Shown: one piece after another, positions 1-64,000 of the stretch
How the letters are laid out: each line of letters starts with the position of its first letter
How positions within the stretch are numbered: position 1 is the first letter of the stretch
From: Girardia tigrina
Taxonomy: Eukaryota
Assembly (NCBI GenBank): GCA_001938485.1
Contig: MQRK01187445.1
Location: 86,164 to 150,163, forward strand
Direction: 5' to 3'
Length of the DNA: 64,000 nucleotides
Made by a program: the position numbers and the translations under genes
The notes under the pieces: generated by a model
Database searches by the model: none
The model's input: only the letters and a program-made list of their open reading frames with translations
Told to the model about the DNA's origin: nothing

Positions 1-1308
1 TTTTTCTATTAATAATATTATTTAACTATTTTTAGTTATCATTTAGGAATTCAAATCTTTCGATTGATTTCGAATAACAGAAATGATAATAAAACCAAAA
101 TAACAAAGTTTTATTTTAAAATAATTTTTAAACCTAATTTTAATACTTCTACATTTAATTATCACTTGATTTTCACAATATTTGTTCAATTTATTAATTT
201 TTTCCGTACATCCGTAAAGTAAATGTTTTAAAATATTGTATTGTCATCGGAAGCAAGCCTGTATAAAAAAATTCAGCTCAATTGGATGACTGAAAGTGGT
301 CGAAAAATCAATCGCAAGATTTGTTCCAGACAGACAGACAGACAAGAAACCAAGCTAAGAAAAACGTGGTAATAAAAATGTGTGTGAGTTTGTTTATTTG
401 TTTGTCGGTCACGCTATGAAATGTGAAATTGCGGAGCAACCACAGTGAATCCATTTAAGATCGTGGTCAATCTGGATAACAAGCATCAATACAATTCTAT
501 CGGTATAGCGCCTTCGCCGAAAGACGCCCGGAAGCCGACGAAATTGTTCGAAAACCGTACAAGTCGTTAAATGGTTAAATTAACACCGATTTCGAATAAT
601 GACGATTTTGACGATTCCTACACGGATTTTCGTGAAAATTTTTATGAATTTATCAATAAAATATTAATTTATTTGATAAATGGCGATTTCTATCACATTT
701 ACTCATTATATGGCTGAAAATCAATTTAGGTTAAATTTGCGAAATTTCGTTATGATCTGATTCACGGTTTGTCGGTCAAGCTCAAATTTTACTATGATCA
801 TATATACCGTGATAGAAGACGAAATAGTGGAGGAACAGTTAGGGAATCCACGTAAAGTTGAGATAACTCTTGTTTCATTACACAGAAAATGCCGTAATTG
901 GTAAACGCATATGTTTTTTGAATAAATTTGCAAATACAAAATAGCCTTTATTTTCATTACTAATAATAATTGTAGTAGCGATTGTAGAAATGACAATCAA
1001 TCTGTACATGACCATCAAAGAAAAACTCGTTTTATTTACATCTATCCAAAAATAAATTTTGTGTTGAATTTTTTGAGAAAAGAAACCTATTTTCATTGAT
1101 ATAGAACGTTCTTCAAATATGTTTTCTTTTTATATAACTTATATATCTAATCTATATATTTATATACACTAAATAGTGTATTATTAGTGATCTTTTGATA
1201 TCATTACACATTATTTATGATTTTGTTTTTATTTATAAGTAGCTGTAGGACCATAATTCGCGCAAAATAAAATTTTAATACATTAAATTTGAAAAAATTA
1301 AAATGAAC

Positions 1309-1917
1309 CTTTGTCGACTTGTATCGAAAAATGACCGATGTCAATGGAATCACAAGGGTCCCTTTACCCGTCTCCCATCAATCCGCATATCATTTGAATC
1401 ACCAAGAGGTGGCGATTCCAACGGTTTATTATTGGGGGATTGATTCGGAGAGGATTGGGATGATTCTTCCAAGTTTCCCCACAAACTACCCGTTTTCGAG
1501 AACAAAGTCTTCGATTCATGGCAAATTTTCCTCAGAGGATGGAAATTGCTGGGGCTCTTGGTGTAGAATAGCAATGAACTCATTTTAATCTGAAAACCTA
1601 CATGAAATTCATAACCGAGTGGGAAATCTCCGGCGGAATCGAAAATAAGCGAATATCGGGATTTGTCCTTAAACATAGTGTCATACTATGAAAAAATCGC
1701 CATCTCTTTGCGAGTAAAATGATATCCAAATTGATGGTTAACGGGCAAAGGGGAAGGAGGTGATTCCATTGACAACGGTCCTTTTCCCATATAACTCAAC
1801 AACGGTCCATCAAAGCGAGTACATTCCAGTACGGGTATAACTGACTCGCAATGTCGATTTTTTCGGTAAGAAATTTGCGTCCATGTGTCATTGCTATGAG
1901 AATCCATATCCAAAAAA
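1309..1917 (-). pseudogene. Exon-like disrupted coding fragment, product unknown
   Basis: ORFs 1686-1913 and 1350-1676 are in one frame, separated by a single TAG. GC is raised relative to the flanks. Bounded on the minus strand by ttttag| and AAG|gttcat; 609 nt. Confidence 0.35.
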
Positions 1918-3869
1918 CTAAAACACTGATTTCAGATTCATAAATCTATGTAAAAACATAATCTTCAATTTTACTGAAAGTATTTTTATGATTTTGTAAT
2001 AATAATAATTATTTAAAAAGTCGATTTGCAACAAAATGAATTACCCCTTGATTATCCACATTTGTTTTTTTTGCATATTCCCATTAGTGAAAGAAAATTA
2101 TTATAAATGAAAATTTTTGAAATGTTCAATTGTCTTGTGAAGTCCATGTAACTTTATAATATCCATATAACTTTTATAATTTTTCTTTTAGTTAGTTTTA
2201 CAGGAATTAACCTTAAAATAATTATTAACCAAACTAAATAAAATTTATTTCTTATATTAATATTAAAAATGTCGTTCATCATTTTTAGCGGGAATAAAAT
2301 AAACTTTAAAATACAAACTTTTCCAATATTTTTCAAAAAGCAAATTTTATTTATTTAATGGTAATTAAAGTAGACAAATCTTTTAAACATTTTTCTGCTT
2401 CATAAATTACAGTTTCTTGACGCCTTTGCATTAGGTAGTCTAAAATTGAGAATATCACTTTGTCCACCACTCTATTTCAAAGTAGGTTAACATAAACTGG
2501 ACAATGAATAATACTTTTGTGTATCTAATCACCGATGGGATTTGACATTTGTTGATATTTTCGTTTACAAATTTCTCTGATACAAACTAAAAATGGAAAT
2601 TGAATTTTTCAATTTTCATTAAATAAAATTTAGAAAAAATAAATTTAACATTGCAATAATTTGTTACTAAATCAGTTCAATTTCTTTTTTAATTATCAAC
2701 AAAAAACGATTTAAATTATCATTCAATTTGTAAAACTTGTGAAAATTTGGTAAACGTAAATTTTCTTTTATAATAAGTCTAAGTTATAATTTATGTCAGA
2801 ATTTTTAATTTGTAACAAAATTTGTAATATTTCATGTCAAAATATGTAACTAAGTATAATAAGTATGTCAAAGATGTGAACCAAATAGCTTCAAGAACTA
2901 TCAAGCAGTACCTTTCCATTTGGAATTCGCTAATGTAAATTACACATATAACAATATAAATGTTAATTTATTTTCAAGTTTCTTTTGAATGACATCTTAA
3001 ATTAAACTATTTATATTACTTAAATATAAGCATAAACATCATTGGAAAGATTTAAAATTCAATAAAGTACTTAATTATGACGCATCATAAAACCAAAAGA
3101 ATAATTAATTTAAAATAAATATATGAAAATTTGATAAAACCATTTATAAAAAAAATGTTCGTAGGACATTTTTTATCTACATTACTTATTACCAGTAATA
3201 TGTATTCCCCTAAAAACAACTAGGTTACCAAATCGTATAAAAGTAAACATTTTATATAATTATTTTATTGGATAAGAATCAAGCTAGATCAAAATATGTC
3301 GTACGATAATTTTTAAAACTTGCTTTATCATATATACACTTTCCAATCTCATTTTGGGTGAAAGAACTGTATATTACTTACAGAATCTTCAGTAATTTTA
3401 TACTTCCATCGACTTATCTTTAATAATATTCATGAAGATCTCAATGTTTTTTAAGCTTGTATAACTAAAGTAGTTGATATCAAGAAATATAACATTTTAT
3501 AATGAGATATACAGGAATTGTATAAATTAAAATAGTTATTTCAAATTAGGAAAATACTAAAATCTATTCATATTTTCATTTTCATAAATCTTCATTTTAA
3601 AACAAGGATTAATTGATATTCACAATCGATCAAATTGAGTAAGGTTCTCAATTTCAAAAATTTTTTTTTAAAGATAGTGTTAGGATTTTGTGCTCACAAA
3701 AATTTAAGAACGTTATAAATTTAAAATTGTGTAACTAAATTGTAAAATTTAAAAAATTGTTGAAACTCTAAAATTGAGAAATTTTAAATTTGAAAATTAA
3801 GAGGTTGTATTAAATATTAAAATTGTTACTGCATAAGCAGCGTTTGGCGCACAGGGTATTTAACTATTA

Positions 3870-3980
3870 CAGTAAAACCTCACTATAAGGAGTTATTTGG
3901 GACCGAGAAAACTAAAAAATTTTGTTCCTTATAGAGAATTACATCTTATAAAGAGGGAACTTTATAGCGAGGTTGTACTG
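3870..3980. mobile_element. pogo/Tigger-type MITE
   Basis: Terminal inverted repeats cagtaaaacctcactataa / ttatagcgaggttgtactg (17/19 match); TA on the left flank. Confidence 0.7.
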
Positions 3981-4108
3981 CAGCTCTGTTTCGGGTAAAA
4001 CATTAAAATCAGATACAAAGTTAGTTATGGTCGTTACGTACAGCCACAAATGCAGGTTGGTTATCTTTCAAATGAAATGGTGCAAAATTTCTATTGAACC
4101 TTGGAAAG

Positions 4109-5530
4109 TAGGGATGTACCGGTTTTCGGCTCCGGCTCCGGAAATCCGGCTATCCGACCATTTTTTCAACTCCGGTACCGGCTTCGGCTCCGGCAAAATT
4201 CTACCGGTTTTGATGCCGGGTTTTTGCTCAATGTTTACAAGAATTATAAACTCATAAATAATGCGCTTATAAAAACAAGTGATGTTAAAATAAGATCGCA
4301 AAATTGATGCGTTTACATATGCAGTTTCACAGATTTTCTTATGGAAGTGAGAAATACTTGGATGTTTGACTCCGAATTTTGCATGAAGTCACGGGGGGTA
4401 CTTTGATTAAATTATTAGTTTGGACCGTTTATATACGGATCAGATATCGAGCGGAAAAATCGCTCTTCGCCGAGTACCATCTCGATCGAACATACCTAAA
4501 TAGGTAGCCTCAATAGATAAGTTGGTTGGTAAGTGATTGCGAAGTAGTTCGACAGTAGAATCCAAATCATTGATTGACACGAGCGTCAGAGCGACGATGG
4601 CGACTAGACAGCGACGACTGAAAGTCACATACTGCGAATTAAATCTGTATGATTTGCTTGTTAATAGATTTTTTTACCTTAAAAATTTATAAATTATCGG
4701 TTATCGTTGAATTCACTAGTAGTTTAGGAGTTGTCTTTGAATCTTGAGTCACTGAATCGCATTTTGGGTTCTTTATAGAGTTCACCACCGTTCTCCATTG
4801 CAATTATTATTCATCCCAGTTTCAAGCTCTTCTGTTTCACCACAGACGATACAAAGACTAGTGCTAAGGCAAGTTTATTCCTTACATGTGAGCAACACTC
4901 ACAAGCATTGGAACTACAATCAAAAAATAGTTTCAAAGAATCAGCAAACAAAAAACAGCACATCTATTATCCCAGTCCACGGACCTCTTTGTATGAAATC
5001 TACTCCCTCATTTCAACTGATAACGCAGAGTCAGGCATCAATTAGAGACAGCTATCGACTTATTTAGCTGAGAGCTTCCTTCCCCACATTTCCTCTCGTG
5101 GCAATCAAACAACACAGGCTGTCTAAAATGACATCTATGACGTGTTTACCTTGCTCCACCTCCTACAAGTGTCCCATCAGAAAGAGTCTTCAGTACAGCT
5201 GGTATAACACTGATCACCGATCTCGATTTCTTCTAGAAAATGCAGAAAAACTCATCTTTTTAAAATTTAATTTTCATTTGCCTGATTGATGAACTGTTGA
5301 AATATACCTTAGAAAGGGGCTACTTCTTTCGTATCGATTTATTTAGATGCAGTTCATTTTCTTACAATCATTATATTTCGTATATCATATAACATTTAAT
5401 TATCGTTTGGCTTAAATGTTCATTTTTTTTAATTTTTGCAAAACCGGCACCGGCTCCAACTCCGGCCGGATTTTCTGACTCCGGCTCCGGCACCGACCGG
5501 ATTTCAAAAAAGGAAACCGGCACATACCTA
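4109..5530. mobile_element. Non-autonomous hAT element
   Basis: TIRs TAGGGATGTACCGGTTT / (rc) TAGGTATGTGCCGGTTT. Subterminal ccggct repeats at both ends. 8-bp TSD ttggaaag / gtggaaag (7/8). Confidence 0.85.
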
Positions 5531-8500
5531 GTGGAAAGCAATATATAAGCTGGTTTCTTGTGCGAGGAACTCTCAGTTTTTGTATTTTTCGTTTATTCCA
5601 CATCTCTATCTGGAATAGTGGGATATTTCGCGCTTCTCTTCTATTTCTTCTACCTTAGCAGTTATCTTCAAAATAAAGCTAATGTAATGAGCATCTTTAC
5701 TGATATGCCTATATTTTCATTCTGCACACATGATATTTTTAATCCTTCATCCAGAATTTTTCTAAAAGCGGTTGTTTTAACTGAAAGTGTTTCTGAAATT
5801 TTATCTGTTATGTTAATTTTAGAAGCTAATTCAAAATCTTTTTGAATAATTCTGCAAAAAAGTTTTGGCTTAAAAAATTTGATTTGACTTTTTATTTCAT
5901 GATATCTTTATTTTTTTTTCTTATTTGAAAGTACTACAAATACACCGAGTAATAAAGTGTTTCTTTAAAGCATATAATAAATATAATAAAAATGTTGTTT
6001 CGTTTTTAGTAAGTTTCAAATTTAAAAGAATCATGAATTCTCTGAGGCTATTAAAAGCTAAAGAATAATTGCAATGGGCTCTTTTCTTCCACTTAATAAT
6101 TTGATGAAGATTTGCTACAGAACTTAAAGCTAATAAAATTTCCACATTAACTCAGTGGCGGAGTTTCCACACAGTGTATCCTTTACAATTATTCGAGTTG
6201 TATTTTACGTTGTAATAGCAGCAATATTAATAAGCTTTGTTTTTTTTACGAATTCATATTTTTTCATAAGCACCTTAAAAAATATTTACAAATAGTAAGG
6301 ATTCAGAATAAAATATTATTTTTTTAAAATTGTAATTATATAAATAAAAATTGAAATAATATTGATGGAAAAAATAACTAATAAAGCTGCTATTTTGAAG
6401 TTGTTATTTTGACTGTCGCCTTTTTGGAATGTCTTGCTATTTTAACAGTCGCCATTTGGACTATATTCCGTATTTTTACCCATTTAAAGACGGGTATATA
6501 TTATTTAGTATCTTTAATATATATCAAACGATGAATATTTTTCGATGATTTATACATCAATCTCTAAATAATTTTATTTTGGTGTACAACATGACTACTT
6601 TTCTGATAAAAATTTCCTTCCAAAGTTAAAAAGTTTCATTGAAACTTATCGAACAAAAAACATTAATGGAATATGCAGCGGAAATAAAACAATGTAATAA
6701 AATGCTGAACATTTAAGTGTAAAGATTGTAACATAGGAATCAGGGATCACTTTCGTTAATCAGTCGGGCATACTTCTACGTATTATCTCTGGGAAACTAG
6801 ATAGGCTTAGATTTCGTCTCAAGGCTAAAGTACCCGAAAGCTTGCCTTTGATGGTCTATCGTCCAGTATAGCAATAGTAAGATGACTTACGATCCCATAT
6901 CTTAAGGCAATGCTACTTCAGAGATGAATTATGAAACGCCAAAGCGGAGTCTGTAATCTACTGGGTGCTTCTGGCACCCGAATCCTATTCCAACTAACTC
7001 CAGAAAGAATCTAAGATTCATTAGTTCTTGAGATATCTATAACAAAACCTCATGATGAAATAAGATCTAATTTAGGAATATATTTAGTTCAATTATTTGA
7101 AGTTTTTCATGCAAAAACAAAATTTTAAATACGTATTTAAATAAAGTTTTTTCAGAAAACCGTCGTTCTTAAAAGGTTAAAATGTCTTATCTAACATTTC
7201 TTTAACATTTTTTCAATACTTTCAACGTTTTATGTTTTCCTTTTAAACTATTTTATTTATTCTTATGCTAATTTACACATATTTCATATAAATTTAATTT
7301 TTAATTTTTTACTAAAATTTTTCGAATGACATTCCAAAGTTCACTTGTATTTCAATTTATTTTATTTAAATTTTATTTTTTCTTTGTCACTGACATTTTC
7401 CCAATGATTTTTTTTACTGTGATTCCTTTAATATCTTGCAGCAGTTGCATAAAAATTTTCTTGGAAAGATGCTTAATTTAAGTACGACAAACAGTCAAAT
7501 ATATCTGTTTCTAAAATTAATCTTTCTTAAGTGGTTTGTCCTGTTCAGTATAGAAGATTTATTTTTTGAGTTTAAAAGTGGTAATGTTTTTTTCATAAAT
7601 ATCTTAATTACGTATTTTAATTGAAAAGAAACAAATATCATCAACCTAATAAGAACATCGCGTAACAACCTAACTTATTTTTTTTAAAAAGACAGAAAAC
7701 AATTTTGTTTCCAAATTCAGAGCTGCGATGTGTAGTTTTCCGACTGACTTGTTTGTCGAAAATCATTTTAAGATTGTCTATTTAGTTTTTATCATTAATT
7801 GCTTTTTGTTGCTTGATATGTAGGATTAAATGAATATTTTATTTGATACCCGGTATCACTAATTATCTATAAAGAATATCACTGATATGACACTTATAAA
7901 ATGAATTCTTTTCCAACTTTTATAGTATTTTTAAAACAATAAAAACAATATGGATTTTATTATTTTAAATTTGGACTAATTTATTTAAATATTATTAAAA
8001 TAATACTTTTATTAGTTTAGAAATTCATTTCAAATCTAAATAAACTAATTACTTTTTTCTTCAAAGTTTTTATTTTTTATTGCTTTATACAGCTTTTTGT
8101 TTCTGTTAAGAATTAGATTTATCAAATATGGATATATTTATGAGAATATAATATATAACTTATACTATAACTTTTTTATATTTAAATTGAATATAAATGA
8201 TAATAAAAAAACTGGAAAAGATTTGTTTACAAGTTTTTAATTTTTCATATCACTTTTAAATAGTAATTTTAGATGGAATTATCTAAATAAATATATAAAT
8301 AACATTATAATATAATAATTTAGATTGTTCGTTATATAAAACTATTGCATAATTTGAATATCCTAGATTGATTTCAAGTATTTTATATATTCAAGTTAAT
8401 GAAATGTTTAGTTATAAGAAAGTTGTGTTTAGTTATTCATTTATCTATAAACTTTAATGATTTAGCTTATTGATACCAGCTCTATTTATTTTCTTAAAGA

Positions 8501-8563
8501 ATTTTACAGTTAAGAGTTAATCATCATAGCAGTCATGAGTTATGAATAATAATACGAATGTCA

Positions 8564-8604
<41 letters not shown>

Positions 8605-9689
8605 CTAAAAAATATACACAAATTAAATTTTTTTCTACACTCATTTAATGTTTTTCAGAATTTTGGTTTGTTATAACTTGAATTTTTGGTTAACTTTATA
8701 TACGGTACAATTCCAGGTAGCCGCCGCCCCTGGGAGTTTGTTGCTACCGAATATTTTTAGTTTCTGGTGACTTGATAGTTATTTTGGATATAGGCTTTTA
8801 AGTATCAAGTTGTCGTATACTCTTATTAATAAAAAGCAGACGACGCGTTTGTCAAATTACATATATACGGAGCTGCCCCTAAAACAAAGAATTTATTCAA
8901 TTTGATTATATAATAGGTTTTAGGTTTTATGTATTTAGTTATTCTATAAACTAAATTTATTTAAGACTAGAAAGAACTCAATCAATTCTTCTAAAAAGTG
9001 ATAAACAGTTATTAATCGTTAAAAATCCAGGGTTATTTTTATCGTTTATTAGGAACAATTTATTAATTTTACTTAATTATATTAATTAATTTTTTGGTAC
9101 TAGAAATTTTTTGTTTTTATTGATTTTTTATTTTATATAAACAGTTAATTCTTTGTTTTAAATGATTCTCTGGACACATGTCGATGTCGCAGATTTACTG
9201 TACCTCACCTTTGACTAGTTTTATTACGCTCCTCCTATATTATGATCAAAATGTAGACACCATTAGAGTGGATTTCAATTTTACAAAAAAAATTAACCAT
9301 TTTTTACATTTCGGTATCAAAAAAACAAATTTCTTAATGATAATGAATCCATTTTCATTTTATTGAATTTTTTTTTGATCCTTAAAATTTGATTTGTACG
9401 ACGTATTACAGTCTAGATATCACAGGTTTCACCATTTAAAATTTATTAATTATTTCCTTTTAAAATAAAGTTGTCAAATGTGATTCAGGTCGCAAGGTGT
9501 ACCCATTTGCGGTACCATCTTTTCTTTATAATTTTCCAAAATACCATAGCTCTTAAGCTTTAAATTAGATAGATTCAGTCCAAAAATATGAACTTTAAAT
9601 AATTTTTCAATTTGAAAATTAAAAATCGACTTCAAATTTTATTATCAATGGATAATTGTAAACTTGGTGTCAGAAGTGACAAGTTGCTC

Positions 9690-11480
9690 GAATGGAACCA
9701 TGTCTTGACAAAACTGCCGCAATATTTCGAAGACGCTGAAATGTAATTCCGATAGATCAAAGCCGTATTCCGACAGTCACGAATCACCAATGACGTCAGC
9801 AAATTCCTCCACGTCACGGTCAGTCTTCCTCATACACTCACAGAATTTCAAAACGTCGTAGGCTATACCCTATGTATTCCGATGTATCGTAGATGTATTC
9901 CGATCTCCGACAGACAATGATCAAAACTCAATAAATTCCAACGTCTTCGCATTTTGACCGTATGTTCAATTCCACACATCATGGAGATCGTCGTCCAACA
10001 GAACATTTACGTATCCTTCGGAGTCACATCTTGAAAAAGAATTTTTTGAAGATGAACAACGAAAAATGCGTCCTGCGTTTAACTGAGGTACAGATTTTGG
10101 GATTTCGTATATCAAATACGGGTGTGGAACATAATCAAAAGAGAATTGATGAAGTTGCCAGCATAAGAGAACCCAATAACACGAAAACACTAGGGCGATT
10201 TATCAGAGCGGTAGCAAACTTTTCACAAACAGTTGCTCCGTTACATGATCTCCTGACCGCAGCTAAAGTTAACAAAAAAATCCAATTCAATGAGACCCAA
10301 AAATAAGCATTTGTTTCAATCAAACAGAAGCTGAAAGACATCACCAAGATGCATTTATTCAACCCTTATTTTATGCTAAAGAGCTTATTTTATGCACGGA
10401 TTCTTCCGAAACAGCAGTTTGAGACAGCCTGAACCACTAAATCAACCAATAATTAGCTCTGATTGCATTTTTTCTAGAAAATTAGGACAGGCTGAGAAGA
10501 AATACTCGACATTCGATCACTAGTTACTCGCAATTTATCTAGTCGCTAGAAAATTCAAACACTATTTCGAAGGGTCGTGTCTCCATATGCAAACAGACCA
10601 GAAGCCATTACTAGGAATTCAAACAATGGAAGAACATATCAACCGACAATGGTAGTACATCGAGTTTTTGAACCAATTTTCTTTCAGTCTGGAGTACGTT
10701 AAAGGAGCTGAAAATGTAGTAGCAGACTTCAAGGGCTGACGATAATATTACGGAAGAGACATCAGTGATGACGATAAACGAAGCTGATAGTATCAATCAA
10801 TAGAAAAAAGAGAAATAAGAAATACTAAAGAACATCAGCTTCTAAACAGAAATGATAAGAGGCATTCTTTTCGATTGCAGTAGTCCCAGCCAGCGAATCA
10901 TACTGGCAACATTTCGTTATCCAGAGTTCCAAAGGCTGCATGGTTTTGCGTACCTAGATGCTAATAAAACCATAGGTCTTATTCGTTTCCGTTATTCATG
11001 ACCAAAAATTAAGGCCGAAATACGGAAATAGATGCCAGAATGTCATTCATCCCAAGCAAATAAAGTCTCGAGATATACTAAATCCAAAATTAGCTCACTT
11101 CCGGATATGGACTAGTTCAAAATCCTGCACATAGATGTTGTTGGTCCACTACCATTTTCAGACGGTAAGAAATTCATGATAACCATTATAGACAGGCAAA
11201 TTTCATGGTCAGAAGTCTTATTCGTTTATGATATAACGGCATCAATCATCAAAGCCCTTATGAACACATGGATCAGTTGTTTTGATCCCCCAGGGATTAT
11301 CATAATTGACAAAGGGAGGCAGTTCATATTAACTCAATTCAACGATTTGTGCAAAAAATTGAGCATAGAGCACCGGCAGACTGCTGCATACCACCAGGAA
11401 TGTGACGGGAAAATCGAAAGATTCCATCGCTCGTTAAAGAATGCTTTCAGGACACATTCCGACAAATGCAGAACAAACAT
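9690..11480 (+). mobile_element. Decayed Ty3/Gypsy pol (RT end, RNase H, integrase)
   Basis: EKC..RLTEVQILGF (RT end); AFFSRKL..AEKKYSTFD..LLAIY and TDQKPL (RNase H); HIDVVGPLP, DKGRQF and TAAYHQECDGKIERFHRSLK (integrase); many stops and frameshifts. Confidence 0.88.
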
Positions 11481-11508
11481 GAGCTTTTTTAATTTAAATT
11501 TTAAATCG

Positions 11509-12767
11509 AAAGTAATGGGAGGAAATTATTTTGTATGTATATTCGACAAAATAAAAGAAAATGCGAAGTTAATGGTGAACCATTAACTTCGCATTTTCTT
11601 TTATTTTGTATCTGCCAACATACAGAGTGTTCTGAATGGGATCACGTTTGCAGTGCATTGTTCAAACCACTCTTTTGACCATGTCCTGTGGTATTTATTT
11701 TATGCTGCACTCGATCTTGTCTCAGAGATCAGCAATGTTAGCAGGTCTTGTGTGGTACACATGCTCCTTCAGGTAGTCACAGAGGAAGTAATCACACACA
11801 GTTGAGTCAGGCGAATGAGGGGGGCGTTCAATTGGATCACCTCTATCGATCCACCACTGAGGAAACTTTTGGTCGAGCCAGCTGCGTAGTGAACCTGCGT
11901 AATGGGCAGGAACCCCATCATGCTGGAAGGTAATCCTCTTGTATCTCGCATAAGGCCACACAGTTGTTTGCAGCAGGTGTATATAGGCTTCATCATTGAC
12001 TGAACCATCAAAGAAGTAGGGTCCCAAGACACCCTCCGAATTTTCTCTAAACCATACCATGATTTCCTGGAGAGAATTTAGAATCTGCTCTTGAGCGTGC
12101 TGATTCTTTGGATCCCACTGAACATTATTAGGTCGTGACACTGCTCCGCATAGGTGAAACAAAGATTTATCTGTCCACATTATATGGTCAATTAATGGAG
12201 GGTTGGCGTCGAATCTTTCCACAATCGTTTTAGAAAACCTCTTTTCGTCTATCAAAGTCGCAATCGCTGAGCATTGCCACGGTTTGCGGACGGTAGGGCT
12301 TAATATCAAGTTTCACAATCAGGTGATGGTAACTCGTTGCGTGGCAGGTCAAGAGCGGCTACCCCACGAGACACCGACGTTGAAGGATTTGGGGTGACCA
12401 ACTTTTGAACTTGTTCGAGCCGTTCAGGCGTTGTAGATGTAGCTGGTCACCCTGACCTGGGGAGATCTTCAACGCTTCCAGTCTGCTGAAATCGCTCAAA
12501 CACTGCCTTGATCGTTGTAAGCTTAGGAGATCAGGTAGCGCAATAAAAATACCACTGTCTTCGTACCTCTTCATAATTCTGGATTTTTGCGTATATGAGT
12601 AACATTTTAATTCTTTTCTCAAGAGGGCGTAGTGTAGATATTTCATTCATCTGTAAATAAATGAGAATAGTCAGCGTTAAAACGTAAATATGAATTTCCG
12701 CGAAATAAAATGCCTTTCTAGGCATAGATTAAAACAAACATCCTCCCATTACTTTTGGAACACCCTA
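11509..12767 (-). mobile_element. Tc1/mariner-superfamily element, DD41D (rosa/Visitor-like), disrupted transposase
   Basis: IMWTD, GPYFF, FQHDG..AH...PPHSPDSTVCD with 41 residues between the 2nd and 3rd Asp. N-terminal HTH (ERFQQTGSVEDLPRSG). TIR tcctcccattacttttggaacaccct(a) at 12741-12767; partial inverted copy aaagtaatgggagga at 11509-11523. Confidence 0.85.
11546..11609. repeat. Perfect palindrome, 31-bp arms with 2-nt spacer
   Basis: acaaaataaaagaaaatgcgaagttaatggt-ga-accattaacttcgcattttcttttattttgt. Confidence 0.95.
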
Positions 12768-13799
12768 TATATATAAATATATTCTTGCTAAGATTTTTTT
12801 CAACATTCTTTTACATAATAATTCAAGAAAGGTTTTATATGTTATAGATTGACTATAGTTCTTGTCACTTTAAAAGGTACTCTACATAGCGGCTCTCACC
12901 ATTTAGGAGAAGCAAATGAGTTTATTTATTTAAGAAACAAAGTAACTTTATATTATAATAACTTGTGTTTTATTTATTTGCTATTTACTCGAATAAACGA
13001 AAATCGACTTCTATTTATTAAGAGAATTTAATAATTTATCTCGGTGTTTTGTAAAGCAATTTATCTAGAAAGTGTTGATAAAATTTTATGAATTCAATAA
13101 ATAAAATTAAACAACTTTAAAATAAATAATACTGAATGATTAAACATTTCATCTTTAAAAGTAAAAAAACAGCAGAACATTATTTTTTACGCAAATAATT
13201 TTTGCAGTTATATATGAACAATCATATTTATTAGTTGTGGAAACATGCACCGATTTTTATTTATCAATCATTTCCTACAAATTTCAATTGATCCTAAAAT
13301 TAGGATTTTTTACCAAAATAAATGTGCAAATGAATATACATTATGTTAATTTTCTTTCAATAATGATGGGAAACTTGTCGAAATTAGTAACAAAATACAA
13401 TTTTCAACATACATACTATATAATTGAATGTGAAGCTGAAAAGTATTAAGATTACAATTTAAAATTATTGTTTAAACTAATTTTTTAATTAAATTATAAT
13501 TCACTTTCGTAATTTTTTTGTGAATAAATAAATAATTAATTGCTTATGTGGATCAATATAAATCAAAGTACGTACAACCATTTTTTAATACTTGATTTAT
13601 CAAAATATCGACGAATATCAAAATAAATATATCTAGCGTCCAAATAACAGTTAGTAGTACCTTCAATTATGGGTAGTGAATTGTTATAATGTTTTTCTGC
13701 AAGTTGTTTCTTAATGGTGACTGTACATTAATACAGTAACGGGCATCTTACCACACTTTTTAAATGGTCATTGTAATGCTATTCATCGCACAGAACCCT

Positions 13800-13870
13800 T
13801 ATTTCACCTTGATCAGACAAAAGTCCAGGTTTAAACCTTATTGAAACACTCTGGGCCATTTTAAAAAAGT
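13800..13870 (+). mobile_element. Tc1 transposase C-terminal fragment
   Basis: Translates SPGLNLIETLWAILKK, matching the SPDLNPIE.LW..LK motif. Confidence 0.6.
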
Positions 13871-14285
13871 GGTTGTGCACCAACAAACAATATTAACGAT
13901 TTCAACAATTCAATATTCCGAATAAATATCCTACCATCTCCCAATTTAATTTTGAAACTTCGATCGTGTCACTTGTTCAAAATTTTTGTGGCTCCGAAAT
14001 ATCGATCTGCTCCTTTTGTTTGGTTTTCATTTTAATTAAAATTAAAATATTTAACTAAAAAGTTATGTAGAAACTGCGTCCGCATCTGGATATGCTAAAA
14101 CTGGTGTACTCATACGTTTTGAGTTTAGTTCATTAAATGTCTCATTGCATTCGACAACAAATTTTTTGCAGTGTTTTTTAATAAATGCTCTGTAAAACAA
14201 ATAGTGTTTGTTCAGTAACAATAGTTTTTGCTCAGTATTTTAAATTTTATTTTAGTAAAAATTAAAAAAAATATTCAGTATTTAA

Positions 14286-14518
14286 CACATTGAATGCTGA
14301 GTACGAGATATCTCGTACTTCAATATTCATTAGTTAGACGCTAAGAAAATGACTGCATGGACATGCTAAACAAAATTCAAAAATTTATAGTTAATCAATA
14401 AATAGAATCAATAAAGATATAACAAGTATATGCCTGCCGCGCGGCAGTAAACTTTTTTGTCCCACGCGTAGCGCGTGTAGCAGACGTTCGGTGCATGATG
14501 TCAACAGCAGTCAATGTA
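14286..14518. mobile_element. piggyBac-type MITE
   Basis: TTAA on both flanks; TIRs cacattgaatgctg / (rc) tacattgactgctg. Confidence 0.75.
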
Positions 14519-14569
14519 TTAAATGAATAATGTTCAGTAAAATAAAAATTAAGTCTTTTATAAGTTTTT

Positions 14570-16100
14570 TGATAATACTCGAGTCGTTTTAATGGTCGAC
14601 CTCTTATTCTTTTCTCACCAATTGATATTTTCTATGTGCTTAGTGGAGATTTAACGTGTTTAAGCGCATTGCCAATCCAATTACATGCTTGCACTTGTAT
14701 TGATTTAAATAGATAGGGCTATTGTATACGCTGTTTTGACATGAATTATTGTCGTGACTCATGTGAAATTTCCGAACTTCAAAAGCCTTTTTCTTGTATT
14801 GTGTAAATGTCTTCCATTTCTGCTCTTCGATGAACGTTATCTCTTCTTGTGTGACCTTGACTGCTTCACCTCTTAGACAGTAATAAATAAAAGTTCTTTA
14901 TTAAACTTAATCCACTAATATGATGTCTTCCAATCTTGAAGTAAAATTGTCGGATATGTTAACACAACAGATTTATTACCATGTAAATATTCATGAGACC
15001 ATTTATTTGCAGAATCAAGACACACTTAAAAAAAATCTTAGTGACAATCTCTCTCTTAGAGTTTACTCTTTCTTCATTTCTAAGTTAAACGACTCCAAAT
15101 CATTGTTAGTAAATAGTGCATTATGTATTGCGCCTTCATACCAATTTTTATAGGATGTGAACCATATATCATTCATATACGAAATAAAATCACGTTTATT
15201 TTCCGCTTTTTTATAAAACACTCCTTCGATTTATTAAGCATACTAGTTAGCCATTTTTTTAAAATTTTGAATCGACGAAATAAAACCCAAACTCAGTTCA
15301 CCTTTTTAAATCTTTATATTTTCAAAAATTTTGTTTTTACAATTTGATAGAATTGATTAATTAAAACAAATTTAACCTTTTTTTTAAAATTTCACAATTA
15401 TAATTCGATTCTTTTTTATACAATTAAATAAAATGTTTTTATCAAAATCAAATTAAAATTTATTTTATTTTGAACATTTTTTTCCTTTCTTCAATCAATT
15501 CGGTAAATGATTTGAGTCGAACACATACTAATAGTTGATGCCAACTAAAATACCAAGATCTTCTTCAACTTCCTCTCTTTTGTTTTCATAAACAAGATTC
15601 TAATACTTAATAATATTTCGTCGCACATGTGTCCAGCACATAATTAAAACTTTTTCAAGAAATAACTCTAAAAATCCTCTCAAATAGCTTCCGAAGGATA
15701 TCAAACATTCCAAATTAGCAAGCTCTTGTGAACTATCCAAATTGTTTTAGATATAAATTTAAAGTCCCTCTTTCTTTCATTTGAACAAACAGCAATGAAA
15801 ATAGGATGGAAATGATGATCCATATCAATAATACCAACAACGAACATTTACATACCTTACCAATTCAACTTCAATGTCGCATCATTTGTCCGAGTTGAAA
15901 GCATTATTAAGTAATCGTTTTTTGATATGACAACACGAAATGATTTATCTTTAACTTGAACCTCTTCGTTATTGATAACTTGACTTTTCTGTCCATAAAT
16001 GCAATCCATTATCAACCACATTCCTTTTTCTACGCACACACTCACACGAGAAATAATATACACGATTGAAATAGAACCTATTCACCTATTGAATCTTAAG
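14570..16100 (-). mobile_element. Decayed MULE (Mutator) transposase with SWIM finger
   Basis: DATLKLNW.G..FVVGIIDMDHHFHPIFIAVCSNE near 15780-15890. SWIM-like CPIYLNQYKCKHVIGLA and an RGRP AT-hook near 14590-14725. Boundaries approximate. Confidence 0.65.
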
Positions 16101-16249
16101 TGTGTGTATCTGAATGTAAAGGAGGATTTTGAATTATCGAACTTATGTTGCTGGACGATTCAAGTTGCTATTAATAGAGTTCTAGAAATATTCTTTTGCA
16201 CATTCATTGGCTATAAATTGCGAAAGATTATTCTAGAATATCTTCTAGT

Positions 16250-17340
16250 CTTCTAATTCTGGACTATAAAAGCTATTTCAGTATTTTTTGCGATGGACCT
16301 TCAACTTCTTTAAGTTGTTGAAAATCCAGGTTTTTAACTTGTATTATCAGTTTGCAACTCCTTAATACTAGCCTCCTTCTCGAAGGTACTTCTCAGAAAA
16401 TGTAATTGAAGCTCTTTACAAAGAAATGGAAACAAATATTTCGGAATGTCTCAGAGAAGTAGACAAAGCTTCTTTTACAGTGGACATTTTGACTGCCAAG
16501 TATACAAAACAAGCATATATAAACCTTACTGCCCACTGGATAACGTATCAATTTGAACGCAAAAATATATTTCTGCATTGTCAACCTTATTATGAAGCAC
16601 ATAATGTTAATGAAATGTGAAATACCTTTAATGGTATGCACGCCATATGAAAATTGGTGGATAGAGTCCACAATGTCGTTTATGATCATGGTCACAATAT
16701 TGTTAAAGCCATTGCAGATCTCCAGTTTCCACACGTTTCCTGCCTCACCCACACTCTACAATTGGTTATTCAAGATGGCTTATTAGATATACCCTGACGG
16801 AGTACACAATGAAGTTTCCACAATAGTCTCATCTTCACCAACTTCAAAAGGAAAAAGAGTGGGGGGACAATCCATGGGAAATCATCGATGAATTTATGAT
16901 ATCCAAAACAAAACAACAGTTCTGGGTTCGATGAGGAACTTAAGAATTATCTCTCGAAACCGTCTATTCATCGCGATAACAATCCATTGCACTGGTGGAA
17001 GATCAACAAGATAAGATTTTCATTTCTGTCAAGCTTCGCCAGAGTATTTTTTCCTTCGTCTCCAACCATTGTTCCCTCTGAACGATTATTTAGTGCTGCT
17101 GGTGATGTACTCACTGATCGTCATTGCCATCTTATACCAGAACGTGCAGAGCACATTATTTTAATAAAAGCGAATATTTCTCTCTTCGAGGAATTTACAT
17201 AATAAACATAGAAAAATTTTAATACTTTCATAATGAAATAAAGGTTTCAATGAATAAATAATTCTCCAACTAAAACCGACTGATTTTGTCCGGAGCCGGA
17301 TAGTAAAATATAACCGGAATTCGACTCCGGTCGGAGAAAA
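16250..17340 (+). mobile_element. Decayed hAT transposase, including the C-terminal dimerisation domain
   Basis: VVENPGF, SFTVDI.T..YINLTAHWI, HVSCLTHTLQLVI, PLHWWK...PSERLFSAAGDVLTDR..L.PE; ccgg subterminal repeats at ~17290-17335. Confidence 0.88.
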
Positions 17341-17780
17341 AATTATTATTTTTACTTCTTGGGATGGAGGTCCATTTATTACTTAGTCACTCAGCTAACG
17401 ATAATCAGTTAAAAAAAGGAAAACTACTGTAGAAACAAAATATTATTATTATGTTATAATAAAGAAGATAATAATAAAAAATCAATAGCAAGTGATGATA
17501 CAATTATTATTCTTGCAAATAACTGAACTTACGTCTCAAGCAATTTTTCGAGAAGTATTTTGCGAAATTTAGAACATTTTTTTGAAGTCAAAAAAATATC
17601 TAAACTTTCTCATTCACTATTTAATAGGAAGTATTTTACGGAGGAATTCGATACAGGATTTAAAACATTTTTTCAAAACTAAAACAATCTCTTCCGGATA
17701 AATACGAAGACATTGATGAACTTATCTAGATCTCCTTATCTCCATGACTATAATTAGATTTTTGTGTATAAGACTATAAT

Positions 17781-17835
17781 TGTTGTCTTGCTTCAATTAT
17801 TGTTAAAAGGTACATTTATTATTTATTTTATGAAA
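17781..17835 (+). repeat. 55-bp direct duplicate of the RING exon 3' end and splice donor (other copy 18486-18540)
   Basis: 54/55 identical: tgttgtc(t/c)tgcttcaattattgttaaaaggtacatttattatttattttatgaaa. Confidence 0.9.
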
Positions 17836-17926
17836 TTTATTTATTTATTACAATTCCTGTTGACCTCTCATCTTTTTACGGTGACTAAAAATATTTTCAT
17901 GGATTTTCTTCTGTTCATCTTATTGG

Positions 17927-17975
<49 letters not shown>

Positions 17976-18025
17976 NNNNNNNNNNNNNNNNNNNNNNNNN
18001 NNNNNNNNNNNNNNNNNNNNNNNNN

Positions 18026-18077
<52 letters not shown>

Positions 18078-18353
18078 CTGTACTTAAAATATATTTTTGA
18101 TTTATAACAATCTTCACGAAATGATGTTATGGATTAATGACATATTTAATTAAATATTTAGTATTGCTAATTTTGAATGTTAATTAATGTGCTTGTAGTG
18201 TTTTATCAATAGAAATTCACAGAACTGCCACTTGTATTGTGAATCATAATTATAAATATTGATAAGTATTTTTTCATGTTCGAAATATGTACATTTATTG
18301 AATATTGTTTTAATATCATATTAAAATTATCAAATTTTGTTATTTTTGTGTAG

Positions 18354-18514
18354 ATATGTAAACAGCCTCTGGTTGATCCTTTAGAGACTAAGTGTGGTCA
18401 TACATTTTGTACCGCCTGTCTAAAATCCCACTTGGTTGTACAAGCTCTTTGTCCTGAAGACAAACAAATTATCAATTTTTTAGAATGTTGTCCTGCTTCA
18501 ATTATTGTTAAAAG
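18354..18514 (+). CDS. LNX: LNX1/2-like E3 ubiquitin ligase, RING-finger exon (internal; phase 0 in, phase 2 out)
   Basis: Acceptor tttttgtgtag|ATA and donor AAAAG|gtacat. Translates ICKQPLVDPLETKCGHTFCTACLKSHLVVQALCPEDKQIINFLECCPASIIVK, a C3HC4 RING lacking its first Cys (expected in an upstream exon). Closely resembles the LNX1/2 RING (ICLQPL..PL.T.CGHTFC..CL...L.....CP.D). Not in the ORF track. Confidence 0.9.
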
Positions 18515-18902
18515 GTACATTTATTATTTATTTTATGAAACACAAATCGACTAATCAACTAGAATATTTATTTCTGAAATATTTTTTTTGATTATTTTAT
18601 TAGTGTTCTAAACACCTAGTTTTATTGATAACACTAACTACCGCAATAATCTTCTGTATTCTTACTCTTTTACTTACTATTAAACGTTTATGTGCTCTTT
18701 TATCTTCAAATTAAAATATTTTAGATTTCTCTATTTTTATCAATGTTGCATTTTATGACATTCTTTTATTTTCAAGTAATTTTATTGTTCATGTTATCTC
18801 TATACTCTTTTATTAGAAAATGTGTTGAGATAATAAACACGTTGCTCTTTCATTTTGAAAATTAAACGGTTCATGAAATTCATCAAAAATGAAAGATTTT
18901 TT

Positions 18903-18950
<48 letters not shown>

Positions 18951-19000
18951 NNNNNNNNNNNNNNNNNNNNNNNNNNNNNNNNNNNNNNNNNNNNNNNNNN

Positions 19001-19039
<39 letters not shown>

Positions 19040-20291
19040 CATGGTGTTTTTTTTAGCATAACTTATCCCGTATGTGGATCTTGGTGGTAAATCAATCGAC
19101 TTGGTCAATTAGCTTTTGAATGCAGACAAGGGTAATCTCATTCCAATTTTGCTCCTAATGAATGAATTTCTTGTCTATACTTGTTGCCTTTAGTCCATTA
19201 AATTTCCTTCCAGTAGTCTCCAAGAGGTTTTCATTAGGATTAAGATCAGGAGACTGCGATGGGCATTTCAGGAGATTCATTCTTCTTTCTTGATGAAATC
19301 AGTCCGAGACGAAGTCAGAAGTGTGCTTTGGATCATTGTCTTGGTAGGATATCCAACCACGACCAATAACACACTTTACATGTGAAATCATTTGGGTTTT
19401 TAGAATGTCCCCTGTAGACATAACGGTCTATTGTGCCGAGAATGTTGACGAGGGGCTGACGCCGTTTAGGTAGAAACCATTAATTTGCCTTCACCATGTT
19501 TGAGGGTGAAAAATGATAGCGAGGAATTGATCTGTCACTCTCAGGATGCATTACATACGTTATTCCATCCAATCTGAAGAGAAGAAAAGAAAATTCCTCC
19601 CAGAAGTGTACCTGTCTTTTGATGTCCAATAAAGGTGCTTCTTGGCAAATGAGACTCTGCTATGCCGATTCTTCAGAGAAGTCAGTGGTTACTTGGCCGG
19701 ATGTCTTCTAAGAATTCTGACTGAGCAAAGCCTACACTAGACAGTTGATGGATACAGCTTAACGTCTTGGTTATTGTCCAATTCCTCCTTATACCTACCG
19801 CGTTGATACGAGGGTTGAGGTGGACGTACGGACGATAACAGGATCTGATCTCTGTGTGGTCTTACGGCGTCGGCCAAAACCGGAAAGAGTGTCATGGTGG
19901 TGGCGGGACTTATAAGGAGACAGTAAGTACATTACTGTTCTTATGGAGACTGAGCTTCTTGCAAAGGTCGTTTATAGAGAAACTGAGGGAATGACCATCA
20001 TAAAGAGCCATGCGGACGTCGGTGGAGAGCTCATGAACCTTACTAATTTATAAAACTGTAACGAAAATTAATATAAATTATAGAAAATATAAAAAATTTA
20101 GGATAAAAATTGAAAAATAATAAAGCGAAATTAAAATTTTCCGACTGATTCCGGAGTTTGCCATTTCGTGGTGCGCTTACAATATACCGGAACCGAACGA
20201 TAAACTAAAAATGAAGATGCACCTGTACCGAAACTAGAAAGAGTGTGTTTGAAAAAACCTCATTTTTAGAAAGTTATTATTAAAAAATACA

Positions 20292-20296
<5 letters not shown>
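19040..20296 (-). mobile_element. Tc1 (DD34E-type) element, decayed
   Basis: Imperfect TIRs catggtgttttttttagcataactt / (rc) tatggtgtattttttaataataactt in TA-rich flanks. Minus strand gives YQDNDPKHTS and SQSPDLNPNENL. Confidence 0.82.
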
Positions 20297-20333
<37 letters not shown>

Positions 20334-22949
20334 TTTGTATTTCTTTTGCTTTTGATGATTCTCATAAATTATTTTCTAGTTTCTTTTAGTGATATTTATT
20401 CTTTTCAAATCTTTATAAGAAAAACGAAAATTTTTCTACTGAAAATAAAAAAAAAGATATCTTCAAATGTAATTCTTTAAACAACTCTGATAAAATCTAT
20501 TTGAAATATAGATTAAATGGAGTATGATAGTTCAATTTGAAATGTGATATGAAATATTCATTAGTTTAATGTTCATTCGGTTAAGAGATTACTTTATAAA
20601 ATAAATTTTTAATACCCATCTTATTGAATTTGGAAATTTATAAATTATTTTAATAATATGAATTAAAATAATGGTAAAATTTATATTGGTTACAAACAAA
20701 CATCGAAATTTTCTTATGACAACATGGATGAGTTGCTAGTTATCACTAGATCTTCCAAGCCGGTCAAAATGACCGGTTTAAATTTTCTCCCCAGAAAATT
20801 ACTTGATACAAATATATTTTTTCAAAAAAAATGCATGATTTTTTTTACATTTCGTAGTAATTAATTTTATGATAGATTATAATTTTATAATACGTTTCTA
20901 ATAAAAATAATTTTGTTATATACGTATTTATACCGACACCGATCATTTTGACCGGTATATGTATATCAAAGGGATACCGGTATAAATAAGAGCGATTGTC
21001 TAGATGACACTTAAGCGTAAAAAGAACTTTATGGCTTATGATCAGCTGATTTTCCTTATCATAAAACATTTGCTCAGTTATTTGTTTACATTCATATGTA
21101 AAAGTTGCATTTATGATATTGGGTCTTTTTCGTTGTATGTATAGAAAATATTTTTTATCAATTATTATTATCAAGATTGATTTTATTTTTATTATAAAAT
21201 GAAAATTCCAAAAACAATTGCCAAATTTATAGAAACATTAAATGACATTCCCTGGGAATGTTCCAATATTGAAGATAGTGAAAAATGTGATAGGGAAAAT
21301 GAAAAAAATGTATGATAGTCGTTGAATAATAAGGGACTCGATAAATTAACTATGTAATTTAGAGAGTTCCTTTTAATTATTGTAAATAATCAAATAAACT
21401 AAAATCTTTAAACTAGTATACATAAATTAGAAATAAAACAGTTAAAAAAGATTTTCCACAAAGTATCACAAAAAGAATTTTCTGTGAGAAATAATTACAA
21501 TAAAAAATTAATTTACTTTTTTGTTTTTAACTACAGTCTGTAAATTAACCGGAAGTTCGGAGAAGAATTTACAACTATATTATTTGTCTCGATTGGTATC
21601 TGGGATTGAAGAGATATGGATAAATGAACGTGTTTTTAATTGATAAGAATTTGTATTGTCTAAAATAATGAAAGTTTTTGGTGGATCAACTCGAGTTTTT
21701 ATCGATAGTATTATATTATATTGAAAGTATTATATTACTGTTGCAACGATGAATTAATTTCCTGAACTAAAATGAAAATCAATCAGTTAAGATTTGGAAT
21801 GGAGATTGAAAATTTCTTTATTTTCTTTTATTCAATTTTACTCTTTCAAAATTAGATACAAATTGAGTTGAATTATAAATTCAATTTTAATTCAACTTTA
21901 TCTTTTTAAATTATAATAAATCGCATAAAGCGATACTGATTTTTTTAATTTTTAAATTTTTATTTTATTATACTTAAATTAAATATGGAAATTAAGTAAT
22001 GCTTCTAATTAAATTACCAAATCGAATATTTTTTTGGTTTATTTAGCACGAGCATGAGTTTTGCAACATTTATTATTATCACAAGTGCATTCACTATTTG
22101 ACATCTCTCTTGATCAATTTATTTCTGAGTTCACACTAATTATTTTCAATAAATGAAAATCTGTTAATAAAAACTATTAATTATAAAGAATGTAATTGGT
22201 TGAAATTAAATCTAAACATTTTTAAAAAAGAACATATTAAATTAATATATTAAAATTTTAAATTACATTAAAAAATAAATAATGCATTCAAAAATTATTT
22301 TAAATCTTTTTACTTTAAAATTAAATTAAATTATTTTTAATTAGTAAGAATCAAAAAAAATATCAATCATCCATCTGTGTAGGAGAGGCACAATCCGAAT
22401 CAACATACAACATGCACAATATCAGCACACAATTCAAAACATTCCTCACACTAAATATTGAGCAAGTACATATTGCCTTATATTTGAGATTAAATATACC
22501 AAGTCTTTTATTTTTATTTATAATTATGTTATATTTCGTAGATTAATATTTTATATCATTGTTTTCCTTTTTGAAAATTTTACACGTTTCTGACTAAATG
22601 GATAATCATAACCATTTTCATTTACATACATTTTTAAAAATAATTTTTAAATTCTTATAAATAAAAGAACAAAAAACAAGTATTTTTGAAAGTCTTGCCC
22701 TCTTAATTTGTTCCTTATAATACAGAAACACTACATGAAACTTTTGAACAATAAAATCTTGTGTTTAGGAAAAACTCAAGCTCTTTAAATTTACGAAAAT
22801 TATGGAAATTACTTAAATTCTCAAATTTATTTAAAAAAAATCAGTATTTATTTTTTAACACAATAACATTGTAATCTCAGTTCAGTACTGGACAGAGGTC
22901 ATGGTGTCAGTTCAACAATTTCTAATTTTTTTGTTTATGTGATACTCTA

Positions 22950-25700
22950 GACAGTTTGTTTCCTGTTGTCAGGGTACATTCGACAATGATCCTCGATAAC
23001 TTGCAGGATGAATTGTTATTGCGATTTTATTGCGAGTTAACAAGCCGCTGTATTCCTGAATTAACGCAACTCCACATTCAGCGTTATTATTTACTACTTT
23101 CAGCGACTTAACTGTTTCTTTATCTTGACTGAAATCATCTCTGTTTTCCCACAAATCCGGATCAACCGCGTGGAATCCACGTGAAAGTTCCATCATTCGT
23201 AGCAGGGTCATCGACTTAGCTGTGACAAAGTCTTCAAAATTCTTATCCTTAAAGGAATCGAGAGCAATTGTAAGTGTAATTCTCTTGGAATGATCCTTAT
23301 CTTGATCTTCTTCATTCTGTTCTTCACTCACTATCAGTTTCTTGGTTGACGAACTAACCTGATCGTCGAAGAAAACCAAGCTAACAAGTTCCTCTGACAG
23401 GTACCACAAATCATTGGAAAACTTCAGAGATGTTTGCTTTGATATTACCGAATGGATAGAGGAGTATTCCAACAGAGACTTGAGAAAGTTACTGTAAGGA
23501 GCACCGGATGCTTGAAGTGCAGAGATCCAGGCTTTCAGATTTATGCGTACTGCAAACACACCCACATCGCGTAATCCTCTTTTTTTACATGATTCAGTTT
23601 GAATTGAGCCTTGAACATCCAGATCTTGAGACTGTATATGACTTTACTCATCCAGCAAGCATGAATTATTGCTCCGGACAACAAGAATCGCACAGCTGGC
23701 AGGAGCAGCACCGAGAAAGACAATCGTGACGTCTAAGAATTCTTTATAGTCATCTCTCGGCTGGCTCTGTTCAAGATTCTTAATGATGTCAGACTCGCAT
23801 TCATCCTAATTTTATTTCTAGTTCGGGCGTTTATAATCATGCTACCTCAAAAGCAGAAACAGACTCCCGAATCACAGTAAGCTCAATAAGAAATAATGTT
23901 TTTAACGGAAACAGAGCTTCATCGAGGAGGCTACTTTCATTTGCATTTTTACAGATAAACGAAGAAGCCAAATCTAAAGTGCAGGGTTTATCAACACTTT
24001 CTCGGAACATTCAAAACTAGAGGTGCATGTCTTTCGGTATTCCAGCTATTCCATTATCTTGAACAGGATATGATATTCAAGATTCTTTTAAATATCTAAT
24101 CGATGGCTCACTTTTTTGGCATATAACTTTATGATTCATGGTAGAGATAGAATTTGAATATTTGCTTCTGAGTCAGGAATAATGATTTGTGTACAAATAA
24201 AATATGGTCCTGTTACAGAACATTTCTCCGAATATTTGGTCTCAGATTTTTAGGATATACATCGTTATAGAAGAAAGAAGCTTCCTACGAGTCTTTGCTT
24301 TATTGCAAAATAATCAAAAAATAACTTATGAAAAACTTTTTCCCGCAGAGATTTGCGACAAGAATGTAAACCAGTAAAATGTATAATGGATTTTGAAATA
24401 ACTTTGCATAATGGATTCAAATACGTTTTTAATGATGCTACGATTTTGGGTTGTTTATTTCATTTTAGTCAGTCATGCAGGCGTAAAAATTGTGATTTAG
24501 GAAAAAGAATTCAGTACAATAATTTATAATCATTTGCACTTAAAATAAAATGCTTTAGTGTGTTAGCATTACTACAATTATATGATGTCATTAAATGACT
24601 TGAACTTCTCATAGATGATGACGATATTCCAGTTGATTTTACAGTGTATTTCGAACAAACCTATATAGACATTCAAAAAGGATAAGGTCAATGACAAAGA
24701 AGAGTAAAACCTTTTTTCCCACCTGAAATTTGGAAGGTCAGACAGCGTACTATTAATAATATTCCTAGAACAAACAATTCGATGGAAGAATTTAACAATG
24801 CGTTAAGAGCGTCACTCAAAAGTTTGAATCCCAACATATGGTCTTTGTGTTCTGCATTACAAAAAGAAGAAGCACTAACACAAACAAAATTAATTCATGG
24901 CAAAAGAGGAGATTCTTTACTTAAAAAATAATAATGTAAATAAAAAAATTTTAAATCTTGTAGAAAGATATCAAGCAAACTCAATTGTTGAGTTTTTGAA
25001 GTGTCGCAATAAATTGACATTAGTTTACATAAATTGTTTCGTTTCATTTATTCGACTTTTATTATCATTTTTATTAATATAATTTTCATTATTATAATTT
25101 TCCATACTGGAATTTTCGTTGGTGCAATTTACATGAAATCCAAAATCAATGGTGCTTGCCTTATGTTTTCCACTAAATTTGCCACGTCGTCTGTAGCAAT
25201 CCTTGGTTCATATTTGACCGTATCTATGAATGCACAGTATTTCTGGAAGCATTTGAAGAGGTAAACCACAGGAGAGGAAGTGGCTTCCATACAAAATTGG
25301 AACACTGCACCAAAAATCAGTTCTATAATGTGATGCCTGCAAGCCGGTAACAACAGCTCCTCTTTAAGCTTCTGCTCTAGGATGACACAGGTACCTGCTT
25401 TCCGACCAGTATTCTAGCTGGTTGTATCAAAACACATAGCTCGGATACTGTCGACTATGCCAAAATCTTCAATGGCTCCAAAAACAGCAGCACCCTCAGT
25501 CTCGCATAGAAGCTTGGCTAGTGTGAGTAGCTAAGAAACTCTTTGTCCTGAAACCAACACTGGCAGGCGATCAACATTCTCTTTTCTATTAGGCTAGGTA
25601 TAAGTTTCCCGTTCAAATGAACAACAAAGGAAACGTTGTCCTGAAACTCAGACTTTATGTTTGCTGTTCTCTGGACTCTGTGTCACATCTGTGTCGTCGA
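22950..25700 (-). mobile_element. Decayed hATm-like (cc8K15.2-like) transposase, interrupted by other insertions
   Basis: Motifs VDRLPVLVSG, CFDTTS*NTGRKAGTCVILEQKL, ACRHHIIELIFGAVF, GAIIHACWMSKVIYSLKIWMF, LWYLSEELV..FFD and VVNNNAECGVALIQEY. Confidence 0.75.
24200..25100 (+). mobile_element. MULE transposase fragment nested in the hATm-like element
   Basis: FALLQN..K.TYEKL, MDFE.....F...F....I.GCLFHFSQS and PRTNNSMEEFNNAL. Confidence 0.8.
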
Positions 25701-26149
25701 ATCGACTCTCTGTTTTGAGCCAGTGTACATAGATGACATTTTCTATCAGAAATTAATCTGAACAAAATAGAAAAGGCATTTTTATCAATTATTTAACATT
25801 TGGAATCATGAATTTTACTATTTTAAACTTGAAACATTTAGCTCTGTCAATTCAAAAATAAGTGTATTAATAAATTAGAGCTTCAATTAATGAAGAAAAC
25901 ATTCTGAATTTATATATTGCTGCAACAATTGTAAAAATATTTGGACTCTACCTGTCAACCTATACACTGCAAAATACAGATGAGCTAGGTGTGAGCCCGG
26001 CCCGTGGTCCTGCCCGTGCCGTACCCGGCATATACGGAGTAACTGCATTATTGTAGTACTTCTGTAATAAGGTCTTTTCTCAGAAAGAAATGTTTAGATG
26101 CCGAAATTCTGAGAATAAAGTATTTATATACTAACACATTTTCTCAGTG

Positions 26150-27300
26150 GGTTCATTACGTGAATTTCTCCAAAGACAGAACCGTATTGCTACTATCATA
26201 AAAAATATTCAATATCGTTGAAATAAGTAAAGTCGCTATAGAGTTGATACCACATTTTGTCAGTCGATAATTGCTCATGTTGATACTTTACTCGTGGTGC
26301 TGGGTAGATCCTTGAACATTTATCACATTGATTTATAACTTTCTTAACTTGAACCAACTTGACTCAGCTGACTACATATTTTTCTTTCAGTATTTCATTC
26401 GTTCTGTTGATCCCAAAGTGACGTATATCATGTATTTCCTTGTTGCATTAGGATCCATTTCAATAGCATTTACTGACACTTCTTCATCCACCGTTTCGGG
26501 ACCCCGATCATACTATCTGACAAATTAGACTGGGATTTCACTAATTCCAGTACCACTTCCAATTTTCCTGGTCCTTCAATTAACTAATGATATCAAACAT
26601 TTATTGCACTAAGTGTTCAGATAAGTGTGAATTCTGGGATAATGTATTCTTCAATACTGACATGAGCCATCCGTATACTGTTGCTGACTCCGTCATCAGT
26701 TTGAACTTATGAAAGCCCTAAATTATTGCCAAATTTATATCCCTGATGGTCTCATCCAGTTCGTTCATACATGCAACCCGTAACCATCCCGAAACTGGTA
26801 CATAAAGTATCCACTTCCATTAAATTCCTTGTAATTCTTGTCTCGTTGCTTTATCGAGATATGTGGTTGCAAGCTTTTAGTCTCATTTCAACTGTTAATT
26901 GCTTTTCACATTCAGTTCAAAACTCTATCTTTATTAAAACCAATACTTTCTATCGGTTTAGATTCCAATCCCAAGGGCTGAAAAATTTTTACAACCTCAT
27001 CTGAAATACAAAAGCTTTCTACAATAAATACATGATCAATGTATCCCGACGCAGATATCATTCGTTCTTCATTGAGTGTGATTTTTACTATCTTATACAT
27101 GACTTTCAGTGTAATGGACAGACCAATTTCTACACTTGGTCATTCTACATGACTGGCTGATACATCCACAGATCAGGGGATACCATTACTTGCAAACATG
27201 CCTTTTTGAAATCCATCACAGTGCAGTTAGGACCTAAATTCTGCCACTCCCACAGTAGTGACTGACAAATAACATAATTCCAACCTGTTTAGCTATGAAT
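26150..27300 (-). mobile_element. Probable highly decayed Gypsy gag/protease region
   Basis: Fragments resembling gag (EVDT...GC.Y.ELDETIRD) in a GC-elevated stretch with many stops. Confidence 0.35.
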
Positions 27301-30300
27301 TTGTTTGTTCAATAACCTCTTGTTAGCAATTTGCGAAAATTCCGATTAATCAAATTGTTCTTTTATGTTTTCTGATAGTATCTAAAACTTGATTTTCTTT
27401 GTAATTTGAAATTTCTTCTTTCTTTAGATTTTAAAATTTCTTTTTATTCCTTCTCCAGTTATTTAAATTTTTTGTACAATTAATAATTAGATAGAGATAT
27501 TAGTTACCTAATAATAATTGTAAAAGAGCTAACTGAAACGGATGTTTCAATGAGTTCTTTTAACAAATGATATAAATAAATAAAAATATAAAGAAATAAA
27601 TTTTACTTTAATTAAACTATATAACAATATAATAAAAGGAAATCACAAACATGTTCTGTCACAACAATTAATGACGTGATAATTGTTCTGATTGTCGACG
27701 ATGATTTGCAGGAGAATAATTCGTATTGTAATTTGAATTTTGATCGAGCTCGAAAGAGATTCTTTGAATAGGAATTGATTGTTGGGTTTTGTGGAATTAT
27801 TGTTGTAGTTGTTATTGCTATTGACGACGGCTGATGACGATGAGTGAGGATAAGATTCGATGGATTGAGATTGAGATTAATTAAGGTTTGTAGCAACCAA
27901 TTGTTGCATTAAGTTCGAAAATAAATCCAAAAATATAGAATCCATTGCATAATATAATATTTCAATTTGGTAATTGAATAGGAGGGAGAGGGTTCCTTTT
28001 GAGTAACTTATTACACTTTCTAAATAAAATCCTATTAAATTATTGGATTATGCTATCAATGCTGAGTTCGTTGATTCGGTTAATTCTGAATATAATTGTG
28101 ATTGTTTAAAGTCACAAAATAAGGAGTGATATGAAATACGAATCCGTACTGTTACGGTTCATAAAATGTCCTGATACAAATTGTTTCGAAAATCTTCATA
28201 GCAGCATTTTTGCAATGCTAAAAGACAGTTTCAGAAGGTTATTAATTTGAAAGGAGTTTTTCTCCTCTTTTATCCTCTTTCTACCGATTCATGGAAAAGA
28301 TCCTTTAATAAGAGCAGGGGATTCATAGACAATTCAACTGATATAATTTCTTTCTCCCTTTCAGATTTTTCTTGCCAGCTTTTTCTTATCATTTGCTGGA
28401 ACATAGAATATTCCATTTTCAAAATCACCTCTTCTATACAGATTCATAAGCTTCTGAACCGCAGTTTTTCATAAATTCAAATTCAGCATTATTTCCTTTT
28501 GTTTTTTTTTTGTTTCAGAAGATTTAAGAAGATGTCGATTGTTCCCTATATAATATGCTTTCGTTTCTTCTTTTCGTGTCTCACATGTGATCCAGTCTCA
28601 TTATTTGAAGATTCGTTATCAAAATATTTTTCATATTCATCATCATAATAAACCATTGTAATTATTTTTATCAATTATTGTAATTTTTTAAAACTCCATT
28701 TCTTGTTATCGTGATCTTTTGTTATCAACTTTTTTTCTTCTTCCGTTTATTTTATTATTGATTATATCTTTCGTTATTTATTTATTTTATTTATTTTTAT
28801 AGCTAAAAACAGATAACTAGATTACGGTTTATCAGTTAGCTTACTTTTAAAGTGTTCTTAATAAGTATTATGCTAAAACTATCTATATTTTTTTGTATTT
28901 TATGATATTATTAAAATTATTTTTTCCGTAGGAATAAGTATTTCGATACAGAAAAATAAAGTAAAAATTGAAACTTTTTTACAGGACACTGAATATAGCC
29001 AGAGTTAATTGTGAGCTTATTGGTGTTTCAAATTAATTAACTAGTAAAATTAAAATAAGAATAAATACAGGAAGAGACTTACAGAAACCTTACTTCCAGA
29101 AAAGGGTGTTATTAAAAATAATTTAAAATTTAAATAAATTGGTATTAAAAATTTAAATAAATCCTATCACTTTTAAAAAAATTTTGCAATATTTTTATTT
29201 GATATATTGCTTTCATATTTCCAAACAAACACTTTCATAAATGAAAAACATCAACAATGCTTCAACGTAATTGTTAACTCAAAAGATTCATTTTAAATTA
29301 AAATTTCAAAAAAAAATAGTTTCCATAATAATTTGGTAACCCATTGCTTCTTTTATTTAATCTTTAAAATTTTTAACAAACATTAAATATTCATATATTA
29401 TTTTGGGATAGTTGTAATTATTTTTTAATATTTAATATTAAATATTATTTTTAAAAAAGAAAATTATTAAATTTGGATTTCTTACGAAAACAATTATTTT
29501 TCGCTTCATTTAAGATGATGAACGAATCAATGAGCAACAATTTTTGCTCCTTAATATGTCGAATCCTTTTTGTATAATTTTCGTAGCAAATAATATTTTT
29601 TTAATACTTCGTAAAATTATGTAATTTAGGTATTTTAAAACTTGTGATAATTGATGAAATTTATTTCAAAGTCGCCTTTGGAATATTGGTTTTGGTAAGA
29701 TAAATGTTTTGTATTTTTCTAAAAATAGAACACAGTTTAACCAAAGTATTTGAAACATAATTTAGAAAATCGAACATTCGGATAAATAGATACAAATTTA
29801 TTCATTATTTAAAATAATATATGATTGAATTTTCATTTCAATCCAAATATTATTTATATATGAATATCTCTTATTTTTTAAGCAGTAAATTTTCACATGA
29901 TCGCATCTAGAATATGATAAAAATATTTTAAAATACGAGATCCATTGATATGAAACAGTTGATCTCTACTTTTCTATACTCGTGTCCCCCATTTGAAATG
30001 TCATATTTAATTGTGAACAACCAATCATAACCGTTTTGTATATAATTTCATAATATGTAATGAAATTATAATATTGCAAGATCTAACAGTATTAGTTTAT
30101 TAGTAATTTCCTTTTCAAAAATGATTTGTAATTTTATAATAATCGATAGTTCTTAACATAAAGATGGTTATTATATAATTGAGTATGAAAAGTAACAATT
30201 AGTAATATTTGCATTAATAAATTAATTATAACTCTTCATTTATTATAATAAGAAAGAATATAATAGTATACTATATAAATTGATATTAAAAATAATAAAA

Positions 30301-31899
30301 GTTATTACTATTATTGTTATTAATAATTGTGATACTCTGAACTTTATCTTCTTTCTATTACTACATTTTTAACTTCTTTATTTTTTTAATGTATCATTCT
30401 CAAAAAATTTTTATGTAAAGGTATTACATTTATTTTTCTTTTATGTGTGAAAGGTTAATTCACTAATAATTGTAAAAGTTTTCCTTGTAGTATTTATTTT
30501 TTTATTTCTGTGTATTATTTTTTAAGATTATTTGTAAAGAATTATATTCAGTTTTCCTTAAAAAGGATAACGGATCAAAGATTTTATTTATCTATTTTTT
30601 TAAGAAAGAAGTCAAAAACGGTAAAAGAAGAAATAATAATTAATCGTAGACAAGCCATGACGGTTAATTATAATTCTAAATTAAAAATTCAAATAAAAAT
30701 TGATTTTTTTGAATCAATACACATTTATTATGACAATTAAATTAAAATATGAACGCGTATCCATAAAGATATCGCGAGTTACTGATACTGAATAAAAAAC
30801 AATCACTGCTAAACGATTTCGAATTTATCAAACAGCGATAATTATTGTCCATAATCTATATTTCAAATACCAGTTATCAATTCTGATTTAGAAGAATCAC
30901 GAATAACTATTCCTATCCATTATCCCAATTACATTTTCGATTTATTACGGCAAAAATTATATTCGTAACAACATTGTGTATTATCACAAATTTACACTGT
31001 CTCGGACTTTTGTTTTCCTTAGTCTACAATTATCAAATGGATCCAAATTTCGTTCCATTAGTTTCTCAATATTATTTTTTGGAAAGAAATTTGACAGACT
31101 ACAAATATCAAGTTTTTAATTGTTTAATACACTTAATTACTGTATTCGATTGTCACAAAAATAAACATTTTATTGTTAAAAGTTGATTATTAGTTCTATA
31201 CTAAACTCACCAAATTTAATATTTGGTTAGTTTAGTATATTATTATCAAGTAAAATAACGTATTTGCTTTCCATAACAGTCGGTGAATAGGTTATTTTAC
31301 AATAATAAATTCATTAACACCACCAATTCTATAAATGAAAATTTTATTAACATAATATATTATAAGTAAATATAAATAAATAAAAAGAAATATTATGAGT
31401 TATTATTATAAAGTAGTAATACGTTGAAACTCCTTAGGAGTGAGTATCCTTATATTGAACTTAGCTTTGACGGTTGTGGCAATATACTGTTAATGTATTA
31501 GTAAATATTATCAATTGAATATAATTATAATTATGGAATATTAACCTTCTAGCGGGCGCGCTATATATTTTATATTAAGCAGGTGCACGTCATATTTTTT
31601 GCGACCAGTACGATTTGATATTTTTGAAAACTTTTTGATACAGTATTTAGAATCTCAAAATTTTCATTACTAAAATCACTATCGTAACTTCTTACAACTT
31701 CATTTTTACTGGATGAAAGGAGGCACAATATTTCAAATTTCAAAACTTAAGGTACGTGTTAATTCTATTGCCCTAAATAAATGACGAGGTTAATTTTGTG
31801 AAGAATATGCAATTTTAATTTCAAACTAAACTGGAGCATATATTTTCATCACATACTTTGAAATTGTTTTGAGAGTTTCATTTGGCCTACTTGTTGCAA

Positions 31900-32900
31900 C
31901 ATACAATCGTAAGATACGATTTGCAGTAGTGAGCCATCGATAATGTACTAACTTTCCACGATTCTTTTGCTGTAATCACTTTCATATGAAATTGATTAAA
32001 CCATATCATATAAATATTTCTTATCAGTGCTTAGATGCGTTTGATCAATTGTTGGAAAATTAGTTGTTATTGATTTGAAGTCAACAATTTATAATTTCTC
32101 ACAGCGCTTTTTACCGATATTAGGAATATACCATTTTTGGTTACCAGTTATTCAAGATTTGAATAATACTGCGAAAAGGTTATTAATTTGCATGATATTA
32201 ACATATGAACCAGTAAATTGGTTTGTTTAATTTTAGTTCCATCAATCTCAGAACATCTATCTCTATACAAGTATTAACTGTTTTTACGTCGCATCCAAGT
32301 ACATCAATATAATATACAGTTACATCTTTTCTATCATAAAGGTATACATTCCTTTAAAAATTGACTGAGCAGAACCTGCCTTCACCAATTTGTGACAAAA
32401 ATATTTATCCAAGTTCTAAAACAATTGATATATGCTCTTCTTGTATATTTTGATTTCTGCATTTCCCTCTAATCACGATTTGCTTAAGTTTCTCATCATT
32501 CCTACCATCAAAATAAAGACCAACGATATTTTTTCAGCTGTTTCATGTGTCCTTTAGAGATATTCTTTTTTGACGACAACTAAATTTTGATCTATGAATC
32601 ACTAGTTGTGGATTTTTTTCTGAGCTTTTAACTTTATCTTATAATACACAGCTTGCAATAATAACATATCTGTCTGAAACTCCAGTTCTGTCACAAGTTG
32701 AAGCTAATTTGTTTTTAGATCTGTTTGGAAAATGTCCTCTTTTTGTGGTACATTTCTCTGTCGGTCACAATTTCATTCTGAAAAAGACTTACAGGCTAAA
32801 ACCTTAAATAACATTTTCTCTGCCTTGCTTCTGCAAACATGAACGTTTTTCTTAAAATTAGTATTGTGAGGGATAATTTGGAATGTTGTAAGTTTGTTGT
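31900..32900 (-). mobile_element. Second decayed hATm-like transposase fragment
   Basis: VGLYFDGRND, EEHISIV and GCDVKTVNT...VLRLMELKLNKPIYWFIC.YHAN (GCDGT.VNTG / QW.IC.LH.NE-type motifs). Confidence 0.6.
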
Positions 32901-33527
32901 TTGTATGCTGTTTAGATTTGTGACTCTCCTCAGATTGGATTGATATGTTTATTGATTGATTATTTGAATTTAATGATATTAATTTTAAGTACTAATTAAT
33001 TAAAGTTTGATAATTATGAATTTTAATAATATTTTCAGTAAATGATTTTAACTTATTAAATGTAATATATTTTAAAAATTAATGTTTATTTAAAAAATTA
33101 TGTAATGACTTTTATCCAATAAAAATTATGAGAAATTAAAATTTATTCATTGTTTTTTTAGATTTGAATATATTAACAAAAAACTATATCAATCAAAGAA
33201 AGATGACCAATGAGAATTGTTGTGAAGAAACTGTGTTGTCAATAAATGTTTGCATTCAAATTGTGATGCTGTTAATAAGTATCATATTTTCCTCTTTTAC
33301 GTGGTTTCAGAAGATTTTGGTATTTCTTTTGTAAGTCAATAATAAATTTTCAAATTCGATTATCTGATACAGAGAATCAGTGATTTGATCTATAGACTTA
33401 TTAATTTTTTCTATAATAATCTTAGAGATTGAGTTTTGATTTAAGAACCTATCTCATATAAATAACATTTCATGATATCTGTATGTTTCTAGCAATCTTT
33501 CACTAGAAGAACAAACATTATAAACTA

Positions 33528-35041
33528 CCGTGTTACCCCAAATAGTTTGAACGTGCGCTAATTATCCGAATAAATTGCGCGGTCAAATTATTTGGCTATT
33601 TTAGCTTAAATTTTTAATTTTCTCATATATAATGAATAAAATGGAAATAATTGAAAATAAAATTAATTTATCATTTTTATTTAAATAAAGTTCATTATAA
33701 AACTATAGGCGTGAAAATTAATTCTGAGATTATTGATTCAGTTTTATGAAAATTAACGGTAAAATAATTATAATGTATAGAAGAATTATTAATAAAAGTT
33801 ATTTTAACTTTAGTAAATATTAAAATGCCAGTCGTTAAAAAATATAGACAAATTAATATTAAACGAAAATTATTTATAATAAACCAAGTTGATGGTACGA
33901 AATCAATTCATTCTATCGCAAACGATAATGATGTTCCTGAGTTAAATATCGGGAGATGGTTAAAGCTAAAAGATGAATTAAATAGATTAGTAAAAGAAAA
34001 TGCAGTTCAAATACATTCTTATGTATTAATTAGTATATCATGCAAATAATTAGTATATCATGTTGGTGAAGATTTTGATATTAATGATATTTGTATTTTA
34101 TATGAACCATTAAGAAAATATTGGAATACAGAATTTGATAAATTAGCATAGAAAGAAAAATATAAAAATTCTAAATAAAATGTAACAACAAAATTTCTTC
34201 AATGAAAATAATTAATAATGGATAGTTAAAACAAAATCTCTTTGGATGACTATATGTAAGTCTCCATATTGATGACCAAATATTTAATGATTGGAAAGAA
34301 ATTAAACATCAATTTACTTCTTTTCTTGAAAATTCAGATGAATTGTCTGAATTGTATGATGAATGTGAACAATCATTACTTGTGGATTCTTTGGACATTA
34401 AATAAAGATAAATTCAGTCAAATTTTCAGCTATTTTTTCAAACGGTTTTCGGGTATTTTAAAGAAAACTGTTTTACGATTTAATTTTTTTTAATAATAAA
34501 ATTAAAAATAAATCAATAACAATTTTTTCCTAATTCTTAGGAGTAAAAGACATTAAAGAATATTACTATAAATATCAGGTGGAAAGTTGATTTTGAAAAA
34601 TGAAATAAAATTAAAATCAATTTTTTGATCACGTTTTTGAAAATCCACCGGCATATTTATTTAAGAAAATGTCTTTTGTACTCCTTTATACTCAGGAATT
34701 TTTTCATTTTTTTTGAATTGGTAGAACATAATTAAAAAAATAAAAACTAATTTTTTTTTCAAAATATCGTATTTAAAACTCTAATTAAATCTAAATATTT
34801 AAACAAATATTTTGAATATTATCTAACTGAAATATATAAAAAAATAGTTTTTCAATTGCAAATATACATTTTATTCATAAAAATATTTAGAAAATTAAGA
34901 AATTGTTGTTAAAAATTATATTATTTTAAGTATAAGTTGTTTTTGTATGTCAGTTTTATTGGAAAAGAAAAAAATGAGGTGGCTCACTCTGTTTGGCCGG
35001 AGTCTATTTCGTGGGGTTGGGTGGTTTTTGGGGTATCACGG
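33528..35041 (+). mobile_element. pogo/Tc2-like internally deleted element
   Basis: TIRs ccgtgttacccca / (rc) ccgtgatacccca, TA on the left. ORF 33825-34049 encodes a psq/CENP-B-type HTH (KLFIINQVDG.KSIHSIA...DVPE..IGRWLK). Confidence 0.72.
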
Positions 35042-35728
35042 TTTATGATTTAAAAGAAAATTATTTTTCTGTTAACGATTATTCAATTCGAATTTTTGAT
35101 TGACGAATTGAGACAATTTACTGTACGATTGCTGAATTATGCTGTGACGAATTTTTAAATAATTGAAACGATTTATTGCGAAATTCGTGTTACAAATTTT
35201 TGAAAATAAGTCATTGTTTCATATTTAATAGTTGATCGAATTTGAATTTTTTAAAATGAAACACAAATAAAACAAATGATGGTCAGTCTAAATAATCTTA
35301 ATTGGGCCCAGTATGAAATTCTTGAGTGCCATATCTCTGCTACTACCGCCCGGTCTTAGATGGAAATAAGATGGCACATTTCCTGGTAGCAGAGCGTAGC
35401 TTAAACCACCCACTCGAAATCCTCATGTTCGATGATCCGCTGGATGTTTTGATCTCTGATAGAACGTTGATCCATGAGTTTGCCAAAGATGTCTTCTGAT
35501 ACTAGTCGATGAGCCGCTATTTTATTTACAATTCTCACTGTCTATCCGCATTCATTTTGCACTCAGTGAGAAATAATAATATAATAATAAGATAGATAGA
35601 TAGATGGATAGATAGATATATTCCAAGGCTTTTCTTCTCTTTCTGTACGTCCTTTTTAAGATATTGGATTTAGTTATCATTCTTTTAAAAATGATAGTGA
35701 GAGATACAGCTAGGATCAAAAATATCAA

Positions 35729-35837
35729 ACCCTCACAGGAAAATCGGTAACACTTGAAGTTGAATCGATCGATAAGATCAAAGACGTAATAAAAAATCCA
35801 TTACAGAGAAGGAATTCATCCAGATCAACAGATTCTC
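35729..35837 (+). pseudogene. Degenerate ubiquitin fragment
   Basis: TLTGKSVTLEVESIDKIKDV, then a frameshift, then IHYREGIHPDQQIL. Ubiquitin reads [20 protein letters not shown]...IQDKEGIPPDQQRL. No start codon and no C-terminal GG. Confidence 0.8.
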
Positions 35838-36351
35838 AAACTGACAACTATTATTATAAACTAAACAAAGAAATGAGTTTGGATAGTATTGTAAAAATCT
35901 TTATACGACTCTATTATTTATTTCTAATAAATAACATACAATTATTATGTATAACTAAACATATTTTTATTTAGGTTATTTAATATATAACATATTTATA
36001 CTAAATATGTATTTATATGTATATTAGATTAATAACATCCTCTTCCTTTTCCAATACCCAAAGAAAAGTCTTACTATAAGGGACCTTCTTTTGTGGGTTT
36101 GTTCGGGAAAGAGGGGAAAATTATTTTTATTATTCATATTATAATTAAAAATGTTAATTATATTTATTTATAAATTAAAATTATTATAGTCCATGGTAAT
36201 ATTGATTTGTCGATAATACTATAGACAATATAAAATTCAAATTATAATTATACTGATTATAATTGATACTTGTAGCTGAAGCATTTTTTTTAAAACAAGA
36301 CATTTCCAGGACTGAAAAATTTTTTACTGAAATGAATATTAATTGAATCAA

Positions 36352-36387
<36 letters not shown>

Positions 36388-37014
36388 NNNNNNNNNNNNN
36401 NNNNNNNNNNNNNNNNNNNNNNNNNNNNNNNNNNNNNATATATATATATATATATATATTCCAAGGTTTTTCTTCTCTTTAACGATATTATTAATTGAAA
36501 CTAAACATTTTCGGAAACCAATATTAATTGAATCGAAAAATTTCCACCAAACGATAAAAAAGTATTGAATGACACGAAACAATAAGATTTAATGAAATGA
36601 AACGTTTCTAATCATCTCGAAACGATAATATTAATTTAGATTGTGTTACTATAATAAACTAACAAATCCTCTATTAACTATCGAAACATTCTATTATTTG
36701 ACATTAACTGATCGGCATTATTCACGGCGGCACGAGGTAGTAGGCAATCGGTTGATGTTGACGTCATACGAGATCGTCATGATCCCTTTCTTGGACTGAA
36801 AGTCTGCTTTTCCTTTTTAAGCTGTGATATATAAGTTTTATTTATACATGGCTTGACGTTTCTGTACCGAAAACAATTTTTTAACAATATTTAATAGTTT
36901 CATTTTCACATAAAAATATTCCCCTTTAAAAAAAACAATATCCAATATATATATATATATATATNNNNNNNNNNNNNNNNNNNNNNNNNNNNNNNNNNNN
37001 NNNNNNNNNNNNNN

Positions 37015-37049
<35 letters not shown>

Positions 37050-38512
37050 ACTAATCAATCTAGAACAAGCTTTGTTCTACATTCATAATGTTAGTAATAT
37101 TTCGAGTTGAAAATCCCTGTTGGCTTAATATATGGTTATTTTTTATCTGAGCACACTGACCCGATAAAAGTTCACGCGTTTTTGGCATTCTTACTGATAA
37201 ATTACTGAAGTATCATTTTACTAAAATTGACAGTTTACAACAATCGCTCTATGATATGACAACTAATACACGGAAGTCCTTCAACATTTGAAATGGTGCG
37301 TCAGTAACGCTTTAGTGCGCATTCAAGACCAGTCCAGCGGAGCCACACATTCCGAGACAGTGCAGCTTTTGTCCTTGTTTCTATACCACCCCAATGGCAG
37401 CAGTCCATTGCCAGGTTAACACAAATCGTTTGCTCAATTTGTTAAATAATGACAGCAACTGTACCAATGACTCCTGCAGGCTATGCGCTCAAAGGCACGT
37501 TGTCAAACCGACACACATCCGAGATTGCTATCACCGCTGGTACCATATACCGCCATTCCTTACACGGTACAATGCATTAGGATTGGTTATTTTTAGAGGT
37601 AAACCGAAAAATGCCCGTGCACTGAAGGCATCCAAAGCCATGCGAGAGGATCAGAAGTTTTTGTATTTTTTGAGGTTTCCACCCGATACAGTCTATGATT
37701 CTCTTCCCTCTGTGTTAATGCTGAGTATTGTAGTTTTCTATATATACACAGTTATCGGTCACAGTTTGGGGCGGCTTATAAATTGTAGAGACCTTCCGTC
37801 ATCATCTTAACAATCCGAACAAAACTATTGAACGTAATTTAAATAGCAAGAAAATTGTAGAAGAAAATAATTTTGAAAAATATTTGCAAAGACTGATACT
37901 GACACTTGATTAATAAGATTTTTACATCCAAAGATTAATATTGAAACATCATTCCATTTCTTTTTTAAATATTTTAAAGTAGAATATAATTTTGATTTAT
38001 GATCAAGAAAGGCATTAGTTTTATATGAAAATAATACTGGATAATCAACTAAAATTATATTAATAATTTGACAAAATAGCATGCTGAACTTTCTTTTAAA
38101 TTATTATATTGATATATTGTATAGTACAAGACTTTTTTGAAGTAGCGTATTTTGAATATAAATATTCAAGTTAAATCGAAACCCGGAAGTTATTTTCTAA
38201 CATCAATATAATTCAATAATATTTTTATGCAAAACATTTAATAAATTAAAATTAATTGCAGGATATTTTTTAATTTTGTTTAAAATGATAATAGATGAAT
38301 ATACATTGTTTATATAATTTTGTTGAATAAATCTCGGTACTTTATTTTCTTCTTTCTTAATTATGAAAAGTCGAACAATTCAAAAATTATTTTAAAATAT
38401 TTTGTTGAATAACAATACTTAAATAAATAAATTAAATTTTAAATAAAAAGAAATGATAACATTGCTTTTTAAGTTGTTTATAAATTTTAAATAATTGTTT
38501 TCTTAGATTATT

Positions 38513-38570
<58 letters not shown>

Positions 38571-39059
38571 NNNNNNNNNNNNNNNNNNNNNNNNNNNNNN
38601 NNNNNNNNNNNNNNNNNNNNATATATATATATATATATATATATTCTTGTGACAGTCTATGTGATTGGGACGACTGTCAGTCTTTGTTGAACCAATCAAG
38701 AGTTTCGTGTTCTCTCACTCTCTGCCACGCATGGACGCTTGACTGAACAGATGTACCACCTTGCTGGAGCTCTCAAGCACAAATTGCCGCCATAGTCGCT
38801 GAATTCTTCGTGATTGAAATCGTTTAAGTTTTCATTGTCTTCATGGTTTATTATTCGTTTGTGTTGTCAATGTTGCTCGTCGGCACTTTGGAGTCGTTTT
38901 GAACCTGACCGATATCTGATGTACACAAAAAAAACTAATAGAACACAACTTTAGGGTAACATTAGACAAATTACGTGGTTGACGCATTAATTACCCGAAA
39001 TGGATAGAAAGCATTAAATATAATTTAATGAATTTTTTTGCTATTAAACTATAATATCT

Positions 39060-39980
39060 ATAGGTAATGAAAATGCAATTTGTTTTATTGCATCATTTTG
39101 TTTACATGTCCTATAGCCACGGAAATAAAATTTTGCACATTTCTTCATTTTTCCAAATGAATCCTGTTCAGTATCGCAGTGTGATTAAATTTCTTGTGCT
39201 ACGAAGGGTAGACAGCTATGAAATTATCAAGCAGTTAAGGGATGTTTATGGAATAAATTGTCCCTCTAAAACGACAGTTTATGATTGGATTGCCCAGTTT
39301 AAACGTGGAAGGACAACAGTTTTTGATGAAGAGAGACCAGGACGATCAGTGGAAATCGATCAAGACAAATTAGAGAAACGTTGTGAATAAATTCATCAAA
39401 ACAGAGAGAAAAATCACTGTAAAGGCGCTTGGAGCTAGCCTGAACATCAGTGAACGGAAAGCACGTTAGGTATTGGAATCCCTTTGAATATGGAAGCTGG
39501 TATCTCGCTTTGTGCCACGATTTCTGTAGGGAGAGATGTGCGAGGCACGTTTGCAGTGTTCTCAACAAAACCTGGATTTGTGGTAAGAACATGGACAACG
39601 ATATATATCCAATATTGTCACTGTAGATGAGACACCGCTAAGCCTCTATGTACCCGAGAGTAAAAGAGAATTTTCAGAATGCCGCCTTCTAAATGAAAAA
39701 CCAGCACTGAAAGTGAGGTTCGGGACAGGCCATCGGCGATGTCTTATGCTGACTGTATTTTGGGACGGTGATGGTGTCATAAATTGGATTTCGCAGACAA
39801 AACTGTGAAACCGAATAGCGCCCACTATGTCTCACTCATTGCTGAGACCAGATCACTGCCTAAGAAGAATAGAGGCTCACCACTGTGGCTGTTGCAAGAC
39901 AACGCACCAATTCACAAAAATGCCCTTTCCACATAGGCTATTGATGATGCAGGTTTCATCCTCGTCCCTCATCCTCACAT
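39060..39980 (+). mobile_element. mariner transposase remnant
   Basis: YRSVIKFL, PSKTTVYDWIAQFKRGRTTVFDEERPGR, NIVTVDET, MLTVFWD and LLQDNAPIH; truncated at VPHP. Confidence 0.88.
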
Positions 39981-41287
39981 CTTATTCACATCACTGAGAA
40001 AAAGTTCTAACAGCGGCAACCACAACTTATGATTTTTTTTGATGTTGAAGACAAGAATGCACGAAGGTGGTCCCAGCACTTAAAACAAGGTGACACCAGT
40101 CTTGAAGATGAAGTTATGGCGACAATCAGTGGTAAATCAGGAGGAACAGCAGCTCCGTTCGAGCACCCAAAGGGTTTTGGATTTGAATTAAAAAGGAAAA
40201 CTTTAATTTCAATGTATTATATACAATATATAATTCTATAAAAACGTCCATTTGATTAAAGCTTTTATATAATTATTAAACATGTGTCGATGATTCATTC
40301 ATCATCATCAGCAATATTTAAAAATATGAATTTTCGTTTTTATTAAGTAATATGATTTTAAAATTTTATTAATATTAAATGGTAAAAATTATTATTAATA
40401 TTATAATTTATTAAAAATTATTACTTGCTTTAAAATTATTATTTTCAATTTTATTAGGAATGCGAGATCAAAATTTAAATTTGTTGCTATTTAATGATCT
40501 TCAAAAACTTTCCAGGGATCTTACTTAATCATTTGTATTTATATTGTAAGTAAAGATTGTATGTAGAACGGACTGTTTGAGTGCTTGAAAGTTTTCTGAA
40601 CTTTACTCCCCCATCAAAGGTTATTGAATTTAAGTTTTGAACTTTGAAAGGAAGTGAAAATTGGTACTAATAGCAATGAAACATGTTATTTAAAAAATAA
40701 TTTATCGGTATTTTAAGAGACTATGAACACTTACAGTCCGACTATTAAAACAGATAAACCTACTTACTATTTTTCGCATTGGAAGAAACTTTTTTGATTT
40801 AACAATGGATTAAAATGTGTTAATTTATTTGGAGAATATTATAAATATACGGATCTATAGATAAAGTGGCGTTACTATTTATTTGTTTTGTTCACTTTGT
40901 ACTTTTAATTCCTATTCAAACAGCTTAATTTGTGTTAACGAAGTAAAGAATGGATGCTTAAAGTTTGTAAACACATTTTGTGTTACCAAATCAAAATTAT
41001 GGTTATGCTCTCTTGTAGAATGGAAGTTACCTTGCGAACATTATCTGTTGACATTAATCTTATAAAATACATTTTTAATTTTTCCCGTAATCTTCATACA
41101 TCAAAATTTTTAAATAAATAATTAAAATCAGTATAGATTATTAATAATATTTTATTTTTTCTTTTATCATTCGCGTTGAAGAGATTTTTAAATGTCTATT
41201 AAAAATAATTATTTTTAGAGAACTATAAAAAATATTTCCCAACGTATTAAATATTAGATTTATTAAATAAAATTAAATTCACTTTAG

Positions 41288-41724
41288 ATTATTGGACAAA
41301 TTGTTAATATTATGCCCAAATTGCGATGGCTGTGATGAAGTAATGCCTCGGTCTGAATTGGAAGCACACCTTTTATATTGGTGTCGAGCGATTCCGTCAC
41401 AATCAAATAATCTAAGTCTCGGTAATTCATTTCAACCCAGTAAAAGTTCCCCTGGAAATAATAAGTGGGATTGTGCATTTGAAAAGTCCCCTAACACCAC
41501 TAGTACAACTGTCACAATAAGCTCAACGAATTCCGGACCATTAAACGAACCATCTGGTTCTTCTACTGCTGTTAATACTTGTGAAGATCCTATCTCAGTT
41601 TCGAGTTCACCTCATGAAATAAGTAATGTTAAAAATACCAGTCGTTCATCTGGAGCCACAGGTCAAAATCATCATAAAAACACTGTAAGATTCGATGCCA
41701 TGCCTCAATCAAGAAGAAAAAATT
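41288..41724 (+). CDS. LNX: LNX1/2-like exon: post-RING zinc finger plus Ser/Thr-rich linker
   Basis: Acceptor actttag|A completes the split codon AG+A (Arg) from the previous exon. Reads LLDKLLILCPNCDGCDEVMPRSELEAHLLYWC, matching the LNX2-type LLDKLL.LCP...C..VM.R..LEAHL...C. Donor placed at gtaaag (41725) because it gives the required phase 1 and a 51-nt intron; this end is less certain. Confidence 0.85.
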
Positions 41725-41775
41725 GTAAAGCTTCTTTTTGTAAAAGGTAAAGTATTTATTTTTTTCTCGCTTTAG

Positions 41776-41891
41776 ATTCTATAAACGAGGAACACAGCAT
41801 TTCTAATGACAGTTTATCCACAATTATCATTGATCGATCATCGAATTCTGATTTAGGGATCAGTTTTGTGGGTGGATCTGATACTCCTCTG
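41776..41891 (+). CDS. LNX: LNX1/2-like exon: N-terminal half of PDZ1
   Basis: Acceptor tctcgctttag|AT and donor CTG|gtaatc. Translates SINEEHSISNDSLSTIIIDRSSNSDLGISFVGGSDTPL, with the PDZ GLGF-like loop LGISF and the LNX-typical VGGS(D/E)TPL. Confidence 0.88.
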
Positions 41892-43639
41892 GTAATCGTA
41901 GAATTCATAATATTACAATATCATTTATTAATGTTTTATATTGTTAATTATTTATTAATGTTATTTAAGTTATTAATGTATATTTCTATTTTCTAGTACT
42001 TCTTAAAATTTATAGAAAATATACCTAAAGCAAATCGTAATATAATGCATCTCTACATTATAATGGACACTGTAATAGTCTAGTGACAACAACGCGTATT
42101 TTTTTTATTTTTTCTCATGTAAACATTTCGTAGTTTTTGTATGAATCTGACAACTTTTTGTTCGCATGTAAGTCATATTTTTTCTGTGATATGCTTTGTT
42201 TTTTTTGTGTTAATCCCTGTATCATATTATCATATTTTTTTATTTTTCATTTATATTTATATTTTTTATTTTTATTCAAATTCGGTTTTCAAGAAGAGAT
42301 GGAAACAAAGAAATGAAAGAGTAATTGGGACAGTGGGCAGTCAAGAGCAGTGTATCTCAGAAATAAGAAGAGAAGAAGATAATTATGATAATTTAATTAA
42401 GAAGGTTAAATTATCATATAATTAAAATTATAGTTTATGTTGTGATTGCATGATTTCAATTTGAATTTAAAAATTCAAATTGGAATCAATACATAAATTA
42501 TAATTTACCATAGTTTTACTTACGAAGCAGACAGTTTCAATTAATTAATGGCATTGAATTCGTACTACCAGTCTTAGCCAATTTTTGACGAATTTTTGTT
42601 ATATTTTGTTTTATGACAATCCACGATATTTGACTAAAACTTGACGAAACGAGATCAATTCTATATATCTCTATTGTGAAAGATATTCGAAATTTGCTCT
42701 GGTTCTTATTAAAACTATCAGACAGTTTTCAACCCTGTGAGTAACTGTTATACAAATTAAAGTGTTTATAGTTAAAACCAGATTCGTATTTTTATTTATT
42801 TGTTAATGTAATTTTTATCGGTAACCTTCTAAACAGGTTCATTAAACTATACTTAGTTTGGTTAATCTGTTTAGTTCCTTCTTTACAATAGTAAATAAAA
42901 ATAATAGTCCTTGGGGATTTGAGGAACGAATTCTTTATTTTATAGACACTAATAAGACTATTCATATAAAATAAATTTTCAAATTACAAAAATAATAATT
43001 TTAACTCTATCAGTGATAATATTCATTCATTAGTATCGTTTATTATTTTTCTAAATAATAAAGAACATAAATTTGAAAATAATTGTTAATATACAATAAA
43101 ATAAAATATAATAAAATAAAATACAAATATAAGATTATAATTTATCTTACATAAATTTATTAAAATTTAAATGAAACAATTTTTTTTCAAAAGAAATTAA
43201 TTCAAATTATATTTTTTCGTCGTTTTGTATTATCATTTTTCAGATAAACTTAACTGTTTTGAGTAACTGGGTTTGCAGACACTCCAAATAATTAGGTAAA
43301 ATACTTTTTTGCTACAAAATAAAGTGGGCGATTTTCTTTTCCTATTCATAACAGTATATGAGACAGTCAATTTTTGGATGATTAATATAATTAGTCAGGT
43401 TTTAATATTTAAATTATCAAAGTCTATCTAAATATTTCTAAAAATAAATATTTTCAATCTCTAAAAATTTCAATCAAAAACACAAATAATTTTTTAACAT
43501 TGATTTATCTTTGAGAAGTATCGTTCATAATGGAGTCAGTTTAAATCTCCAGGTTTCAAATCTGAATTCATAATTTCAACTAATTGAATATATTTATTAT
43601 TTTCTATCTTTTTGAATACTTAAACAAATTAATAAATAA

Positions 43640-45340
43640 TTACAACTTTCCTCTTTTATAATTCGTTTTTAATTTTCTTAATCCACTCAATATGCTTCCA
43701 TCTGACAAATTATGTAGTTTCAATTGGTTGGGGGATATATGCCTTGTAATTTGATACTGTCCATCGAATGTGAATTCGTAATTTCTCTGTTTCGTAAGAT
43801 CTTGTTTTACAAAGATTTTCTGACCATCCTCGAAATGTCGATCTGTTCTCTTCTCTCTCTCCCAATTTTCGATTCCTCTTGTCGCTTTCTCTAAATTCTC
43901 CTTTACCTTCATCTTAATCACGTTGCTCTCTTCGATATTAGCTATTCCTGCTGCCGCATGTAGATGTATTTTTCTACCAAACACAACTTCGAATATCCTG
44001 TCGAACTCTGGACTGTTGCATTTAGATAGAATTCTATCTTCGGAACAATTTGCGACCATGATCGATTGTCTGTCTCCTCTGTTTGTTACTATCATGTCTT
44101 TTACTGTTTGAATGTTTCTTTCTGCAAGCCCGTTTGATTGATATTGATATGGGCTACTAAATCTTTGTTTAATTCCATATCTCCTGCAAAATTCTCTAAT
44201 GTTCCGCCAGAAAAATATTTTCCATTGTCTGATAATATTGTTTTTTGGTTTCCATATCTATGTATCTATTTGATAAACACGCATTGAACTATGTTATCTT
44301 CGTTTTGAGCTCCACCATGATCAATAAATATGAGTACATGCTATTCTTGTCACCCACACATGCGATGTCCATCACGAATTGCTTTAAAAACTCGTCACTT
44401 CTTAATGGAATCAGCTTCTTTTTTGTTTTTTCGCTTGGAATCTTTTGACGTATGCATTCCTGACATTTTCCGATAACAATTTGCACCTCTGTTGCTAAAT
44501 CTGGTAGCATAAAATTATTTTGTATGTAATTTATTTGTCTTTATGATTCCTACATGGCATAAATTTCTGTGTATTTTCCTGATGAAATCTCTTTTAATTT
44601 GCTTCGGAACAAATGGTAGCACACAATTTCCTTCTTGCTATTCAATAACCCATTCTGATAAACTAATTGGTCCTTTAGTTGTAATAAATCCTTGGTTATT
44701 TCATTGTTTTCTTCCTCTACCCTTTCTTGTATTTGTTTCAACTGGTTCAACTCTGAGCACTTTCCTTGTTCGTCTTTTATTCCTTAAATTGTAGACTGAA
44801 TCATCACTGTATTGATATGTTTCACCCTTACTTTTGTTGATTTTGGTGTTGGTTTCTTCGTGTTTTGTTTAACATTGTGCACAGAAGTCGTGATAATCCA
44901 TCTGCATTTCCATGTTCGTAACCTTTTTATATTTCAAATCAAATTTTAAATCCGCAATGTTCTCTAACCATGTCTGGAATTGAGGAGTAATGGGTTTGGT
45001 GGTACTCTTTATATACCAGTGCTTTATGATCAGTTCTTGTTGTAAATCGCTTGCAATATAAATATTGCTTAAATGTAACATGAACTCTTGTAAAGCTAAT
45101 AATTCTTTTCTTATCACACAGTACCTTTTTCATGTATGGTTAAAGTCCTCGAAGTATACGCGATTACTACTTTTGTCTCTTCTGAAATCAGACTTAATAC
45201 TGCTCCTATTTATCCGGATGATACATCGGTATCTAAGATGAAATTATTATTCGGGTTCACATATGCCAATATGGGTGCACCACAAAGCTTTTGCTTCAAC
45301 TCGTTAAAACTTCTGTGCACTTGTCTGACCAAAATATTTC
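43640..45340 (-). mobile_element. Decayed Ty3/Gypsy pol (RNase H, integrase)
   Basis: FILDTD.SG..GAVLS, KKYC...KELLA, RTDHKAL, KCQEC, MDIA, LSDNG, FSSPYQYQSNGLAERNIQTVK and FDGQYQI. Confidence 0.85.
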
Positions 45341-47834
45341 TTTACATTTTCCGCTACATGCACTGTGAAACGATGCTGAGCCTGTCGAAACAATAAATCA
45401 CTCTTCTTTGAAGGATCAGGTAAAACTTCGAAAGCATGACACATGCACTGATTGGTGAGGTCACTGTTGCAATCATCACAATAAACATTTTTCGGTGGTA
45501 AATAGTACGTATTGTCGTGGTCTCATTGCATTCGATTGGTAAAATCGCCACTGAATTCAAATCATTGATCACCGAGAACTGTTGTTTAGGAACGAACGGA
45601 TTCGAAAAACAATTAAATCGACTATGTTACGACAACGACGATGAAGAAGATTTCGAGTTGCCGTTATTCGCGAACGACGTATTCGACGATTTGATGTCGA
45701 GTTTCATGCGATTCAAATAATCGATTATTAAATTCATTGAGAGTGAAATTTCGGTCATTATTGAAATCAATCAACAAATTCGTTTATTTGTGAAAATTAT
45801 ACATCAGCAAAAACAAATTCTAATTCCAAAAAAGTCACGTATAATAATTATTTAATTTTCAAAAAAAATTCCCGCAAAATCATTCATTTTAAACTAAAGA
45901 AAATCGTTCACAAAAATGAATATTAAAAAATTAATCAGTCAAATTTTTTAACCAAGACAGTAATAATGTTCAAAATGAACATCGTTCAAAATTAAAATTT
46001 TTTTACTTTATTTTTTTTTATTTATTTTGAATATTTTTTGTAAGCTTAATTATTATTTCATTTTAAAATCTTTTATTTAACTTTTAATTCTTTTAATTGT
46101 CTCAAAACCTATTTATAACATATCAATTATATACATGTATACAAACAAGCAAAAAAAGCAATAATATTTTCCAGGGATTATCATTTACAAAATGTCTTGA
46201 GATAAGAAAGAGAGATGACAGAATCTGATTTATATAAAAAATAATATTTTTTTAAGATATAATAATTTTAAAATTGAATCGTGAACAGTGAAGTTGTTTC
46301 AATTTTTGTACCATTTTATCCATATTTGGCTCAATTTTGGTTGTTGTTTTTCTTAATATGGCCTCTAAATAAGTATAAGTTAATCGCAATCTTTTATATA
46401 CATATAGAGCATTTGAATTGCTAATTATTTTAATTATTGAATTTATTTTTGATTTAATTGTTTGTAAAAATTTCGTGCATTTTTTTCTTTTTTGAATATA
46501 TTGCACAAAACTTGGTCACTCTACAGGTCAATTAACTCAAGTTGAAGATAACTTTGTGTATAACTATTTTTATTATTACTGGGCTCCTAATTATTGACAA
46601 AGATCTCTCGAAAACAAAGACATCTACTAACTTCAGTAATTCAATTATTAATGTTATCTTTGTTCTGGCTGATTCTTTTATCAGTAGCACAATGAATTGT
46701 GTGTTATATTTGAAAATGATTCAATATTTTGTCATTTAAAATTGATGGAAAATGTTTAATTCCTTGTCAAATGCATTTAAATGTTTGATCATGAGCATAA
46801 ACATTTTCCCTTGCAAAATTTTATTAAACTCATTGAAATAATTTAAAATGTCTACTGAAAAATGCGAAATCGCGAAACCAGTCTTCATCTAATAAATTTG
46901 AAAAATTATTGTTGTTTTTCAAATTTAAAAATATAATTTGCAATCAATATAATAAACATTGCAAACCATGTAAAAAAATTATTGATCAATATAATATTTC
47001 TTTCAATCAACATAATAATACTTGCAAACAATATAAAAATGTAAAATAAGAATAAAATAAATAAGATAAAAATTCCAAAAGATTTGGTGACCCTGGATGA
47101 CTGACCGAGAAAGAAGTCCAAGTAGTGACAAGCATTGTTTTAACATAGTAACTGGGCACCAAATGGGTGTCCACTGAGAACTTTTTGGTACCCAGCCATT
47201 GATTAATAGATGAATTGGGCACCCACCTAGAATATTCTGTTGTGTAGCTCCATCTTCCTCCACTTCCAGATGTAACTGGTTTATCGGATAAATAAACTTT
47301 ATCCTTCTTTATCGCTCGCTCCCCCATTTCGACTCTTAATTTTTACAGCACGGCAAATAGACTGATTCATAAACTCATTATTCTGATGATAATCACAGTC
47401 CCATTTCTATAGATCAAGTTGTGACTGTTCACGTGTACAGTACTTATTTTTTATTCAATGAGAGTTATTCATTGAAGGGTATCAATACTAAAATTTATTT
47501 CCCATATAGTTTGAAATAGATGCATTTCAGAAAAATAGGTTTAATTTTCACGACATTGTCAGAAAGTGGGTGCCTAGTAAAAAACTGTTAAAATATGATC
47601 TGAGTAGTGATAAAGGGATGTACTCGTCTGGAGTCAATTGATTCCTTCCCAGTAAAGTGGTAGAAAGGCCAATGTAGCGTCAAGAAAACGTTGCAGCAGC
47701 TCACCATGGATGTGACTCACACATGGTATGGGAAATTCATGACACTGGTAGATGGAGGCCCGGGGTGGTTCAATGTGTAGAGGAAAATTGTCTGAGAAGG
47801 CGACGTGGACTTATGTACTGGAAATAATTTTAAA

Positions 47835-48233
47835 TTACTTTTGTTGATCCGTTTCTTTCCCAACAAAAAAATCTCCGGCGGGGTCAAGTATTAACGTCCA
47901 TAGGAACGCGCCCCAAAATTCAAGCTCTTCCTCAAAAAATGTAAGACATGTATTGGGTGGAACATGAAGTCTACCTGTTCTATAAAAATTAAGAACAGCT
48001 GAAAAACAGACATAATGCCGGTCAAAAATGGAACTCCCACATTCTTGATCTAATGATTCATGATCTAATGGACATGAAGCGAATTTTGTATGAGGTAACG
48101 ATGATAATACATCTTCAAAAATTTGAAATATATGACCACCGACATTTATTGTCACAATGTCCTTATAATAAATATTTTCATCTCGATAGTTCCAATCCGG
48201 ATAAAGGGGCATCTCTTTCGTCAGTTTACTCAT
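47835..48233 (-). CDS. Voltage-gated K+ channel T1 (BTB/POZ) domain ORF, non-Shaker type; probable pseudogene or isolated exon
   Basis: IVTINVGG..F......L...[37 protein letters not shown] (contains the HX5C zinc motif). No transmembrane or pore exons recognised in the window. Confidence 0.8.
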
Positions 48234-48632
48234 CGCTTTATATATATTTTCTCGATATATATATATCTTTAATATTATCATTAAAAAATCAATATTTTTT
48301 AATCTTTATTAGTTATCAAATTTTAATTATCATAACAAATTTAATAAAACAAACACATGTAATCATAACCTTTTTATACGGGTTTTCCCTCTTTTTTTAA
48401 CAATTAACATATAATTTTCATTTCAAGTTAACTAAAATAATTTTAAAGTATTTTCTTTCCTTTTTAATTTTTAACATTAATTAATTTTTTATGTAATATA
48501 TATTACATATATTACATATGTAATATATATGTTACATATATAATTTATTGAAATCGGAATTAAAATTTTTCAATAGGTTTTTTTCATATATATAATGAAA
48601 AGAAAGGCCATTTTTAATATTAAATTTATTCC

Positions 48633-48675
48633 CAATACAAACGCGTTTCACCATTTCGGCATCTTCAGTGCAATG
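48633..48675 (-). ncRNA. Second, antisense copy of the minimal hammerhead ribozyme
   Basis: Exact reverse complement of 50053-50095 within the inverted pLTR. Confidence 0.75.
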
Positions 48676-50052
48676 AAATAAAGTGATTAATTGCTATTTA
48701 TATAGTTGAATTTCATTTGATATGGTAAATCTTTTCACCAATATTCCATTGAATGAAACCATTAATTTATGCGTTAAATTATGGGATAATTTGGTAGAAG
48801 ATAAAACTAAGTCATTGAGTAGTAAAGCATTAAGAGAATTATTGGAATTCAGTACTAAAAACGTACCATTTATTTTTAATGAAGAATGGTTTATGCAAAC
48901 TGATGGAATNNCTATGGGTTCACCTTTAGCACCTTTGATGGCCTCTATCTTTTTGCATAATTTAGAACAAAAGTTCAATAATTTTAATGGCGAATTACCT
49001 TTATTTTATACGAGATATGTTGATGACACTTTTCTTATATTTAAAGGTGGAGATAATGTCTCACGCTTTTTAGAGTTTGTAAATGATCTTCACCCTAATA
49101 TCAAGTTTACCTTTGAAATGGAAAATACTAATAAACTATCATTTTTAGATGTATTAATTGAAAGAATGAAAGATAAATATCAGTCTCGAATATATCGAAA
49201 ACCAACTGATACCGGTTTGTACAGTTGTCCAAACAGTTTTTCTGACCCAAAATACAATAGGAACATGATTAAAGGTTTGGTACATAGAGTCTGGGGTTTA
49301 ACATCAACCTTTAAGATATTTGATAATGAAGTTGATGAACTTCATAATAGGCTTTCTAAAAATGGATTTAATAAAAAGTATTTAAATAAAATCATAAAAG
49401 ATACTGTTTAATCCATTTATTTAAAATCAAATAATGCATCAAATATAACTTCGGGAAATGACATTGATAATCAAATGACTATCAATCTAAAATTACCGTA
49501 CTCAGAGAGAGCAAAAGAGTTCAAACGATTTTTAGAACATCGAACACCTGTTGGCTTAAAATTGAGAGTAATCTTTTTAACTAATAAATGCCGGAATTAT
49601 TTCTCCAACAAATCAAAAACTCAGTTGTGTATTAAGGCAAATCTAGTTTATCAATTCAAATGTCACAAGTGCGAAGCCTTGTACATTGGAGAGACAAGTC
49701 GTCATCTCCGCACTAGAATTGCTGAACATACTCAATCGAGTANNNNNNNNNNNNNNNNNNNNNNNNNNNNNNNNNNNNNNNNNNNNNNNNNNNNNNNNNN
49801 NNNNNNNNNNNNNNNNNNNNNNNNNNNNNNNNNNNNNNNNNNNNNNNNNNNNNNNNNNNNNNNNNNNNNNNNNNNNNNNNTCATAAACCATGCTTAAACG
49901 TGCAAGGTGATTCATCTAATCATATTAAAGTTTTTTAAAATATCATTAAAAATATTTTTCTTTTTTTTTAAGAAAAGGAAAAAAAGCATGTTTTTGAGAA
50001 GTATGATGTAATAGTTTTTCAACTATATAAATAGCAATTAATCACTTTATTA

Positions 50053-50095
50053 CATTGCACTGAAGATGCCGAAATGGTGAAACGCGTTTGTATTG
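50053..50095 (+). ncRNA. Minimal type I hammerhead ribozyme in the PLE pLTR
   Basis: cattgca-CTGAAGA-t-gcc gaaat ggt-GAAA-cgcg-TT-tgtattg: CUGANGA and GAAA core, 3-bp stem II, palindromic stem III (ACGCGT), GUU cleavage triplet, imperfect stem I. Confidence 0.78.
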
Positions 50096-52552
50096 GGAAT
50101 AAATTTAATATTAAAAAATGGCCTTTCTTTTCATTATTATTAAAAATGCCATTATCAGTTCTAGATAATATATATATATATATATATATATAATTGTGTT
50201 GTCAAATTAAGATGATGTACTTTAAAATTTATGTTGGAGGGAGAAGAAAACAGAGATAATTAAGAATTTATTAGTTAAAATTACTGTCTTTTTCGCTAAT
50301 AATCTAAAGTTATACATTATGTGGTATGGTTTTAATTATGGTTATAATTCGTAATAGACGTAAAGTAAATATGTATTCTGTTTCAAATCGAGAAATAATT
50401 CTAAAATTCAGGGTTTATTATTTGTATAAAAATTATCCATAGTAACTTTAATTACTATTTTTCTTCAGAAAGGAAGTTTTAGAAGATAACAATATTTTAT
50501 ATAATATTTTAATAATGTATTTTATCAATTTTGAAATAATTCTACTACAATTAAAGTCAGAACAGAGATAACCTGAAAAATAATGATTGTTAAATATAAA
50601 CTTAAATAATATTTTCAATATATTACACAATTATATAAAACCATTTTTTGGACATTATACGCAAATCAGACATCGCATTCCGAAAAATTATTTTCATCAT
50701 CAAGTTTTCAATGTGATTTGGGTTAGCCATGAGAATTGACAGAAATTAAAAAATAATTTTTCAGAAAATTTTTTAGTACAACATGAAAATTAAATAAACG
50801 TGAATTATCCATGATCACTCTCAGACTAATTAACCAACCATTAACAGATCTATCAATCGTCAATTGAGAAAACGAAGTTTCCTCTATCGTTTCGTACTTC
50901 GCACAAGGTAACGGAGACATGATAAAACAATAATTAACAACAAAATGATAATCAATCTGAGACGAAACCTTTCACTCACAATGTGATCCACCAAATTTTA
51001 GTCTTAGCATTACATTAAAAATCTTAAATTCAATCAGGATAAATCAACTGAAATGACTGATCAAATTATATTCTTAAAATCATTTATGCTCTCAACTGTA
51101 ATATGTTTGAATCTGGTGACTATTAACAGTGACTTCAGTTTATTAACAATCAAACAAAGTTAAAAAATCAATCTCTGATAAAATACATTTTTTCTGGATT
51201 TCATATTGTAAATCAAAATCTCTTTTATCACGTTCTTTCACAATACAATTTTGGAATACGACCTTTATAGACTTAAAATCAGATATAAAAGATATTTTAA
51301 AAATCTTTATGTTTGGCATGTTAAAAAAGGAATTGAGGAATTTGCGAATATTTGTTATTACATCTCCTGTATAATTCTTCTAGATAAAAATGTGGAACAT
51401 TTGTTCTCTTTTTTAACTTTAGTTATACTCAAAAGCTCTACAGCAATGATTCAAAGTATGGCTGATATTATCCCTTAAATGCATTCTAATGAAAAGGGGA
51501 GTTAAAGAGACGATGGGATTTAAAGTTTGGATTTTTTGACCATTTATTTATTTTATACGCCATATGATTTTGATCAGTCAGACAAGTAACTTAAAAAATA
51601 ACCGTGGTCAAATTTCCGTACTCCTCTCAAATCAAATTGTAATATTAAGAAATTTCTTTTAATTTATTTAAGAACATGAGCCTCAATTTCCTTATCTCTA
51701 TGTTTGAGGGTTTATAAAAAATCTTCTTAGACTCAATTGTCTTCCTACAAGCGTATGTATTTCTTTCGGTGCTCCAAATCAAAAGATCCATTTTATCATT
51801 AGGGTGTCTTATAGTTATTTCATCCTACTTGATAATAATTTTCAATGATATGTACATACTAAACTAATCAATTATCGCCACAATATAATTTTTCTTTCTC
51901 CAGGTCTCTTTTAGGGGTCCGCATATGTATATACACAATTTCTCAAATGGTTCATAATGGACAAGTGTTATTCGTTATTCTTTTTACTTTTTGGTAGATT
52001 ACACTGTCAAATTACTTTTATTTGTTTTATTCTAGTTCATCATGTCATAATTCTTATCATACAATACAATACAGTATAAATCTGAATGATCGTCGTAATC
52101 TTTTCGATTTCGGTATCCAAATCTGTCTCATGTTGGTTCTTATTATGCTGTCTTCAATCGTAAATTTTGTATCTTTACATGAAGCCTCCGATGCGTTTAT
52201 CTTTTTGATGCCACGAGTCTTGTATCTTCTGTATTTTTGAATCTTTGTGAGCCATCAAGCATTGATGACATACATCACAATTATTCAAAGATAACTTATC
52301 CACACTTGAATGCTCTGTTCCTTTTATACCACATATAATAAAAACATGATTTTCAGTATCGCTTAAAAATTTTGTACGCGAAAACAATTGGTTTTCACTG
52401 AATTGAGCGTGTGTATTAAGTACTACTTTGGAAACACGTGACGTTGCGAATTTTAAACTTTTTACCGCGATTGACCCGCGAATTTTAAATGTTTTTGCTA
52501 CGAAAAATTGACAGCCTTAATTATAACTAATATTAATAAAATGTATTTAAAA

Positions 52553-53210
52553 CAGGTGTAATAAAAGAAGCATTTTTTTCAAAATGTCATCCAAATTAGA
52601 TGTTTAAGTATTCTGATCTTGTTTTGTATGATATTAACATAAATATTTGCCCTAAGGACTCAGTGCGAAAAATATTACTAACTTTAAATCTCTATAACTC
52701 CAACATAAATTCACAAATTACAAAAACCTAATCAAGTAGGCTGTTGTTTGAATAAATCAAAATAAAATTCATTTTAGTATTCATTTTTCATGAATATGTC
52801 GTCAGAAACAGGAAGTCGCGAATTAATTATTCGTTTATTTCAAGAAAATCCACAATCAAGTCAGAATAAAATTGTCAGAAAAGCACAGGTTTGTCAGAAA
52901 ACAGTTTCTAACGTTATTAAAAACTTCAATGAGAACTTAAACGTTTTTAGAAAATATGGTTCGGTAAGAAGAAAGGGTTTTTCGTGTACACAAAATGTGA
53001 AGAAAGTAAAGGCTCTGTTTAAAGAGAAATCATCGTCTACCAAATCGAAAACTGGCGGTAAAGGCAAATTGTAACGAGAAAACAGTTCGGAAAATTAACC
53101 AGTCTGTGAGTTTAAAAGCGCATAAAGTTTAAACAGTACCAGACCGGAACACTAAGAAGAACTTAAAGGCGCAACAGCGAGCTAGAAAGTTAAAATCTGG
53201 TCTTCTTACT
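52553..53210 (+). mobile_element. 5' half of a Tc1/mariner-superfamily element
   Basis: caggtg-initiated end; HTH-type ORF RELIIRLFQENP..SQNKIVRKAQVCQKTVSNVIKNF.....RK.GS.R; truncated before the catalytic domain. Confidence 0.6.
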
Positions 53211-53347
53211 GATGTGTACCCGCATCTCTAAATAACAGAGGAAAGGAGGTACAGATAATTAAAAACTTGATCTATAACGGTGGCACGCCATCGTGGACTC
53301 GGTCTTTATAGAGGTGGTCACTAACTCTGTCGATTGGGATTGAAGAT

Positions 53348-53509
53348 ACTAATTTAATTGCAACCAAGGAACTAATTTCAATAAAGGAACTAATTTCAAC
53401 TAAGGAACTAATCTCAACTAAGGAACTAATCTCAACTAAGGAACTAATCTCAACAAAAGAACCAATTTCAACAGAATATTTAATTTCAACAAAGGAACTG
53501 ATTTCAACA
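53348..53509 (+). repeat. 18-bp minisatellite (AAGGAACTAATYTCAACW), ~9 units
   Basis: Visible tandem array; read as EISSLV repeats in ORF 53272-53556. Confidence 0.95.
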
Positions 53510-53850
53510 GTTGCCTCATACATTGCTTCCAATGTTGTGAATAATCGATTTATCAATATAAAAGCATTTAACTATTGATGTATATAATTTTACTGAATTA
53601 TGAAACAAATAAAATTTAAAATTTCATAGTCAAGATCAACCAAACTACGGTTAATATGAATTCTATGTATTCGAAAACTATTAAAATTATGTAATTTCTA
53701 ACAGATCTGTCTCTTTGATTCAAATAATTATAACTATAAACTGCATAATATGTGATAAGTTAATTAGTACGTTCAACATTACTACATTTACAGAATGAGA
53801 CGCTTACACAAGATGTTAGCATGATCATATAATTTTAACGATGTAAATAA

Positions 53851-56800
53851 ACAGTGAGGGGCTACTCACCCATACTGGTCTCCAGAACTTGAAGGCGATG
53901 CAAACTCTTCACTATTTATAGATGAAGGGTGAGGGAGACGCGTCCGGCCACTCAATCGAAAATACCTACAGAAATATCACACATCGGGTTGATGTTGAAC
54001 CCTTAAAAAACTCTGGGGGCTCAGAGTCTCCAGAAATGTCAACACGTGAGGTGGCCTTGGCAAACAGAAAAATTATTTTCAATTAATGAACTATTTTATA
54101 AGTTAAAAGATTATTATAATAGGAAAAAAATCTGAAAAAAGTCATGAATAAATTGTATTATACAAAACTAATTAATTATATCAAATTGTATAACTTCAGC
54201 TCTACACACGGGATATTGTATATCTGATTGTTTTCAGATGCAATTTTGACTCCTTTTTGTACATCTGCGGCAAAAAGTTGAATTTCCACAATTAAATAGT
54301 ATATTTCTTGCGCCATTTCGGAAACAAACTACACAATTTCTGTCTATTTCAGTACCATTTGATATATTTCTAAGAAATACAATCAAATTATCATTCCCTT
54401 AAAATGACAATAGGAGATGGGTTTTGTTTGTGGCAGACTTGATACACTATGATATCTCAGTATTAGATCCCACTGCAGATGTTATATATGAGAGTCTGCT
54501 ACAGAGAATGAGAGTGACTGCTCGATATATTGAACACTTGTGTCTCACTAAACGAGAGATAAGAATAAATGTATTTGGGCAATCACGTCAGTTAGTGACA
54601 AATGCAGGACAGATAGGGCTGATGGTATGTGGATACATTCGAGCTCTGATGGAAGAGCGACCACTTTTTTATATAGACGTTCAGAAACTCAAAAACAGGT
54701 CGCAGCACAACTCATCAGAGTGAAGAAGAAGGGTCCTGTATCAACATGAAGCAGAAGGAGAATTACACCACTCTCAATGCAACTCGTGCAGCGAGAGTAG
54801 AAAGATCAATGACTTTTGCTGAGGTCCGATCATCAACAGTGGACCCGGACATACTTGAGAGGGATATAACAATTTATATCCCACTCTCACAGGCCCATTA
54901 AACGGAGAAATCTGTATATAGGTAGCAAAGTTGTCGAGTCCACTAACCAGGACCCCAGCTTAAGAAAACTATATAAGACTCAACCGAAGAAGGCGGTACA
55001 GTTAATTCTAAATAATACAGTTGCTGACACTACTTCATCGACAGATGCAATCATGGAGCATTTTAGTGCAAAATCGGTTGCCCCCATATCAGCGATCTAG
55101 TGGATACTCTTATAGTTAAGAAAGGCGATCCATTTGATTTTAGGGAGGTTCTGGCTGGTGAAGTGGTGGAAGCGCTGAATAAGGCGAACAACTCATCCCC
55201 GGGTTACTCGAATATAACATATAAAGATATGTTATATTGTGATCCGGTGGGTGCTATGTATACGAAATTGTACAATAGGGTCATTAATATCCGAGTGATC
55301 CCGGAAAGTTGGAAGCAGTTCTTCACAACACTTCCTAAACCGGGAAAGCAAGGTCACTACAATGAAGTGTCTTCTTGGAGACCGATAGCTCTCTTAGAGT
55401 GTGCCTACAAGATATTGGTCACACTTCTAAGAGATCAATTGAACAGATGGATTGTAGAGAATGATCTCCTGCATCCAATGCAGAAAAGTCTGGGACCGCA
55501 TGATGGTTGTGCAGAACACAACTTTCTCATTAGGGCGATCTTGGACAAATACTACTCGCAGTTGGTGGGAGCTGAGTTCCACGCGACAATGTTGGACAAT
55601 GCTGATGCATTTGGTTCAGTGTCGGTGGAAGTCATCCTTAAATTGCTGAGCAGAATGGGTGTAGGAGCAGAATCATGTGACCTGATTAGACAGTTGTACA
55701 AGTACTTTTCGTCGGCGTACAAATACGACAACACGGTGACGGGTCAGATCCCGATTTTGGTGGGAGTGCAACAAGGCTGTCCACTCTCAATGTTGTTATT
55801 TAATATCGCCCGGTCTTACTGGAGTTGGACCAACAATCTTATGGCGGTATGATAATAGCTAATCACCGTGTATGTTGCTTGGCTTATGCTGATGACCTTG
55901 TGCTGCTAGCAGACAATCAGAGTCACATGCAGATGATGGTTAATAAAGCGGTGGAGCTGACCGATATATTAGGGATTAAATTCAGACCTTCCAAATGTGC
56001 ACGGATAGCGATTCCACATAATCCGAATAACAGGATCCAGATATATGGGAGCGCTATCCATGAAATCACAGAAAGTGAATTCGTTGTATATTTGAGAGGT
56101 CATTTTTCAGAAAACATAAGGATCGCACCAGTTGAGATGCTTGCAGAAGTCACAAAGGAAACAGTGAAGATTACAGAGTCTATACTGTTTCCTTGGCAGA
56201 ATCTGCAAGCTTACATGATCTACCTGCACTCCAAGCTCATATTCGCATTCAGGATCTTTTATATTCCATATGGGACCCTAGATGGCAAGAGCTACAGTCT
56301 GGACAATGTGATCAGACTGTTGCATAAGAAGGTGTTGGGACTGCAGAAGAATGCATCAAATGCGTATCACTACACGCCGAAAGAAAATAGGGGGGTCAGC
56401 ATCAAGTCTTTACTTGACGAATACCTGATACAGTCGCTGGCCCACAGTTTCCAAATGATCGCGTGTAGCGATACGACAACAATGGATGCTGCAGTCTTCT
56501 GCCTTCAGCGTGGAGCAACAGGTCCCCGAAAGACACGTCTCTTGTCGATTGAGGCAGCAATACGCTGGCTGAACACTGGGACACAATCGGGAAAGATCAA
56601 AAACTGGTGGGCGAAAATTAAGTTCGCCATACATAAGATTAAAAAACTGCACCAGATTTCAGTAAGTCTGGTGCAGATCGAGCGGGGCATATGCCTACAT
56701 ATACACAAATCTCTGGTGTGGAAAAGGAAATGACCAAACGGTGATATAGAAGTGTTACGAGACGAAACGAACGAAAATATGCTCCTAACCCCCCTCTCTA

Positions 56801-58069
56801 AATCCAGTGTGTCCAAGACAATAAGAAGATTGATTGAGAAATCTTGGACACACAAATGGAATGTACAAAACAGCGCTGGAAGGTTTGCAAGAAGCTTGTA
56901 ATCCACAATTAGTTTCCACAGCGCTGTTTATGGGGAGGGTTGAATTATAGTGAATGGTATTTTTATCATAAAGCGATGACTTACACAGTGCCTGTTAACT
57001 ACCGACCTGGTAGTACTAAGAACGGAGGGCACTGTCGTAGGTGCCCGCACAATAAGGAGACCCTCGCCCATGTACTTACAGAATGTAAGTACAGCGAGGG
57101 ATTTAAAAATTATAGGCACAACTCGGTCCTCTATTGTATAGGGGAGCANNNNNNNNNNNNNNNNNNNNNNNNNNNNNNNNNNNNNNNNNNNNNNAGATAT
57201 GCTCCCTCACAGGACCGAGTTGATCTTCAGGTATACATCCCAGGATCGAGGATCCTGTACCTGATAGATGTGAAATGTCCGTACGACACGAAAAAGAACT
57301 TAGACAACAGCAACAATAAGAACCTTGACCATTACAAGTCTCTTGCTGTTGCTTGTAAGGCAGCAATGCCAAACTCAACGGTGACAGTGGTCACCCTCCA
57401 GGTAGGGTGCCTAGGGACGTTGCCGCAGAGGAGCACTGACATCTTAACAACTCTGAAGATCCCGCAAAAGGTGATAAGACAAATTGCAATTGGCTGCTCT
57501 TTATCCAATGTTAAATACTCAGCAGCCCAATGGTCTTATCACCGAGATGGAATAGTTCCAAGCGGGATCCAGAGAATAAGTAAAATAAATATAGAGAAAT
57601 ATGATGAACCTCAGGAAGGCATGTTGATGATGGAAGAGACAGAATATGAACATGTTGTTCCTGAGGAGGTAGAAGAATTTGATCCGGCCGCCCTGGATGC
57701 ACTCGTGCAATCTTACAGTTATAGAGTAGGAGTGCAACAGGGGGGTGTATTAGAGATTGAGGATCAACCAGAAGATGATCCATCCGATGATGAGCTAGTC
57801 TCCAATCTATATAGGACGAGGATTGGAGATTCATTAGAAGATGTAGATAACTCATCATGGGAGGAGGACCTGGCCTTCGATGAAGAGTTATTAAGGTCGA
57901 ATCAGTGAGCAGAGTGTTGGGTTCGGCGGAGACGTTCACCCAAGTAATGGGTGCGAGTGAAAGAACCCCTGTGGAAACCAGGGCCGGTGCAAATGATACC
58001 TTCAAGTTGATGCATGCGGCGAATTTATTTATGTAAAAACCGGGCACTTTTGCTCACTGACAAAAAAAA
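53851..58069 (+). mobile_element. NeSL/R5-like non-LTR retrotransposon with REL endonuclease, frameshifted
   Basis: RT motifs WRPIALLECAYK, DGCAEHN, LDNADAFGSV, GVQQGCPLSMLLFN and LAYADDLVL. CCHC CRRCPHNKETLAHVLTEC, RHN, and PD-(D/E)xK-type RVDLQV...LIDVKCPYD. A-tail at 58062-58069. The 5' boundary is inferred from the GC/structure transition. Confidence 0.88.
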
Positions 58070-58099
58070 TAATCGCTGCCACTGAACTCTAATGAATTG

Positions 58100-59620
58100 T
58101 TATTCTCGGAACCATCTGAATTTCACCTAAGCCTGGTAAATTATTGTCTGAAAATTTTGGTAATAAATGCTGCATTTCAAGTGGTAATTCATCAAATTGG
58201 AAAAATCGCATTAGGAATTCAAATTCATTTATTTCATTGAAAATCAATTGATCTTTAAGATTTGAAGGCAGTGTGATTAGATATTCTGGATTACTTTGCC
58301 GAGTCGTGATTAAATTGTTAATAATTCATTAAATTTCTAAGTCAAAGTCTTTAATTATTGTATTCAATTTGTCAGTAAAGAACCATGGGTTTGCATGGTG
58401 GACAGCAAAGGTGGTTTTCAATTTCTTGTTAACGGTTTCACTAAAATTTGTTGTTTTACAATTAGAATCAAACAAGCTGATTTATTGTAAATCTCTCAAC
58501 CAAGTCCTAGAAAAATAGTTTTTAAACCATTCAATATTTAATTGATGATTAGGACGACCGATTCGAATGTCTTTCAACTTTTCAAAAGTATATATTATTC
58601 TGTCTGTTGGTAAAAATCCAATATGCAAAACAAATGTACACCGTGCTTTTGCTAATTTATTTTTTGTAAAAAGATTTTTTAAGTGCATTTCCCCATATTT
58701 TTTTTATCACAGCTTGTTTAAAATGAAAGAGACACCCTTGTACATGAATATTAGGAAATGTTGCACACAGAGCAATCAAGGAAGCTCTTCCAAAATCGCC
58801 TATCGTGAGACTTGGTAAAAAAAACGTGGTATCAAATCTCTAATCTTCCAATATATAGCATGATAATGAGCAGTAGAGCGATTTTTCATCAAAACATAGA
58901 ATGTTGGGATGTATCGAGTTCCATGTTCAACGGAAATTATAAAAAGTTGAAAACACATTGAAGGGACGATATAAAATGTACCATCGTAGCATATATTTTC
59001 AAATGAATTTATGTTTTCAATTGTGCTTTCAGAAAAAAATAAAGCTCCAATTATTTGGCCATTAACACTTATATCTCCTTTAAATTTTCATTTAAACCTT
59101 CGAGATTAACAAGATTTGTGCAAATTGCCTCAAAATTTTCAGGAATCGCAGGGAACAATTCAGCTTTTTGCTTGCTCATTCCTCTGCTAACCATAGGGAA
59201 AGACAATTGCGAGGAAATTTCCTGTGGGTACCTAGAACTAACTTCATCAAAAATTTTTCGAAATGTTTTAGACGATTTTGAGGCTTCTTCAAGTAATTCA
59301 ATTTTAAATTTTTTTAATGGCAATTCGTGAGAATCTGGGCTGTGGTTGTGTGGCTACAATACTTTTAATTTATTAATTTTGAGATCAATGACAGCAGAAC
59401 CCATGCAATCCAAATTATAAAATAATTGACACTTCAAATTTATTGTTTGTTTGTTGGACTTTACTTTATAATAGAGAAAAGAATTGACCATGAAATATTT
59501 TGAATTTTTTCGTAGGCCTCCTTTAATTTCAAAATCAATTAAATTTCTGTCATGGTTAGATTCATCCATATTACAATGTAAGAAAATAATAAAATTAATT
59601 AATACTGCTTTTAGCAAATA
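58100..59620 (-). mobile_element. FLYWCH-MULE (Phantom-like) transposase, decayed
   Basis: FLYYK...INLKC....CMGSA...HNH (FLYWCH), CYDGTFYIVP, GDF, GCLFHFKQA, WFKNYF.RTWL and TTNFSETVNKKL...HANPWFF. Confidence 0.85.
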
Positions 59621-59880
59621 TAGCCTTTGTTATGAATAATTCCTAGTTAAAATGTATAAAATAAATATAATTTTGAATAATCACTTACCCACTGAAATGT
59701 ACGGAAGTTTACACTTATCGATTTACTAAAAATTTCAAAAAGGTGATATTTGTATATTACAGTTAATTTAAACAATATTATTTTATTTTAATTGTAATTT
59801 TATTTGATTAAAATGTTTTTTATTTCATTTAATATGATCACAACACTCAAATAGTTTAAAAAATAATGAATAATATATAT

Positions 59881-59988
59881 TGTTGAAATTAGTTCCTTTG
59901 TTGAAATTAGGTCCTTTGTTGTAATTAAATTTTCTGTTGAAATTAGTTCCTTAGTTGAAATTAAATTTTCTGTTGAAATTAATTCTGC
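59881..59988 (-). repeat. Inverted copy of the 18-bp minisatellite, 6 units
   Basis: tgttgaaattagttcctt units, including the same gaa(a/t)atttaatttcaaca variant as the left array. Confidence 0.95.
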
Positions 59989-59994
59989 ACCCCA

Positions 59995-60830
59995 TGAAAA
60001 ACTCTTGACATGCTTGTTCAACTTCATCGAATGCTTCGAATCGCGGCCTTTCAAGAAGTGTTGCATGAATCGAAAGAGGCCATAGTCGGATGGAGCGCAA
60101 TCAGGGCTGTAAGCAGGATGCATCAGGATTTCGACTCTATCCAACTCTTGGAACCTGCCCGTGGTCTTCTTGGCGGTATGCGGCTTGGCATTGTCTTGCT
60201 GAAACAGTGCACGTTTTCGGTTGATTAAGGCAGGGTACATCTCCTTGAGCTTCTCATAGATACGGTCCAGCTGTTGACAATAGAGCTCTGCATTGATTGC
60301 CTGGCCGTTCTGAACCAACTTAAAGTGCACGACTCCCTCAAAGTTCCACCAGACGCACAACATGATTTTCAGGCCAAATCGATCTTGTTTTGGAACTGAC
60401 CGCATTGCTTGACGCGGTGGAACTCATGGCTTGTCTCGGTTGTGGTTGACCAAGTAGACCCAGTTCTAGTCCGACGTCACAATTCGTTTCCACAAGCGGT
60501 CATCTCGTGGATTCTGTAGCAGTTGTCTGTAAATTATGACTCTTTTGTCTGTCTGTGCTTTGGTGAGTTCGTGTGGATCTTGACGCGGTTTCTTGTGTAC
60601 AAAGTCGAGCTGCTTCAAATGCCAAATGTATGGTTGACTTGCAAACTCCAAATTTAAATGCCAAATCGCGAGTGATTGACAAAGGCATCATGTCTAACTC
60701 TGCTTGCAAGTCATCGTTATCCAATTTTGTTGGTCGTCCAGAACGAGGACTGTCATTCAAGTAAAAGTTGCTTTTATTGAAACGCTTGAACCAATCAATT
60801 ACCGTACTTTTTCCGACCATTTGTGTACCT
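59995..60830 (-). mobile_element. mariner (DD34D) transposase remnant, 3' end truncated at the minisatellite
   Basis: STVIDWFKRF, LNDSPRSGRP, IVTSD, KIMLCVWW, FQQDNAKPH and HPAYSPDCAPSDYGLF. Confidence 0.9.
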
Positions 60831-61478
60831 TTTAGGACAACCTAATAATAATCTTTGGGTTTTTTAGATTATTGATTTTTTTCTTTAGTTTGTTGTATTT
60901 TTCTAAAAAAAATCTATTTTATAAGGACTAAAGTTTATCTTGAGTATTAATATTATTGCTTAACAATCTAGAGATTGAAACTGATTAAACTGGATGAAGA
61001 GTAATTCAAATTTAATCTTGAGTTTAAGTGCAGTTGATGCTTCATATTCATAATGATAACCACGAAGAATATTAATAATTAACTTAGAATATTTGAAAAT
61101 ATTAAATAACTATTTATAACTTGCATTTATTGATTTTAAATATCAAGTCTTATTGATATAATAAATGATAAAATTTCAGAGGATTTTATTTCGAATATTA
61201 GGAGATTAAAATTTCTCTAAAAAGTCGATATGTTTCGAATTTGAGATAATTAATTAATTCTGATTTTGCGGACATTTTATATTTAAAAGGTTCCAATCAA
61301 ATTGTTATATATTATTGATATTTTTAAAGTAACAATTGAGATTTTAATGTGGTTCTATTGCATAAAAAATATATTCTTTTATGAATTACTTTTAAATATT
61401 TTTTGTGCAACAATTCCATTATTGGGTTTTGTTTTTATTTTACATATTTAAAAAATTCTGATTTGAATATAAATTCAG

Positions 61479-61562
61479 CAATGTATTGTGTTACAAGAAA
61501 TATACTTGGATGGTGCAGTTGCTAAAGATGGAAGACTGAGGCCTGGAGATCAAATAATATCG
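61479..61562 (+). CDS. LNX: LNX1/2-like exon: C-terminal part of PDZ1
   Basis: Acceptor aaattcag|CAA and donor TCG|gtagac; 84 nt, phase 0-0. QCIVLQEIYLDGAVAKDGRLRPGDQIIS continues PDZ1 in frame directly after ...DTPL. Confidence 0.88.
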
Positions 61563-62207
61563 GTAGACATTTTTCATTTATTTAACTTTTTATAACTTTA
61601 TCAAGATAAGGATTTATTCCTTTCATTAAAAAGTATCAAATAATTAATAGATTTTTTATATTTTGTGTTTGTATTACGTTTATTATCGTTAATACTAATG
61701 CTATATAATTAAGTAATGTACATTTTTACACATCTGATTAGTATTGAGTTATAATTTCATATCGAAAAAATTCCATGATATATATGTTCCCTTTATATCG
61801 CAAGGTTTTATCTAAGAATAAAATCCATTTGATTAGTCTCTTCATTATTTATTTTTATTTATTTACTGAATTAAATATTACTGCAAATCATATGAATAAG
61901 CTATCTGATATCGGAGTGTCCTCGTCGTAATCTTTATAAACGAGTTCAGGAATATAATTGAAACTGATAATAATATTCCTCATCATAGAAATAATTGTTA
62001 ATCAGCAAAGTTGATATAATTAATTTTAAGATTTAGTGTTTGTAAGTAGCGTTTATGCCACTTTCATTATTATCAAATTCCGAAGTCATAATTTACCAAC
62101 ACAAAATTTAATAATATCAACAATTCACATATTTAAACAAATTTCTTGTTAATTCAATTATTTCGCCCAAAATTACTTCATTAATTTTTTTCGATTACAT
62201 TTTGAAA

Positions 62208-62400
62208 ATTTACGAAATTTACACTTTAAAATATATTTACATTTTTTACGAAAATTTTACGAAATTTAAACCTTAAATTATTTTAAATTTTTGTACGAAC
62301 TTTTACGAAATTTAAACCTTAAAATAATTTTACATTTTTTAACGAAAATTTTACGAAATTTAAATTTTAAAATAAATCAAACATTTTTACGAAACTTTAC
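62208..62400 (+). repeat. Degenerate ~46-bp tandem repeat, ~4 copies
   Basis: Recurring ttttacgaaatttaaaccttaaaat...acattttttacgaaa unit. Confidence 0.7.
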
Positions 62401-62523
62401 CATAAAAACTAATTAATTTAAATTTACAATAAACATTTTTATTGAAAAAATTATTTCTTAAAATATTAATCCGTTAATTATTTATTTTAAAATTTATTTA
62501 AACTTATTTCATAACTTTTATTG

Positions 62524-63450
62524 CTGGCGACTAAACTGGCTCCCTCACCCAAAGCAAACTGGGTGGAGAGGGTGTGTGGACACCCAACAGGATTAAAAAC
62601 AAAACCGGGCAAAGGGCGGATGAGCTCATATGAGCCAACGGCCATCCATACCTGGAGAGGAGATAGGTGCCACCAGGTTACCTGTCTATTGATACACCCA
62701 AAAAATATGCAAAACGAAGCCACAAATCACTTTATACCGGATCGATCGCGGCCCGGTAGTCGCGCCTTACATAGACACAAGGCGTCAAGAAGGATAACAT
62801 AGCATGCTCCTGACGGTGTTACTAAGAAACAACTAGACTACATTTTTGTACCTAAGAAATTCAAATCCAGCGTCAACAAAGCCAAAACTAGAACTCTAAA
62901 GAAACCGGACATAGGAAGCGATCATGATCTTGTCATGACAACTTTCAAACTAAAGCTTTCCACAAAAACCAGAACAAAACATCAAAGAGCGCTTTTCGAC
63001 CTTGAAAACTGAAGAATATTAGAATTGGGGACAAATTTCAGAGTGAACTGTTATCCAAATTCGCTCCCTTGCTGCTACTAGAAGACTAGCAGCCACAAAA
63101 GCTCTGTGACGAGTTCACAAACATTATCACAGATACTGCTGAAAGGATTCTGGGAAAAAGACGAAATAAGAAGAAACCATGGATCAGTGGAGAGGTATTG
63201 GAATGCTGTGATAGACGACGTCAACTGAAAAACAAGAGAAATAATGGCGAAGAGCACATGCAAGATTACAGGAAGGTGAACAAGGAAGTTCGGAGACTAC
63301 TGAGGAAAGCCAAAGAGGATTGGACGGAAGAACAAGCAAAATTGATAGAAAGTAGTTTTGAAATAAACAATTCTAGAGAAGCATTCAAGACAATTAAGAA
63401 ACTGACCGATTCAGGAAAAGGACAAATAAATGTAATTGAAGATGTAAACA
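62524..63450 (+). mobile_element. RTE-like LINE fragment (5' UTR joined to the C-terminal APE endonuclease and linker)
   Basis: T.HAPDG.TKKQLDYIFV, DIGSDHDLVM..FKLKL, KKPWIS.EVLECCDRRRQLK and NNSREAFKTIKKL. Confidence 0.82.
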
Positions 63451-63519
63451 GATTTCGAAGACTACAAACCTTCTAAGCCTAGTTGCATATCGTGTGGCGA
63501 GTATCGAGGTAAAGATGGA

Positions 63520-63990
63520 ACACACTAAATGAAAGAACCTTATCTGTGTGTTTTACGGCAGACTGTCAATTTCATGTGAATTCCTAGTGGAATCAGTGCA
63601 ATTGGGCGCCGTCAGTGTGATGAGACAGCACTGACAAACTGGCATTTATTTTTTAATGATTATATCTTATGTATGAAAGTGGCTTGAAAGATTAACAAAG
63701 CACCAAGTGAGAAGGTCGATTTCATCATTAGCCGAGAAGAACTATCAACATATTTTGGTGTGTGTATTTTGATTAGCGTTTATAAAGGTAGTGAGCCAAT
63801 CAGGGCAATGTGGTCAGCTTCAAAAGGTCGTCCTTGCATCAACCAATTTATGTCTCGCTCGACATTGCACTAATTGCTCATTATCTACGATTCGACTTGA
63901 CAAGTACCAGACAAAGTCGTAGACAGCAGATAGAATTTGCTCCTTTGGGTTCATTTTATGACATGTGGTCTCAAACACTCTCAAGGCCAC
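63520..63990 (+). mobile_element. piggyBac transposase fragment
   Basis: EELSTYFGVCIL...GSEPIRAMWS..KGRP....MSR...HYLRFD...R..R....FAP. Confidence 0.8.
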
Positions 63991-64000
63991 AATAAATATG

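Follow-up and report, generated by a model that had tools for sequence, protein, structure and literature searches.

A 5'-truncated Penelope-like retrotransposon with hammerhead motifs on opposite strands, probably inert, in a predicted LNX-like gene intron of Girardia tigrina

In EN+ Penelope-like elements (PLEs) a target site duplication is optional and the tail measures 30-40 bp. An inverted pLTR, a tail carried by one arm only and the location of the first ORF codons within the pLTR are described as typical in the available text of PMC3846280, together with truncated copies exhibiting inverted pLTRs and no target duplication; PMC8557442 calls the inverted-pLTR arrangement frequent. Dual minimal hammerheads on opposite strands have been traced to truncated PLEs in PMC4209133, the accessible part of which reports no cleavage for single minimal motifs and low cleavage for dimers. 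For the anole Poseidon element PAc, the sections available of PMC11167929 report that both strands are nicked and extended, that two internal RT start sites bound the tail, that the ribozyme cleaves only with the element protein and is dispensable in vitro, and that RNA-seq exhibits no RNA ends at the ribozyme site. siRNAs match inverted regions of rearranged Penelope copies (PMC3681739, in the part available), and dsRNA or siRNA from Penelope inverted repeats is to this extent already described and not new. Judging from these sources, the architecture discussed below, the opposite-strand hammerhead pairs and the Penelope inverted-repeat siRNAs are all already in print.

We analysed a stretch of 64,000 nucleotides of the Girardia tigrina genome (hereafter the window). 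It exhibits a single frame, on the plus strand, in which a reverse transcriptase (RT) is followed by a C-terminal GIY-YIG endonuclease, the frame being broken by one stop codon (49409-49411) and by an assembly gap. The RT (48710..49411) is 5'-truncated, beginning at motif A, includes the thumb and ends in the in-frame TAA (RVT_1 E-value = 2.4e-9); its closest database protein is 52% identical, and a PDB search found no PLE RT structure. Downstream come a linker and the N-terminal half of the endonuclease (49412..49742, plus strand), with a GIY-YIG profile match just under the Pfam cut-off (E-value = 2e-4). The gap of 138 N (49743..49880) equals, by hand count, the 46 codons missing relative to the homolog P0012, whose end is resembled by the endonuclease C-terminus that follows (49882..49938, plus strand, stop codon at 49938). 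The RT-endonuclease linker lacks the CX2-5CxxC zinc finger, as reported for Penelope/Poseidon in the available text of PMC8557442, a clade to which the copy may belong. Within the endonuclease, CxxC and the first H of the CCHH motif are seen, the remaining CCHH positions falling in the N gap. The preliminary description, which had identified a 5'-truncated PLE provided with an inverted pLTR, is right on this point. This copy of an EN+ Penelope-like retrotransposon, 5'-truncated and stop-interrupted, is dead.

The body of the element is bounded by a near-perfect inverted repeat of about 120 bp, as had been claimed (48592-48710 against 50018-50137, 120 aligned nucleotides, BLAST E-value = 6e-55 within the window). 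The two arms differ by one substitution (50052) and one indel in a run of A. Aligned to the right arm, which is the portion of the 3' pLTR common to both copies (50018..50137, plus strand), the left arm is an inverted copy of the element 3' end, that is, an inverted pLTR, without the tail (48592..48710, minus strand). It abuts RT motif A (ISFDM) at 48710 with no gap at the junction. On the right side, 28 nt (50138-50165) continue past the shared arm and stay in the ORF frame until an (AT)n repeat is reached. This stretch, present on one side only, is most likely the tail of the element, as read from a single copy. The span of 48592 to 50137 given in the preliminary description holds for its left boundary; the right end lies more likely near 50165.

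The putative start of the element ORF, MAFLFIIIKNAIISSR, is located inside the pLTR (50118..50165, plus strand, ATG at 50118). Its FLFII-like N-terminus is similar to those of three related loci (L007, L044, L069), and by this resemblance the pLTR holds the putative first ORF codons. Relatives carry similar hydrophobic N-termini directly after the ribozyme, and one of them (L053) likewise passes from such codons into a TA repeat. An (AT)12.5 microsatellite at 50168..50192 is the probable target site. AT repeats flank the element on both sides, and a target of this kind would most likely hide any target site duplication. Tandem non-coding units each with a ribozyme, the hallmark of non-LTR retrozymes, do not occur at the locus.

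Each arm exhibits the sequence features of a minimal type I hammerhead. The right-hand motif (50053..50095, plus strand, core 50060-50088) consists of a stem I of 4+2 bp, a bulged U, a 3-bp stem II, a palindromic stem III and a GUU triplet, with a predicted cut after 50088; the core on the opposite strand (48640..48668, minus strand) is identical, with a predicted cut after 48640. In both arms the core reads CUGAAGA-U-stem II-GAAA-CGCG-UU, and agrees with the CUGANGA, GAAA and UH elements together with stems I and II. The extra base after position 9 (the U bulge) and the ACGCGU palindrome of stem III are present as in PLE hammerheads. A descriptor, written after the motif had been seen and relaxed once so that the U3-A8 core would pass, matches only these two places in the 64 kb, against 0.02 matches per window in 50 block shuffles. 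The predicted cut after 50088 is the one given in the preliminary description. An Rfam hammerhead scan gave no match, either in the window (E-value up to 1) or in a segment of 301 nt (E-value up to 10). A covariance model built from 30 of the 33 relatives' motifs placed the Girardia motif at the top of 38 matches in 15 kb with 15.3 bits and an E-value of 0.25, a score to be read beside a background match elsewhere of 17.9 bits. The stem covariation in the underlying alignment is partly circular, since these stems were already required by the descriptor. A search of viral and prokaryotic genome collections for the exact 27-nt core found no occurrence.

The relatives are 78 loci from metagenome contigs, representing the best 80 of 424 confirmed matches. 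Such ribozymes occur in 31 of these 78 loci (33 motifs), and none appeared in 20 shuffles of the set. Where at least 250 nt follow the endonuclease, a ribozyme lies there in 25 of 46 loci (again within the best 80 of 424 matches). Among the 33 motifs of this best-80-of-424 sample, pair 10.1-11.1, G-U in Girardia, is G-C in 29 and G-U in four, and the bulge base is U, as here, in 31. The GUU triplet is no sign of decay, since U17 is found in 15 of the 33 motifs (best 80 of 424 matches). Stem II is weak: its energy is -1.1 kcal/mol, whereas the median for 30 relatives is -3.75. Minimum-energy folding of the monomer misses the ribozyme structure, and the energy reached does not surpass that of shuffles (z 0.6 to 1.4). 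For the homodimer, an over-paired 10-bp helix (-19.1 kcal/mol) is favoured over an active-like fold (-16.1 kcal/mol), these nearest-neighbour energies ignoring tertiary contacts of the core. Stem I is barely populated in folding calculations even without the left arm.

An inverted repeat of at least 40 nt was identified in 12 of the 78 loci (best 80 of 424 matches). Three of the 12 (L031, L051, L066) were set aside as inverted RT pieces, and four others (L021, L026, L056, L058) as inverted repeats of something other than the 3' end. A clear upstream inverted copy of the 3' end is found in four loci of the 78 (L006, L017, L028, L072), and possibly in L050, again among the best 80 of 424 matches; the count of four is a lower bound because many contigs are too short to exhibit both ends. 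One of the four, L017, has its truncation immediately ahead of motif A, as in the Girardia copy, and the core in its inverted arm is mutated.

We consider it quite probable that the locus is a 5'-truncated, stop-interrupted EN+ PLE copy with its own 3' end inverted, likely produced when a single insertion took place at an (AT)n site, and that its hammerheads are likely inert passengers. The anatomy of the locus, read together with the part available of PMC11167929, suggests the following course. The element protein would nick AT-rich DNA at the target, and the template would be copied twice from the region of the ORF start. The first copy would begin at the tail end and stop at motif A after about 1.45 kb, and the second would begin 28 nt further in and extend for 119 nt. 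The two products would then be joined head to head. On the best reading, the inverted cassette arose as a by-product of this insertion. With differences at 2 of 120 positions between the arms, the insertion appears fairly young. The intact state of both ribozyme cores fits youth, and would also fit selection.

The element is located within a predicted intron of 19,587 nt in an LNX-like gene (41892..61478, plus strand), placed by homology and splice signals. The best PDB match of the upstream exon is LNX2 (E-value = 1.5e-4). The intron splits a PDZ domain: the exon ending at 41891 matches residues 21-39, and the exon starting at 61479 matches residues 41-68 of the same PDB chain, the match of the first half being weak (E-value = 0.07). 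Its borders are GT/AG in phase 0. The sense orientation of the element within an LNX intron, as originally proposed, agrees with this arrangement, in which the splice itself is deduced from the two PDZ halves and the GT/AG borders. Related retrozymes are depleted in Xenopus introns according to the available text of bioRxiv 10.64898/2026.07.22.740005, which indicates that intronic ribozyme elements can be selected against. In the present case the hammerheads are likely inert passengers of the host intron, and the insertion likely does nothing special to its host.

Of the readings that would give the arms a function, the one that survives best takes each arm as an outward-facing core promoter of TATA type, with transcription beginning at the hammerhead's 5' edge (near 50054 on the plus strand and near 48674 on the minus strand). 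We regard it as unlikely, and it can hold together with the explanation as a dead insertion. Both arms exhibit a TATA-like box, TATATAAA, at 36 nt ahead of the core (50024..50031, plus strand; 48697..48704, minus strand), as judged from the sequence and from enrichment in the relatives. The usual TATA spacing puts the start near 50054, in the 5' strand of stem I; the predicted start of the left arm would likewise point out of the element. The relatives were counted at one copy per locus in 28 related loci, being the 31 with ribozymes less two with short upstream sequence and one duplicate. TATA(A/T)A(A/T) occurs at -33 to -38 before the core in 8 of the 28 (best 80 of 424 matches), against 1.7 in mononucleotide and 1.6 in dinucleotide shuffles; none of 2000 mononucleotide or 1000 dinucleotide shuffles reached eight. 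This zone was chosen from the Girardia element and then tested on the relatives, and the loci are not phylogenetically independent. In the other 10-nt bins from -140 to +59, the motif is found in at most 3 of the 28 loci (best 80 of 424 matches). A rotifer element pLTR is also described with a TATA box plus initiator (PMC3846280, in the part available). However, 20 of the 28 relatives lack the box (best 80 of 424 matches), 7 of the 28 also exhibit the motif on the opposite strand, initiators are only weakly enriched (7 of 28, with up to 5 in the comparison), and only 6 nt of the arm lie upstream of the box. Drosophila Penelope, moreover, is reported to possess a TATA-less internal promoter (PMC2377424, available text). 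A bacterial promoter scan gave matches at chance level and does not apply here. The antisense arm would be absent from transcripts started in this way, and the one from the left arm would cross the potassium-channel fragment discussed below in the direction antisense to LNX.

If RNA started at the 5' edge of the ribozyme, cleavage 29 nt ahead of the ATG would strip it of a capped leader of about 35 nt. A TATA box fixed branch-wide at 33-38 nt before the core, combined with a protein-assisted cut, would then constitute a self-decapping switch taking the mRNA off translation once the protein binds, and inverted insertions would plant two outward promoter-ribozyme units. These units would be unmasked because their RNAs would start inside the arm. 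We give this extended scheme a small chance only. Our literature search, with most subscription papers outside its reach, found no account of a TATA box associated with Penelope hammerheads. What PLE hammerheads do is treated as an unsettled question in the available text of PMC8557442 and PMC11167929, and a fixed TATA-to-ribozyme distance, if true, would predict both the start of the RNA and the part of it that is lost on cleavage. The coupling of promoter and ribozyme is the one lead worth following here, doubtful as it is.

The preliminary description had proposed a different function, a self-neutralising cassette: the right-hand ribozyme, sense to the host gene, would cut the LNX pre-mRNA, and the antisense arm, transcribed 1.4 kb earlier (1350 nt ahead of the core by our count), would mask it, inverted copies thus being tolerated in introns. 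The pairing of the arms is well founded. At equilibrium the balance lies overwhelmingly with the arm-arm duplex, whose energy is -181.8 kcal/mol, while an arm folded by itself reaches -11 to -13. In a fold of the whole element 118 of the 119 left-arm bases are paired, and the core bases of the ribozyme are 99.9% paired with the other arm. Within the LNX pre-mRNA a 120-bp duplex of the two arms, enclosing a loop of 1.3 kb, would block the ribozyme, and this duplex could be edited or diced like that of any intronic inverted repeat. What does not stand is the functional need, as there is little to neutralise. Each strand carries one sense copy, stem III cannot close in the monomer, and cleavage of the LNX pre-mRNA is not supported. 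A lone ribozyme needs a second sense copy because stem III of the monomer would require a 2-nt loop, and the other arm cannot serve as the dimer partner because it is antisense; no sense partner is provided in cis. In the texts available, single minimal motifs are inactive (PMC4209133), the PAc ribozyme needs its protein (PMC11167929), and introns cut by a slow hammerhead are still spliced (work cited second-hand in PMC2995048). A lone minimal hammerhead with neither sense partner nor element protein would hardly cut, so masking needs no selection to explain it, and inverted arms arise routinely from insertion. We thus hold the cassette to be improbable. The literature covered by our search, which left most subscription papers outside, contained no account of antisense masking or editing of PLE ribozymes. 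Masking, if true genome-wide, would account for the survival of some intronic PLE copies and not others, a matter that one locus cannot show.

It is very improbable that the inverted arrangement is an artefact of assembly across the N gap. The 138 N do separate the body from the right arm, and PLE structures are stated to trouble short-read assembly (PMC8557442, available part), but the length of the gap is that of the missing endonuclease codons, the junction of the left arm and the RT is gap-free, the arms differ at two sites and the tail is present on one of them only.

The weakest proposal, that a potassium-channel T1 mRNA begins where the minus-strand ribozyme cuts, is scarcely credible: orientation and the distance of 406 nt from cut to ATG (announced as about 400 nt, and confirmed) agree with it, but the cleavage product would be uncapped, at least nine ATGs lie between the cut and the T1 ATG, and the ORF looks truncated. 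Hammerhead cleavage leaves an uncapped 5'-OH end. The ORF in question (47835..48233, minus strand) encodes a Shaw/Kv-type T1 domain by domain match, and its homology to all four full homologs ends at FWG (47910). The conserved EPCCW of the homologs is absent in all three frames, and no pore motif was found in six frames of the window, although exons may lie beyond it. Another context holds a nearly identical T1 piece, P0067, which is decayed and stops at the same point. From these sequence features, the T1 ORF is probably a pseudogene fragment.

The functional additions of the preliminary description are either known by-products or unlikely, and the locus as it stands is one more truncated Penelope-like insertion, which matters little. 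Its closest counterparts in arrangement are EN+ PLEs of the Penelope/Poseidon type such as the Pen2 derivatives of Adineta vaga (PMC3846280; PMC8557442, both in the text available), which share the inverted pLTR and the tail. In contrast to these, the Girardia copy belongs to a different family, with 52% identity to its best database protein, lacks a direct upstream pLTR and has a putative tail of 28 nt. With the minimal hammerheads of metazoan PLEs described in the available part of PMC4209133 it shares the core, the extra base between 9 and 10.1, the palindromic stem III and the occurrence of opposite-strand pairs in truncated copies. It differs in a stem II of only 3 bp (mostly 4-7 in the relatives), in the G-U at 10.1-11.1 and in a palindrome that can be extended to 10 nt.

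The anole PAc element (PMC11167929, sections available) resembles the Girardia copy in the position of the ribozyme near the ORF start, in the AT-rich target and in a tail delimited by two RT start points. Its cut is located 26 nt inside the ORF, whereas the predicted Girardia cut lies 29 nt before the putative ATG, in a dead copy. Non-LTR retrozymes, in the available text of PMC7229834 and bioRxiv 10.64898/2026.07.22.740005, have the type I hammerhead and the PLE origin in common with this locus. They are, however, non-coding tandem repeats, whereas the Girardia insertion is a fragment of coding sequence whose two ribozymes stand inverted and not in tandem.

The Penelope-like element exhibits a TATA-like box at window positions 50024-50031 (+) and 48704-48697 (-). 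In the element and in 8 of 28 related metagenomic loci (L009, L025, L028, L029, L037, L042, L068 and L072), such a box precedes the hammerhead core at a near-fixed distance of 33-38 nt.

The LNX-like host gene shows a candidate 36-nt intron at 41740-41775, required because the PDZ exon must stay in frame. The large host intron also harbors a decayed non-LTR element (about 53900-57900, +) with a reverse transcriptase (PF00078), followed 3' by what looks like a Cys/His and restriction-like nuclease region; fragments at about 43640-45400 (-) resemble coding sequence for the RNase H and integrase of a gypsy-type element. Two 18-nt tandem arrays of opposite orientation (53355-53509 and 59880-59985), adjoined by mariner-like pieces, are 76-90% alike and spaced by 6.4 kb. 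Besides pairing of the element's two arms, these inverted arrays are a possible second source of dsRNA in this intron.

The homology of the Shaw-like T1 ORF (47835-48233, -) extends no further than FWG. The protein database contains a decayed and nearly identical piece (P0067) with a different left flank, which suggests dispersed T1 fragments.

Among the relatives' hammerhead motifs (L001-L076), the U3-A8 core variant is commoner than C3-G8, and the cleavage position is U in many. At the related locus L017 (75-163 and 1479-1567), the sense-arm ribozyme core is intact and the inverted one mutated. The architecture of L017, truncated just before motif A of the reverse transcriptase, is nearly a twin of that of the Penelope-like element in the window.
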